64,000 bases of DNA from an uncultured Actinomycetes bacterium (GTDB taxonomy: Bacteria > Actinomycetota > Thermoleophilia > UBA2241). Shown piece by piece: positions 1 through 64,000 of this stretch; within the stretch, counting starts at the first letter, position 1, and each line of letters starts with the position of its first letter. The notes under the pieces were generated by a model. It saw nothing but the letters and a program-made list of their open reading frames with translations, did not search any database and was not told where the DNA came from. Position numbers and translations under genes: made by a program. The stretch is taken from contig CAVRZA010000006.1 in assembly GCA_963725665.1 (NCBI GenBank), positions 416,001 through 480,000 on the forward strand. Direction: 5' to 3'.

Positions 1-617
1 CGCCCTCCACGCTCAAGCAGAGCGGCGTCGTCGGTCGCCCCCGAGACGTCGGGGCGAGCGTAGGCGGCGCGCAGCGCGTCGGCGCGGAAGAGTTGCGGCG
101 TCTGCACGGCCCACAAGCCCGCGCGGTCGACGGTCTCGATGACGCCGCCCTCGGCGTCGGCCCGCTTCAAGGTGTCGGCCACGGGGTAGGCGGGGATGGC
201 GCCGTCGAGGCCGTCGAGACCGGCGAGCGCCGACAAGCAGTCCTCGAACACGCGCTTGCTGAACAGGGGACGCGCGCCGTCGTGCACGGCGATGAACTCG
301 GTCTCAGCCGGCACCTCGAGAAGCCCGGCGCGAATCGAGTCGCAGCGGTCGCGCCCGCCCTCGGCGATTAGGATCGGCTTACCTTCCTCGAGGAAGAGGA
401 GCTCGTTGGCGAAGCGAACGGTGTGCGAGGGGTGCAGGACGACGACGACCCCGGCCACCGCCGGAACCGCGAGCAGGCGGCGCACCGAGTGGCAGAGCAC
501 GGGCTCGCCCCCGAGGAGCAAGAACTGCTTCGACTCGCCCTCGGGCAGGCCCATGCGCCGGCTCTCGCCGGCCGCGGCGACCACCGCCCAGACCGACCCC
601 TCGCGTCCATCGCTCAT
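1..617 (-). CDS. ispD: 2-C-methyl-D-erythritol 4-phosphate cytidylyltransferase (3' end runs off window)
   Basis: Hand translation from ATG 617: MSDGREGSVWAVVAAAGESRRMG..KQFLLLGGEPVLCHS; follows yacL as in the conserved locus. Confidence 0.9.
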   Translation of the reverse strand, partial: MSDGREGSVWAVVAAAGESRRMGLPEGESKQFLLLGGEPVLCHSVRRLLAVPAVAGVVVVLHPSHTVRFANELLFLEEGKPILIAEGGRDRCDSIRAGLLEVPAETEFIAVHDGARPLFSKRVFEDCLSALAGLDGLDGAIPAYPVADTLKRADAEGGVIETVDRAGLWAVQTPQLFRADALRAAYARPDVSGATDDAALLERGG

Positions 618-659
618 GGCGACATCACTCCCTTCGGGTCACCGGGCGGCCCGGCGTCC

Positions 660-1712
660 TCATCGCACCAGTCTGGTGAAGATCATCTTCCCCGAGGGGC
701 TTTGCAGAACGCTCGTCACCTCGGCTTTGACCGTGCTCCCGATGAGCGGTCTCGCCCCCTCGACCACGATCATCGTGCCGTCGTCGAGGTAGCCCACGCC
801 CTGCTCGTGCTCGCGCCCCTCTCGCAGGACCTTGACCTCGATCTCCTCCCCGGGCAGCACGACTGTCTTCACGGCGTTCGCGAGCTCGTTGACGTTGAGC
901 ACGCCGACTCCCTGGATGTCGGCCACTTTGTTGAGGTTGTAGTCGGTGGTCAGGATGTCGGCGTGCAGCTCGAGGGCCAGGCGTACGAGCTTGGCGTCGA
1001 CAGCGGACAGATCATCGTAGTCGTTGTCGATCACGCGCACGTGGCGCGACAGGCCTTTCAGCTCCTTGACCACGTCGAGTCCCCGGCGCCCCCGGATGCG
1101 CTTCTCGGGATCGCCCGAGTCGGCCACGCGTTGGATCTCGTGGACGACGAAGCGCGGGATGAGCAGCTCGCCGTCGAGGAAGTGGGCCTTGACGATGTCG
1201 GCCACGCGCCCGTCGATGATCGCGCTGGAGTCGAGGACCTTGCGCGACGACGAGGAGCCGTCGCTCCCGTGCGGCGGCGGGTTGATGCCGATCAGGCGCA
1301 GGATGTCGACGTGCTTGCGCGCCGCCAGGTAGGCGGTGATGTAGCCCACGATGAGGAAGAGCGGCACCAGAAGGTAGTTGCCCACGTAGGGGAGGTCTTT
1401 GAGTGCCAGGCTGAAGAGGGCCGCGATGCCGAGGCCGACGATCAGGCCGGCGGTGCCGACGACGATCTGCGAACCGGGGACCTTGGAGAGGGACTGCTCG
1501 AAGTGGTGCAGGAGGCGCTGAGCTCCCCTCCCCAGAAAGCCGCCCGCGATGAAGCCGACTAGGCCACCCACGAGCACCAGGACGATGACCGCAACGATGT
1601 TGTAGCGCTCGGGGATCGACGGCACGATCTGGCCGCGCCGCAACGTCGTGAACTGGTAAGCGGCGACGGCACCGAGGACTGAGAAGACGAGACGGACGGC
1701 TACGACGAACAA
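660..1712 (-). CDS. yacL: Membrane PIN/TRAM-domain protein (YacL family)
   Basis: N-terminal TM helices, PIN motif VLDSSAIIDGR, TRAM motif QGVGYLDDGTMIVVE. Confidence 0.9.
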   Translation of the reverse strand: MFVVAVRLVFSVLGAVAAYQFTTLRRGQIVPSIPERYNIVAVIVLVLVGGLVGFIAGGFLGRGAQRLLHHFEQSLSKVPGSQIVVGTAGLIVGLGIAALFSLALKDLPYVGNYLLVPLFLIVGYITAYLAARKHVDILRLIGINPPPHGSDGSSSSRKVLDSSAIIDGRVADIVKAHFLDGELLIPRFVVHEIQRVADSGDPEKRIRGRRGLDVVKELKGLSRHVRVIDNDYDDLSAVDAKLVRLALELHADILTTDYNLNKVADIQGVGVLNVNELANAVKTVVLPGEEIEVKVLREGREHEQGVGYLDDGTMIVVEGARPLIGSTVKAEVTSVLQSPSGKMIFTRLVR

Positions 1713-1750
1713 GGAGGTCCCCTTCGGCGTCGCCTAGTGGCGGAGGGCGT

Positions 1751-2329
1751 CTAGGATACCGAAGCCACCTGGGGTTCGACGGGCACCGTCGGCGGCACCC
1801 GGCCGCCGTTCACCTCGCCGAGGATCCCATCGAGGAACAGGTTGGCATCGTCTTCGGAGAGGTTGCGGGCGTACATGAGCTCGCTGGCGAGGATCTTCTT
1901 GGCCTTCGAGAACATCTGCTTCTCACCGGTCGAGAGACCCTTGTCGGCGTGGCGCACGGAGAGGTTGCGCACGACCTCGGCGACCTCGAAGATGTCGCCC
2001 GTCTTGAGCTTGTCGCGGTTGTGCTTGTAGCGGCGGCTCCAGTTCTTGGGCATCTTGGTGGGTCGACCGCGGAGCACCTCAAGCACGTCATCGACGACCC
2101 GCGGATCGACGACCTTGCGGATGCCGGCGCGGTCGGCGTTCTCGACCGGCACCATGACCTTCATGTCGTTGTGCAGGATCTGGATGGTCAGGTACTCGCG
2201 AAGCTGACCAAGGACCTCTTTGCGCTCGATCTGCATGATCTTCCCCGCGCCGTGGTGGGGATAGACCACTTTGTCGCCGACCTCGTACAACCTCTCAGTC
2301 CTCCCTTGCGTCCGCGCCTCGTGAGACAT
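1751..2329 (-). CDS. carD: CarD-family RNA polymerase-binding regulator
   Basis: VGDKVVYPHHGAGKI, NWSRRYK, LSTGEKQM; exact start uncertain. Confidence 0.92.
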   Translation of the reverse strand: MSHEARTQGRTERLYEVGDKVVYPHHGAGKIMQIERKEVLGQLREYLTIQILHNDMKVMVPVENADRAGIRKVVDPRVVDDVLEVLRGRPTKMPKNWSRRYKHNRDKLKTGDIFEVAEVVRNLSVRHADKGLSTGEKQMFSKAKKILASELMYARNLSEDDANLFLDGILGEVNGGRVPPTVPVEPQVASVS

Positions 2330-3743
2330 CGCGCTTGCGCGCGGCCGGTCCGCCGACCCTGCCTACCGCTGCTCTCACATCGGCGAGGCCGACGGCATCG
2401 GGGACATGCCCGCCGACGCGCCGGGCATCGGAACGGGGCATGAGGATGGCACCGAGACCGACCCTTCTAGCCTCAGCGCAGCGCCGCTCAGGCTGACTCG
2501 ACGAGCGCAACTCTCCGGTGAGACTGATCTCGCCGAACGACGCTGTACCTGGGAGCGGCACACCACGTTCGGCTGAGGCTATCGCCAAGGCGACAGCCAA
2601 GTCGGCCGCGGGCTCCTCGATGCGCATGCCGCCTGCTATGTTAACAAATATGTCGGAGGACGCCAAAGCGAGGTTGGCGTGTCTCGTTAGTACGGCGAGT
2701 ATCATCGCGAGCCGGTTGCGGTCGAACCCGGTCGCCACACGACGCGGCATGGCGAGCTCGCTCCTGCTGACCAGAGCCTGGACCTCGACAAGGAAGCAGC
2801 GCGTGCCCTCGACCGCGACGTGCACGCAGGAGCCGGCTGCGGGAGCCTGTTCCGAGAGGAAGAGGCGCGAGGGGTCCTCGACGCCGAGCAGGCCGCCCTC
2901 GGTCATCTCGAACACCCCCAGCTCGTTGGTCGAGCCGAAGCGGTTCTTGGCCGCGCGCAGCACGCGGAAGAAGCGGTCGCGGTCGCCCTCGAACTGCAGC
3001 ACCGTGTCGACCATGTGCTCGAGCACGCGCGGCCCGGCGATGGCGCCGTCCTTGGTGACGTGGCCGACGAGGAACACCGCCACCCCGCTGTCTTTCGCCA
3101 GGCGCAGGAAGCGCCCGGCGGCCTCGCGCACCTGGCTCACGCTGCCGGGCGCCGACGAGAGCTCGCCGGCGTAGAGAGTCTGCACGGAGTCGACGACGAC
3201 GACCGCCGGGCGCTCCTCGTCGACGGCGGCGATCACCGACTCGAGCTCGGTCTCGGCCAGGACGCCGATGCGGTCGAGGCTGCCCCGGCAGATGCGCTCG
3301 GCGCGCATGCGCACCTGGGCCGCCGACTCTTCGCCGCACACGATCAGCACCGGACGGGCGGCCGAGACCGCATCGGCCACCTGCAGCAGCAAGGTGCTCT
3401 TGCCGATGCCCGGCTCGCCGCCGACGAGCACCAGCGAGCCCGGCACGATCCCGCCCCCGAGAACGAGGTCTAGCTCGGCGATGCCCGACGAGAACCGGCC
3501 GACCGTGGACGAGGCGACCTCGGAGAGGGCGACGGGGCGGGCGGCGCCGCCGCCCGGCCCGTCGCCGCGACCTGCGGGCGCACCAAGGCCCCGGCCGCGG
3601 CCGCCCTTGGCGGCCCGGGCCGGGGCCTTGACGATCTCTTCGGCGAAGCTGTTCCAGGCGCCGCAGTCGGGACAATGGCCCAGCCACTTGGGCTCGCTGC
3701 GCCCGCATTGCGCGCAGACGAAGACGGTCTGGCGCTTGTTCAC
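2295..3743 (-). CDS. radA: DNA repair protein RadA/Sms
   Basis: CAQC..CPDC Zn finger, GGEPGIGKSTLL, KNRFG motif; GTG start at 3743. Confidence 0.95.
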   Translation of the reverse strand: MNKRQTVFVCAQCGRSEPKWLGHCPDCGAWNSFAEEIVKAPARAAKGGRGRGLGAPAGRGDGPGGGAARPVALSEVASSTVGRFSSGIAELDLVLGGGIVPGSLVLVGGEPGIGKSTLLLQVADAVSAARPVLIVCGEESAAQVRMRAERICRGSLDRIGVLAETELESVIAAVDEERPAVVVVDSVQTLYAGELSSAPGSVSQVREAAGRFLRLAKDSGVAVFLVGHVTKDGAIAGPRVLEHMVDTVLQFEGDRDRFFRVLRAAKNRFGSTNELGVFEMTEGGLLGVEDPSRLFLSEQAPAAGSCVHVAVEGTRCFLVEVQALVSRSELAMPRRVATGFDRNRLAMILAVLTRHANLALASSDIFVNIAGGMRIEEPAADLAVALAIASAERGVPLPGTASFGEISLTGELRSSSQPERRCAEARRVGLGAILMPRSDARRVGGHVPDAVGLADVRAAVGRVGGPAARKRDVSRGADARED

Positions 3744-3830
3744 GCCGTCACATCCCCCTGCCCGACGTGGCCCGGCGCAACGGGCGCCCAAAGGGCTGAG
3801 CACGGAGCCGGCGACGCAGTCACTCGACCG

Positions 3831-6380
<2,550 letters not shown>

Positions 6381-6732
6381 CTCTCCTCCTCAAGCGAACG
6401 CGGTCGCTCTGTGGTCTCGCCGCTCCCCGATCCGAGAAAGGGCAACGCCCGCTCGACCCTCCGCCAGCCCGCCTATCGGCCCGCGGAGCCACTTTCTATA
6501 GTACCCGGAATCCCCGACGCTCACGACCCGGCCTCCGACGCTCCCGGGTGACGTAGGAGACGTCGCCGACCTTCGTTCCGAAGTGGTCTGGCGGGAAGCG
6601 CAGGAAGCGACGCGAGAGCGGCTCGCCGCCGAGTGTTCCCTGAAGAGCGCCGCGCCACACGCGCGCGACGGGGTTCCAGGATAGAGCGACTATACCACGG
6701 GCGAGGGTGAAACGGCTCTGTAGGCCGGCCGC

Positions 6733-8217
6733 CTAGCCGCGCAGCTGCGGAAAGAGGATGACGTCGCGGATCGAAGCGGCGCCGGTGAGGATCATGACGA
6801 CGCGGTCGATCCCCATGCCCATGCCGCCCGTGGGCGGCATGCCGTGCTCCATCGCCTCGAGGAAGTCCTCGTCGAGACGATGGGCCGTCTCGTCGCCGGC
6901 CGCAAGGTCGTCCATGTGCTGCAGGAAGCGCTCCCGCTGGTCGTCGGGGTCGTTGAGCTCGGAGAACGCGTTGCTGGTCTCCATCCCGGCGATGAAGCCC
7001 TCGAAGCGCTCGACGAAGCGCGGATCGTGGGGCGTCTTCTTCGCGAAGGGGCTCGTCTCGATCGGATGCTCGGTGATGAACACCGGCTGGATCAGGTCCG
7101 GTTCGACCGTCTCCGAGAAGAGCTCGTCGACCTGCAGCCCCCACGTCGGCGCCAGGGGGACCCTCTCGTCGAGGCCTTTCGCCTTGATGGCGGCCTGCAA
7201 GCCGGCCACTTCGCGCACGTCGTCGGCGCCGATGTCGATGCCGGTCTTCTCGCGGATGGCCTCACGCATCGTCTTGCGCGGCCACGGAGGGGTGAGGTCG
7301 ATCTCGTGGTCGCGGAACGTGACTTTGAGGTCTCCGACGACCCGGGCGGCTGTCACCAGCAGCTCTTCCACCATGTCCATCACATGGTTGTAGTCGACGT
7401 AGGCCTCGTAGGTCTCGAGCATGGTGAACTCGGGGTTGTGCTTGAAACTCACGCCTTCGTTGCGGAAGTCCTTGCCGATCTCATAGACCTTGTCGATGCC
7501 GCCGATGATGAGTCGCTTGAGATAGAGCTCGACGGCGATGCGCAGGTACAGGTCGCGATGCAGCTCGTTGTGGTGCGTCACGAACGGCCGCGCCATGGCG
7601 CCACCGTAGAGCGGCTGCAGGATCGGAGTCTCGACCTCGACGAAGCCACGCTCGTCGAGGAACTCGCGGATGGCCGAGATGATCCGCGCGCGCTTCATGA
7701 AGACCTCGCGCGACTCGTCGTTGACGATCGTGTCGAGGTAGCGCTTACGGTAGCGGAGCTCGACGTCGTGCAGGCCGTGGAACTTCTCCGGCAACGGACG
7801 CACCGACTTGGTGAGGAGCTCGACCGAGCTCACGCGCAGCGAGAGCTCTCCGCGGCGCGTGCGCAGCATCGTGCCCTCGGCGCCGATGATGTCGCCCAGG
7901 TCGAGATCGCGCACCGCCTCGTAGGCGTCGCCGAGCGAGTCGGCGGAGGCGAGCAGCTGCAGCTCGCCGCTGCCGTCCTTCACCACCAGGAATGAGAGCC
8001 CGCCGTGCAGGCGCTTGGCCATGACGCGGCCGGCTACGCGGTGGACGGCCGCGTCTTCCTCGCCGTCGGCGAGCCGCTCGTAACTCTCACGCAGGCCCGC
8101 TATCTCTTCGCGCCGATCGTACTTGGTCGGGAACGGTACGGCGCAGCGCCGGCGCAACTCGTCGAGCTTGCGCCGCCGTTCTTCGAGGAGGCTCCCCGGC
8201 TGCTCGTCAGAGTGCAC
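6733..8217 (-). CDS. lysS: Lysyl-tRNA synthetase (class II)
   Basis: FRNEG..HNPEFTMLE, GMPPTGGMGMGIDR, DVILFP. Confidence 0.96.
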   Translation of the reverse strand: MHSDEQPGSLLEERRRKLDELRRRCAVPFPTKYDRREEIAGLRESYERLADGEEDAAVHRVAGRVMAKRLHGGLSFLVVKDGSGELQLLASADSLGDAYEAVRDLDLGDIIGAEGTMLRTRRGELSLRVSSVELLTKSVRPLPEKFHGLHDVELRYRKRYLDTIVNDESREVFMKRARIISAIREFLDERGFVEVETPILQPLYGGAMARPFVTHHNELHRDLYLRIAVELYLKRLIIGGIDKVYEIGKDFRNEGVSFKHNPEFTMLETYEAYVDYNHVMDMVEELLVTAARVVGDLKVTFRDHEIDLTPPWPRKTMREAIREKTGIDIGADDVREVAGLQAAIKAKGLDERVPLAPTWGLQVDELFSETVEPDLIQPVFITEHPIETSPFAKKTPHDPRFVERFEGFIAGMETSNAFSELNDPDDQRERFLQHMDDLAAGDETAHRLDEDFLEAMEHGMPPTGGMGMGIDRVVMILTGAASIRDVILFPQLRG

Positions 8218-8233
8218 GCGAGAGACTGCCGGC

Positions 8234-8716
8234 CTAGTCGGCCCGTTCTATCGTGAGGATCTTGAGGTGCATCGCGCCCTGCGGCACCGTCACCGTGACC
8301 TCGTCGCCGGGGACCTGGCCGATGATGGCGCGACCCACGGGAGACTCGTTGGAGAGCTTGTGTTTCGATGGGTCGGCCTCGGCCGACCCGACGATCGAGT
8401 ACTCGAGGACCGCGCCGCGGTCCATGTCCTGCAGCGTGACCTTGGTGCCCACGCCGACGGTATCGGTCTTCACGTCCTTGGCGTCGATCACGATGGCGCT
8501 GCGCAGTCTCTCCTCGAGGGCGAAGATGCGCTGTTCCAGCATCGCCTGCTCGTTCTTGGCGTCGTCGTACTCGGAGTTCTCGCTGATGTCGCCGAAGTAG
8601 CGCGACTCTTTGATGCGCTCGGCGACCTCCTCACGCTTCTTGGTCGAGAGGTAGTCGATCTCCTCCTTGAGCCTCCGATAACCCTCGGGGGTGAGGATGA
8701 TCTCTCTGTCCAGCAA
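8234..8716 (-). CDS. greA: Transcription elongation factor GreA
   Basis: GDISENSEYDDAKNEQ, SPVGRAIIG; TTG start at 8716 follows AAGGAG. Confidence 0.95.
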   Translation of the reverse strand: MLDREIILTPEGYRRLKEEIDYLSTKKREEVAERIKESRYFGDISENSEYDDAKNEQAMLEQRIFALEERLRSAIVIDAKDVKTDTVGVGTKVTLQDMDRGAVLEYSIVGSAEADPSKHKLSNESPVGRAIIGQVPGDEVTVTVPQGAMHLKILTIERAD

Positions 8717-8846
8717 CTCAGCTCCTTTGTTCACCGCTGCCGCAGCGGCCCTGTGGCTGAAAGCTAGCCATTATAGGCAGTCGGGACACCTCATGCAAAG
8801 AGGCGAACGGTGGACATCGATCCCCGTGCCGTCACCGCTGCCCCAC

Positions 8847-9803
8847 CTAGGTTCGCCGCAGCAGGTCCCGAACCTCGTCGAGACTCCGTGCCTGCATGAG
8901 TTCCCGTACGAGGCGGCCGTCAATCGTCCCGCTGCGCCGGAAGCGCGGCCAGAACCGGCGCAGATAGCCCACGGCACGCTCCCCGCGCTCCCGCGCCGCC
9001 TCATCGACGAAGCGATCGACTTCCTTGAGCTGCTCTTCAAGGGGGGGCCGCTCTCCGCCGGTGAGGATTTCGCGGAAGAGCCACGGGCGACCGAGGGCGG
9101 CGCGGGCCAGCATGACGGCGGCGCAGCCGCCGTCGAGGAGGCCCGCGCACACCGCCCCGTCCGTGACATCGCCCGAGGCGATGACCGGCACAGGCAGGCG
9201 CCGCGCCAGCGCCAGCGTAAGCGCGTGGTCGGCCTTACCGCGGTAGAGCTGGCTCGCCGAGCGCGGGTGGAGGCAGACGGCAGCCACGCCGGCGGCGACC
9301 AGGCGGGGCGCCAAGTCGACCCCCGCCTGGTCGCCGCCGGTCAGGCCGGAGCGCAGCTTCACCGTCAGCGGCACGCGCGGTGGCAGAACGGCCGCGGCGG
9401 CAGCCACGACGCGCTCCGCCAGGTCCGGCTCGCGCAGGAGAGCGGCGCCGGCTCCCGTCTTCATCACCTTGCGCACCGGACAGGCGAAGTTGAGGTCGAC
9501 GAGGTCGGCGCCGGCGGCCACGCAGACGGCGGCCGCCTCGGCCATCAGCCCCGGGTCGGCGCCGAAGATCTGGAAGCCGATGGGGTGCTCGTCGTCGCCG
9601 ATCTCGAGATACCGGCGCGTGTGCGGGTTGCCGTAGGCGATGCCGTGCGACGAGATCATCTCGGTGAAGACGAGGCCGGCGCCCCAGCGCCGGACGCTGC
9701 GCCGGAACGGCCGTGTGGTGATACCGGCCATGGGCGCCATAGCGAGGCGGCGGTCGAGGCGCAGCGCGCCGATGGCGAAAGGGGTCGCGAGGCCGCCCGT
9801 CAC
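8847..9803 (-). CDS. dusB: tRNA-dihydrouridine synthase (DusB/NifR3 family)
   Basis: MAPMAGIT, DLNFACP, TVKLRSG. Confidence 0.88.
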   Translation of the reverse strand: MTGGLATPFAIGALRLDRRLAMAPMAGITTRPFRRSVRRWGAGLVFTEMISSHGIAYGNPHTRRYLEIGDDEHPIGFQIFGADPGLMAEAAAVCVAAGADLVDLNFACPVRKVMKTGAGAALLREPDLAERVVAAAAAVLPPRVPLTVKLRSGLTGGDQAGVDLAPRLVAAGVAAVCLHPRSASQLYRGKADHALTLALARRLPVPVIASGDVTDGAVCAGLLDGGCAAVMLARAALGRPWLFREILTGGERPPLEEQLKEVDRFVDEAARERGERAVGYLRRFWPRFRRSGTIDGRLVRELMQARSLDEVRDLLRRT

Positions 9804-9821
9804 GGCAGACGCGGGGGGCGG

Positions 9822-10610
9822 CTAGCTCTCGCGCTCGTGCGCCGGGCGCTGGCGCCGGAGGAGGATCTCGATGCCCTTCAGGGTGAGGAAGGGGTCGACG
9901 GCCGAGATCGTCGTCGTGTGGCGCGCGATGAGCTCGGCGAGGCCGCCCGTCGCTACGACGGGCGCGGCCTCGCCGAGCTCATCGCGCACGGCGGCGACGA
10001 TCCCGTCGACCTGTCCGGCGAAGCCGTACACGGCGCCGACCTGCATCGCCTCGACCGTGTCGCGGCCGATGCGGCGCTCGGGCTCCGCGATATCGACCTT
10101 GATCAGCTTCGCGGCCCGCGTCGTGAGCGCCTCCATCGACACCTCCACGCCGGGAGCGATGACGCCCCCGGCGTAGTCGCCCTCAGCGTTCACCACGTCG
10201 AAGTTGGTCGAGGTGCCGAAGTCGACCACGATCAGCGGGCGACCGTAGAACTCGGCCCCCGCCACCGCGTTGACGATGCGGTCGGCGCCCACCTCAGCCG
10301 GGTTCTTGAGCAGGATGCGCATGCCGGTGCGCATGCCGGGACCGACGACGAAGGCTTCGACGCCGAGGCGCTTGCGGCACATCTCGGCCCACTGCGTCGT
10401 GAGACGCGGTACGACTGAGGCGATGCCGACCTCGTCCACCAGATCGGCCGGTCTCGCGTCACGCAGCGAGAAGAAGCCGACGAGGAGCCCGGCGAGCTCG
10501 TCGCCCGTGCGATGACGCACCGTAGCGATGCGCCAGTGGTCGATGACCTCGCGGCCGTCGAGGAGGCCGATGGCCGTCTGCGTGTTGCCGACGTCGACCG
10601 CGAGAAGCAC
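9822..10610 (-). CDS. coaX: Type III pantothenate kinase
   Basis: LLAVDVGNTQT, EVGADRI, VDFGTSTNFD. Confidence 0.93.
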   Translation of the reverse strand: MLLAVDVGNTQTAIGLLDGREVIDHWRIATVRHRTGDELAGLLVGFFSLRDARPADLVDEVGIASVVPRLTTQWAEMCRKRLGVEAFVVGPGMRTGMRILLKNPAEVGADRIVNAVAGAEFYGRPLIVVDFGTSTNFDVVNAEGDYAGGVIAPGVEVSMEALTTRAAKLIKVDIAEPERRIGRDTVEAMQVGAVYGFAGQVDGIVAAVRDELGEAAPVVATGGLAELIARHTTTISAVDPFLTLKGIEILLRRQRPAHERES

Positions 10611-11437
10611 TAGCACACCGCCTCGACGACCATGTGCAGGTCGATCCACGGCGCGTGCGTGGTCAGCGCGCCGACACTGATGATGTCGGCGCCGGCGTCG
10701 GCCAGCGCGCGCACGTTCTCGAGCCGTACCCCGCCGGAGACCTCGACCACGGCGCGGCCGGCGACCCGGGCGACCGCCGCGCGCACGGTCTCAAGGTCCA
10801 TGTTGTCGAGCAGCACGGCGGGGACCCCGCACGAGAGCGCCTCGTCGAGCTGCTGGAGCGTGTCGACCTCGACGATCAGCCCGTGGGCGTGCGCGAGGCC
10901 GGCGCGCACCCGCGCGACGGCCTCGCGCACGCCCCCGGCCGCCGCGACGTGGTTGTCCTTGATCATGGCCGCGTCGAAGAGCCCGAAGCGGTGCGGTGCC
11001 GCGCCCCCATGCGCCATGGCGGCGCGCTCGAGGGCGCGCAGGCCCGGCGTCGTCTTGCGCGTGCCGGCGATGCGCGCGCCCGTGCCTTCGGTCTCGGCGA
11101 CGAAGCGCGCCGTCTGCGCGGCCACGCCCGAGAGGCGGGCGAGGAAGTTGAGCCCGGTGCGCTCGAGGGCCAGGATGCTCGCGGACCGGCCCTGGAGCGC
11201 ACAGAGCGTGGCGCCGGGGGCGAAGCGCCCGCCGTCGCGCACCACGAACGTGACCGCGAGCTCGGGGTCCACGAGGCGGGCCGCGGCGGCGAACGGCTCG
11301 CTGCCGCTGAGAACGCCTTCTTCGCGCGCCTCGACGCGGGCCCTGCCGGGCCCGTCGAAGGCGCCCCCCGTGAGGTCACCGTAGCCGGCGAGGTCCTCCG
11401 CGAGTGCGCGCTCGGCGGCCAGCCGCGCGTCGTCCAC
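10610..11437 (-). CDS. nadC: Nicotinate-nucleotide pyrophosphorylase
   Basis: TRKTTPGLR, MIKDNH, LLDNM. Confidence 0.95.
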   Translation of the reverse strand: MDDARLAAERALAEDLAGYGDLTGGAFDGPGRARVEAREEGVLSGSEPFAAAARLVDPELAVTFVVRDGGRFAPGATLCALQGRSASILALERTGLNFLARLSGVAAQTARFVAETEGTGARIAGTRKTTPGLRALERAAMAHGGAAPHRFGLFDAAMIKDNHVAAAGGVREAVARVRAGLAHAHGLIVEVDTLQQLDEALSCGVPAVLLDNMDLETVRAAVARVAGRAVVEVSGGVRLENVRALADAGADIISVGALTTHAPWIDLHMVVEAVC

Positions 11438-11476
11438 CTAGTGCTCCCTCGGATCCGCCGCCCACGCGCAGCCCAC

Positions 11477-13141
11477 CTAGCGGTCCCCCGTGTCGTTCTG
11501 CCCTAGCGCCTCATCGACCGTGCGCGCGTCCCGCGGGCGGAACTCGGGCAGGCGGAGGTTGACGTGACGCCTCCAGTTCCAGTCGTCCCGCTCCGGGAAG
11601 TCGTCGCGCAGGTGCACGCCGCGCGTCTCCTGCCGCAGCAGCGCGGTCTCGGCTATCTGGGTGGCGAGCGTCATCAGGTTGAGGAGCTCGAACTCGGCCA
11701 CCCCCGCGTCCGACAGCCGGAGGTCGGAGTACAGCCCGCGCAGCTCCGTGAGGGCGTCCATGAGACCCTCCTCGTTGCGCACAACGCCGACCTTCGTCGA
11801 CATCACAGCGTTCAGGCGCGCCCGCACCTCCGCCACGTTGCTCGCGTCGCCACGACGAGGCGCCGCCTGGGGGAGCTCGAAGCGCAGGCGGCGCACGTCT
11901 TCTCCCAGCCGGCCGATGTAGCGGTCGAGGTCGCGCACGACGCGATCCGAGAAGACCAGCCCCTCGAGGAGCGAGTTCGAGGCCAGACGGTTGGCGCCGT
12001 GCACCCCGTTGTTGGCAACCTCACCGCTGGCATACAGACCGGGGATCGTCGTGCGCCCCCAGACGTCGGTCGCGACGCCGCCGATGAAGTAGTGCGCCAC
12101 GGGCGTCACGGGGATGCGGTCACGCGCCAGGTGAAGGCCGTGCTCGGCGAGACCCGAGCTGACCTTGGGGAATCGCTCGACGAGCATCGCCGGATCGAGG
12201 TGCGTCGCGTCGAGGAGCACGTGCCCGGAGCCCGAGCTGCGCATCTCCTCCACCATGGCGCGCACGACCACGTCGCGCGCCGCCAGCTCGGCCTTGGGGT
12301 CGCGCCGCAGCATGAACCGCTCCCCAGCCGTGTTGCGCAGGTAGGCCCCCTCACCGCGCAGGGCCTCGGTGATGAGCAGCGCCGGAGAGCCGCCGACGGC
12401 GAGACCCGTCGGGTGGAACTGCACAAACTCCAGGTCTCGCAGCACGGCGCCAGCCCGGTAGGCCATGGCCATGCCGTCCCCGGTGGCCACTGTCGGGTTG
12501 GTGGTGCGCGCGTAGACCTGCCCGGCACCGCCCGCGGCCAGCACCGTCACCATCGCCAGATTGAGCGTCATCTCGCCATCGGCAAGATCCATGGAGAGGG
12601 CGCCCACGCAGCGTCCGTCGACGGTGAGCAGGTCGACCACGAACTCGTTCTCGTAGAGCTCCACGCGGCTGCCCATCTGGGCCGCCTCGCTGAGGGCGCT
12701 GGCCACGACTCGTCCTGTGGCGTCGCCGCCGGCGTGCACGATGCGCGACACCGAGTGCGCTCCCTCACGCCCGAGGACGATCTCGCCGTCCTTGCGGTCG
12801 AAGCGCGGGCAGATCTCCATCAGCTCGCGCACGCGGTCGGGGCCCTCGTTGACCAGCACGCGCACGGCTTCTTCGTCGCAGAGGCCGGCACCGGCGTTGA
12901 CCGTGTCCTGGAAGTGCAGCTCGGGCGAGTCGGCCGGTCCCAGAGCCGCGGCGATGCCACCCTGGGCCAGGAAGGTGGTGGTGTCGTCGAGCGTCGACTT
13001 GGTCAGCAGGCCGACGTGCCAGCGCCGGGCGGCGGCGATGGCGGCCGCCAGGCCGGCTATGCCGCCGCCCAGGACGAGCACGTCGAACTGCCGGCGCGCA
13101 AGCGGCTGCTCGGTGACGCTGGCGAGATAGGGGCGAGGCAT
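11477..13141 (-). CDS. nadB: L-aspartate oxidase
   Basis: AQGGIAA, QFHPTG, LITEALRGEG, HGANRLASNSLLE. Confidence 0.95.
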   Translation of the reverse strand: MPRPYLASVTEQPLARRQFDVLVLGGGIAGLAAAIAAARRWHVGLLTKSTLDDTTTFLAQGGIAAALGPADSPELHFQDTVNAGAGLCDEEAVRVLVNEGPDRVRELMEICPRFDRKDGEIVLGREGAHSVSRIVHAGGDATGRVVASALSEAAQMGSRVELYENEFVVDLLTVDGRCVGALSMDLADGEMTLNLAMVTVLAAGGAGQVYARTTNPTVATGDGMAMAYRAGAVLRDLEFVQFHPTGLAVGGSPALLITEALRGEGAYLRNTAGERFMLRRDPKAELAARDVVVRAMVEEMRSSGSGHVLLDATHLDPAMLVERFPKVSSGLAEHGLHLARDRIPVTPVAHYFIGGVATDVWGRTTIPGLYASGEVANNGVHGANRLASNSLLEGLVFSDRVVRDLDRYIGRLGEDVRRLRFELPQAAPRRGDASNVAEVRARLNAVMSTKVGVVRNEEGLMDALTELRGLYSDLRLSDAGVAEFELLNLMTLATQIAETALLRQETRGVHLRDDFPERDDWNWRRHVNLRLPEFRPRDARTVDEALGQNDTGDR

Positions 13142-13145
13142 GACC

Positions 13146-14066
13146 CTACCGGACCTCCACCATGCGCTCGACGGCGAGCAGGGCCCGCTCGCGGATCCGC
13201 GCCGGCACGGTGATCTCGTTCACGCCCTCGTCCAGCGCCGCGATCGCCTTGTCAAGCGTGGTGAGCTTCATGTTCGGGCAGTAGGCGCGTCGCGAGGCCA
13301 CGACGAAGGTGCGCTCCGGATAGAGCTTCTTCATGCGGTCCACGAGGCCGATCTCGGTGGCGACGATGAAGCTCCGCGCCGGGTCGGTCTCGGGACGGCG
13401 CAGCATCCCCGACGTGCTGGCCACCACGTCGGCGAGCTCGAGCACCTCGTGAGGGCACTCCGGATGAGCCATGACCACGGCGTCGGGGTGCTGCTTCCGG
13501 GCCGCGACGATGTCCTCGGGGTGGATGTCGTTGTGCACGTGGCAGTAACCGTCCCAGATGACCATGTGCTCGTGCCCGCTCTGGCGTCGGACGTAGTCGC
13601 CCAGGTTCTTGTCGGGCACGAAGATGAGCTCCCGGTCGCGCGCGAAGCGGGAGACGACCTCGACGCAGTTGGACGAGGTGCAGCACACGTCAGTCTCCGC
13701 CTTCACGGCCGCCGAGGTGTTGACGTAGGCGACCACGGGAGCGCCCGGGTGCTGCTCCTTCAGAGCCCGTAGGCCCTCGGCGGTGACCATGTCGGCCATG
13801 GGACAGCCGGCTCGGGGGTCGGGCATCAGGACCGTCTTCTGCGGCGCCAGGATGTGCGCCGTCTCGGCCATGAAGTGCACCCCGCAGAAGAGGATGACCG
13901 AGGCGTCCGTGGCGGCCGCCCGGCGCGCCAGCTCGAGCGAGTCGCCGACGAAGTCGGCGGCCTCCTGGACCTCGAGTCGCTGGTAGTTGTGCGCGAGGAT
14001 GACCGCATCGCGCTCCGCCGCCAGCCGCCTCAGCTCCGCCTGCTCTTCGAAGAACCGGTCTGCCAC
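13146..14066 (-). CDS. nadA: Quinolinate synthase
   Basis: LAHNYQ, FCGVHFMAETA, GCPMA, YVNTSA, AHPEC, CPNM; GTG start at 14066. Confidence 0.95.
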   Translation of the reverse strand: MADRFFEEQAELRRLAAERDAVILAHNYQRLEVQEAADFVGDSLELARRAAATDASVILFCGVHFMAETAHILAPQKTVLMPDPRAGCPMADMVTAEGLRALKEQHPGAPVVAYVNTSAAVKAETDVCCTSSNCVEVVSRFARDRELIFVPDKNLGDYVRRQSGHEHMVIWDGYCHVHNDIHPEDIVAARKQHPDAVVMAHPECPHEVLELADVVASTSGMLRRPETDPARSFIVATEIGLVDRMKKLYPERTFVVASRRAYCPNMKLTTLDKAIAALDEGVNEITVPARIRERALLAVERMVEVR

Positions 14067-14077
14067 CTTCGCTCCTT

Positions 14078-14629
14078 CTAGCCCTCGCGGTAGGGCTCCA
14101 CCGACTGCTCGCGTCGCAGCTCCGCCGCCAGCGCGGGAACGTCCACGGTAGTCACGTCGCGGGCCAGGGTCCAGAGATCGGCCAGCGGCACAAGCACGAA
14201 CGCCCGGCGCCACAGGCGCGGGTGGGGCAACGTGAGCCGGGGGTCGTCGCTCTCGACGCCCTCGACCATCAGTATATCGATATCGAGCGTGCGCGGGCCG
14301 AAGCGAACCTCACGCACGCGTCCGGCCTGCTGCTCGACGGCCTGGCAGTGGCGCAGGAGCTCCGGCGGCTCGAGGCCGGTCTCCACGCAGACGACCTGGT
14401 TCAGAAAGGCCGGTTGGTCCTCCAGGTCCTGGGGAGCCGTCTCGTAGACGAGCGAAGCGGCGAGCAGTCGCGTGACGGGGAGCGCGGCGAGCGCCTCGCG
14501 CGCAGCGCGCAGGCTCGCCGCCCGGTCGCCGAGGTTGGCGCCGAGAGAAAGGAAGGCCCTCCTGACCGTGCCGTCGCGGCGGACCTCCAGCGAGCGCTGG
14601 GACTGCTGCTCTGTGCGCGTGTCGTCCAT
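14078..14629 (-). CDS. folK: 6-hydroxymethyl-7,8-dihydropterin pyrophosphokinase
   Basis: LSLGANLG, FGPRTLDIDIL, LPHPRL. Confidence 0.93.
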   Translation of the reverse strand: MDDTRTEQQSQRSLEVRRDGTVRRAFLSLGANLGDRAASLRAAREALAALPVTRLLAASLVYETAPQDLEDQPAFLNQVVCVETGLEPPELLRHCQAVEQQAGRVREVRFGPRTLDIDILMVEGVESDDPRLTLPHPRLWRRAFVLVPLADLWTLARDVTTVDVPALAAELRREQSVEPYREG

Positions 14630-14680
14630 GGCCCTCTAGCATCCGTCGTCGCGGTCCGCCCGTCCAGACGGAGAGTGAGC

Positions 14681-15046
14681 CTACGCCCGGCGCACGACCT
14701 CGGCCCACGCGGCTGCGACCGGGATGCTTACCGGTGGCGAAGGCTTGCGCACGCGCACGCTGACCTCCGAGAGGTGGTGCGCCGCGAAGAGCTCCTCAGC
14801 GATCACCGTCGCGAGCCGCTCGATGAGGTTGTACTCGCGCCCCTCCACGGCCGCCCTCACCGTTTCCGTCACGGTCGAGTAGTTGACCGTGTCGGCGAGG
14901 TCGTCGGTCTCGAGACCGGGATCGTCGCGGGGGACTAGACGCACGTCGACGACGATGCGCTGCCCGACGGCCCTCTCCTCGGGTGTGACCCCGCAGTGCC
15001 CGCGCAGCTCCACGCCGTCGAGTCCTATCGTCACATGGCGGGCCAC
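14681..15046 (-). CDS. folB: Dihydroneopterin aldolase
   Basis: GHCGVTPEER, DDLADTVNY, LIERLA. Confidence 0.92.
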   Translation of the reverse strand: MARHVTIGLDGVELRGHCGVTPEERAVGQRIVVDVRLVPRDDPGLETDDLADTVNYSTVTETVRAAVEGREYNLIERLATVIAEELFAAHHLSEVSVRVRKPSPPVSIPVAAAWAEVVRRA

Positions 15047-15094
15047 AGCCTCCTCCTTGAGCTCGGCAACCTCACGACACGCCGCTGCCGGCCA

Positions 15095-15997
15095 CTAGGC
15101 CGGCGCCTCCTGCGTCCATCCGGCCTCGACGATGGCCCCGGTCACCCGCAAAGCCTCCACGGTGGGGCGCACGTCGTGGACTCGGAACACGGCCACGCCC
15201 TGCGTGAGCCCCCAGACGGTCGTCGCCACCGTGCCGGTCACCCGTTCGCCGATCGGCGCTCCGTCGAGCAGCGCGCCGAGGAAACGCTTGCGCGAGGTCC
15301 CCAGCACGAGCGGCCGTCCGATGCCCGCCAGAAGGTCGAGGTGACGGAGCAGCAGGAGGTTGTGCTCGAGCGTCTTGCCGAAGCCGATCCCGGGGTCGAG
15401 CAGGACCTGCTCCTCACGCACACCGGCGCCGACGGCGAAGACGAGACGCTCCTCGAGGAACGCGCATACGTCGTCGACGACATCGTCGTAGCGGGGGTCC
15501 TCCTGCATCGTGCGCGGCTCGCCCAGCATGTGCATGAGGACGACCGGGCAGCCCGCCTCGGCCACGACCTCCACGAGGCCGGCGTCGGCGCGCAGCGCGC
15601 TCACGTCGTTGACGAGCGCGGCGCCCGCCGCGAGCGCGCGACGCGCGACCTCGGCCTTGAAGGTGTCGATGGAGACGACGGGGGCGTGGGCGGGGCCCGA
15701 CGACGTCGGGGCCCCGCCCACGCCCGATGCCGAGGCGAACAGCTCGTGCAGCGCCTCGACGACGGGGACGACGCGACGCAGCTCCTCGTCAAGCGCCAGT
15801 GGCGACGCGCCGGGACGTGTCGATTCGCCGCCGACGTCGACGATGGCCGCCCCTTCGCGCACCAGGCACCGAGCGTGGTCGACGGCGGCGCTCGCCTCAT
15901 AGAAGAGGCCGCCGTCGGAGAACGAGTCGGGGGTGACGTTGACGATCCCCATGACGCACGGCAGCGGCACGGGCAGGTTCGTCGCGGGGAACCTCAC
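15095..15997 (-). CDS. folP: Dihydropteroate synthase
   Basis: MGIVNVTPDSFSDGG, GGESTRPG, SRKRF. Confidence 0.95.
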   Translation of the reverse strand: MRFPATNLPVPLPCVMGIVNVTPDSFSDGGLFYEASAAVDHARCLVREGAAIVDVGGESTRPGASPLALDEELRRVVPVVEALHELFASASGVGGAPTSSGPAHAPVVSIDTFKAEVARRALAAGAALVNDVSALRADAGLVEVVAEAGCPVVLMHMLGEPRTMQEDPRYDDVVDDVCAFLEERLVFAVGAGVREEQVLLDPGIGFGKTLEHNLLLLRHLDLLAGIGRPLVLGTSRKRFLGALLDGAPIGERVTGTVATTVWGLTQGVAVFRVHDVRPTVEALRVTGAIVEAGWTQEAPA

Positions 15998-16010
15998 CGG
16001 CCCCTCCAGG

Positions 16011-16577
16011 CTAACGCTCGGCGTTGATAAGTGAGAGCACCTCGGCGCGCGTCGCCGGGTTCGACTGGATGAGCCCGCGCACGGCGCTCGTGACCGTTCT
16101 CGACCCCGGACTGCGCACGCCGCGCATCGTCATGCAGAGGTGCTCAGCCTCGATCAGCACCAGGGCGCCGAGCGGCTCGAGGGACTCCTCGAGGGCGTCG
16201 GCCACCTGCGACGTAATGCGCTCCTGAAGCTGCGGGCGCGCCGCCACGGTGCGTACCAGCCGGGCCAGCTTGGAGAGGCCAGTGATGCGGCCCGCCGCGC
16301 TGGGGATGTAGGCGACGTGGGCTTTGCCGATGAAGGGCAGCAGGTGGTGCTCGCAGACCGAGTAGAAGGCGATGTCCTTGATGAGCACCACCTCGCGGTG
16401 GTGGTCGCCGGGCATCGAGACGAGGAGCTCTCGTGGGTCGGCGGTGAGGCCGAAGAAGATCTCCTCGTACATGTCGGCGACCCGCCGGGGCGTGTCGATG
16501 AGCCCGGGGCGCGCTCGATCCTCGCCGATGCCATCGAGGATGAGGCGTACCCCCTCCTCGATCTTCGCCTTGTCCAC
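16011..16577 (-). CDS. folE: GTP cyclohydrolase I
   Basis: [28 protein letters not shown]. Confidence 0.96.
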
Positions 16578-16605
16578 GGATGCGCCCGGAAGGCCTGCGA
16601 AGACC

Positions 16606-18550
<1,945 letters not shown>

Positions 18551-18814
18551 TTGCTTCTCTCCTCGCGTGCCGCCCGCGACAGCCTCGCGTCGGTCGCGGC
18601 TAGACTCGACAGTAGCATACCCCCCGGGGAGTCTCAAAGAACCGCGCGTGGCCGCCGGGGGATACGGTGCGCCGCATATACGTACGACGAACCGACGATG
18701 AAGCCTGCCTGGCCGGGTCGCGACCGACAAGCGGCGTCGCCCGCCGAACCGGTCGCTCGGCCGGTCGCAGACGCGGCCTCAAGCCTCTGCCCGTCCGACC
18801 GTGGCGGGTCGTCG

Positions 18815-19381
18815 TCAGAGCAGGGTGTCCTCGGCCTCCGCGAGCTGCGCGATCGCCTCTTCGCGCAGGGATGCCACGTAGTCGAGCGTGCGGTAGCGCT
18901 CGGCGAAATCGAGCCCGTAGCCGACCACGAACAGGTTGGGGATCTCGAAGCCGACGTAGCGGCAGCCGATGTCCACCCGCCGTCGTGACGGCTTGGTGAG
19001 CAGGGCACAAACCTCAAGCGATGCCGGGCGGCGCGAGCGCAGGTTCTTCATCAGGTAGCTGAGGGTGAGGCCCGAGTCGATGATGTCCTCAACGATGATC
19101 ACGTGGCGTCCCTCGATCGTCGTGTCGAGGTCCTTGAGGATGCGCACCACGCCCGAGGAGTCGGTCGAGGAGCCGTAGCTCGAGACGGCCATGAAGTCGA
19201 GCGCCACCGGCACCGCGATGTGCCTCGCCAGGTCGGCCATGAAGAAGACGGCGCCCTTGAGCACGCCGACGAGCAGGAGCTCCTTGCCGACGTAGTCGGC
19301 GGAGATGCGGGCGCCGAGCTCGGCGACCTTGGCCTGCAGCTCCTCCCTGCTCACAAGAACGCTGCCGATCGCCTCGTCCAC
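18815..19381 (-). CDS. hpt: Hypoxanthine phosphoribosyltransferase
   Basis: [23 protein letters not shown]; GTG start follows GGAGG. Confidence 0.95.
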
Positions 19382-19499
19382 GCCAAAAGCCTCCCTGCTG
19401 TGCCCCGCCGCTCGCGCGGAGCTGGTCACGCTCGGCCCGCCCCGACGAAGTAACGGGCGGGCGCCTCTTCCGCAGTCGGTCTGGTCTCGCCGTCGCCGG

Positions 19500-20916
19500 T
19501 CAGCCGCCCGCCGTGTCCTCCGTCAGACGGAGCACGAGACGGGTCTGCGGGCCGACCCGGAACTCCTCCGCGATCCTGCCAGTCGCGCCGACGGAGGGCG
19601 ACACCCAGGCGAGCGCGCCGTCGATCTCGACGACGACGGCGCGCTCGCGGAAGCCCGCCGGGACCTTGGCCGCGGCAAGGAACCGCGAAAGCGACACTCT
19701 AGCACTCATGCCGAACGGCTGGAACGCGTCGCCGCGCCGCGGGTGCCGCAGCAGAAGCGATTCGACAGGAGACGGTGAGCGTGAAGAGAGCCTCGCCGCC
19801 GCTCGCGGCCACGGCCGCGACGGGCGGCGCCTCTGCCATCAGCCTCGCACTGAAGCGCCGCTCGCAGAAGGTGGCCGCCGACCCGACGCGCAGGAGCACG
19901 GGCTCGCAGACGTGGGGCAGGCGCCGTCGCGCCACGCGCAGGCGCCCGTACTCGCGCACCGCCTCGTACCCCCCCGGCAAGCTCAGCTTGCGCGAGCCAG
20001 TGGTCGCCTTGACGAGGTCGCCGAGGGCGACGAGAAGGCGACGCTCGACGAGCGCCTCCTCGCCGTAGATGCCCTGCAGCAGGCGGCGCAGGCACAGCGC
20101 GCGCAGGGCGGGCGGCTCTTGGGCGAGGGCGGCGACGTCGAGGACGTCGCCGCCCTCGCCCACGGCCACCCGCCCCCACGCCTCGTCGAGCGCCGCCCGC
20201 AGCACGACCCGCTCCGCGGCGGCGACATCGGCGCCCTCGGCGAGCGTGTCGACGACGGAGGGGTTGATGCGCGCCAGCACGGGAAGCACCTCGTGGCGCA
20301 GCAGGTTGCGCGCGTAGACCGTGGTCGCGTTGCTGACGTCGTCACCGTAGACGATGCCCCCCCTCGCGCAGTACTGCCTGATCTCGGCCGCCGTGAGGCA
20401 GAGGAGCGGCCGCGCGAGGTCCCCCTCGCGCGGCCGCATGCCAACGAGCGAACTGGGCGCCGCGTACTTCGTCAACCGGTAGAGGACCGTCTCGGCCTGG
20501 TCGTCGCGGTTGTGCGCGGTGACGATCGCGACGAACCCCTCGCGCATGCACACGTCGCGCGCCGCGCGATAGCGGAGCTCCCGCGCGCGGCGCTGGAAAT
20601 CGGGGCCCGCCAGCTTGCGCTCCAGACGCACGACGTCGAGCGGCACGCGCGCGACCTCACAGGCCTCTTCCACGATGCGCCGGTCGCGCTCCGAGTCCTC
20701 GCCACGCGTCGCGTAGTCGACGTGCAGCGCCCGCAGACGGAGTCCCAGCCCGAGACGCCGCGACACGCCGGGGAGGAGCGCGAGGAGCGCCATGGAGTCG
20801 GCTCCCCCAGAGAGCAGCAGCAGCGCCTTCTCGCCGGGTCGCAAGAGCCCCGCCTCGCTGACGAAGGCGGCGACGCGGCGTTCGATAGAGGTCGGCGACG
20901 TCGACGGACGAGTCAC
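19500..20916 (-). CDS. tilS: tRNA(Ile)-lysidine synthetase (+1 frameshift near 19775, probably an assembly error)
   Basis: [16 protein letters not shown]; C-terminal [19 protein letters not shown] lies in the shifted frame. Confidence 0.9.
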
Positions 20917-21030
20917 TGGCGGGTCACCGTTCGCGTCGTGTCGAGATCCTGTGCGGACTCGACACCCGAGACCGGAAGGCGGGCTTCCCCGAGCAGTATA
21001 CGCCGCCCCGGGTCGCTCTGAGGTCCGGGC

Positions 21031-21378
21031 TTAGAACGACACCACCCGGTCGGCCGCGCGCACGAGGTCGGCGAGCTCGGTGATCGTGCCGATCCTGACT
21101 CCGTCGATGAGCTCGTCCTCAGCCACGCCACGTGCCTTGCAGCAAGTCCCGCACAAGGTCACGGTCACCGACCGCTCGAGCACCCCTTGCACCATCGCCT
21201 CGACCGAGGCGTGGGCCGTCAGCGGCTCCTGCCCGGCGCGCCCCGTGTGCACGCCGTCGCCCATGAAGAAGAGGTCGACCTCCTCGCCCTGCAGTGCCAA
21301 TGCCTGCACCAGGCGCAGCGCGTTGTAGGGACCCTCGGTCCCGTACGGGGCCGTGTTCACAAGCACGACCGTTGCCAT
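21031..21378 (-). CDS. DsrE/YchN-family sulfur-relay-like protein
   Basis: APYGTEGPYNALRL, FFMGDGV, CGTCCKARG. Confidence 0.85.
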   Translation of the reverse strand: MATVVLVNTAPYGTEGPYNALRLVQALALQGEEVDLFFMGDGVHTGRAGQEPLTAHASVEAMVQGVLERSVTVTLCGTCCKARGVAEDELIDGVRIGTITELADLVRAADRVVSF

Positions 21379-21423
21379 GCCTCCTCCGACTGTAGGTCGA
21401 CTGCTGTCCGCGAGAGTCGCGCC

Positions 21424-22194
21424 CTAGGAGGTCGCCGCCTCCACCTGCGCCTGCTCCGCCGTCTCGCCGGCCTCGCCCGCCGGACGCTCGAAGAGGACCC
21501 GATACACGAGACCACCGACCACGCCGCCGACGATCGGGAAGACGATGAAGACCCAGAGCTGCGAGAGCGCCCAGCCCCCGACGAAGAGCGCCGGCGCCAG
21601 GCTGCGCGCCGGGTTGACGCTGGTGTTGTCGACGGGGATGGAGATCAGGTGGATGAGCGTCAGCGTGAGGCCGATGGCGAGAGGAGCCAGCGCCGCGGGG
21701 GCGCGCTTGTCGGTGGCGCCGTGGATGACGAACAGAAAGAAGAGCGTGAGCACGATCTCGGCGAGGATGACCGCCGCCAGCGAGTAGCCGCCCGGCGAGT
21801 GGGCGCCGTAGCCGTTGGAGCCGAAGCCGTCCGCCAGGCTGAAGCCCTTGGCCCCCGAGGCGATGCCATAGAGGACGGCGGCGGCGGCGATGGCGCCGGC
21901 CACTTGCGCCACGATGTAGCCGAGTAGCTCGCGAGCTGGGAAGCGTCCGCCCGCCCAGAGGCCGATGGAGACGGCCGGGTTGAGGTGGGCCCCGGAGATG
22001 GGGCCGACGGCGTAGGCCATGGTGACGACCGTGAGGCCGAAGGCGAGCGCCACGCCCATGAAGCCGATGCCGATGTTCCCGAGTGTCGCGCTGCCGAGGA
22101 ACTTGGCGGCAAGGACGGCGCTGCCGACGCCGCCGAAGACGAGCCAGAAGGTGCCGAAGAACTCAGCTGCTGCGCGTTTGCCCAATGACGACAT
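21424..22194 (-). CDS. aqpZ: Aquaporin Z
   Basis: Two NPA motifs (HLNPAV, SVNPARS), [24 protein letters not shown]; ATG at 22194. Confidence 0.94.
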
Positions 22195-22273
22195 GGTGAA
22201 CCCCCAAAGGAAAGGATGGTGATCAGCCTCCAGTACTACCCGGGCACCGATGAAAGTATTCAACGGACGTACG

Positions 22274-22304
22274 AAAAACAAGAAGGGCGCCCGAACGGGC
22301 GCCC
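22274..22304 (-). terminator. Intrinsic terminator, duplicated copy of the tRNA terminator
   Basis: GGGCGCCC-GTTC-GGGCGCCC hairpin followed by a T-rich tract on the - strand. Confidence 0.7.
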
Positions 22305-22361
22305 CGGAAGGCTTTGGTAGCGGGGGCAGGATTCGAACCTGCGACCTTCGGGTTATGAGCC
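22283..22361 (-). repeat. 79-bp direct repeat (att-like): tRNA-fMet 3' part from the anticodon arm plus terminator
   Basis: Identical to 23669-23747. Confidence 0.95.
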
Positions 22362-22482
22362 GCCCCGGGGCAGCAACCGGGAGTGAGAGCGCAGCAGAGC
22401 TGGTCGCGACGATGCTGGACGCGGCTTGAGGCAGAGGCGGGCGGGCGACAGCACCCGCAAACAGCCCACAGGAGCCATCGAA

Positions 22483-22514
22483 GAGGCCCGCTGCCCTCAC
22501 GGGTGGCGGGCCTC
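22483..22514. terminator. GC-rich hairpin, possible terminator
   Basis: GAGGCCCGCTGCCC-TCAC-GGGTGGCGGGCCTC. Confidence 0.5.
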
Positions 22515-22567
22515 CTGGCGCCCGGTCTTGACCACCGCTTACGTGCGGCGGCCGTCTCTGTTCTTGT

Positions 22568-23161
22568 TCACGCAGCGCTGCACAGCGGGTCTTCGGGATG
22601 CTGCGCGCAGTAGCTCGCCGACACGTGCTCGCCGGGCTGCCGGCGGCGGCGAGCCAGTGCCCACGCGGCGATGACGATGATGAGCGCGGCCGCGGCCGAG
22701 CCGGCAACGATCCAGGTGGTCGTTGAAGAGATGCCGGACGAGGCAGAACCCTGCGCGGTCGCCACGCGGGGCGCGGACGACCCGGCGTTGGAGTAGTAGG
22801 AGCCCCAGGCCCACCCGGGCAGCTGCGCGGCCGCCACGCGGGGCGCGGACGACCCGGCGTTGGAGTAGTAGGAGCCCCAGGCCCACCCGGGCAGCTGCGC
22901 GGCCGCCACGCGGGGCGCGGACGACCCGGCGTTGGAGTAGTAGGAGCCCCAGGCCCACCCGGGCAGCTGCGCGGCCGCCACGCGGGGCGCGGACGACCCG
23001 GCGTTGGAGTAGGAGAAGCCCCAGGCCCACCCGGGCTCGCCGCGAGGCGAACTCGTCGGTGGCGCAGCCTGCGCGGCCTGGACGGCCAGCGCGACGACGA
23101 GCAGCGACAACAGGAGCAGGCCCGCAAGACGCACGAGCCGTGTCTGTGGTGAAGTGTTCAT
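22568..23161 (-). CDS. Hypothetical secreted, C-terminally membrane-anchored protein with four 24-aa Trp/Tyr-rich repeats
   Basis: RBS GAGGTGAGG, ATG 23161, signal peptide ending AQA, 4x PGWAWG(FS/SY)[15 protein letters not shown], TM helix + [15 protein letters not shown] tail. Confidence 0.85.
22751..23035. repeat. Tandem array of four near-identical 72-bp units (coding)
   Basis: GCCACGCGGGGCGCGGACGACCCGGCGTTGGAGTAG recurs at 22761, 22833, 22905 and 22977. Confidence 0.95.
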
Positions 23162-23668
23162 GTCCTCACCTCTGGACGCCGACACTGCCGTCGCGGCAGG
23201 GTCAACGATCTCTTCGAGACGGGAAACCCCGCCGATAGGGGGTCTCTTGCCCGGATAGGCCCGGGATAAACCCTATCTCCGCAGGGTTAACATTTCGGTG
23301 ACCGACCTCGCCCGTGCCAACTCATCGTCCACCTTGCAGGTTGACCGGAGCGCCTTCTAATGTGGCGCCAGACCGGACGTTCTGTGCGTGTGGGCGATGT
23401 CCCTGAACCGGTTACTGGTCATCTTGGGAGGCACGGCGGCTACGCTGCCGAGGCACCGGTTACAGAAGATAGCCGCCCCTCCCGCGCCTCTTCGCACTTC
23501 CCATGCGTCAAGCCGTCGGTCACATAGTCGGCCCACGGAGAAGCGAGGACTTTCCGAGGACTTTGGCTGTTCTGCGCAAGCATGAGGGCGCACCACTCCC
23601 CCTTCTGCGGGAGTTGCGGGCGCACCACTCACCAAGCGGAAAGTGGTGATTACCAGCTAGAAAAAGAA

Positions 23669-23777
<109 letters not shown>

Positions 23778-23792
23778 TCGTAAGGGAAAAGC

Positions 23793-23822
23793 ATGTTACA
23801 ACTTGCGCGCCCCGACTGTAAA
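23793..23822 (-). promoter_or_regulatory. Putative sigma-A promoter of the tRNA
   Basis: TTTACA-18 bp-TAACAT just upstream of the tRNA. Confidence 0.5.
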
Positions 23823-24259
23823 GCCCCAGCTCGAGTGGCTCTCTCGTGAAGCAGCGGATCAGGGCGTGGAGTGCCTTCTCATGCGACGCGAGGGGGCCCC
23901 GCTGAGGCAATGGAGCCCCGCGATCGTCACCCCCCGTCGGCGCAATCGCCACCCCCGAACGCACCCCGGTGGGACTCCACGCACGCCTCATCGGCGTACT
24001 GTCGTTCGGGCTGGGGCGCCGTCCGACCGTAAGCACCGCTCCGGCGTGACGGTGAGCACGCCGGCGTGCGCGACCGTGAGCACGCCGCCGGCGTGACCGT
24101 GAGTACAGGCCGCGCGCGACTGTGCATAACCTCTCCCACGCGGGCGCGCGGACGACGCCCCCGCACCCTGCGCGACTCGATACAAGGGAGCCACCCCCAA
24201 GAGCCGGTCGTTCTCGGTAAAGGCAAGGGCCGCCGGGCCGATACAGGTCCACGAGGAGC

Positions 24260-25396
24260 ATGCTCTCAAGACACGACAAAGGCGGAGCCGTGGCCAGAAG
24301 AGTCGGCGCTGTCGCCGTGGCGGCGGCCGCGTTGTGCTTGATCGCGGCCGCCGCCCTCCTTTCATCGCCGACGCCGGCGGCCGCTGCGCCAGCCGTGAAG
24401 GTGCTGGTCATCGGCAGGTCGCCGACGAGCCTGCCCGAGCTCACTCGCGCGGCCGCCAAGGTCCGCGCTCAGATCCGCCGCCTCGACGATGACCTCGAGG
24501 TGCTCACCGAACGCTACAACGCCGCGCGCGTGCGCCTCGACGCCATCGACGCCGAGCTCACCCAGTCTCGCCTGCAGCTCTCGAGCACGCAGGCGGCCCT
24601 GCAGCGGCAGCAGGAGCTCCTCAGCCGGCGCATGGCCGAGATGTACAAGATGGGCGAGTACGGGTGGCTCGAGGTGTTGCTCAACGCGGGCGGCTTCTCA
24701 GACGCCGAGACCCAGGTCGTCTTCTTCCGCCTCATCCGCGAGCAGGACCGTCTCGAACACCAGCGACTCGAGCAGCTCGCCGCCGAGGTGCAGGCCATCG
24801 AAGCGACGATAGCCGACCGCCGCGAGCAAGCCCTCGAGGTCAAGGCGGAGGTCGACGCCGACCGCGCCCTGATCGAGCAGAAGCTCGCGGCGCGGCAGGA
24901 GATCCTCGACGGCCTCGACGGCAAGATCACGGCCATCCTCGCTCGACAGGCGCGCCTCGAGGCTGCCGAGGCCGCCCGCCTGGCGCGCCTTGCCGGCGTC
25001 GACCTGCGCAGCGTCCACGGCACCCCGGCACAGATCGCCGCCGTGCGCTCCTGCATGCGCCATCTCGGCGTCCCCTACGTCTGGGGCGGGGCAGGCCCCG
25101 GCGGGTTCGACTGCTCCGGGCTCGTCATGTACGTGTTCGCCCGCTTCGGCGTCGTGCTGCCGCACTACGCCGCCAGTCAAGCCACGATGGGCGTGCCCGT
25201 GCCCCCCGACCAGCTCCAGCCCGCCGACCTCGTCTTCTTCGGCAGCCCCGTGCCAGGGGGGATCCACCACGTCGGCATGTACGTCGGCAACGGCCTCTTC
25301 ATCGAGGCGCCGCACACCGGCGACGTCGTCAAGGTCAGCCTCCTCGCGGGGCGGGGCATGACGGCCGCCCGTCGCTACCCCCTGACGCTGCCCTAG
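24260..25396 (+). CDS. Secreted coiled-coil NlpC/P60 (C40) peptidoglycan endopeptidase
   Basis: Signal peptide, long coiled coil, PYVWGG..FDCSGL..HHVGMYVG. Confidence 0.92.
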   Translation: MLSRHDKGGAVARRVGAVAVAAAALCLIAAAALLSSPTPAAAAPAVKVLVIGRSPTSLPELTRAAAKVRAQIRRLDDDLEVLTERYNAARVRLDAIDAELTQSRLQLSSTQAALQRQQELLSRRMAEMYKMGEYGWLEVLLNAGGFSDAETQVVFFRLIREQDRLEHQRLEQLAAEVQAIEATIADRREQALEVKAEVDADRALIEQKLAARQEILDGLDGKITAILARQARLEAAEAARLARLAGVDLRSVHGTPAQIAAVRSCMRHLGVPYVWGGAGPGGFDCSGLVMYVFARFGVVLPHYAASQATMGVPVPPDQLQPADLVFFGSPVPGGIHHVGMYVGNGLFIEAPHTGDVVKVSLLAGRGMTAARRYPLTLP

Positions 25397-25499
25397 ACTC
25401 AGCCCTGGCCACTTCCAGGCTCGCTCGCGCCACGCGTGCAGCACGAACCTGCCCTCGCGAGGCGTTTGCCCCTCGCGGCGGCCAAGGTAGACTACGAGC

Positions 25500-25856
25500 A
25501 TGCTGCAGAACGCCGCCCAGAACGCGCCCGAGCTCACCGGCTTCATCCTGCTGCTGATCCTCATAGGGTTCGCGGTCGTGGTCGGCGCGGCCATGGGCAT
25601 GGTCGGCCGTGCCGGCTGGCGTCTGCTGGTGTCCCTCCAGACCATACAGAAGACGGTCCTCACGCCGGCCGTCGAGCTTGCCGAGCGGGCCGAGAAGGCG
25701 GCCGAGCGCGCCGATGCGCTGGCCGTCAGGGCGCAGGAACTCGACGGGACCGTGGCGAGACTGCAGAAGAACATGGCCGCGCTTTCCATCCTCGCTGCGA
25801 CGCTTCAGAAAGCGTCGCAGCCCTGGCTGAGCGTGCGCGGCTTCGTGCGCAAGTGA
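25500..25856 (+). CDS. Hypothetical membrane protein (TM + coiled coil)
   Basis: 118 aa, one hydrophobic helix then heptad-like region; GC-rich third codon positions. Confidence 0.65.
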   Translation: MLQNAAQNAPELTGFILLLILIGFAVVVGAAMGMVGRAGWRLLVSLQTIQKTVLTPAVELAERAEKAAERADALAVRAQELDGTVARLQKNMAALSILAATLQKASQPWLSVRGFVRK

Positions 25857-25861
25857 CCTGA

Positions 25862-25927
25862 GGCGACGAGGAGCGCGTCGGCGGCGGGCTCCCCCGGGAG
25901 CCCGCCGCCGACGCGCTCCTCGTCGCC
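25862..25927. terminator. Perfect 32-bp-arm inverted repeat between convergent genes
   Basis: GGCGACGAGGAGCGCGTCGGCGGCGGGCTCCC-CC-exact reverse complement. Confidence 0.8.
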
Positions 25928-25943
25928 AGACCTCGCCCGGCAG

Positions 25944-27698
25944 CTAGACCCGCGCCGCCGAGTTCTCGAAGTCCCAGCCGCGCTCCGCGTAGTAGTCGCG
26001 CCGCAGCCGCTCCATCTGCTCGTGCGAGACCCGCAGCTCGCTGCCGTCGTGCGCGGCCACTGGCCGCTCGGTGATCCAGGCCGGCAAACGCTCCTGGTCG
26101 GCCCCGAACCCGCGCAGCTCGTTGAAACGATGCGTCTCGGCGATGATCCGTCCCATCACTGCACGCAGCCCCTCGACCGAGTAGTCGGTGTCGACGGCGG
26201 CGTTGACGACGTCGGTGATGTAGGGCCACTGCACGAGGTCGCGGTAGAAGCGGCAGTAGATCAGGGTGTCCATGACGCAGAGCCGGTCCTCCCAGTCGAC
26301 GAGCATCGCCGCCTTGCCCTCGGGCTCGGCGGGGTCGGAGAGGCCGGCCAGCTCGGCCTTGTAGAACGTGCTGCGCAGGTGGCAGGCGCCGCGAGAGGCC
26401 GTGACGAAGGTGAGGCCCATCCCCTTCAGCTTGCGCGCGTCGTAGCCGGCCGGCTCCATGCCCTTGACGTGCACGGCGACGCCCTCGAGGCCGAGCTCCT
26501 TCTCCACTCTCAGGATGCCGTCGGCGAACAGGTCGCCCACACCTTCGCGGCGCGCCATCATCTCGAGGAACTCGGCCACGCCGTCGGCGTCGCCGTACTC
26601 CAGCCCCAGATCGAGCTTGCCACGCTGACACGCCTCGATGGCCAGCGCCGCGAGGTTGCCGCCGCTCATCGTGTCCATGCCCAGCCGGTCGCAGATATCG
26701 TTCATGCGCATGATCTGCGTCCAGTCGCTGATCTCGCACAGACCGCCGAAGGCGTAGATTGTCTCGTACTCTGGCCCGTCGATCTCGAGACCGGCCAGGG
26801 GCCCTTCTTTGACGATGTTGCGCTTCACGCACTGCAGCATGCACGGCGGGCACACCTGGTTCTTGACGTACGTTGTCTCGAGCATGTGCTCGACCGTAAG
26901 CTCCTCGAAGTACTCGGCGCTGGCCTTCTGCCAATACCGCGTAGGGAAGGTGTCGGCCCCGTTCAGCAGGCGCACCATGTTCACGGTCCCGCCGCGCTTG
27001 TAGGCGGCCACCCCGGCGTCGTCCTTGCCCCGCGCGACCATGTCCTTGCAGAGGGCGTCGAAGGCTTCGGGTCTGGCGACAGAGGGCTTCTGCGTGCCGT
27101 GCCAGACGATGCCCTTGACCTTCTTCGAGCCCATGACCGTGCCGGGACCGCCCCGCCCGAGGTGGTGCCACTTCTCGTTGTTGACGCAGGCGAAGCGCAC
27201 CAGGTTCTCGCCGGCGGGCCCGATGGCACACACCTTGGCCTTGGGTACGTTGACCTTAGCCAGCAGGCTCTCCTCGGCCTCGTAGGCGTCGAGCCCCCAC
27301 ACGTCGTCGGCAGGGTGGATCTGCGCCCCCTCCTCGGAGACCTCCAGGAACACCGGCGAGTCGGCGGCTCCCTCGACGACGACCATCTTGTAGCCCGTCG
27401 CGGCGAACTGCGGCGTCAGGTTGCCTCCCGAGTACGCCTCACCGTAGCCACCGGTCAGAGGTGAGGCGAAGTAGACCGCATACCGGTTGCTGCCCATCAT
27501 CTTGCTGCCGCCCATAGGGCCGACGGCGAAGAAGAGCTTGTTCTGTGGGCTCAGCGGGTCGACCTCGGGCCCGACCTCGTTCAGCAGGTAGTGGGTCCCG
27601 AGCCCCTTGGCGCCGACATACTCGCGGATCAGCTCCGGCGGTATCGTCTCCTCGCTCGTGGTGCGCGTGGTGAGATCGATCCTCAGAAGGTCACCCAT
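25944..27698 (-). CDS. Aldehyde:ferredoxin oxidoreductase family (tungstopterin, 4Fe-4S)
   Basis: IGPAGENLVRFA, GRGGPGTVMGSKKVK, CPPCMLQC, DGPEYET, CDRLGMDT, SRGACHL. Confidence 0.92.
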   Translation of the reverse strand: MGDLLRIDLTTRTTSEETIPPELIREYVGAKGLGTHYLLNEVGPEVDPLSPQNKLFFAVGPMGGSKMMGSNRYAVYFASPLTGGYGEAYSGGNLTPQFAATGYKMVVVEGAADSPVFLEVSEEGAQIHPADDVWGLDAYEAEESLLAKVNVPKAKVCAIGPAGENLVRFACVNNEKWHHLGRGGPGTVMGSKKVKGIVWHGTQKPSVARPEAFDALCKDMVARGKDDAGVAAYKRGGTVNMVRLLNGADTFPTRYWQKASAEYFEELTVEHMLETTYVKNQVCPPCMLQCVKRNIVKEGPLAGLEIDGPEYETIYAFGGLCEISDWTQIMRMNDICDRLGMDTMSGGNLAALAIEACQRGKLDLGLEYGDADGVAEFLEMMARREGVGDLFADGILRVEKELGLEGVAVHVKGMEPAGYDARKLKGMGLTFVTASRGACHLRSTFYKAELAGLSDPAEPEGKAAMLVDWEDRLCVMDTLIYCRFYRDLVQWPYITDVVNAAVDTDYSVEGLRAVMGRIIAETHRFNELRGFGADQERLPAWITERPVAAHDGSELRVSHEQMERLRRDYYAERGWDFENSAARV

Positions 27699-27819
27699 TC
27701 CGCTTCCTTTCGCTGTCTCCTCGACGCAAGACCGACCGACCGGCCGCTCGCGAACGTCCTCCTCAGACACTGTGAACTGCGCCGCCGCGGCTTGGCAACC
27801 GCAATTTGGTCGAAAACGG

Positions 27820-27857
27820 GGGCGGGGCTGTGGTCCGGATGGACCACAGCCCCGCCC
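27820..27857 (-). terminator. Terminator hairpin downstream of ald
   Basis: GGGCGGGGCTGTGGTCC-GGAT-GGACCACAGCCCCGCCC, followed by TTTT on the - strand. Confidence 0.7.
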
Positions 27858-27893
27858 GATCGAGTGTCTTGTGGTGCGCAGCCGCGAGGCGAC

Positions 27894-29018
27894 TTACGCC
27901 TTCATCGCCTTCTCGAGCGGCGTGTAGGTGAGCTTGTGCGCGTCGGCGACGGACTTGATCGTCAGCTTGCCGCGGTACACGTTGACGCCGAGGGCGAGCG
28001 CGGGATCTTCCTTGACCGCCTTCTCGAAGCCCTTGCTGGCGATCTTCACACCGTAGGGCAGCGTGGCGCCGGCGAGCGCCATCGCGGAGGTGCGGGCCAG
28101 CGCGCCGGGCATGTTGGCGACACAGTAGTGGATGACGCCGTCGACCACGTAGGTGGGCTCGCTGTGCGACGTCGGCTTCGAGGTCTCGAAGCAGCCACCC
28201 TGGTCGATGGCCACGTCGACCAGGACCGAACCGGGCTTCATGTGCTTGAGCATGCTGCGCTTGACGAGATGTGGGGCCTGCGCGCCGTGCGGCAGGAGCA
28301 CCGCGCCGACGACGATGTCGGCATCGGCGATCTCCTCCTCGATGACGGCTTCGTTGCTGAGCACGGTCTCGATGCGACCGCCGAAGACATCGTCGAGGTA
28401 GGTCAGGCGCGGCGCCCAGGCGTCGAGCACGACCGTGCGGGCGCCCATGCCCACGGACACCTTGGCGGCGTTGGTGCCGACGGTGCCGCCGCCGATGATG
28501 ACGACCTTGGCCGGCGGGACGCCGGTCACACCGCCGAGGAGCACGCCCTCGCCCCCGTGGTTCTTCTGCAGGTGCGTCGCGCCGGCCTGGATGGCCAGCT
28601 TGCCGGCGACCTCGCTCATCGGGAAGAGGAGGGGATGGCCGCCGGCCTCGGTCTCGACCGTCTCGAAAGCGATCGCCCGGATATCGGCCTTCATCATCGC
28701 TTTGGTGAGGTCCTTGGCATAGGCCGCCGCAAGGTGCAGGTAGGTGTAGAGGATCTGGCCCGGCTTGAACTTGCCGTACTCGCTCGGCAGGGGCTCCTTC
28801 ACCTTGTAGATCATGTCGCCGCGGGCCCACACATCGTCGACGGCGGCGAGCTCGGCACCCGCGGCCTTGTAGGCCTTGTCCTCGAAGCCGGCGCCGACAC
28901 CGGCGCCCTTCTCGACGATCACCGTGTGGCCGGCGCGCACGAGCTCCTTCACGCCGATAGGCGTCGCGGCGACGCGGTACTCCTCGTTCTTGATCTCCTT
29001 GGGTACTCCGACGATCAT
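27894..29018 (-). CDS. ald: Alanine dehydrogenase
   Basis: MIVGVPKEIKNEEYRV, YTYLHLA, DVAIDQGGC, YCVANMPGA. Confidence 0.95.
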   Translation of the reverse strand: MIVGVPKEIKNEEYRVAATPIGVKELVRAGHTVIVEKGAGVGAGFEDKAYKAAGAELAAVDDVWARGDMIYKVKEPLPSEYGKFKPGQILYTYLHLAAAYAKDLTKAMMKADIRAIAFETVETEAGGHPLLFPMSEVAGKLAIQAGATHLQKNHGGEGVLLGGVTGVPPAKVVIIGGGTVGTNAAKVSVGMGARTVVLDAWAPRLTYLDDVFGGRIETVLSNEAVIEEEIADADIVVGAVLLPHGAQAPHLVKRSMLKHMKPGSVLVDVAIDQGGCFETSKPTSHSEPTYVVDGVIHYCVANMPGALARTSAMALAGATLPYGVKIASKGFEKAVKEDPALALGVNVYRGKLTIKSVADAHKLTYTPLEKAMKA

Positions 29019-29375
29019 GGCTGCCTCCTTGGCGACTTCCCCACGGCCCTTTCAACGAGTGCGCTTCTGTGCTTTCCCGAGAGATTCTGTTCTCTCTTGA
29101 GCCGCGTGCATCTTAGCACAAGCTCCTCGGCTCGTACTCGTCAAACGGAAGTCCTCGAACACCCCGTCGTTCCGCCGCGGCTAGAGCACGGGCCAGGCAG
29201 TGGCCCCGCGCCTCGGTACGCCATGACGCTATGGTTGTACTATCAGCGCCGGGTCCGCGACGGGAAGACCGCGGAGACCGCGGCGGCACGAAGACGGCGC
29301 CCGAGCGGAGACGGTACCGGGGCCAAGGCGGCACCTGGGCCAGGACGGTACGGCGCCACGACGAAAGGGACCGGC

Positions 29376-30398
29376 ATGACGGGTCGGGAAGACCACGAGC
29401 TGGCCATCGAGCGGCTGGAGAGGGAGCTCGGAGGGCGCGTCGGCGTAGCCGCACGCGACCTCGCATCGGGCGCCCAGGTCCTCTACCGGCCCGACGAGCC
29501 CTTTCCCATGGCCAGCGTCTTCAAAGTGCCGCTCATGGTCGCCCTGCTGCGCGCCGTCGACGCCGGCACGGTGACGCTCGACGAACGCCTCCAGCTGACC
29601 GAGCGGATCAAGAGCCCCGGAAGCACCCTCGTGCACTGCGACCCGGGGCTCGCGCCGACGCTGCGCGACCTGCTGTGCCTCACCATCACGCTGAGCGACA
29701 ACACGGCGACCGACATGCTGTGGCGCCGCCTCGGGCGGCGGGCGATCAACAGCGCCATGCGTGAGCTCGGTCTCGACAGCATCGACTGCAGCATGCCGAA
29801 CCGGGAGTACTTCCTCCTCGAGATCGTGCGCAACGGCGACTGGGAGGGGATGGGCGCGGCCGACATCGTGGCGAGATGGCGCGAGCTCGACGACAGCGGG
29901 CGCTGGACCGCCCTGGAGCGCCTCGAGGAGCTCAATGCCGATCTCACCGGCGCCGACTTCCTGCGTCGCTGGGTGGAGCGCTACGGCTGGAGCGACGAGA
30001 CAGACTACGACGACGCCTTCGTCTTCGACCAGGCGCTCGACAACCAGGGGACGCCGCGCGAGATCGCCGAGCTCCTGGCGATGGTAGCCGAGGGCCGCTG
30101 CGCGTCGGAGTCTTCGTGTGCGCTGATGGTCGAGGTGCTCAGCCGGCAGGAGTGGACCACGCGCATCCCGGCCGGGCTGCCCCCCGGCCTCAAGATCGCC
30201 AACAAGACCGGCAGCGTGGCCGGCACCGTCAACGACGTAGCCATCGTCTACCCGCCCGCCGGGCCGCCTTTCGTCCTCGTCGTGTTCTGCAAAGGCCTGA
30301 GCTACGCGGCCCAGTCGGCTGCGGAGAAGACGATCGCGCGCGTCGCCGGCGACGTGCACGCGTCGTTCGCCGCTTCCCGGGGAACGACACAGGCGTGA
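29376..30398 (+). CDS. Class A beta-lactamase-like serine hydrolase, no signal peptide
   Basis: FPMASVFK (SxxK), LSDN, NKTG; ATG at 29376. Confidence 0.85.
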   Translation: MTGREDHELAIERLERELGGRVGVAARDLASGAQVLYRPDEPFPMASVFKVPLMVALLRAVDAGTVTLDERLQLTERIKSPGSTLVHCDPGLAPTLRDLLCLTITLSDNTATDMLWRRLGRRAINSAMRELGLDSIDCSMPNREYFLLEIVRNGDWEGMGAADIVARWRELDDSGRWTALERLEELNADLTGADFLRRWVERYGWSDETDYDDAFVFDQALDNQGTPREIAELLAMVAEGRCASESSCALMVEVLSRQEWTTRIPAGLPPGLKIANKTGSVAGTVNDVAIVYPPAGPPFVLVVFCKGLSYAAQSAAEKTIARVAGDVHASFAASRGTTQA

Positions 30399-31207
30399 AC
30401 GTCAACGGCATGCGCTGTCTCCTCGCCGGTGGCGCGCGCGGCTTGGGCGCCGCGCTCGCGCTCGACTTCGCCGAGCACGGCGCCGACGTGGCCGTCTCGT
30501 ACCATAGCTCGGCCGGCCGGGCAAACGAGACCTGCGCCGGCGTGCGCGCCCTAGGACGCCGCTGCGCCGCCCTGCAGGTCGATCTCACAGACGCGGACGA
30601 CGCCCGCCGGCTCGTCGCGCGCGCCGCGACCGAGCTCGGCGGCCTCGACGCCCTCGTTTACGCGGCCAGCGGCCCCTTCGTCCCGCGCCGCCCCGAGGAG
30701 CTCGACGAGGCCGCTTGGGCCGCCTCGCTCGACACCATCGCCAAGGGGTTTCTCTTCACCGCCCAGGCGGCCTACGAGGCGTTCATGCGCGGGCAGCCGT
30801 CCCACACCGCGGGCGAGCAGGACGCTCCCGCGGGCGCCGGCGCCGGCGCCGATCCGGCCTTCCCGCCTTCACGCGGCGTCATCGTGGCGATCACGGACGT
30901 CGGCGGTGAGGCTCCGTGGGCGGCCTTCGCGGCGCACAGCGCCGCGAAGGCCGCCCAGATCGCCCTCGTGAAGGCGCTGGCCAAGGCCTGGGGCCGCGAC
31001 GGCGTGCGCGTCTGCGGCGTCGCCCCCGGACCGCTCGACCTAGCCGACGACAGGCGCCGCGAGGCGAGCCAGCGGGCGGCCGGGCGCACGGTGATCGGCA
31101 GGCTGCAGCGGCCTGAAGAGATCGCCACCGCGGTGAGGTTCTGCCTCGAGAACGACTACGTCACCGGGCAGAACCTGATCGTCGACGGCGGCTTCTTGCT
31201 CAGGTAG
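30395..31207 (+). CDS. Short-chain dehydrogenase (pteridine reductase-like)
   Basis: GGARGLG, YHSS, HSAAK in place of YxxxK, DYVTGQNLIVDGG; GTG overlaps upstream stop. Confidence 0.82.
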   Translation: MNVNGMRCLLAGGARGLGAALALDFAEHGADVAVSYHSSAGRANETCAGVRALGRRCAALQVDLTDADDARRLVARAATELGGLDALVYAASGPFVPRRPEELDEAAWAASLDTIAKGFLFTAQAAYEAFMRGQPSHTAGEQDAPAGAGAGADPAFPPSRGVIVAITDVGGEAPWAAFAAHSAAKAAQIALVKALAKAWGRDGVRVCGVAPGPLDLADDRRREASQRAAGRTVIGRLQRPEEIATAVRFCLENDYVTGQNLIVDGGFLLR

Positions 31208-31305
31208 TCCCAGGAAGGTCCGCCGGCCTCGCAGTCGGGGACGGCCATCCGGTGGCTTGCCGAGGACGACGCTACGAAAGACTTCGTGCGGCCGTCCACG
31301 CTCCT

Positions 31306-32967
31306 CTAGTCTTTGGCGGCGACCTTCTGCTTCTTGCCCGACTGGTCGATGAGCTCCTTGGCCTTGAGGGCGAGCCAGAACTCCATGCGGTCCTGCGAAC
31401 TGCTCAGGTCGCGACCCGTGATCTCCTCGACGCGCTTCATGCGGTAGCGCAGGGTGTGACGGTGGACGTAGAGGCGCTCGGAGGCCTCACCCCAGTGTCC
31501 GTTCGCCTCGAGGAAGCAGGCGAGGCTCTTGACCAGGTCGCTCGAGCTCTGCTCGTCGTACTCATGCAGCTTGCCGAGCACGCTGTCGTAGAAGACCTCG
31601 AGCGAGAGCGTGTCCTGCAGGCCCAGGAGCAGCCCGTAGGAGCCCAGGTCGTCGAAGCTGGCGATGACGGCCCGGTTGCCCTTGAGCTTGCGGATCCTGA
31701 TGGCGTAGAGAGCCTCGTAGTAGCTCTGTCGCAGGTCGACGAGCGATTTGTGCGGCCGGCCGAGACCGATGGAGACGGTGATCTCGGGCAGCATCGCCTC
31801 GACGGCGCGCTGCAGGTCGGCGGCCAGACCGATGACATCGGTCGCGCGCACGCCACCGAGCTGCACGAGCACGACCACCGAGTCGCTGCGCGAGGCCGAG
31901 ATGAAGAGTACATCTCGGCGCGCGAGGAACTCATCGACCGCCCAGTGCAGGCGCTCCTTGACGTCCTGGATGACCGTCTCCTCACGTTCGCCGTCGCCGC
32001 TCGTGAAGGCCTTGAACTCATCGATATCGACCAGCGCGATCATGTGCTGGCCCTCGGGGTCGAGGCCGAAGAAAGATAGGCGGCGGGCGATCTCCTCCTC
32101 GTAGAGGTCGCTGGCGATGAGCTCGTCGAAGAAGTCGCCGGCGAGGCGCTTCTCGGTCTCGGCGACGGCCTTCTTCTTCACCAATTCGAGAGCGGTCACC
32201 GTGACGACGTGGTGCAGGATGATGCGGTCGTAGTCGGAGAACTCCCCCGTGTCCTTCACCACGGCGAGGAAGGCGCCGATGCGGTGCGAAGCCACGATCG
32301 GGTAGACCTGCACGGTGGTCGGGTTGCCATCGAGCCCGATGGAGAAGTTCTGGCGGTTGGCGCGCCGCTCCGAGATCTGGTGCCACAGGCCGGCGATCAT
32401 CTCGCTGGTGAGCTGCCTGCGGTAGGAGGCCTCACAAAGGACGAGGCCGTGGAAGTCGAAGAGCACGGCGGAGCAGCCCACCAGTGTCGAGAGCGTCGTG
32501 ATGATGCTGTCGAGGCCCCGCTCCTCGAGCACGATCTTGGTCAGCTTCTCGTGCACCGCAAGGCTGCGCTGGAGGAGCGCGTACTGCTCGTTGACGATCT
32601 TCGAGGAGACCGCCTCCGTGATGGCGATGAACGGCACGCTGTAGGGCACCTCGAAGATGGGGAAGTCTTGCTCTTCGGCCATGTCGATCATGGCCTGGGG
32701 CACCTTCTTGTAGCTGAACCCAGTGCCGAAGCCCAAGCCGGCGAGGTTGGCGTCGATGACGCTTGACAGGAACGTCGCCTGGTCCTCCGCCGAGTGGCCG
32801 ATCCCCATGCCGGTGGAGAGGAGAAGCTCGCCGCCCTTGAGCCACTTCGCCGGGTCGCGCACCTCGGCGATGTGCACCCAGCGCACGGGGTTGCTCACGG
32901 ACTTGCCCCCCGCCAGGAGCTTCAGATTCAGACCGGGGATATCGAGGATGTCCTCGACCGTGATCAT
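31306..32967 (-). CDS. PucR-family transcriptional regulator
   Basis: VRWVHIAE..WLKGGELLLSTG PucR N-domain, C-terminal HTH LYVHRHTLRYRM. Confidence 0.92.
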   Translation of the reverse strand: MITVEDILDIPGLNLKLLAGGKSVSNPVRWVHIAEVRDPAKWLKGGELLLSTGMGIGHSAEDQATFLSSVIDANLAGLGFGTGFSYKKVPQAMIDMAEEQDFPIFEVPYSVPFIAITEAVSSKIVNEQYALLQRSLAVHEKLTKIVLEERGLDSIITTLSTLVGCSAVLFDFHGLVLCEASYRRQLTSEMIAGLWHQISERRANRQNFSIGLDGNPTTVQVYPIVASHRIGAFLAVVKDTGEFSDYDRIILHHVVTVTALELVKKKAVAETEKRLAGDFFDELIASDLYEEEIARRLSFFGLDPEGQHMIALVDIDEFKAFTSGDGEREETVIQDVKERLHWAVDEFLARRDVLFISASRSDSVVVLVQLGGVRATDVIGLAADLQRAVEAMLPEITVSIGLGRPHKSLVDLRQSYYEALYAIRIRKLKGNRAVIASFDDLGSYGLLLGLQDTLSLEVFYDSVLGKLHEYDEQSSSDLVKSLACFLEANGHWGEASERLYVHRHTLRYRMKRVEEITGRDLSSSQDRMEFWLALKAKELIDQSGKKQKVAAKD

Positions 32968-33009
32968 CGCTTCACGCCCTACGTTCGCCTTTGCCTTCGT
33001 CGCCCGGCG

Positions 33010-34179
33010 CTAGAGGCGCTTGACCACCTCGCCCATGAGGTCCTTCTCGGCCATGCCCTTCTCGACGTCGGTGATGAGCGAGCCACTGTCGCCCCAGCAG
33101 CCAACCTTGACCTTCTGCCCCTGCTGCCACTCGCGGCGCTCGGTGTGGAGCAGGTTCTGCTGCAGCACCTGCGCCAGGTGCTTGCCCTCTACATCGACGA
33201 TGAACTGCGTGATCGAGCCGATGTAGACCACCGCCTTGATCGTCCCGTCGTAGATGTTCTGGCGATCCTCCATCTCGTGCACGTCGTCGACCGGCGTGAT
33301 GAACAGCTTCTCCGGCCGGATGACGACGCCCACCTTCTGGCCCGCCAGGACGTCGTGCCGTCCCGTCATGACCTTGATCCCGAGGCCCTGGTCAGTGCGG
33401 CACTCCGCCAGCCCGTCCGTCACGGAGACGACGTCCGAGAGGTAGATGTTCGAGACACCGATGAAGTTGGCCACGAAGGCCGACTCGGGGTTCTCGTAGA
33501 TGTCGATCGGCCGCCCGACCTGCTCACAGAGACCCTGGCTCATGACCACGAGCCGGTCGCTCATGGTGAGCGCCTCTTCCTGGTCGTGGGTCACGTAGAT
33601 GAAGGTGATGCCGACGTCGCTCTGCAGCTTCTTGAGCTCCAGCTGCATCGCCTTGCGTAGCTTGGCGTCGAGGGCCCCGAGGGGCTCATCGAGGAGTAAC
33701 ACGGTGGGGCGGTTAACGAGGGCGCGCGCGAGCGCCACGCGCTGCTGCTGGCCGCCTGAGAGCTGGCTCGGCCTCCGCTGGATCATCTGATCCATCTCGA
33801 CCATCTCGAGCGCCTCTTGCACCCGCTGCTTGAGCTCGGGCTCGGGCACCTTCTGCCGCTTGAGGCCGAAGGCGACGTTCTCCCACACGTTGAGGTGCGG
33901 AAAGAGGGCGTAGTTCTGGAAGACGGTGTTGACCGGCCGCCTGTAGGGCGGCACGCCGGCGACCGGCGCGTTGGCGACGTAGATCTCGCCCTCGGTGGGC
34001 TGCTCGAAGCCGGCGACCATACGCAGCGTGGTGGTCTTGCCGCAACCGGAAGGGCCGAGCATGGAGAAGAACTCGCCCTTGCGGATCTGCAGGTTCATGT
34101 CCTTGACGGCGGTGAAGTCGCCGAACCTCTTGGTGACGTGCTCGATCTCGATGTCGTAGGTCTCGGGGTCCAGCGGCAT
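33010..34179 (-). CDS. PotA-like polyamine ABC ATP-binding protein
   Basis: [37 protein letters not shown]-terminus. Confidence 0.88.
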
Positions 34180-34382
34180 GCTCTCCCTACCCTTTCTCGA
34201 ATCGCGAGCGGACATCGGCAGCGTCCCACCGATGGACGGCGAGGTCCTCCCGAACTGTACTACATGTCCAAATGGCAAGATAGACATAGGCGGCGCGAGA
34301 GGCCCGCGCGGCGCAAGACGCGCCGTCGGACGGCGCCGGCGCGGACCTCACGCGGGCGCGGCGGCGCGCCGACCACCGTCCT

Positions 34383-35195
34383 CTAGTGGTGGTCGACGCG
34401 CCGCCTGATCTGACGCCGCTTCATCTCAGCGATGACCCCGACCAGCTCGGCGACTGCCGCATCCAGGAGGGCGCGGCCCTTCTCGACGCTCGCCAACGTG
34501 GGATCGCCCATCGTGCCCGTACGCGACAGCGTAGACCAGTACTCCATCATGGAGCCTGGACCGTCGACCCAGTCCATGTAGAAGTAGTCCGAAGGCGGGA
34601 AGCTTATGTCCTTCTCGGCCTTGTCCATCTGTACCAGCTCGGGAGCGAGAGCGAGGTAGATCGACGTCTCGAGCTCGCAAGCATGCGCCATGCCGCCGGG
34701 GAACTCGGACTCGCGCACCTTGCGGACGGCCTCCTGTCCTTGAGCGGTGACAAGGTAGAAGTAGTCGCAGGCGATGGTCTCCGGGTGCTCGATGATCGTC
34801 AGGCGCGCGGCCATGTTGACGAGCGGCCCGTTGGAGCCGTGCCCGTTGGCGAGGATGAAGCGCCGGAAGCCGTGCCCGACCAGGCTTTGCGTGATGTCGA
34901 GCAGGTGTTCGACGAAGACGTGCCAGCGGATGTTGATGGAGCCCGGGAAGTCGCGGTGGTGCGGCGAGTAGCCGTGCGTGACCGCGGGCAGGAGCACGAC
35001 CTGGTCGGGCACCTTCGCGCAGGCGCCCTCGCAGATGGCTTCGACGATGCGCACGTCGCAGTCGACGGGCAGGTGCGGACCGTGGTCCTCGATCGTGGCG
35101 ATGGGCACGACGACCACCCGGTCCTCGTGGGCCACCGCGCGGATCTCGGGCCAGGTCATCTCGCGGTAGACGTACTTCTCGACTCTGGCGGTCAC
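34383..35195 (-). CDS. Creatininase-family amidohydrolase
   Basis: MTWPE, EDHGPHLPVDCD, NGHGSN, HACELETS. Confidence 0.9.
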   Translation of the reverse strand: MTARVEKYVYREMTWPEIRAVAHEDRVVVVPIATIEDHGPHLPVDCDVRIVEAICEGACAKVPDQVVLLPAVTHGYSPHHRDFPGSINIRWHVFVEHLLDITQSLVGHGFRRFILANGHGSNGPLVNMAARLTIIEHPETIACDYFYLVTAQGQEAVRKVRESEFPGGMAHACELETSIYLALAPELVQMDKAEKDISFPPSDYFYMDWVDGPGSMMEYWSTLSRTGTMGDPTLASVEKGRALLDAAVAELVGVIAEMKRRQIRRRVDHH

Positions 35196-35289
35196 ATGTC
35201 GCCTCCTGATCTCACCTTGCGAATCGACAGGCACAGCCCCCGCTGCGCTGCACGTCCTCTCCGTCGCCGGGTTCTCCGCCGCGCGCCCG

Positions 35290-36441
35290 CTACATGGAGA
35301 AGACCTGGTAGGCGTTCTCGCAGGGTGGCCCAGCGCAGGCGTAGAGCCGGCGTTCGTCGAGGTCGCAGATCATACTGCCCACGGTCATGACGCGCTCGCC
35401 CGGCGGCGACGTCTCATCGGGATGGCCGCAGATGCACTCGTCAGGCGACGGCTCGTGGCAGCGCAGCACGCGCGCGACGAGCTCGACGGGGTCGTCGTCG
35501 CGCGCGACACCTTCAGCCAGCAGCCGCTCGGCCGTGGCGAGCCTGGTGCGCGACTCCTGGTGTTGGGACCCTTCGAAGGGCTGCATCTCGGGCGCCGCGT
35601 AGTGGTTCGTGTGCGCCATGTAACCGGCAGCCGTGCGGTCGGCAAGCGCCGTCGCGGTCGCCGACGCTTCGACGTCCCACAGGCGGCCGGCCAGATCCGC
35701 GAAGAAGTGGTTCGTACCCCGTGCCCTGGTCTCAAGCGCAGCCCTGGCCGTCGCCTCCTCGAGCGAGGGCGCTTCGATCGCCCAGCGGCGGACGAAGACG
35801 TTGGGCACGCCGACGCGGTTGTCGGTGGAGTGCACCGAGTTGCTCACATTGGCGATACCGTGCGAGCTCATGGCCAGCATGAGGAGATACGGGGCGCCGG
35901 CGATGCCCAGCAGGCGCGTGCCGTCGGGCACCGTGAGGTCGAAGAGGACGTTATTGGGGGCATCGATCACATACCAGTCCATGTTGTGGCCGACGACGCG
36001 GCGGCCGCGGCTCACGGCGGCCACTGCCGTGCAGTGGTCGCCCGTGCCGCGGCCGCCGCGGGCATCAGCAGCCGCCGCACCCGCTGTCGCGGCAAGCAGG
36101 GGAGCCGCACCGACCACCGGCTCGCCGGCCGTGAACTCCTCGCCGCAGTTGAGTACGAGCAGCTGGGCGAATGGCTGGTCAGAGCCTTCGGCCAGCCCCT
36201 CGAGCTCCTCGACGTACTGCGGCAGATGGCGGCGCGCGTACTCCCCGTAGACGGCGGCCTGCCGTTCGGCCTCGGCGAACGGCAGGCCGCCGCTCATGAC
36301 TTCGAAGTCGTCACGGAAGAAGGCCACCGACGCCTCGACCTGCGCGCGCGCCGCCTCTCCGACGGCGCGTCCCAGCTCGCGGTAGGAGCCCCCAGCCTGG
36401 ACGTAGACGAACGGGATGCCCCTGCCCGCGCGATCGTCCAT
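35290..36441 (-). CDS. C45-family Ntn hydrolase/acyltransferase
   Basis: EELEGLAEG, H-CT autoprocessing Cys, GHNMDW, AHTNHY. Confidence 0.87.
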   Translation of the reverse strand: MDDRAGRGIPFVYVQAGGSYRELGRAVGEAARAQVEASVAFFRDDFEVMSGGLPFAEAERQAAVYGEYARRHLPQYVEELEGLAEGSDQPFAQLLVLNCGEEFTAGEPVVGAAPLLAATAGAAAADARGGRGTGDHCTAVAAVSRGRRVVGHNMDWYVIDAPNNVLFDLTVPDGTRLLGIAGAPYLLMLAMSSHGIANVSNSVHSTDNRVGVPNVFVRRWAIEAPSLEEATARAALETRARGTNHFFADLAGRLWDVEASATATALADRTAAGYMAHTNHYAAPEMQPFEGSQHQESRTRLATAERLLAEGVARDDDPVELVARVLRCHEPSPDECICGHPDETSPPGERVMTVGSMICDLDERRLYACAGPPCENAYQVFSM

Positions 36442-36443
36442 GG

Positions 36444-37925
36444 TCAGATCGGCACTCCCTCAAGGACTGCGCGCGGGTCGGGCCACTCGCCGAGGCCGAC
36501 CTCGCGCGCCGCGGCGTCGATCAGGCGGCAGAGCTCCTTGCCCACGTCGTCGGGCAGGCCGACGGGCTCGCACGCGAGCAACTCGTCGACGCGCGCGCGA
36601 GCCGCGTCGACGACGCTGCGCCGCCGCGAGGCCGTCCACTCCTCGAGGCCACCCCTGAAGCTGATCGCCGGCACGCACAGCTCGCTGCGCATGTAGCGCC
36701 GCGTGTGCTTGGTGCCCAGAAAGCCGCTCCCTGAGAGGATGCCGTCGACCATTGCCTCGAGGTCGAGAGCGGATTCGTCGCACGGGTGGCTCCTCAAGGC
36801 GTAGAAGGCGTCGTTGAGGATCTCGTCGTCGAGCACGAGGACCTCGAGCGCCGTGGCCACGCCGGCCTGGATCTCGCCGATGCCCGACAAGAAGCGCGGG
36901 CGGGCGAGCAGGCCGAGGAAGGCGTTGAAGGCGTGCTCCCAGCCGAACTGCGCGTCGGCCACCTTGCTGTCGCTGGAGGGGCCGTAGCAGTCGCAGGCGA
37001 GCCCGTAGCGACGCGCAAGAAGCACCGCCGCGACCGAGGTGAGGCCGGTCTCGGGCGTGCCCGAGGCGACGCGGCCCGTGCGCGGGTCGACGGCGGAGAG
37101 GCGCGGACCGTAGTAGACCGGAGTATCTGGAGCGACGGTCTGCACCAGCACGACACCGGCGAGCACCTCGGCGTTCTGCTGCGCGATGGCCGCCGAGAGG
37201 GCGGCCGGCGCCGTCGTGCCGGCGGCCGGGCAGGGCAGGATCTCGACCACCACCTGGCGCGTTCCGGCCGACTCGATCAGCGCGTCGGCCACATCGCCGC
37301 CGAGGACCAGCGGGCTCACCGGCGAGAAGGCGAGGTCGAGCGGATAGCTACCGTCCGAGCCGTCGGCCCCCGTGAGCACCAGAGCCATCTCGCGCAGGTA
37401 GCTAGCCTGGAATGGGAACGAGATGCCCGGCCCGCCGATGTACTTGTCGGTCTCGTGGGCGACCGTGAGATAGGAGTACAACGGCTCGAGGGGGTCGGGC
37501 ACGTCGCCGGGTTGCACGAGCGAGGTCAGCGTGTGCTGGTTCTTCAAGTGGTGCATGACGCGCGAGAGCTCGACCTGGTCGCGCAGCGTGGCGCGATGCC
37601 CCGTGCCCGTGAGCGGGTCGACGACCTCACGGGCGCCGCCCAGGTTGTGCACGTACGTTGGCCCCGGCTCTCCGTCTACGGGCAGCGAGTGTTCGCGGGC
37701 GCGCGCGGCCATCGTGTAGCGCGGCGGGCAGGCCGCCAGGGCCGCCTCGACGAGGGCCGCGGGCACCAGAAGCCTGTCCTGCGGCCCCGGCGTGCAGCCC
37801 GCCGAGCTCAGCGCCGCGCGCGCCCGCTGCGAGTCGACGCGCACGCCGACCCGCTCCAGCAGACGCAGCGACGCCTGGTGGATCGCCTCTAGAGCCTCCT
37901 CGGACCAGAGCTCGGGGGTGCTCAC
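36444..37925 (-). CDS. MttB-superfamily (trimethylamine/quaternary amine:corrinoid) methyltransferase, non-pyrrolysine
   Basis: AIHQASLRLLERVGV, SPVSPL, GTTAPAALSAAIAQQNAEVLAG, DSKVADAQ; no in-frame TAG. Confidence 0.85.
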   Translation of the reverse strand: MSTPELWSEEALEAIHQASLRLLERVGVRVDSQRARAALSSAGCTPGPQDRLLVPAALVEAALAACPPRYTMAARAREHSLPVDGEPGPTYVHNLGGAREVVDPLTGTGHRATLRDQVELSRVMHHLKNQHTLTSLVQPGDVPDPLEPLYSYLTVAHETDKYIGGPGISFPFQASYLREMALVLTGADGSDGSYPLDLAFSPVSPLVLGGDVADALIESAGTRQVVVEILPCPAAGTTAPAALSAAIAQQNAEVLAGVVLVQTVAPDTPVYYGPRLSAVDPRTGRVASGTPETGLTSVAAVLLARRYGLACDCYGPSSDSKVADAQFGWEHAFNAFLGLLARPRFLSGIGEIQAGVATALEVLVLDDEILNDAFYALRSHPCDESALDLEAMVDGILSGSGFLGTKHTRRYMRSELCVPAISFRGGLEEWTASRRRSVVDAARARVDELLACEPVGLPDDVGKELCRLIDAAAREVGLGEWPDPRAVLEGVPI

Positions 37926-37935
37926 CCCCACGGCG

Positions 37936-39768
37936 CTACAGCTCTTCCGCAGACGAACGGCGGCGGCGCAGCAGCCACACGACCACACCGACCACGACGG
38001 CGGCCACAGCGACGGGCACGATCCATACCCATACCGACGAGCCGCCGCCCTGCTCTTCAACCGCAGCCGTCGCCGGCTTGAGATCGATGTAGGTCGTGCG
38101 CATGAGGTTCCAGATCGGCCCGCCGTTCTTGGGCGGTACGAGATGCCAACCCGTCCACTTGTCCGCTCGGTAGGCCTCGAGGTTCACGTTGTACCAGAGC
38201 ACCAGGTAGGGCGACTCCTTGTAGAGGAACTGCTGCATCTGGTCGATGATGGCCTTGCGCTGCGAGGTGTCGCTAGGGTTGGCGGGATCGACCGCCGTCG
38301 CCTGCTGCTCGTAGAGCTTGTCGTAGGCGGGGTTCGAGTAGAAGCAGTCGCTCCAGCTCTGTATCTGATCGGTGGTAAATACCGACAGCATGAAGCCCGG
38401 GTCGATGTCGCCGCCCCAGCTCCAGAGGTACATGTCGAAGTCGCCCGCGTAGTTGAGGTCGTAGAAGGCACCCTCCTCAACGGGTCGGAGGCGCGTCTTG
38501 ATGCCGACGTCCTTCAGCCACACGCTGACCAGCTTCGCCGTTGTGACCTCTTCCGGGTAGTCGGTCAGCGGCGTGAGGCGGAAGTCGAGCTTGTTGCCCT
38601 TGGCGTCCTCGCGCACCCCGTCGCCGTCCCGATCCGTGTAGCCGGCCTCGTGGAGGATCTGCTTGGCCTTGTCGGGGTTGTAGGAGATGAGCTGGTCGGC
38701 CGGAGGCTCCCAGTAGTAGGGCGAGATCGGCGAGATCACGGTGGTTCCCGGCTTGGCAAGGCCCGACATGGCGGCGTCGACGATCTTCTGTCTGTCGATC
38801 GCCCACGAGCAGGCGAGACGGATGCGATAGTCGAGGAGCAACGGGTTGCCCTTCGACTTCGACGACTGCCAGCAGTTGAACCCGAGCTCGTAGAAGCCGA
38901 TGTAGGGAGCGTTGACCGTCTCCCAGCCGTTGGCTACCTTGAGCGCTCCGCAGCTGCGCAGCGGGGACGGAGTAGGCGGCGTCGAGGTTGCCCGCCTTGT
39001 AGTCCTGCACCATCGAGTCGGGGTTCTGATAGACGCTGTAGAGAATGGCGTCGAGGGTCGGAGCGCCGCCGAAGTACTGCTTGTTGGCGACCAGCCGCGA
39101 CGAACTTGCTCTTCTTCGCCTCGACCACCTGGAAGGGGCCGCTGCCGATCGTCGGCACGTTGGCCCACGAGTCGAGCTTGTCCTTGGGCACCTTGCTCCA
39201 GACGTGCTCCGGCAGGATGGGGATGTAGAGCGCCAGCATCCCTGCATTGGGCTTGCTGGACTCGATGACGAGCGTCGTGTCGTCCGGGGCCGTGACGTTC
39301 TTCACGCCGACCAGGTAGCTCGTGTACGCGTCTAAGGTCGTTGTCGAGGATGAGGTTGTACGTGAAGGCGACGTCGCGCGCCGTGAGCGGCTCGCCGTCC
39401 TGCCACTTCACCCCGGAGCGGATCTTGAAGGTCCATGCCTTGCCGTCGGCGCTCGTCGTCCAGCTCTCAGCCAAATCGGGGGCGGGCTTGTAGTCGTCGT
39501 CGTACCAGGTGAGGAAGTCATAGTTGAGGCGGAAGGACTCCCACGTGATGGAGCTCCACGAGCCGAAGGGGTTCATGCCGTCGATGTCCTCGGGCACGCC
39601 GATCTTCAGCGTCAGCTCCCCGGTCGCACCCGGCGACGCCGACACAGACGACCCGACGTACAGCGACGGCGTCGGCGAGGGCGACGCGGCCGCCGCCGCG
39701 GCGGGCAGCGCAGCAAGCGCCGCCGCGACGGCGGCCGCGATGAGTGACAGCAGTGCGATCCGTTTCAT
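37936..39768 (-). CDS. Family 5 (OppA/DppA) ABC substrate-binding protein 2, with three +1 indels (~39334, ~39097, ~38947)
   Basis: PDLAESW, WQDGEPLTARDVAFT, GSGPF (shifted frame), DRDGDGVRE; C-terminal TM + RRRR. Confidence 0.85.
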   Translation of the reverse strand: MKRIALLSLIAAAVAAALAALPAAAAAASPSPTPSLYVGSSVSASPGATGELTLKIGVPEDIDGMNPFGSWSSITWESFRLNYDFLTWYDDDYKPAPDLAESWTTSADGKAWTFKIRSGVKWQDGEPLTARDVAFTYNLILDNDLRRVHELPGRREERHGPGRHDARHRVQQAQCRDAGALHPHPAGARLEQGAQGQARLVGQRADDRQRPLPGGRGEEEQVRRGWSPTSSTSAALRPSTPFSTASIRTPTRWCRTTRRATSTPPTPSPLRSCGALKVANGWETVNAPYIGFYELGFNCWQSSKSKGNPLLLDYRIRLACSWAIDRQKIVDAAMSGLAKPGTTVISPISPYYWEPPADQLISYNPDKAKQILHEAGYTDRDGDGVREDAKGNKLDFRLTPLTDYPEEVTTAKLVSVWLKDVGIKTRLRPVEEGAFYDLNYAGDFDMYLWSWGGDIDPGFMLSVFTTDQIQSWSDCFYSNPAYDKLYEQQATAVDPANPSDTSQRKAIIDQMQQFLYKESPYLVLWYNVNLEAYRADKWTGWHLVPPKNGGPIWNLMRTTYIDLKPATAAVEEQGGGSSVWVWIVPVAVAAVVVGVVVWLLRRRRSSAEEL

Positions 39769-39880
39769 GGCTCCTCGACCCCCGTGTTCGCTTGCTCGTG
39801 GCTCATGCGCCGCGGTCCCCACCGCGACGCACCGGTGCTTTCTCGGGCGCGGCTCGACGGAACGTCGAGCCGCGCCGCCT

Positions 39881-40972
39881 CTACCCCAGCCGCAGACAGG
39901 CGGCGTAGTGCGTGCCGCCCAGGTGCACGTCCTTCGGGTCCTTCTCCGGGCAGATATCCATGCGCACCGGACAGCGCGGGTGGAAGCGGCAGCCCGAGGG
40001 GATGTTGGCCGGGTTGGGCGTCTCGCCGGTGAGGATGGTGTGCTCCCTCTTCGCCGTCGGGTCGGGCACCGGGATCACCGAGATGAGCGCTTTGGTGTAC
40101 GGGTGTTGCGGGTTGCTGACGACCTCGTCGGTCTCACCGATCTCGACGATGCGTCCCAGGTACATGACGGCGATGCGGTCTGAGATGACCCAGGCCAGCG
40201 AGAGATCGTGCGTGATGAAGAGGTAGGTCACGCCGAGCTTCTCTTTGTGCTCGACCATCAGCTTGAGGATGTCGTTGCGGATCGACACGTCGAGGCTCGC
40301 CACCGGCTCGTCGGCGACGATCATGTCGGGCTCGAGCACGATGGCGCCGGCAATACAGACGCGCTGCCGCTGACCGCCCGAGAGCTCGTGCGGGTAGCGG
40401 TAGAGGTAGTCGCGCGGCGGGCGCAGGCCGGCGTCGTCGAGCGCCTTGACGACGCGCTCCTCCTTCTCGCGCTCGCTCGCAGTGAGCGCGTTGACGACCA
40501 GCGGCTCGGCGACGATGTCGAAGATGGTCTGCTTGGGATTGATGGAGTTGTAGGGGTCCTGGAAGATGATCTGCGCCTTCTTGCGGTACTCGCGCAATGC
40601 ACCCTGGCTGAAGCGGCGCAGCGGCAGACCCTTGTAGAGGATCTCGCCGCCCGTGGCCGGTTCCAGGGAGAGGATCGTACGGCCGGTCGTCGTCTTGCCG
40701 CAGCCCGACTCGCCCACGAGGGCGAGGATCTCGCCCGGGCTCACGGTGAAGCTGATCTTGTCGACCGCGCGCACCCACTTCTTCTCGGTCGAGATCATCG
40801 ACCTGAAGAAGCTCTCGCGCACCCGGAAGTACACCTCGAGGTCGCGCACGTCGAAGAGCTTGCCGTCCGTGACCTCGGCCGTCAGCAGGTCGGCGCGGTT
40901 GACCGTGCCGCCGACGGCCCTTTGATCTTGCGCGTCGGGCGGACGCTGTGCGGTCGTCGCCTTGTCTGCCAT
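39881..40972 (-). CDS. Oligopeptide ABC ATP-binding protein (OppF-like)
   Basis: [30 protein letters not shown]. Confidence 0.92.
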
Positions 40973-41986
40973 CTAGCTCACCCTTATGCAGCGGACGAAG
41001 TGGCCCGGCTCTGGCTCCGCCCTGGCAGGCTCGTGCCCCCAGCACTCCTCGCCGCGCACGTTGCAGCGCGGCTCGAAGCGGCAGCCCGGCGGCGGGGTGA
41101 GCAGGTTGGGCGGGTCGCCGGCGATCGAGGTCACCATCTCGCGGGACTCGTGGATGTTGGGGAAGGCGTGGATGAGCTGCTTCGTGTAGGGGTGCAGGGG
41201 GTTCCTGAAGATCTGCTCGGTGGAACCCGACTCGACCACCTTGCCGGCGTACATGATGACGCCCTTGTCGCAGGTCTCGGCCATCACCGAGAGGTCATGG
41301 CTGATGAGGATGAAGGCCAGGTCCAGCTCCTTGCGCAGGTTCTCGATGAGATCGAGGATCTGCGCCTGCACCATCACATCGAGCGCGGTGGTCGGCTCGT
41401 CGCCGATGACGAGCTTGGGGTTGCAGGCGAGGGCCATGGCGATCATCGAGCGCTGGCGCATGCCGCCGCTCATCTCGTGCGGGTACTCGTTGATGCGCGC
41501 GGGGTTGATGCCCACGAGCTCGAAGAGCTCCCGCGTACGCGCCGTCGCCTTGGCCTCGCTCACGCCCTCATGCAGCATGATCGGCTCGGCGATCTGCCTG
41601 CCCACCTGCTGCACCGGGTTGAGGGCGTTCATGGCCCCCTGGAAGATGATCGAGATCTCCTTCCAGCGGATCTTGCTCATGCCGTACTCGGTGCGCTTGG
41701 CGAGGTTCTTGCCGTCGAAGAGGACCTCGCCCGAGACGATGCGCCCGTTCTCGGGCAGCAGCTTCAGTATGGCGAGGGCGGCGGTCGTCTTGCCGCAGCC
41801 GGACTCGCCGGCCAAGCCGAGGCTCTCGCCTTCTCTCAGCATGAAGGAGACGCCGTCGACGGCCTTGACGTCGCCGGCGGCGAGCTTGAAGTAGGCGCGC
41901 AGGTCGCGCACGTCGAGAAGGCCCTCGTGCTCGATGCGCTGCGGCGCCGCCGCCGGCGCGGGCCCGACCTTGGCCTCAGCACTCAT
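40973..41986 (-). CDS. Oligopeptide ABC ATP-binding protein (OppD-like)
   Basis: [34 protein letters not shown]. Confidence 0.92.
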
Positions 41987-43471
41987 GAGAACAGCTCCTC
42001 GTCCTGCACCTTCCCGCCGGGAGCGCCGGTGATCATGCCGCCCCCGCCTCCGCCCGGTGTCGGGGCGAGCATGCGCTCGCCGGGGCCCGGGATCCTGTCC
42101 TTGTCGATCTCCCCAAGCTCCTTCAGGGTCGGCGCGCCGTCGCCGCCGCTCTCCTCACGCTTTCTCAGCTTGGGATCGAGGACCTCGTCGAAGGCCGTCC
42201 CCATGAACGTGAAGGCGACCACGATGAGCACGATGGCGAGACCGGGCGCGAGCACGTACATGCGCGTGCTGGGCAGGGTCGAGCCGCCCGAGGCCCACAC
42301 GTAGTGGAGCATGGTGCCCCAGCTGAAGCGCAGCGGGTCGCCGAGGCCGAGGAAGGAGAGGGTCGTCTCCGAGAGGATGGCGATGGCCACCACGAGGATC
42401 GTGTTGGCGAAGATGAGCGGGAAGACGTTGGGCAGGATGTGCTTGTTCATGATGTGCCAGCTGCTGGAGCCGATGGCCCGACCGCGCTCGATGAAGGGCA
42501 GCTCCTTCACCGCCAGCACCTGGCTTCTCACCACGCGCGCGGTGCCCGGCCAGCTCGTGATGCCGATGATGAGCATGATGATCATGTAGTTCGTGCCCCA
42601 GGCAGCGGCGAGCACCATCGCCAGCGGCAGCCACGGGATGACGAGGAACACGTCGGTGAACCGCATGCCGACCTCGCCGCGCCAACCGCCGTAGTAGCCG
42701 GCCCCGATACCGATGCCCGCCCCGAGGATGGTCGAGATGACCGTTGCCAGGAGGCCGACGACGAGGGAGATGCGCGCGCTCCAGATGAACTCGGCGATCA
42801 CCGACTGGCCGAGCTCGGTGGCGCCGAACCAGCGGTAGTACTCCCTCGCCGGGCCGCTGAAGGCAGGCCCGACCGCCTCGGTCGGGTTGAGGAAGTAGTG
42901 AGCAGCCAGGAAGGGCGCGAGCAGCGCCAGCGCAGCGACGACGAGCAGGATGTAGAGGCCCGCCATGCCCTGCCAGTTGCCGCGGTAGAGCCGCCAGACC
43001 TGACGCCAGTTCCACACCGTGAGCTCGGCGCGCTCGGGGTTCGTCGCGCCCCACATCCAGACGCACGCGGCGACGCCGATAACGACGGCGGTCTGCCACA
43101 GCCAGCCCCAGCCGTCGGTGCGGCCGGACAGCGAGAAGGAGCCCGGCAGACCGGCGGCGACGAGCCCCCAGAGCAGGAACACGGCCCCCGTCGCGGTGAT
43201 CGCCAGAGGATAGCCGCGACCCTTGCGCGCGCGCACGAGGCCGACCGCCCCGACGGCGGTCACGATGACGCCGAAGGGCAGGATCGCCCAGGCCGGGTAG
43301 TTGGCGACCTGCGGGTCGAAGAAGCCCCTTGATCAGCGTACCGAAGCCGGGTTGCCAGAAGAACTTGTCGGGCTTGACGATGATGTCCTTGGGATAGGTG
43401 CAGAGCTCGAGGACGAGCCATACGAGCGGCGTCCAGATGAGGATCCAGCGTCGCAGCCGGGCGGGGATCAC
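41983..43471 (-). CDS. Oligopeptide ABC permease (OppC-like) with N-terminal TM extension; +1 frameshift near 43327
   Basis: ARISLVVG, ARVVRSQVL, HILPNV, LSFLGLG; removing one G from AAGGGGCTT joins the two ORFs. Confidence 0.85.
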
Positions 43472-44439
43472 GCCTTCACCCGCGGGTCGAGGTAGTAGTA
43501 CATGATGTCGGCGATGAGGTTGAAGATGATCACCGCGATGGCGCCGAGCAGAAACACGGCGCGCAGTACCGGGAAGTCACGCCAGGTGAGGGCCTCCCAC
43601 GAGAGCAGGCCGAGGCCCGGCCAGTCGAACACGGTCTCGATGAGGATGGCGCCCGAGAGCACGAAGCCGAAGTTCATCATGATGAGGGTGACGGAGGGCA
43701 AGAGCGCGTTGGGCACCGTGTGACGCCAGAGCACCGCATCGTCGGAGAGGCCTTTGGCGCGCGCCGTCAGGACGAAGTCCTCCTTCATGACTCCCGTCAG
43801 CGAGCTGCGCATGATGAGGTGGTACTCGCCGGCGTAGGTGATGCCGAAGATCACAACGGGAAGGATCAGGTGCCAGAGGACGCTCGAGCTGTGGGCAAGC
43901 CAGCTCGGGTAGACGACCCCGGGGGCCTCCATCTTGCCCACGGGGAACCAGCCTAAGGTCACGGCGAAGAACTGTATGGCAAGCATCGCCACCCAGAAGC
44001 TGGGCATGGAGTACAGCACCATGCCGGTGTTGGTCGACACAAGGTCGTAGGTCGAGTTTCGTCGCCAGCCGGCGATCACGCCGGTGAAGAAGCCTATGAG
44101 GGTCGCGAACAGAGTGCCCACACCCACGAGCAACACCGTGGGCCAGATGCGCTCACCGACCACCTGGGTGACGGGGCGCTTCTCCTTCCACGAGTAGCCG
44201 AACCTGAGCTGCGGCGTGTCGACCCAGTAGTAGGCGAACTGCTTCCACAGCGGCTCGTCCAAGTGGAAGGCATGCCGCTGCTTGGGGATCATGTCCGCCT
44301 GGAAGCGCCCCTTGGGCAACAGGAGTCGGGCGGGATCGCCGGGCAGGATGTTGAAGAGGACGAAGTTGAACGAGGCGACCAGGATGATCGTCAGCAGCGC
44401 GTTGAGAATCCTGCGTGTGAAGTAGCGCCGTTTGTCCAC
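43468..44439 (-). CDS. Oligopeptide ABC permease (OppB-like)
   Basis: LPGDPA, HLILP, FVLTARAKGL, ETVFDWPGLG, LDPRV. Confidence 0.92.
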   Translation of the reverse strand: MDKRRYFTRRILNALLTIILVASFNFVLFNILPGDPARLLLPKGRFQADMIPKQRHAFHLDEPLWKQFAYYWVDTPQLRFGYSWKEKRPVTQVVGERIWPTVLLVGVGTLFATLIGFFTGVIAGWRRNSTYDLVSTNTGMVLYSMPSFWVAMLAIQFFAVTLGWFPVGKMEAPGVVYPSWLAHSSSVLWHLILPVVIFGITYAGEYHLIMRSSLTGVMKEDFVLTARAKGLSDDAVLWRHTVPNALLPSVTLIMMNFGFVLSGAILIETVFDWPGLGLLSWEALTWRDFPVLRAVFLLGAIAVIIFNLIADIMYYYLDPRVKA

Positions 44440-44509
44440 TGTCGGTCGTGTGAGGCGGCTGTGGCGGGCGGGTCACCCGCCCGCCGCAGCCGCCTCCCTC
44501 CTCCTTTGC

Positions 44510-46379
44510 TTAGGCTTCCTCGACCGGCCCGCCGCCGCGTCGACGGCGTAGCAGCCAGACGACGATCACAATGACCACGATGACGGCAACCACGACCGCC
44601 GACGATGAGGCCCGTGCTAGTCCCGCCGCCGCCACTCGTCGCCGCCGCGCTCGCCGGCTGGACGAACAGGTAGCTGTCGATGTTGTCGTACGTCATGACC
44701 GCGCCGCCCTTGACGGAGGGCGAACGCACCCACCCGGTCCAGCCCCCGCTGTTGTAGGCCTCAAGCGTGGCCGGGTAGACCAGCACGATGTAGGGGCTCT
44801 GCTCGTAGAGGATCTTCTGCATCTCCCAGATGGTCTGCTTGCGCTGCTGCTGGTCGATCTGGCTCGCTTGTTTGGCGAACAGGGCGTCGTAGGTCGGGTT
44901 GGACCAGGCGCTGTCGCTCGCGTTGTTGATCTGGCTGGTGAGGAACACAGAGAGGATGTAGGTGGGGTCGAGGTCGCCGCCCCAGGACCAGAGGAACATG
45001 TCCCAGTCGGGGGCGAACTCGCCGGCCTTGTTGGTGGCGTAAGCCTTGGCGTTCATGGCGGAGTAGTCCAGGACCTGGTACTTGATCTTCAGGCCGATGG
45101 ACTGGAGCCAGCCGGTGATGAAGCGCCCGCAGCGCTGCTGAGCCTCATTGCTGCTGAGCGCGAAGAGACGGAGAACGATCGGCTTGCCCTTGTAGTCGCG
45201 GATGCCGTCGCCGTTCACGTCCTTGTAGCCCGCCGCGTCGAGAGCCGCCTTGGCCTTCTCGAGGTCGAAGGTGTACTTCTGGTCGGCGGGCGGCTCCCAG
45301 TGCCAGTCGAGCTCCTTCGAGAAGAAGCCCGACTGGATGATCGTCGTCGCCGGTATGGCGAGACCGAGGTACGCTCTGTCGACGATCGCCTGGTGGTCGA
45401 TGGCGTAGTTCAGGGCCTGACGGAACCGCCAGTCCTTCAGCACTGGGTTGCCGAGCGAGGTCTTGCCCGTGTAGCAGTTGAAACCCAGCTCGTCGAAGCC
45501 CTTCGTCTCGTAGGCGTTGGCGGTGATCCCAGAAGTGTTCTGCAGCCGCGCGAACTGCGCCGCGGGAGGTTCTGCGGCTGCCTGCAGCCCTCCGGCGATG
45601 AGGTCGTTGACCATGCTGTCCGGGTTCTCGTAGGCGGTGAAGATGACCTCGTCGATCTTCGGACGGCCACGCCAGTAGTTCGGGTTGGCGTCCATGGTGA
45701 TCGTCTGAAGACCCGCGTCGGCTCTGACGGTCTGGAACGGCCCGGTGCCGACGATCGGCAGCTTGTTGACGTACTTCATGACCGTGTCCGGCGCGACCTT
45801 GCCCCAGATGTGCTCCGGTAGTACGAAGATGTACATGCTCAGGAAGGCGGCCTTGGGCTTGGAGAGGATGAAGCGAGCCGTGTAGTCGTCGACGACCTCG
45901 ACCCTCTTCACCAGCTCGGTGTACGGCGTGTACTGACCGAGCTGATTGTCGATGACGTAGTTCCAAGTGAAGGCGACGTCCTTGGCGGTGAAGGGCACCC
46001 CGTCCTGCCACTTCACCCCCTGCCGCAGCTTCACCGTCACCGTCTTGCCGTCGGTCGAGATGCCGCCGTTTTCCACCGTGGGGATCTCCGCGGCAAGCTC
46101 GGGCGTGGGGGTCACGTCGCTCGCCTTGAAGCCGAACAGCAGGTCGTAGTTCAGGTGCCAGACGGCCCAGCATTGGGAGTTCAGGCCGACGAAGGGGTTC
46201 AGGTTATCGGGGCGTTGGGTCCAGCCGACGCGCAGTGTCACCTTGCTGGCCGCCGGCGAGGCCGACTCGGCAAGGGCGCCGGTCAAGCCCCAGATGAGAC
46301 CCGCCGCCAGCAGGGCGACCGCCACGATCAGCGCGACACGATTCCGTCCCCAGCCCCGTTTGGCACTCGGCATACCCAT
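44510..46379 (-). CDS. Family 5 ABC substrate-binding protein 1; +1 frameshift near 44597 in the C-terminal TM
   Basis: WQDGVPFTAKDVAFT, GTGPF, DVNGDGIRD; corrected tail GLIVGVVVAVIVVIVIVVWLLRRRRGGGPVEEA, TAA at 44510. Confidence 0.87.
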
Positions 46380-46688
46380 GGCTCCTCCCCTGTTTGCCGA
46401 TCGAGGGAGGTGTCGACGGTGTCCCGGTCCGAAGCCCCCGCGGCCCCGTCGCCGGCGACCTCTCCTCAACCTCCCGTCACAGACGCATACGCCCCCGGCT
46501 CTGGCTCGTTTCCGCCGGGGGCGCGCACTTCATCGGCTTGACCGCCGAATGCGTCGGCGTGGTGGGCTTGACCGCCGGACGCGCGACCTCACGCTCCGGC
46601 CCTCTCGTCACTCCACCCACAGGCTCCCCGACCATGATTCCCGCACGAACATCTGTCGGACCCGGACTCCAGCCTGACTCTACGCCCA

Positions 46689-46717
46689 TTTATAACGGTT
46701 GGCGTTGCCCCGGACAA
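46689..46717 (-). promoter_or_regulatory. Putative sigma-A promoter of the ABC/MttB operon
   Basis: TTGTCC-17 bp-TATAAA. Confidence 0.6.
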
Positions 46718-46800
46718 GCCCGCTACGGCCAGCGCAACAGGAGTCTCTGCGCCGCTTGGACGACCCTCCGACATAGAATCCGCTCGGCTTCACACCCGTC

Positions 46801-47922
46801 TTAGAAGACACCTTCGGGCAGCGTCATCGGGCGGCCGTACCGCTCCATGATCGCCGGCAGCCTCTCGAGCGGGAGGGCGTGGAAGACGTTGCCTCCCGCG
46901 CCCTCCATGGTCGTCGCCATGAACAGGGAGTTGACCACCGCCTCGGCGGTCGCGTCGACGGCGGCCTCGAACAGCGCGCTGATGCGGTCGTCGCCGATGA
47001 TGTCGAGGGTGATCGGCGACTCGGTGGTGCGTGGCACTCGGGCCGCCGTGCTGAAGGCGAGCATGATCTCGCCGCTGCCGTCCGCCGCGTATGACCCGAC
47101 CTGCGCCAGGCCGAGAGCGCCTCGCAGCGCGAGGCGCTCGCACTGCCTGGCGCTCAGCGGTGCATCAGTCGCGATAACGACGATGCACGATCCGGGACGG
47201 TTCTCGACCGGCATCAGGTCGCCGATCTCGCGGCCGACCGGGGCGCCGTCGATGACGAGGCGGTGACGCAGACCGAAATTGCTCAGGACGAGGGCTCCCA
47301 GAGTGTACTGCCCGTCGTATATCGAGACCACGCGGGAGGAGGTGCCGATGCCGGCCTTGAAGTCGAAGGCGGTCATGCCCGTGCCGGCTCCGACGGAGCC
47401 CTCGGCCACCGGCCCCCCGCTCGCCCCGTCGAGCGCCGCGAAGACGTGCTCCGCGTTCACGTGCATGCCGCGCGCGTCGTTGAGCGAGCCGTCGTCGCAC
47501 TCGCCGACGACGGGCATGACCGCGTCGTCGATGCCGGCCAACTCGTCGCGCGCCATCACCCAGCGCACGGTGGCGTCGTAGACCTGGCCGACCGCCTGCG
47601 AGTTCGTGAGCATGACCGGCGTCTCGATGACGCCCCACTCGCGGATGGCCGTGCTACCCACGACCTCGCCCACTCCATTCGCCGTGAAGACACCGGCGAC
47701 GACCTTCTCGCGGAAGAGGTTGCCTGCGTGCGGGAGTATGGCGGTGACGCCCGTGCGGGCGGGCCCGCTGCCGGAGGGCAGCTCGGGCCCGCCCCACGAG
47801 ACCGTGCAGTGCCCGACAAGGACGCCGGGCACGTCGGTGATGGCGTTAAGCGGCCCTGTGGGCACCGGGCCGATAGTGATGCCCAGCTCCCGCGACCGGG
47901 CTCTGCCTTCGGTCATCGGCAT
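46801..47922 (-). CDS. DmpA-family (P1/S58) L-aminopeptidase/D-esterase-amidase
   Basis: NAITDVPGVLVGH, VVGECDD, GAGTGM, G-SCIVVIATDAPL cleavage site, GSGE. Confidence 0.9.
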   Translation of the reverse strand: MPMTEGRARSRELGITIGPVPTGPLNAITDVPGVLVGHCTVSWGGPELPSGSGPARTGVTAILPHAGNLFREKVVAGVFTANGVGEVVGSTAIREWGVIETPVMLTNSQAVGQVYDATVRWVMARDELAGIDDAVMPVVGECDDGSLNDARGMHVNAEHVFAALDGASGGPVAEGSVGAGTGMTAFDFKAGIGTSSRVVSIYDGQYTLGALVLSNFGLRHRLVIDGAPVGREIGDLMPVENRPGSCIVVIATDAPLSARQCERLALRGALGLAQVGSYAADGSGEIMLAFSTAARVPRTTESPITLDIIGDDRISALFEAAVDATAEAVVNSLFMATTMEGAGGNVFHALPLERLPAIMERYGRPMTLPEGVF

Positions 47923-47964
47923 TTCCGACCTGCGGTCATCGGTTCCTCCAGCCTTCTGCGTCGG

Positions 47965-48768
47965 CTATTCCAGCAGGCCGGCGCGATGAGCCTTGAGGTA
48001 GTTGCCGCAGTAGGGGTCCTCGCCGCGCAGCGCCTCGGCGGCCTTGATGGTGGCCAGCATCTCCTTGTTGCGCACGTCGAGCACGGCGCCGTCGATGCCC
48101 AGGCCCATGCACATGGCGACGAAGGTGCGGTTGAGCAGGGGGCGGTTGGGCAGGCCGAAGCTGACGTTGGAGAGGCCGCCGATGGTGCGCACGGGGAGGC
48201 GCTCCTTGACCATCCTTAGGGTCTCCATGGTGATCACGCCGGCGCTGGAGTCGGCCGAGACGGTGAGCACCAAGGGATCGACCCAGAGCTCGGCGGCGGG
48301 CAGGCCGGCGGCGGTCACCAGCTCGTGCATCTTGGCCGCCACGGCGAAGCGCTCGGCGGCCGTCGCGGGCACGCCCTCGTCGGAGAGGCAGAGGCCCACC
48401 ACGGAGCAGCCGTGGGCCTTTATCATGGGCAGGGCGGCGTCGATACGCTTCTGCTCGCCGCTGATGGAGTTGATGAAGGGCACCTGGCCACCGCCGGCGA
48501 GGGCCGCCTCGACGCCGGCCCTTAAGGCCTCGGGGCTGGCCGAGTCGACCATGAGGCGCCGCTGCGAGACGCTGCGCACCGTCTCGATGAGCCAGCGCAT
48601 GTCGGCCACCTCGTCGCCGCCGGCCACGCCGGCGTTGACGTCGAGGACCGCGGCGCCCGCCTCGTCCTGCTCTCGCGCGAGGCCCTTGATGAACTCGGCG
48701 TCGCGCGCCGAGATGGCCTCGCCCACCTGCTTACGTGTACCGTTGATCGATTCACCCACGAGCAGCAT
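47965..48768 (-). CDS. Pterin-binding methyltetrahydrofolate:corrinoid methyltransferase (AcsE/MtgA-like)
   Basis: MLLVGESING, LDVNAG, INSISGE, GLSNVSFGLPNR, DPYCGNYLKAHR. Confidence 0.88.
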   Translation of the reverse strand: MLLVGESINGTRKQVGEAISARDAEFIKGLAREQDEAGAAVLDVNAGVAGGDEVADMRWLIETVRSVSQRRLMVDSASPEALRAGVEAALAGGGQVPFINSISGEQKRIDAALPMIKAHGCSVVGLCLSDEGVPATAAERFAVAAKMHELVTAAGLPAAELWVDPLVLTVSADSSAGVITMETLRMVKERLPVRTIGGLSNVSFGLPNRPLLNRTFVAMCMGLGIDGAVLDVRNKEMLATIKAAEALRGEDPYCGNYLKAHRAGLLE

Positions 48769-48950
48769 CTTCCAGGACCTCCACGTACGACGTGCGGGAC
48801 CAGCCCGAGAGAGGGCGAGTCAGAGAGAGGCTCATTCTATCGACTGTGGATGAGGCCGCAAGGACGGGCTAGTGGTGAGGCGGCTGGCGGGCGACAGGGC
48901 GCCGACGGCGGGGCGGCCGGGCCACCGGCCGCCCCGCCGTCGGCGCCTCT

Positions 48951-51900
48951 TCAGGAGGTCGGCTCGACCTGGGCGCCGCCGGAGACGTCTCCGACGTCCC
49001 GTTTGGCGGCGTCGTCGCGCCGGCCGCGTCCGGCCCCGCGCGCGACCGCGCCGTCCGCGCCGATCCCGACCGCACCCTCAGCGCCGGCCGCACCATCGAC
49101 CGAGACGCAGCGGGTCAGGAACACCTCCACGACCTGGGGATCGAATTGGCGCCCCGCTTGGAGGCGAAGCTCCGCGCACACCTCTTTCACCGTGCGTGAT
49201 CCTCTGTAGGGACGACTCGAGACCATGGCCTGGAAGGCGTCGCAAACGGCGAGAAGACGCGCCGGCAGCGGGATCTCCTCCGCTTTCAAGCCATCGGGGT
49301 AACCCGCACCGTCCCAGCGCTCGTGATGGTAGAGCACGATGGGCCACAGCTCACGCGGCGCGCCGGCGTTGGCGAGGATGTCGACGCTCATCCTTGGGTG
49401 ACGCCTGATCTCTTGCCACTCTGCCTCGGTCAGCTCGCCCTGCTTCTCGAGGATCTCCGCCGGCACGCCGATCTTGCCCACGTCGTGCAGGCGGGCGGCG
49501 ACCGCGAGCTGCTCGACCTCTTCGAAGGAGAGGCCGATCTCGCGCGCAAGACACTGCGTCATGGCGGCCACGCTCTCGCTGTGACCTTCGCGGAACGAGG
49601 TCTTGGCGTCGACCGCCGCGGCCAGGACGTCGATCCCCGTGCGCTTGAAGCCCTCGTCATGGAGCGGCACCGAGAGCACCATGTCCCTGATGTCGCGGTA
49701 GTAGAACGAGCGATCGCGGCCGTGCCGTTTTGCCCAGAGCAGCGCGGTGTCGGCCGCCGAGACGACCACGGTGGCGTCGGCCCCGCAGGCGGGGAAGTCG
49801 GCGATGCCGCACGATGCCGTGATGGCGTAACTCTCCCCCGATGCCACCTTCACGGTGCTCACGCGGCTGCGCACCCGCTCGGCGAGTCGACGGGCGTCCT
49901 CGCTCGAGGTCTCCGGCATCAGCACGACGAACTCGTCGCCCCCGTAGCGCGCCACGTAGTCCGTGTCGCGGCAGCACGAGACAAGGATCGACGCCACCCT
50001 CTTGAGCACCTTGTCGCCGCGCTGGTGGCCGAAGCGGTCGTTGATCTCCTTGAAGTGGTCGAGGTCAAGCATCAGCAGCGCGAGCTTCTTCGGGTAGCGT
50101 TCCGCACGCTTGATCTCGCGCTGGATGAGCTCCTGCAAATGACCGTGGTTGAAGAGCCCGGTGAGGCTGTCCGTCACCGCGCGCTGCCGACTCTTCTCGT
50201 AGAGCGCCGCGTTCTCCATGGCGATCGCGGCCAGGTTCGCGAAGAGCTTCGTCAGCTCCAGCTCCTCCTCGTCGAAGGTCTTCTCGCCCAGCCTGTCCAG
50301 GCACATCACGCCCATGACCTTGTCGCGGATGGCGAGCGGCACCACGATCGACGCCTGCGGTTCGACGGGGGTGTTCGGCACCTGGACGATGCGCGGGTCG
50401 GTGAGCACGTCATTGCAGAGCACGGCCTGGTTGTGGACGGCCACCCAGCCGCTCAGCCCCTCGCCGAGCTTGATGCGGAAGGCCAGCACCTCCTCCTGCC
50501 ACTCGTCGCGGGCGAAGACGCTCACGAGCTCCCCCGCCTGCTGGTCGACCTTGGCTATCGAGAAGGCGTCGTACTCGACGAGGCTGGCCAGGGTGTCGGC
50601 GATCGTGTCGAGGATGCCCCGCTCGTCGAGGGTCGATAGCACCGACTCGCTCGTGGCCAACAGATCGCGCTGCGACTTGAGCTGGCGTCCCAGGCGTCGA
50701 CCCTGGACCTCGATCTCGCGATACTGCAACGCGTTCTCGATGGCGATCGCCGCCTGGTTGGCGAAGATCTCCACCACGTGGACCATGTCGAGGGTCGGCG
50801 GCCGACGGTCGGCGGGGTCGTAGAGGTCGAGGAGGCCCAGCAGCCGGTTGTCGCGCGAACGTAGGGGAACGAGCAGCGTGTCGTCGGACTGCCACTCGTG
50901 CCGCGGACGGTCCCCAAGGTCTGTGCAGGGGAAGTAGTACTTCTCCTGCGGGCTCCCAGGTGCCAGCTGTTCCCGGCGGAAGTACGCGTTGCCCAGGCGA
51001 AACTCATCGCGCAGGAAGCCGTCGATGATGTCCTTGGGTATGGGCTGGTCGAGGAGGACCTGGTTGACCTCCGGGCTGCCCCCCAGGGCAACGCGGGTGA
51101 TGTAGGACTCGCTGGCCTCGTCGTAGAGGTAGATCGCCACCTCCCGATACGGCAGCGTCTCCTGCACGGCGCGGCCGCAGCGGTCGAGCAGCTCGCCGAG
51201 CTCGTAGGTGGCGCGCAGCTCGTTGCCCAACTGCAGCAACGCCTCGAGCTGACTCGAGCGCTCGCGGAGCTGCTCGGCGAGCTCGGCCTGCTTGCGATAC
51301 AACGACGCGTTGTTCGCCGTGAGAGCCGCGAAGCTCGCGACCGTCAGACCCGTCGTGATGCGTCGCTGCGAGAACGATTCGTCCCTCCCCGGCTCGTCGA
51401 GACAGGCGACCCCGAGCGAGCCGGCCTGCGAAGGCAGGGGCAACGCAAGCACGCAGCGGGCGTCGACTTGGGCCATGGCCTCGGCGTCGGCGCCCGGATG
51501 AGCGGGGGTCAGGACGACGGGGTCGCGCAACGCGCCCGCGAATGCCGAGCGCACCAGCGGCGCGCCGGCCAAACAGCGCTCGCCGCCGTCGTTGCCGGCT
51601 GTCGTCGCGGCCACCCTCAGCCGCTCCCCCTGCTCGAGGTAGATGGTGCAACGCGACACGCCGACGGCTTCGCAGAGCTGCTGGGCGATCATGCCGAGCA
51701 GCTGGTCGAGATCGAGCGTCGAGGCGAGACCGAAGGCCGCCAAGGCGAGGGCGCTCGTTTCGAGATGGCGTGCCGCGCGCGCCTCGTAGACCGTGCTGTA
51801 GGGATGGTAACGGAGGGCGACGAAGATGAAAGCGCCCCCCAGGGCGAAGCAGGCTCCTCCCAGCACCGGATCGAGCCGCGCGAGCGCGTCGACCAGGAGC

Positions 51901-52010
51901 ATCGCCGCCGACGCGAAGAAAGCCACGAGGAGCGCTACCGATACAGGGAGGGCGAGTCGAGCGCGCGCGGGCGCGGGCGACGATGGGGTTAGTTCTCGAT
52001 CCACACTCAT
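48951..52010 (-). CDS. Membrane-associated multi-GAF diguanylate cyclase / HD-GYP phosphodiesterase
   Basis: N-terminal TMs, three GAF-like segments, RDTD..YGGDEF, LHDVGK, HHERWDGAGYP. Confidence 0.9.
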   Translation of the reverse strand: MSVDRELTPSSPAPARARLALPVSVALLVAFFASAAMLLVDALARLDPVLGGACFALGGAFIFVALRYHPYSTVYEARAARHLETSALALAAFGLASTLDLDQLLGMIAQQLCEAVGVSRCTIYLEQGERLRVAATTAGNDGGERCLAGAPLVRSAFAGALRDPVVLTPAHPGADAEAMAQVDARCVLALPLPSQAGSLGVACLDEPGRDESFSQRRITTGLTVASFAALTANNASLYRKQAELAEQLRERSSQLEALLQLGNELRATYELGELLDRCGRAVQETLPYREVAIYLYDEASESYITRVALGGSPEVNQVLLDQPIPKDIIDGFLRDEFRLGNAYFRREQLAPGSPQEKYYFPCTDLGDRPRHEWQSDDTLLVPLRSRDNRLLGLLDLYDPADRRPPTLDMVHVVEIFANQAAIAIENALQYREIEVQGRRLGRQLKSQRDLLATSESVLSTLDERGILDTIADTLASLVEYDAFSIAKVDQQAGELVSVFARDEWQEEVLAFRIKLGEGLSGWVAVHNQAVLCNDVLTDPRIVQVPNTPVEPQASIVVPLAIRDKVMGVMCLDRLGEKTFDEEELELTKLFANLAAIAMENAALYEKSRQRAVTDSLTGLFNHGHLQELIQREIKRAERYPKKLALLMLDLDHFKEINDRFGHQRGDKVLKRVASILVSCCRDTDYVARYGGDEFVVLMPETSSEDARRLAERVRSRVSTVKVASGESYAITASCGIADFPACGADATVVVSAADTALLWAKRHGRDRSFYYRDIRDMVLSVPLHDEGFKRTGIDVLAAAVDAKTSFREGHSESVAAMTQCLAREIGLSFEEVEQLAVAARLHDVGKIGVPAEILEKQGELTEAEWQEIRRHPRMSVDILANAGAPRELWPIVLYHHERWDGAGYPDGLKAEEIPLPARLLAVCDAFQAMVSSRPYRGSRTVKEVCAELRLQAGRQFDPQVVEVFLTRCVSVDGAAGAEGAVGIGADGAVARGAGRGRRDDAAKRDVGDVSGGAQVEPTS

Positions 52011-52152
52011 TCCCTCATCGTCAACTATCGTCGTGTGAGGCCGGATTCTTGACTTTCGCGAGTGCCGTGTGGCGGCCTCGGACGAGCGTCGCGCCGGCAA
52101 TCGATCGAGGAGCAGACTGATCGACTACGACGCCTGTTCAGGTGTGAAAGCG

Positions 52153-52194
52153 GCGACGGGGCCGGCGGCTCTCTCGAGCCGCCGGCCCCGTCGC
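52153..52194 (-). terminator. Terminator hairpin downstream of groEL
   Basis: GCGACGGGGCCGGCGGCTC-TCTC-GAGCCGCCGGCCCCGTCGC. Confidence 0.75.
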
Positions 52195-52290
52195 ACACGC
52201 GAAAGGGATTTCGCTATTCGTATGTCGTTGTGATCCGGCTACCTGCCGGGCCACCTCGTGTTCCGGCTACAGCCGGATGACTACGCCGCT

Positions 52291-52372
52291 AGGCAAGGCA
52301 GCGAGGCACTCGCCGTCAGGCGAACACTACCCGCCGTAAGGCAAGGCAGCGAGGCACTCGCCGTCAGGCGAA
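52291..52372. repeat. Two identical 34-bp direct repeats (48-bp period), REP-like
   Basis: AGGCAAGGCAGCGAGGCACTCGCCGTCAGGCGAA at 52291 and 52339. Confidence 0.85.
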
Positions 52373-52375
52373 GGC

Positions 52376-54022
<1,647 letters not shown>

Positions 54023-54313
54023 TTACTTCTGGACGATGGCCAGGATCTCGCTGGCACGCAGGATCAGGACTTCGTCGCCATCGGGCGTCTTGTACTCGGT
54101 CCCGGAGTACTTGCCGTAGATGACGACGTCGCCTACCTTGACGTCGACGGGTACGCGCTTGCCCTCTTCGTACTTCCCCTCCCCGACGGCGAGCACCTTG
54201 CCCTTCATCGGCTTCTCCTTGGCGGTGTCGGGAAGCACGATGCCGCTGGCCGTCTTATCCTCTTCTTCGAGGGCTTTGACGACGACGCGATCCTCGAGCG
54301 GCTTCAGTTTCAC
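54023..54313 (-). CDS. groS: Co-chaperonin GroES
   Basis: [25 protein letters not shown]. Confidence 0.97.
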
Positions 54314-54350
54314 TTCACATCCCTCCTTCACTGCTGTCTTATTGATGATT

Positions 54351-54377
54351 CTGGCACTCTCAATGCAAGAGTGCCAA
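54351..54377 (-). promoter_or_regulatory. CIRCE element (HrcA operator)
   Basis: TTGGCACTC-N9-GAGTGCCAG upstream of groES. Confidence 0.9.
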
Positions 54378-54393
54378 CTTCTTGCGGGTTGCT

Positions 54394-54423
54394 ATGGTAT
54401 GGCCCCCTCCGGGTCCCTGTCAA
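54394..54423 (-). promoter_or_regulatory. Sigma-A promoter of groESL
   Basis: TTGACA-18 bp-TACCAT just upstream of CIRCE. Confidence 0.7.
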
Positions 54424-54729
54424 ACGTCGCGACGACGTGTCCGGCGTCCGACCGGACCATCCCATCGGATGCCCGACTGCGACAAGGCGATGCCTACTGA
54501 GCGGGCCTTTCGGCAGGCCTCGCGTACGAGTGCCGAATCGCGCGACGAACGCGCGTACACCGGGGACCATTCGGGCACACGTGCGCGCGGCGAGACTGCG
54601 GGGACCTCCTGTAGAATCGGGGCCTCGGCGCCGACGGTCGACACTCGACGCCGGCGGTCGGTCGCGGGACCCGACGGTCGCTGGCACAGCGCCGGCGTGC
54701 TCAGTACCGGCCAAACGAGGGAGGAGCAG

Positions 54730-55167
54730 GTGCGCGTGCTCGTGCAGCGCGTGGAGGAGGCGGCGGTGAGCGTCGACCGCGAAGTCGTCGGCGCCATCGG
54801 CGCGGGCCTTTTGGCGCTCGTCGGGGTCGCTCCCGCCGACACGCGCGAGACGGCGAGAAGGCTCGCCGCCAAGACGGCCAGGCTGCGGGTCTTCGACGAT
54901 GAGGGCGGCCTCATGAACCTCAGCCTGGCCGACGTGGGCGGCGAGGTGCTCGTCGTCTCGCAGTTCACCCTCTACGCCGACACCCGACGCGGCAACCGGC
55001 CGAGCTTCACCGACGCCGCCCCTCCCGAGCAGGGCGAAGAGCTCTACCTGGCCTATGTGGACGAGCTGCGCGCCGAAGGCGTCCGTGTCGCCACGGGCGT
55101 CTTCGGCGCGCACATGCGTGTCTCGCTGGTCAACAACGGCCCCGTGACGATCCTGTTCGAAGCCTAG
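54730..55167 (+). CDS. dtd: D-aminoacyl-tRNA deacylase
   Basis: RVLVQRV, VSQFTL, GNRPSF, NGPVT. Confidence 0.95.
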
Positions 55168-55221
55168 GGCGGTCTTCTCAACGGCCCGGTGACGATCCTG
55201 CTCGAAGCCGGCGGCGGTCTT
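55134..55221 (+). repeat. Imperfect tandem duplication (45-bp period) of the dtd 3' end
   Basis: CAACGGCCCCGTGACGATCCTGTTCGAAGCC vs CAACGGCCCGGTGACGATCCTGCTCGAAGCC. Confidence 0.85.
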
Positions 55222-56933
55222 CAGACCTGCCCGGTCACGAACCGCGGCGCGAGGCGCCAGAGATCGATACCCAGCTTCCTGTTCTCGCTGTAGTCGATGG
55301 AGACGTCGACGACCACAGGCCCGTCGACCTGCAGCGCCCGTTGTAGCGCGGGCGCAAGCTCGGACGCCTTCTCGACCCGCATCCCCTCGGCGCCGAACGA
55401 GCGCGCGAGGCTGGCGAAGTCGGGGTTGCCGAACCTGGTTCCCGTGACGTGGCCAAAGCGACGCTCCTGGTGCATCTCGATGAGCCCGTATGAGCCGTCG
55501 GTCCAGATCATGCAGACCAACGGGACGCGCAGCCTGACGGCCGTCTCGAGCTCGTGCGCGCTCATAAGGAAACCGCCGTCGCCCATCACCGTCACGACCT
55601 TGTGCCGGCCCCGCGCGGCCAGAGCCGCGGAGACGGCTGCAGGAAGGGCGAACCCCATCGCCGCGAAGCCGTTCGAGATCCACACGGTGTTCGGCTCGTG
55701 GGCCTGCCAGAGCCGCGCGATCCAGAGCTTGTGCGCACCCACGTCGGAGACGAGAAGGTCGCTCGGCCCCATGACCGCGCGCAGATCGTGCAGCACGCGC
55801 TGCGGCTTGATGGGACGGTCATCGTCGCCACCCACGTCGAGCACCGACGCCAGGGCCTCGCGATAGGGCGGCATCTCGTAGGCGGCCGGCGGACTTACCG
55901 AGAGCATCTCGCCGAGCTGCGTGAGGATGCCGCCGATGTCGCCAATGAGCTCCACCTGGGGCACGAAGTGAGCGTCGATGTCCGCCGCGGCGGTGTCGAT
56001 GCACACGATACGCAGCTTGCCGTCGGGGTTCCAGGCCTCGGGCGACCACTCGACGAGGTCGTAGCCTACGGTCACCACGAGGTCGACCTTGCCCATCAGC
56101 CCTTGCGGGTAGTCCTGGCCCCGTAGGCCGGCGGTGAACAGGTAGTGATCGTCACGCGCGTCGACCACGCCCTTGCCCATGAAAGTGGTGATCACGTGCA
56201 GACCCGTCTGCTCGCAGAAACGCCGCAGCTCGGGCGCCGAGCGCGTGCGCACGACGCCGTTGCCCACCAGCATCACCGGACGCCGCGCCGCCTGCAGCAG
56301 GCGCGCCGCGCAGTCGAGCGACTCGTACGCAGGCTCAGTCGGCGCGACGCCCACACGCGGCAGCGGAGAGCCGGCGGCCGGGCGTGCCATGACGTCCTCG
56401 GGCAGCTCGAGGTGCGTCGCGCCCGGCTTCTCGGCGGCGGCCACGGCGAACGCCTTGCGCACCGTCTCGGGCACGACCCGCGGGTCGCCTACGCTCGCGT
56501 TCCACTTCGTGATCGGCCGCAGCATGTCGACGACGTCGATGTACTGGTGCGTCTCCTTGTGCATCTGCTGCACCCCGACCTGCCCCGTGAGGGCGACCAT
56601 GGGGGCGCGGTCGAGGTAGGCGTCGGCGATCCCCGTGGTGAGGTTGGTCGCCCCCGGTCCGAGGGTCGAGAGACACACACCGGGCCGCCCCGTGTAGCGG
56701 CCGTAGGCGTCGGCCATGAAGGCGGCGCTCTCCTCGTGGCGCACGGGGATGAAATGGACGCTCTCGCTGTGCTCGATCGCCTCGTTGACGTCGAGCGTCT
56801 CCTCGCCGGGGATGCCGTAGACGTACTCGACGCCTTCGTTCTCGAGACAGCGGACGAGCAGCTCGGCGGCCGTCTGCTCGTGGGGTCCGGTGGCGCGCGC
56901 CTCGGGGAAGGCCGACTTCACTGGTTTGGTCAT
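55221..56933 (-). CDS. Acetolactate synthase large subunit-like TPP enzyme
   Basis: GIPGEET, RHEESAAFMA, TLGPGATN, MGDGGFLM; no small subunit adjacent. Confidence 0.88.
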   Translation of the reverse strand: MTKPVKSAFPEARATGPHEQTAAELLVRCLENEGVEYVYGIPGEETLDVNEAIEHSESVHFIPVRHEESAAFMADAYGRYTGRPGVCLSTLGPGATNLTTGIADAYLDRAPMVALTGQVGVQQMHKETHQYIDVVDMLRPITKWNASVGDPRVVPETVRKAFAVAAAEKPGATHLELPEDVMARPAAGSPLPRVGVAPTEPAYESLDCAARLLQAARRPVMLVGNGVVRTRSAPELRRFCEQTGLHVITTFMGKGVVDARDDHYLFTAGLRGQDYPQGLMGKVDLVVTVGYDLVEWSPEAWNPDGKLRIVCIDTAAADIDAHFVPQVELIGDIGGILTQLGEMLSVSPPAAYEMPPYREALASVLDVGGDDDRPIKPQRVLHDLRAVMGPSDLLVSDVGAHKLWIARLWQAHEPNTVWISNGFAAMGFALPAAVSAALAARGRHKVVTVMGDGGFLMSAHELETAVRLRVPLVCMIWTDGSYGLIEMHQERRFGHVTGTRFGNPDFASLARSFGAEGMRVEKASELAPALQRALQVDGPVVVDVSIDYSENRKLGIDLWRLAPRFVTGQV

Positions 56934-56977
56934 CGTAGTCGCTATGTTACAGGCTGGCGATGGGCACAAACCGTCGG

Positions 56978-58060
56978 CTAGCGGCGACGGTGGCCGGCAG
57001 GCAGGCCGCTCGACGCCTGGGCGTCGAGCGGCAGGTACGCCGGCCACGGGATCGCCGGCAGGTACGCGGCGGCGATGCCGATCATGGCGGCGTTGTCGGT
57101 GCACAGCGAGCGCGGTGGGAGGAAGAGCTCGAGGTCGTGCTGCGCGCAGGCCGCGGCGAGGGCGCGGCGCAGGCCCTCGTTGGCGGCCACGCCGCCGGCG
57201 AGGGCGACGCGCCGCGCCCCCTCGGCCTGCGCGCAGCGCACCGTCTTCTCGACGAGCTGCCGGGCGATAGCCGCTTGGTAGCTCGCCGCGATGTCGGCCC
57301 GGTGCGCATCGACCTCCGCGGGCGGACGCTCTCGCAGGTCGTAGAGCAACGCCGTCTTGAGACCGCTGAAGCTGAGATCGGCGCCGCGTGGCACGGCGCG
57401 CGGGAAGCGCACGTAGGTTGGGTCGCCGTCCCGCGCGAGACGGTCGAGCTCAGCACCACCCGGGTAGCCGAGCCCGAGCAGACGCGCGCCCTTGTCGAAG
57501 GCTTCGCCGGCGGCGTCGTCGAGCGTGCGCCCCGCGACGCGAAAGCGCACGCCTTCATCGACGACCACGACGAGGGTGTGGCCGCCGCTGGCGATGAGGC
57601 ACACGAACGGCGCCCGCGCGCCGGCGACATAGGCGGCGGCCAGGTGCCCCTCGAGGTGGTTGACGGGGACCAGGGGCAGCCGGCGCGCGTAGGCGTAGGC
57701 CTTCGCCGCCGACAGACCGACCAGCAGCGCGCCGATGAGGCCGGGACGCGTCGTCACGGCGATGCCGTCGAGCTCCTCCCAACTCGTCGAGCCGGCGTCG
57801 AGGGCTTCGGCGACCACAGCGTCGAGCAGCTCGACGTGATGGCGCGAGGCGATCTCGGGCACGATGCCGCCGAAGACCGCGTGCAGCACGTCCTGCGACG
57901 AGACGATCGACGAGCGGATGTCGCCGCCCTCGACCACGGCAGCGCTCGTGTCGTCGCATGAGGTCTCGACGCAGAGCAGGCGGCCGTGCGGCGGCGGGAC
58001 GGTCGCGAGGGTCTCACCGCCGGGGAGGCCGTCGGCGCCCGCAACGGGTCCACGACTCAC
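56978..58060 (-). CDS. tsaD: tRNA N6-threonylcarbamoyladenosine transferase TsaD
   Basis: ETSCDDT, NHLEGH, SGGHT, DDAAGEAFDK, CTDNAAMI. Confidence 0.95.
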   Translation of the reverse strand: MSRGPVAGADGLPGGETLATVPPPHGRLLCVETSCDDTSAAVVEGGDIRSSIVSSQDVLHAVFGGIVPEIASRHHVELLDAVVAEALDAGSTSWEELDGIAVTTRPGLIGALLVGLSAAKAYAYARRLPLVPVNHLEGHLAAAYVAGARAPFVCLIASGGHTLVVVVDEGVRFRVAGRTLDDAAGEAFDKGARLLGLGYPGGAELDRLARDGDPTYVRFPRAVPRGADLSFSGLKTALLYDLRERPPAEVDAHRADIAASYQAAIARQLVEKTVRCAQAEGARRVALAGGVAANEGLRRALAAACAQHDLELFLPPRSLCTDNAAMIGIAAAYLPAIPWPAYLPLDAQASSGLPAGHRRR

Positions 58061-58515
58061 GCCGTCCTGCCCTCCCAGTCCTTCCACATGATGAGGGCGT
58101 CCTCGCGGTTGTCGGAGTAGTAGCCCCGGCGGAAGCCCGTAGCCACGAAACCGAAACTGCGATAGAGCTCGATGGCGGCCTCGTTCGAGACGCGCACCTC
58201 GAGCGTGTGCCCACGGTGCGGCTTGGCCTCGGTGATCTCGAAGTACTTCTCGAGGAGGCCGGAGGCAAGGCTCTGGCGGCGACGCTCCGGCACGACGGAG
58301 ACGTTCATGAGGTGCCAGACGTCGACGAAGGAGTCGGCGATCAGGTAGCCCACGAGCTCGTCGTCGACCTCGCACACCAGGCAGATCGCCGATTCGCGCA
58401 CGACCTCCGCGCTGAACACCTTGGGCGACCACGGCAGGCTGAACACGCTGCGCTCGATGGCGACCACGCCCTCCAGGTCCTCGAGGGTCATCTCGCGAAT
58501 GACGCGCCCGCTCAC
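58057..58515 (-). CDS. rimI: Ribosomal-protein-S18 alanine N-acetyltransferase
   Basis: FSLPWS, LEVRVSNEAAIELY, YYSDNREDALIM. Confidence 0.9.
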   Translation of the reverse strand: MSGRVIREMTLEDLEGVVAIERSVFSLPWSPKVFSAEVVRESAICLVCEVDDELVGYLIADSFVDVWHLMNVSVVPERRRQSLASGLLEKYFEITEAKPHRGHTLEVRVSNEAAIELYRSFGFVATGFRRGYYSDNREDALIMWKDWEGRTA

Positions 58516-59264
58516 CGTCCCACCCTTGCCCGCGATGGAGTCCAACGCTTCGCATCTGGTCGGCGTCCGTAGATCGGCAGCGCGCGGCCGATGCCTGTGA
58601 CGTTCCCGGGGGCCCGCGCCTGCCAGGCGCGCACCAGCATGGCCGCGGTGGGGGCGGCGACGGCGCGCGCGCGGCGCGCGCGCGGCGGTAGCTCGTCGGC
58701 GTAGAGGCGCGCGCCGTCGCCGCCCACGAGCGCCCCCGGCCACGGCGCCAGGAACGCGGCGAGGTCGGCGGCGCGCACGACGGCGAGGCGCGGCTCGCCC
58801 TCGGCGAGGCCGTCGCCGCGCCGCTCGTAGCGCGCCGCGAAGACCTCGCCGCGGCGGCCGTCGATGAGCGGCACGAGCGTGCCGGCGCTCGCGCCGGCGT
58901 CGCCGTCGGCGAGCGCCTGCGCGAGCGCCGCAAGCGTGGGCACACCGACGAGACTCAGACGCGGGTCGGCCTGAGCGAGGGCGCGCGCCGTTGCGATGCC
59001 GATGCGCAGGCCGGTGAAGCTCCCCGGTCCGAGGCTCACGAGCAAGGTCGTCACGTCGCCGATGCCGGCATCGCACATGACCAGCGCCCGGTGAGCGTCG
59101 GGCAGGAGCCGCCGGGTGTGTGCCGGACCGACCTCTGATGAGATCTCGGCGAGCAGGCGGCCGTCCCCGTCCGCGACGGCGACCGAGCAGGCCAGCGTGG
59201 CCGTCTCGAGGGCCAGCACCAGGTCTCGCCGCGGCGTCCCCGCGACCCCCTCGCGCGGCGTCAT
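58512..59264 (-). CDS. tsaB: t6A biosynthesis protein TsaB
   Basis: LALETAT, GPGSFTGLRIG, DGRRGEV. Confidence 0.92.
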   Translation of the reverse strand: MTPREGVAGTPRRDLVLALETATLACSVAVADGDGRLLAEISSEVGPAHTRRLLPDAHRALVMCDAGIGDVTTLLVSLGPGSFTGLRIGIATARALAQADPRLSLVGVPTLAALAQALADGDAGASAGTLVPLIDGRRGEVFAARYERRGDGLAEGEPRLAVVRAADLAAFLAPWPGALVGGDGARLYADELPPRARRARAVAAPTAAMLVRAWQARAPGNVTGIGRALPIYGRRPDAKRWTPSRARVGR

Positions 59265-59273
59265 GACAAGCCC

Positions 59274-59759
59274 TCAGCGCGGCGCGCCGGCACGCCCGGC
59301 CGCACCCAGAGCCGCGAGCAGCGCTCGCTCGAGCTGGGGTGCGCCCGTGACCTCGACGCGCCGCGCGGCGCGGCTGACGTGGGACAGCCGCAGGGCCACG
59401 TCGGCCGGCGGCAGCTCGTTCTCGCCGACCTCGGACCACTCCACGAAGACGACGGCGTCGCCGCCGAGATAGTCCTCCCAGGCGAACAGGGCCACATCGT
59501 CACCCGGCGCGAGCCGGTACAGGTCGAGATGGTGCAGCGTCAGAAGTCCCCTCCCCCGGTAGCTCTGGGCGAGCGTGAACGAGGGGCTCGCCACCGCTTC
59601 GCGCACGCCGAGCGCGCGCAGCGCGTGACGCACGACCGTCGTCTTGCCCGTGCCGAGCTCGCCGGTGAGGGTGATCAGCATCGGTGCCCGCAGCGTGCCG
59701 GCGAGCGCTCGCGCGAAGCGCGCCGTGACCGCCGCCGAGGGGAGGTCGGCCGCGACCAT
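59274..59759 (-). CDS. tsaE: t6A biosynthesis ATPase TsaE
   Basis: GELGTGKT, SPSFTL, HLDLYRL, VEW. Confidence 0.92.
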   Translation of the reverse strand: MVAADLPSAAVTARFARALAGTLRAPMLITLTGELGTGKTTVVRHALRALGVREAVASPSFTLAQSYRGRGLLTLHHLDLYRLAPGDDVALFAWEDYLGGDAVVFVEWSEVGENELPPADVALRLSHVSRAARRVEVTGAPQLERALLAALGAAGRAGAPR

Positions 59760-60485
59760 TCAGAAGAGGCCGAGTTGCTCCGCTGGGCCTGCGGCCGCCG
59801 CCGGCGTCTCGGCGGCAGTCCCCGGCGACTGGGGGGCGTCGTTTGCCGGCGCGAGCGTGTCCTGCCCCGCCTCCTCCTCAGCTTCGGGGAGGGGCAGTGC
59901 GAGCACCTCCGGGAGGCGACGAAAGTCCTCCCTGAGCGTCGTCAGCATGGCCGGCGTGTAGAGGGCCGCCGCGGGGTGGAAGATCGGGTAGAGGTGCACC
60001 ATGCGGCGTCCGAAGGGCACGGCCTGGGGCCGGCCGTGGACCTTGGTGATGCCGAGGGGTTTGCCCGAGAGAAGCTTGGTGGCGTGGTTGCCCAGGGAGC
60101 AGACCACGCGCGGCGCGATGAGCTCGATCTGCTTCCACAGGTAGGGCTCGCAGGCGGCGATCTCTGCCGGCAGCGGGTCGCGGTTGTTGGGCGGCCGGCA
60201 CTTCAGCACGTTGGCGATGTACACCTGCTCGCGCTTGAGCCCGATCGACCCCAGGAGCTCCTCGAGCAACTTGCCGGCGGCGCCGACGAACGGGCGCCCC
60301 TGCTGGTCCTCGTGGTACCCCGGCGCCTCGCCCACGAACATGAGATCGGCGGCGGGATCGCCCTCGCCGAACACGAGGCGTGTGCGGGAGCCGAAGAGCT
60401 GGCAGCAAGGCGACTGCTCCACCTCGCGGCGGAGGGCGTCGAGACGCTCGCTCAGGTCGTCGCTGGGCTCAGTGGCAGGTGGCAC
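59760..60485 (-). CDS. Uracil-DNA glycosylase family 4
   Basis: [30 protein letters not shown]; start approximate. Confidence 0.9.
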
Positions 60486-60696
60486 AGGAGGAGCTCGAAC
60501 AGGATGTGCAGCTCTTGCCTGAGGACGCTGAAGCCACGCCGGAGAAGCCCGGCGAGCTGGAGTGGACGGCGAACCGCGACAGCAGGCGACGGACGTCGCT
60601 GGAGGAGCAGTGCGGGCACGAGACGACCTCGCCGTTGCGCACGAGCTCCTCGAAAGAGACCTCGCAGCGGTCACAGATGAACTCGTAGATGGGCAT
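60469..60696 (-). CDS. FmdB-family zinc-ribbon protein
   Basis: [16 protein letters not shown]-terminal CxxCxxxxCxxC. Confidence 0.88.
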
Positions 60697-60900
60697 GGTT
60701 GCAGTGTACCACGGTGGCCCCGTGAGCAGGACAGGACGGCGATTGACCGCCCCACGAGGCGTCGTGTACCCTCCATGGTGGACTGCTCCCGCTCCTAGCC
60801 CGAGAGGGCCGGAGACGGGAGGCACCGCGATAGGCACTGAGCCTGTCGGCCGGCGCGGTACCGCCTCCCACGACGGACCGCAGCCAGGAGAGCCAACGGC

Positions 60901-61803
60901 TTGACCGATCTCGACGCACTGCGATTCTGCGTGGTCGGCCCCGGACGTCTGGGGTCGGCCTTGGCGCGCGCCCTCGACGCCGTCGGCCTATCCGTCGGCG
61001 CGTTCGGTGTGCGCGGCGGCGTCGACGCCTCGTCGACACCGCCGCGCCTGCCGCCCGTCGAAGCCGCACGTGGCGCGGACGTCCTCTGGCTCGCCGTACC
61101 CGACGACGCCATCGCCGCCGTCGCGGCGGAGCTCGCGCGGCGGCTGGGTCCCGCGGTTGTCGGCAAGCTGGCCGTGCACTCGAGCGGCCTCGCCGGCCTG
61201 GCGGTCCTCGACCCGTTGCGGGCCGCCGGAGCGCGCGTCGTGAGCCTGCACCCCCTGCAGACCCTCGCCGCCGGGGCCGCCGACGACGTCTTCGCCGGCG
61301 TCCCGTTCGCCGTCACCGCACGCGACGAGACCGACCTGGTGCTGGGCAGCGCGCTGGTCGAGCGTCTGGGCGGCCTGCCGTTCGCCCTCGGCGACGAGCG
61401 CAAGCCCCTGTACCACCTGGCCGCGGCGGTCGCCAGCAACCTGCTGGTCGCCCTCGAGAGCGAGGCGGTCGAGCTCATGAACGAGGCCATCGGCGCGGCG
61501 GCCAAGACTAGCGGCACGGTGGCGGCCGACGACGTCGAGGGCCTGCGCGTCTTGGCGCCGCTCGTGCGCACGACATCCGCCAACCTGCTGGCGCTGGGTC
61601 CCGAGCGGGCGCTCACCGGCCCCGTGGCGCGCGGCGACGTGAGCACCGTCCGCGCGCACCTCGAGCTGCTCCGACAGTACCCCCCGCGTCTGCGCGAGGC
61701 CTACCGCGCCCTGTCGCTGCAGGCGCTGGTCCTGGCCGCGCCGCGGCTCGACGACGACACCGTGAGGACGCTCAAGGAGATCCTCGCGCCGGGGGTTCGC
61801 TAA
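60901..61803 (+). CDS. Rossmann-like/DUF2520 protein (PanG-type ketopantoate reductase candidate)
   Basis: GPGRLG, AVPDD, HSSG, LHPLQT, YHLAAAVASN, ALTGPVARGD; directly upstream of panC. Confidence 0.85.
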   Translation: MTDLDALRFCVVGPGRLGSALARALDAVGLSVGAFGVRGGVDASSTPPRLPPVEAARGADVLWLAVPDDAIAAVAAELARRLGPAVVGKLAVHSSGLAGLAVLDPLRAAGARVVSLHPLQTLAAGAADDVFAGVPFAVTARDETDLVLGSALVERLGGLPFALGDERKPLYHLAAAVASNLLVALESEAVELMNEAIGAAAKTSGTVAADDVEGLRVLAPLVRTTSANLLALGPERALTGPVARGDVSTVRAHLELLRQYPPRLREAYRALSLQALVLAAPRLDDDTVRTLKEILAPGVR

Positions 61804-61807
61804 GACC

Positions 61808-62815
61808 ATGCTGGTGACGCGGACGATCGCCGAGACACGTGCGGCTCTGGCCGCACTGCGGCATCCCGTGGCGCTGGTACCGACCATGGGGGCGTTGCAC
61901 GAGGGGCACCTCGCCCTGCTGCGCGAGGCGCGACGCTTCGCCGGACCCTCCGGCACGGTGGTGATGTCGCTCTTCGTGAACCCCACGCAGTTCGGCGCCG
62001 AAGAGGACTACGCGCGCTACCCACGAGACGAGGCGCGCGACCTGGCGCTCGCCGGCGACGAGGGCGTCGACCTCGTCTTTGCGCCGACCGCTGACGAGAT
62101 GTACACGGAGGGGTCCGCGACCAGCGTGCACGTCACCGGTCCGCTGAGCGAGACCTTCGAAGGCGCGACCCGGCCGGGGCACTTCGACGGCGTGGCGACG
62201 GTGGTCACGAAGCTGTTCGCCATCGTGCGCCCCGAGGCCGCCTTCTTCGGGCGCAAGGACGCGCAGCAGCTCGCCTTGATCAGGCGCCTCGCCCGCGACC
62301 TCGACCTCGGGGTCGAGGTCGTCGGCGTCGAGACGGCGCGCGCGGCCGACGGCCTCGCGCTGAGCTCGCGCAACGCCTACCTCGGCGAGCGCGGCCGCGC
62401 GGCGGCGGCGCGCCTCTACACCGCTCTTCGCACCGGGCGCGCCGCCGCCGCGCGCCCCGGAGCGGCGCCCGACGACATCGTGAACGCCGTCCTCGCGGCG
62501 CTGAACGAGGGAGCCGACGACGGCGACGAGGGCGTGCGCCTCGCGCCCGACTACGTCGCCGTCGTCGACCCCGACACCTTCGTCCCGGAGTCGAGCCTCG
62601 GCGAGCGCAGCCTCATCATCGCGGCAGCCCGGCTCGGCACGACCAGGCTGATCGACAACCTCCCCATACGGGAGAGGATCGAGACCGGCGGCGCCGCTCC
62701 CACGCTGCGTGAATGGCGCGCCCGAACCCAGCGCGGGGCATCGTCCACACGGCACAACGAGAACGACGCGAGCACGTTCCCCCCCGAGGAGCGGCGTGCG
62801 GCACAGGAAGGGTGA
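61808..62815 (+). CDS. panC: Pantoate-beta-alanine ligase
   Basis: PTMGALHEGH, FVNPTQF, RPGHFDGV, LALSSRN, RLIDN. Confidence 0.95.
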   Translation: MLVTRTIAETRAALAALRHPVALVPTMGALHEGHLALLREARRFAGPSGTVVMSLFVNPTQFGAEEDYARYPRDEARDLALAGDEGVDLVFAPTADEMYTEGSATSVHVTGPLSETFEGATRPGHFDGVATVVTKLFAIVRPEAAFFGRKDAQQLALIRRLARDLDLGVEVVGVETARAADGLALSSRNAYLGERGRAAAARLYTALRTGRAAAARPGAAPDDIVNAVLAALNEGADDGDEGVRLAPDYVAVVDPDTFVPESSLGERSLIIAAARLGTTRLIDNLPIRERIETGGAAPTLREWRARTQRGASSTRHNENDASTFPPEERRAAQEG

Positions 62816-62820
62816 GAACA

Positions 62821-63300
62821 GTGGCCAGGGTGTTCATGAACCGGCGCATGCTCAACGAGCAGAAGGTACGCGAGGGCCTCGTCTGCGTGGTGACCGGTTC
62901 GATCAAGTTCGAGAGCGGCGGTGACGCCGACATCATCAAGATCACCGACGAGGTCGAGCAGGCGGTGCGCGACACAGGTCTCCTCGACGGCACGGTGACC
63001 GTCTTCGTGCCGGGCGCGACCGGCGCCCTGACCACGCTCGAGTTCGAACCAGGCGTCGTGCACGACCTGCAGCAGCTCCTCGACGACATCGTACCGCCCG
63101 GCAAGCACTACGCGCACAACGACAACCTCGGCGACGGCAACGGACACTCCCATGTGCGCGCCGGCCTGCTCGGCCCGTCGCTCACCATCCCGTTCGTCGA
63201 CGGCCGCGTCACCCTCGGCCGCTACCAGAACATCGTCTTCTGCGACTTCGACGCCCGGCCGCGGTCGCGCAGCCTCGTCGTGCAGGTGATGGGAGTCTGA
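62821..63300 (+). CDS. YjbQ/UPF0047-family protein
   Basis: GATGALTTLEFEPG, GNGHSHVRA, DFDARPRSR; start uncertain. Confidence 0.87.
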   Translation: MARVFMNRRMLNEQKVREGLVCVVTGSIKFESGGDADIIKITDEVEQAVRDTGLLDGTVTVFVPGATGALTTLEFEPGVVHDLQQLLDDIVPPGKHYAHNDNLGDGNGHSHVRAGLLGPSLTIPFVDGRVTLGRYQNIVFCDFDARPRSRSLVVQVMGV

Positions 63301-63362
63301 GAATGGCAGCGGCGACCGGCGCCGGCGGCGCCCCCGACGCGTCCAGCGCTGTGACCTCGGGA

Positions 63363-64000
63363 ATGCCCCGCCATAGGGTCCACCTCCAGGTCGCGCTCGA
63401 CTTCGTCGACCTGCCGCGGGCGCTCCTCATCGCCCGCGAGGCCGTCGCCGGCGGCGCCGACTGGGTCGAAGCCGGCACGCCGTTGATCAAGGCAGAGGGC
63501 CTGCAGGCGGTACGCGAGCTCAAGGCGGCGTTCCCCGACAAGGTGATCGTGGCCGACATGAAGACCATGGACGCCGGCCGCATCGAGCTCGAGTACGCGG
63601 CCAAGGCCGGCGCCGGCGTGGTCGGCGTACTTGGCGCCGCCAGCGACTCCACCGTCAAGGAGTGCGCCGAGGCCGCGCGCAACTACGGCTGCGAGCTGAT
63701 CGTCGACATGATCGAGGTGGCCGACCCCGTCACGCGCGCGCGACGGGCCGAGGAGCTCGGCGCCGACTACGTCGGCATCCACACGGCCATCGACCAGCAG
63801 ATGCGCGGCGAGGCGCCGTTCGAGACCCTGCGCCGGGTCGCCGAGTCGGTGACGATCCCGGTGAGCGTCGCCGGCGGGATCAACTCGGAGACGGCGGCGG
63901 CGGCCGTCGCGGCCGGCGCGAGCATTGTCGTCGTCGGAGGCGCCATCACCAAGTCCACCGATGCGACGGCCGCCGCCGCCGAGATCCGGCGCGCTTTGGA
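63363..64000 (+). CDS. 3-hexulose-6-phosphate synthase-like (HPS/KGPDC family), runs off window
   Basis: Hand translation: LQVALDFVDL..EAGTPLIKAEG..VADMKTMDAG..VHTAIDQQ..VAGGI; alternative ATG at 63303. Confidence 0.85.
   Translation, partial: MPRHRVHLQVALDFVDLPRALLIAREAVAGGADWVEAGTPLIKAEGLQAVRELKAAFPDKVIVADMKTMDAGRIELEYAAKAGAGVVGVLGAASDSTVKECAEAARNYGCELIVDMIEVADPVTRARRAEELGADYVGIHTAIDQQMRGEAPFETLRRVAESVTIPVSVAGGINSETAAAAVAAGASIVVVGGAITKSTDATAAAAEIRRAL

Follow-up and report, generated by a model that had tools for sequence, protein, structure and literature searches.

The 64,000-nt stretch of DNA analysed here (hereafter, the window) contains, on the minus strand at 22568..23161, a gene for a repeat protein, predicted to be secreted, with four near-identical units, each built around an aromatic core, and the question is what a protein of this kind does. 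The first-pass annotation had left two alternatives: the protein could be a membrane-tethered precursor of several peptides, matured by enzymes encoded elsewhere, or it could be a repeat protein of the cell surface. Having weighed these and some further possibilities, we consider a disordered surface protein with a variable number of repeats to be the best reading, and put its probability at about one half.

The repeat gene and its family

The repeat gene is a real gene, the call being based on the open reading frame, the family alignment, the GC content by codon position and AlphaFold2. The minus-strand ORF covers 22568..23185 (205 aa, if counted from a GTG), and the ATG at 23161 yields a product of 197 aa followed by a stop codon. 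We take this ATG to be the family-wide start, as M1 is invariant in an alignment of 32 sequences, and a Shine-Dalgarno block (AGAGGTGAG) situated just upstream of it is kept in the aligned relatives. The GC content at codon positions 1/2/3 equals 0.65/0.69/0.89, which fits the gene pattern of a genome with about 70% GC, hence the reading frame is a real one.

From the N-terminus, the protein comprises a predicted Sec-type signal peptide (aa 1-32, 23161-23066) with a basic N-terminus and a hydrophobic core followed by AQA; four tandem 72-nt (24-aa) GWAWG units (aa 43-138, 22748..23035), delineated by Tandem Repeats Finder and by alignment of the units; a Ser/Thr stalk between the repeats and the transmembrane (TM) helix; the predicted TM helix itself, 21 residues long, hydrophobic and framed by two invariant Trp (aa 150-170, 22714-22652); RRRR (aa 171-174); and a predicted cytoplasmic tail of 23 aa with Cys185, His188 and Cys194 (aa 175-197). 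All these features are on the minus strand, and the signal peptide, the TM helix and RRRR are as the first-pass annotation had described them. AlphaFold2, run with the family alignment, places helices at residues 5-31 and 147-174. From this predicted layout we infer export, cleavage after AQA, the membrane topology and exposure at the surface.

A GC-rich hairpin located about 55 nt past the stop codon (22485..22512, minus strand) is, judging from its sequence, a candidate terminator, which a terminator scan missed because its U-run is weak. The 3' flank with this hairpin is kept in the two paralogs of the source genome, C1 and C8 (homology over 22488-22527 and 22519-23401).

The source genome (3.73 Mb in 12 contigs; 97.5% complete, 5.0% contamination) has three copies of the gene, with four GWAWG units in the window copy, two in C1 and one in C8. 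C1 and C8 are 97-99.8% identical over about 1 kb, the difference between them being exactly one unit. The window copy has about 80% DNA identity with both over 22519-23401, that is, over the gene together with 240 nt upstream and 50 nt downstream.

A word-based search gave 48 relatives of the window protein, of which three are named 'LPXTG-motif' (JGI), one is misnamed as an oxidase subunit, and the others are unnamed or 'hypothetical'. Against 1.84 billion representatives, a full HMM search yielded 156 proteins at E<=1e-3, 104 at <=1e-10 and 34 at <=1e-30; among the matches listed, nearly all are short (about 45-340 aa), one having 415 aa and one 594 aa. The relatives are labelled as MAGs of Actinomycetota, Thermoleophilia or Actinomycetes. 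In the order of the source genome, the family profile matches 32 of 89 genomes (11 of the 32 that are of high quality), which belong to 6 of 11 genera; a positive genome has 1 to 6 matches (split matches counted apart), and the distribution is patchy and multi-copy. The window protein alone, when used as the query, had no match in 16 genomes from six other families of the class.

Scanned against Pfam and NCBIfam, the window protein produced sub-threshold matches only. The sole PDB match was to the signal peptide (E 0.05), the matches in the ESM Atlas were all unnamed Actinomycetota clusters (<=0.81, none above the threshold), and a literature search by sequence motif gave nothing relevant among the matches listed. 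These genes constitute an unnamed protein family of uncultured soil and peat actinobacteria.

Islets, neighbours and the upstream leader

In the window, the repeat gene is the sole content of a 1.3-kb insert between aqpZ and an intact tRNA-Met gene (CAT; 23701..23777, minus strand), on the 3' side of the latter, and no integrase is found within it. The insert is bounded by two copies of an 87-nt direct repeat, 97% identical to each other, so that the islet named by the first-pass annotation is real. The proximal copy (23661..23747) lies inside and just 3' of the intact tRNA-Met; the distal copy (22275..22361), which adjoins aqpZ and forms the islet boundary, consists of the displaced 3' 47 nt of tRNA-Met, starting at the anticodon stem, and a 40-nt terminator with its hairpin at 22284-22305. 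The C8 paralog is situated near the far end of an approximately 8.8-kb tRNA-Pro island, which has a Phage_integrase fragment beside tRNA-Pro and two further 46-nt tRNA-Pro 3' ends, and the direct repeat flanking the C1 paralog, 53 nt in length, belongs to a small element present at several other sites of the genome.

Across the family, 8 of 76 distinct genes have a tRNA gene within 700 nt. Counting only genes flanked by 700 nt or more on each side, the figure is 4 of 44, compared to about 2% expected from 52 tRNAs in 3.73 Mb, related genomes not being independent in this comparison. The tRNAs near family genes vary (Met, Ile, Gln, Arg, Glu, Cys), and no tRNA-fragment repeats were observed at six other tRNA-adjacent family loci examined. 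The link to tRNA genes and islands is strong only in the source genome.

At 42 family genes, the neighbour scan covered 201 ORFs: 38 near the three copies of the source genome, 53 around six genes, and 110, the two nearest on each side, around 33 further genes. No recurring partner family and no P450 were observed among these ORFs, and no integrase among the 110 at the 33 further genes.

One reading of this setting is that the gene is a 'moron', a cargo of integrative elements that excludes phages or other elements, with the repeat variation being a by-product of the arms race. The flanks of all three paralogs, the patchy distribution of the family and the self-contained unit, comprising the gene with its own conserved leader and hairpin, would agree with such a role, and the prophage morons bor and lom of phage lambda, situated beside att sites, are likewise self-contained units encoding small envelope proteins, comparable to a gene at the edge of a tRNA-linked islet. 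However, there is no phage gene beside the window copy, and most relatives are not beside recognisable mobile genes; none of five family members matched PHROGs, and PADLOC gave one weak match to the window protein (E 0.0017), with no stretch passing alone. Considering also the lack of integrases at the 33 further genes and of tRNA-fragment repeats at the six other loci, we hold this reading to be unlikely. It overlaps the reading as a variable surface protein, the sole difference being the selective agent.

The leader itself (23162..23300, minus strand) is a block specific to the family. In alignments, about 135 nt before the ATG are conserved family-wide and the DNA beyond is not, the adjoining segment (23301..23401, minus strand; about 80% identity) being common only to the two paralogs of the source genome. 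The leader begins with an imperfect palindrome (23269-23290), includes two GC-rich hairpins and ends with the Shine-Dalgarno block. Without mismatch, the palindrome motif occurs at exactly three sites in the genome, one ahead of each paralog; its 5' half is better conserved than the 3' half, and it is a possible DNA operator. A promoter scan of 22200-23800 found no sigma-70-like site, and in the Rfam scan of 22100-24300 nothing but the tRNA matched at the gathering score, the sub-threshold matches all being outside the leader.

As RNA, the window leader folds better than 200 of 200 shuffles (z = -3.2), and RNAalifold yielded hardly any consensus (-1.0 kcal/mol for 33 sequences, 0 pairs for 63 gappy sequences). 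We also considered a five-hairpin structure, hand-drawn from recurrent single-sequence folds. With 37 sequences it did not beat column shuffles (176 and 182 of 500). With 63 sequences, the covariation was 0.170 vs 0.146 +/- 0.006 (0/500 shuffles as high), the cells with changes on both sides numbered 86 vs 61 in shuffles (0/500), and two stricter covariation measures gave 16/500 shuffles each, with the caveat that in column shuffling related sequences can win without any structure. Among the helices, the long one immediately preceding the Shine-Dalgarno block performs best: it is 82% paired, for 7 of its 8 pairs there is at least one sequence with both sides changed, and one pair is represented by GC 31, AU 11, GU 4 and UA 4. 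As the 63-sequence test beat shuffles on some measures only, we regard a structured RNA leader as moderately supported by the sequence comparison.

The fixed scaffold, the variable middle and the array

In the 32-sequence alignment, the invariant residues in addition to M1 are V22, A32 (of AQA), W150, W167, R172, C185 and C194. In 400 pairs drawn at random from 80 cleanly parsed members, the signal peptide has a median pairwise identity of 0.53, the TM helix with the tail one of 0.47, and the ectodomain one of 0.29. Exactly two Cys, both in the tail, are present in 130 of 139 members (those shorter than 260 aa and ending in the two-Cys tail). There are two types of tails. In the first one, C-x8-C, a His follows three residues past the first Cys (84 of 99), and the protein ends exactly three residues past the second Cys (85 of 99); in the second one (n = 35), C-x6-C stands at the very C-terminus. 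The counts of tails, as well as those of modules given below, were obtained with our own regular expressions over 186 proteins, fragments and marginal matches included.

The C-terminal part resembles LPXTG sortase substrates (TIGR01167) and related sorting domains, which likewise have a Ser/Thr stalk, a hydrophobic helix and a C-terminal Arg cluster. However, here about 23 conserved residues follow the Arg cluster, LPXTG is absent from the stalk, and all the models remain below their cut-offs: TIGR01167, 11.0 bits vs 15.9; strep_LAETG, 12.8 vs 30; PEP-CTERM, 13.8 vs 27; GlyGly-type, 13.6 vs 22; PVV, 14.0 vs 29; GVDTG, 8.0 vs 16. The missing LPXTG and the sub-cut-off models speak against a substrate of the LPXTG or exosortase/rhombosortase type. 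Since a similar Ser/Gly stalk, TM helix and RRRR form the C-terminus of substrate-binding proteins in the same genomes, we consider this combination to be the ordinary membrane anchor of the lineage and not a special sorting signal.

The conserved tail allows for a role in transmembrane signalling or sensing, where the two Cys and the His would bind a metal or sense the redox state, and the protein, acting like an anti-sigma factor or a co-receptor, would relay contacts of the ectodomain. The invariance of C185 and C194 in both tail types, the His spacing and the fixed end of the first type, and the AlphaFold2 confidence for the tail (pLDDT about 83) are consistent with this possibility, as are sigma-factor genes situated within two genes of the family gene at 4 of 33 further loci (L073, L076, L083, L088). 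The latter, however, probably represent one orthologous position in related genomes; besides, no partner gene is consistently adjacent, and the tail, at only some 23 aa, has no Pfam or NCBIfam domain match. We regard a signalling function as unlikely. A modelled complex of two copies of residues 140-197 with Zn (score 0.02, mark 0.42) speaks neither for nor against dimerisation.

As judged from the sequences, the ectodomains of the family are mosaics in which no fewer than four mutually unrelated repeat modules take part. Among 127 complete members, the GWAWG unit occurs in 16, namely, once in 13, twice in 2, and four times in the window gene alone; GRGG is found in 54, QLPTLAQ-like modules in 48, DGWLT in 5, and none of these in 31. 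One module is present in 1, 2, 3 and 4 copies in near-identical alleles (P0008, P0009, P0003 and the L027 gene), copy-number differences between near-identical alleles are also seen in P0043/P0044, P0045/P0038, P0012/P0014 and the L031/L049 genes, and the L053 and L055 genes have about seven GRGG-type units each (counted by eye). The ectodomain consists of A/G/S/T/Q/P by 71%, is almost devoid of Lys, Asp and Glu, and contains no Cys; pLDDT is about 40 for residues 40-141, the confident part of the AlphaFold2 model being confined to the two helices and the tail. The ectodomain is probably disordered, low AlphaFold confidence being in itself no proof of disorder. Ala precedes 201 of 476 ectodomain Gln (42%), compared to the Ala frequency of 19%, hence the module borders share a dipeptide.

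If this dipeptide were a cleavage site, the protein could be a membrane-tethered multi-core precursor, with the peptides being modified by enzymes encoded elsewhere, and the four units with a constant linker in the window gene would fit such an arrangement. The first-pass annotation had proposed that homologues of a precursor should keep the scaffold, vary the cores, and co-occur with radical SAM, P450 or peptidase genes, whereas single-copy homologues or those lacking a conserved aromatic core would speak against it. The scaffold is indeed kept, but the modules of the middle part are mutually unrelated, with no conserved aromatic core: it is missing from 111 of the 127 complete members, and where present it is mostly single. 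The conserved cytoplasmic tail would be superfluous for a released peptide. None of the proposed enzymes recurs among the 201 ORFs at 42 genes. The genome has 42 radical SAM matches, which could provide a maturase from elsewhere, but none of them is within the window, in agreement with the absence of a maturase noted there before, and none is among 13 ORFs within about 9 kb of the window gene. Isolated cases are Lant_dehydr_N 1.1 kb from the L019 gene, a B12-radical SAM two genes from L083, and, outside the scanned ORFs and 2.2 kb from the C8 paralog (L025), a radical SAM remnant that is truncated at its 5' end and lacks the N-terminal cluster-binding part. Thus, the precursor reading fails the proposed test, as most homologues have no core or a single copy of it and no maturase tracks the gene, and we consider it highly improbable.

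Among known precursors, the darobactin precursor DarA also has a W-x-W aromatic heptad, and fungal dikaritin precursors and the yeast alpha-factor also have, behind a signal peptide, tandem units set apart by a constant spacer. In contrast to these, the repeat gene has no adjacent radical SAM/SPASM enzyme or transporter, its product combines a TM anchor with a cytoplasmic tail that, unlike the core, is conserved across the family, and dibasic or other known processing sites are absent from the borders between repeats. A darobactin-type precursor is short and cytoplasmic, with a leader and one core and without a Sec signal or a TM anchor; the signal peptide and the TM helix found here, together with the absence of an adjacent radical SAM/SPASM gene, do not fit this type. 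We know of no bacterial RiPP precursor with both a Sec signal and a TM anchor. A more elaborate variant would be a Sec-exported, tethered polyprotein, whose modules would be freed at Ala-Gln as peptides starting with Gln or pyroglutamate and matured by enzymes encoded elsewhere, forming a fast-evolving library of secreted signal or antibiotic peptides, with the two-Cys tail and the leader controlling the shedding. No polyprotein precursor of such architecture is known in bacteria, and we deem this variant highly improbable.

The array of the window gene, as detected by Tandem Repeats Finder, covers 22751-23036 (period 72, 4.0 copies, 98% matches, 0 indels, score 551); in the protein register, the units start at 23035, 22963, 22891 and 22819. 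Units 2 and 3 agree in 72/72 bases, unit 1 has 2 base differences resulting in FSY in place of SYY, and unit 4 has a single G>A (Ala>Thr) ahead of the array end. The unit-by-unit comparison agrees in every detail with the cores described in the first-pass annotation (WAWGFSY once and WAWGSYY three times, with a near-constant linker), and the A>T residue change it had noted in the last linker is confirmed as the G>A substitution. The array is a recent in-frame repeat expansion.

Contigs from public sequencing runs over the array (the best run had 0.32 of the sampled words) are short, of low depth and do not span it, and thus cannot show the copy number; one exact 102-nt match (22904-23005) to a metatranscriptome run does not suffice as evidence of expression. 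An assembly artefact, with the true gene having one or two units like its paralogs, has only a very small probability as the source of the four-unit array: the identity of units 2 and 3, the failure of public contigs to bridge the array and at least one homopolymer frameshift in the assembly, in the essential gene ftsH, could be taken in its favour, but the array is in frame and has unique flanks, its outer units are distinct from the inner ones, as they would be in a real array, relatives independently carry 1-7 copies of other modules, and the 12-contig genome suggests long reads, which would span 288 nt. Given the ftsH frameshift, single-base errors are possible in the assembly, the repeat gene itself being in frame.

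A proposed variable surface protein

The other alternative of the first-pass annotation, a surface repeat protein, fits the invariant AQA signal, the C-terminal TM helix with RRRR, the low-complexity ectodomain and the varying repeat numbers, which differ both between the paralogs (4, 2 and 1 units) and in the allele series of relatives (1 to 4). According to this reading, the product would be a type I membrane protein, exported via Sec and probably cleaved after AQA, with the C-terminal helix holding it in the membrane, RRRR and the two-Cys tail inside, and a low-complexity stalk outside, displaying four aromatic GWAWG units in the case of the window copy. Slippage or recombination between identical 72-nt units would rapidly change the number of displayed tips. 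The protein could then serve as a variable surface tag, acting in adhesion or self-association via the aromatic units, or altering the look of the cell to phages, mobile elements and neighbours, or both; aromatic, Gly/Ser/Tyr-rich units of such kind are known to self-associate. It would be expressed from its own self-contained unit of about 1 kb, comprising the leader, the gene and the hairpin, which in the source genome is carried by small tRNA-linked islets. A purely passive tag falls short as an explanation, since the signal peptide is unusually conserved and the two-Cys/His tail is invariant; these features suggest that the protein is more than that.

The closest parallels to such a variable surface protein are the Vlp/Vsa lipoproteins of Mycoplasma and the streptococcal alpha C/Rib proteins, which likewise combine a conserved 5' region, a signal peptide and an anchor with identical in-frame DNA repeats, whose number varies between alleles, and with several paralogs per genome. 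There is no sequence relation to them, however, and the anchor here lacks a lipobox or LPXTG and consists of a simple TM helix followed by a two-Cys cytoplasmic tail. Besides, the middle part here is a mosaic of several unrelated short modules, and the hosts are uncultured environmental Actinomycetota, for which immune evasion is no obvious driver.

At present, these observations open no route to a new natural product. Two small features of further interest are the invariant Cys-x8-Cys (or Cys-x6-Cys) tail and the leader of about 135 nt, confined to these genes. If the reading as a variable surface protein is true, abundant uncultured Actinomycetota of peat and soil would possess a private, multi-copy set of surface proteins, whose exposed part would evolve by module shuffling and repeat slippage, while the signal, the anchor, the tail and the leader remain fixed. 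The family would then be a compact case of contingency-type surface variation outside pathogens, and its genes would provide a fast-changing marker for strain-resolved metagenomics.

Tail end of the family proteins and a similar membrane anchor

In 85 of the 99 members with a type-1 tail, i.e. the cytoplasmic C-x8-C tail, a Cys residue is followed by exactly three residues at the end of the protein, and these three are mostly small (residues 185-197 in the window member, P0001). The likeness of this end to the eukaryotic CaaX box is one of form only. The C-terminus of family-5 substrate-binding proteins (about 540 aa) also has a Gly/Ser stalk and a TM helix, with RRRR and then a short acidic tail behind the helix, as seen in the window (37936-38076, minus strand; locus L007) and on contig C11 of the same genome (444605-444745; locus L005).

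In a genome of a different genus (locus L021), a family gene (8001-8405) is situated 181 nt downstream of tRNA-Met(CAT) (7743-7819), and its orientation matches that of the window copy; unlike in the window, no repeated tRNA fragment was found at this gene.

Disrupted reading frames

The ftsH reading frame is disrupted at 17965-18129 of the window (minus strand), its FtsH_ext (18053-18730) and AAA+M41 (16609-17964) portions being encoded in different frames. The shift is located at a G-run near 18060, and the conserved DVAG-VDEA stretch would require one G fewer. The break is probably a long-read homopolymer error of the assembly, and ftsH is less likely to be a pseudogene. The frame holding the substrate-binding protein of the window has a single TAG in it, and its translation appears to be out of frame in the middle, perhaps due to a further assembly indel.

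Frames are interrupted in family genes as well. Locus L058 carries a tandem pair of them (386-1720), the first being frameshifted through the repeat region, while the relative P0047, an allele similar to the C1 paralog, loses the frame in the repeats and regains it at the tail. These two genes could be either broken copies or sequencing errors, in both cases inside repeat DNA.

GC-rich element and the tRNA-Pro island

A GC-rich element of 38-53 nt is present at at least seven sites in the genome: on contigs C1 (58654-58729, 59818-59861), C8 (232829-232888, 238325-238394, 239420-239461) and C2 (148022-148059, 579757-579794). A 53-nt direct repeat of it (81% identity, 1151 nt apart) brackets the C1 paralog. 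No Rfam match to the element was obtained in the scanned regions (window 22100-24300; loci L024 and L025).

At L025, the locus of the C8 paralog, a c-di-GMP-II riboswitch (6683-6770, minus strand; 66.2 bits, gathering score 40) lies within a tRNA-Pro island. An open frame overlaps the riboswitch with its 5' end; the product of this frame matches the Radical_SAM model only at positions 52-149, the cluster-binding N-terminus being absent. The arrangement looks like a riboswitch ahead of a truncated radical SAM gene. The tRNA-Pro (1235-1312) is followed by a 197-aa Phage_integrase fragment (1379-1969), and two additional copies of its 3' 46 nt occur 8.8 and 9.9 kb onward (10066-10114, 11216-11264). 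The island thereby has the look of two elements stacked on a single tRNA, the second of which spans only 1.15 kb and contains two small membrane-protein ORFs.
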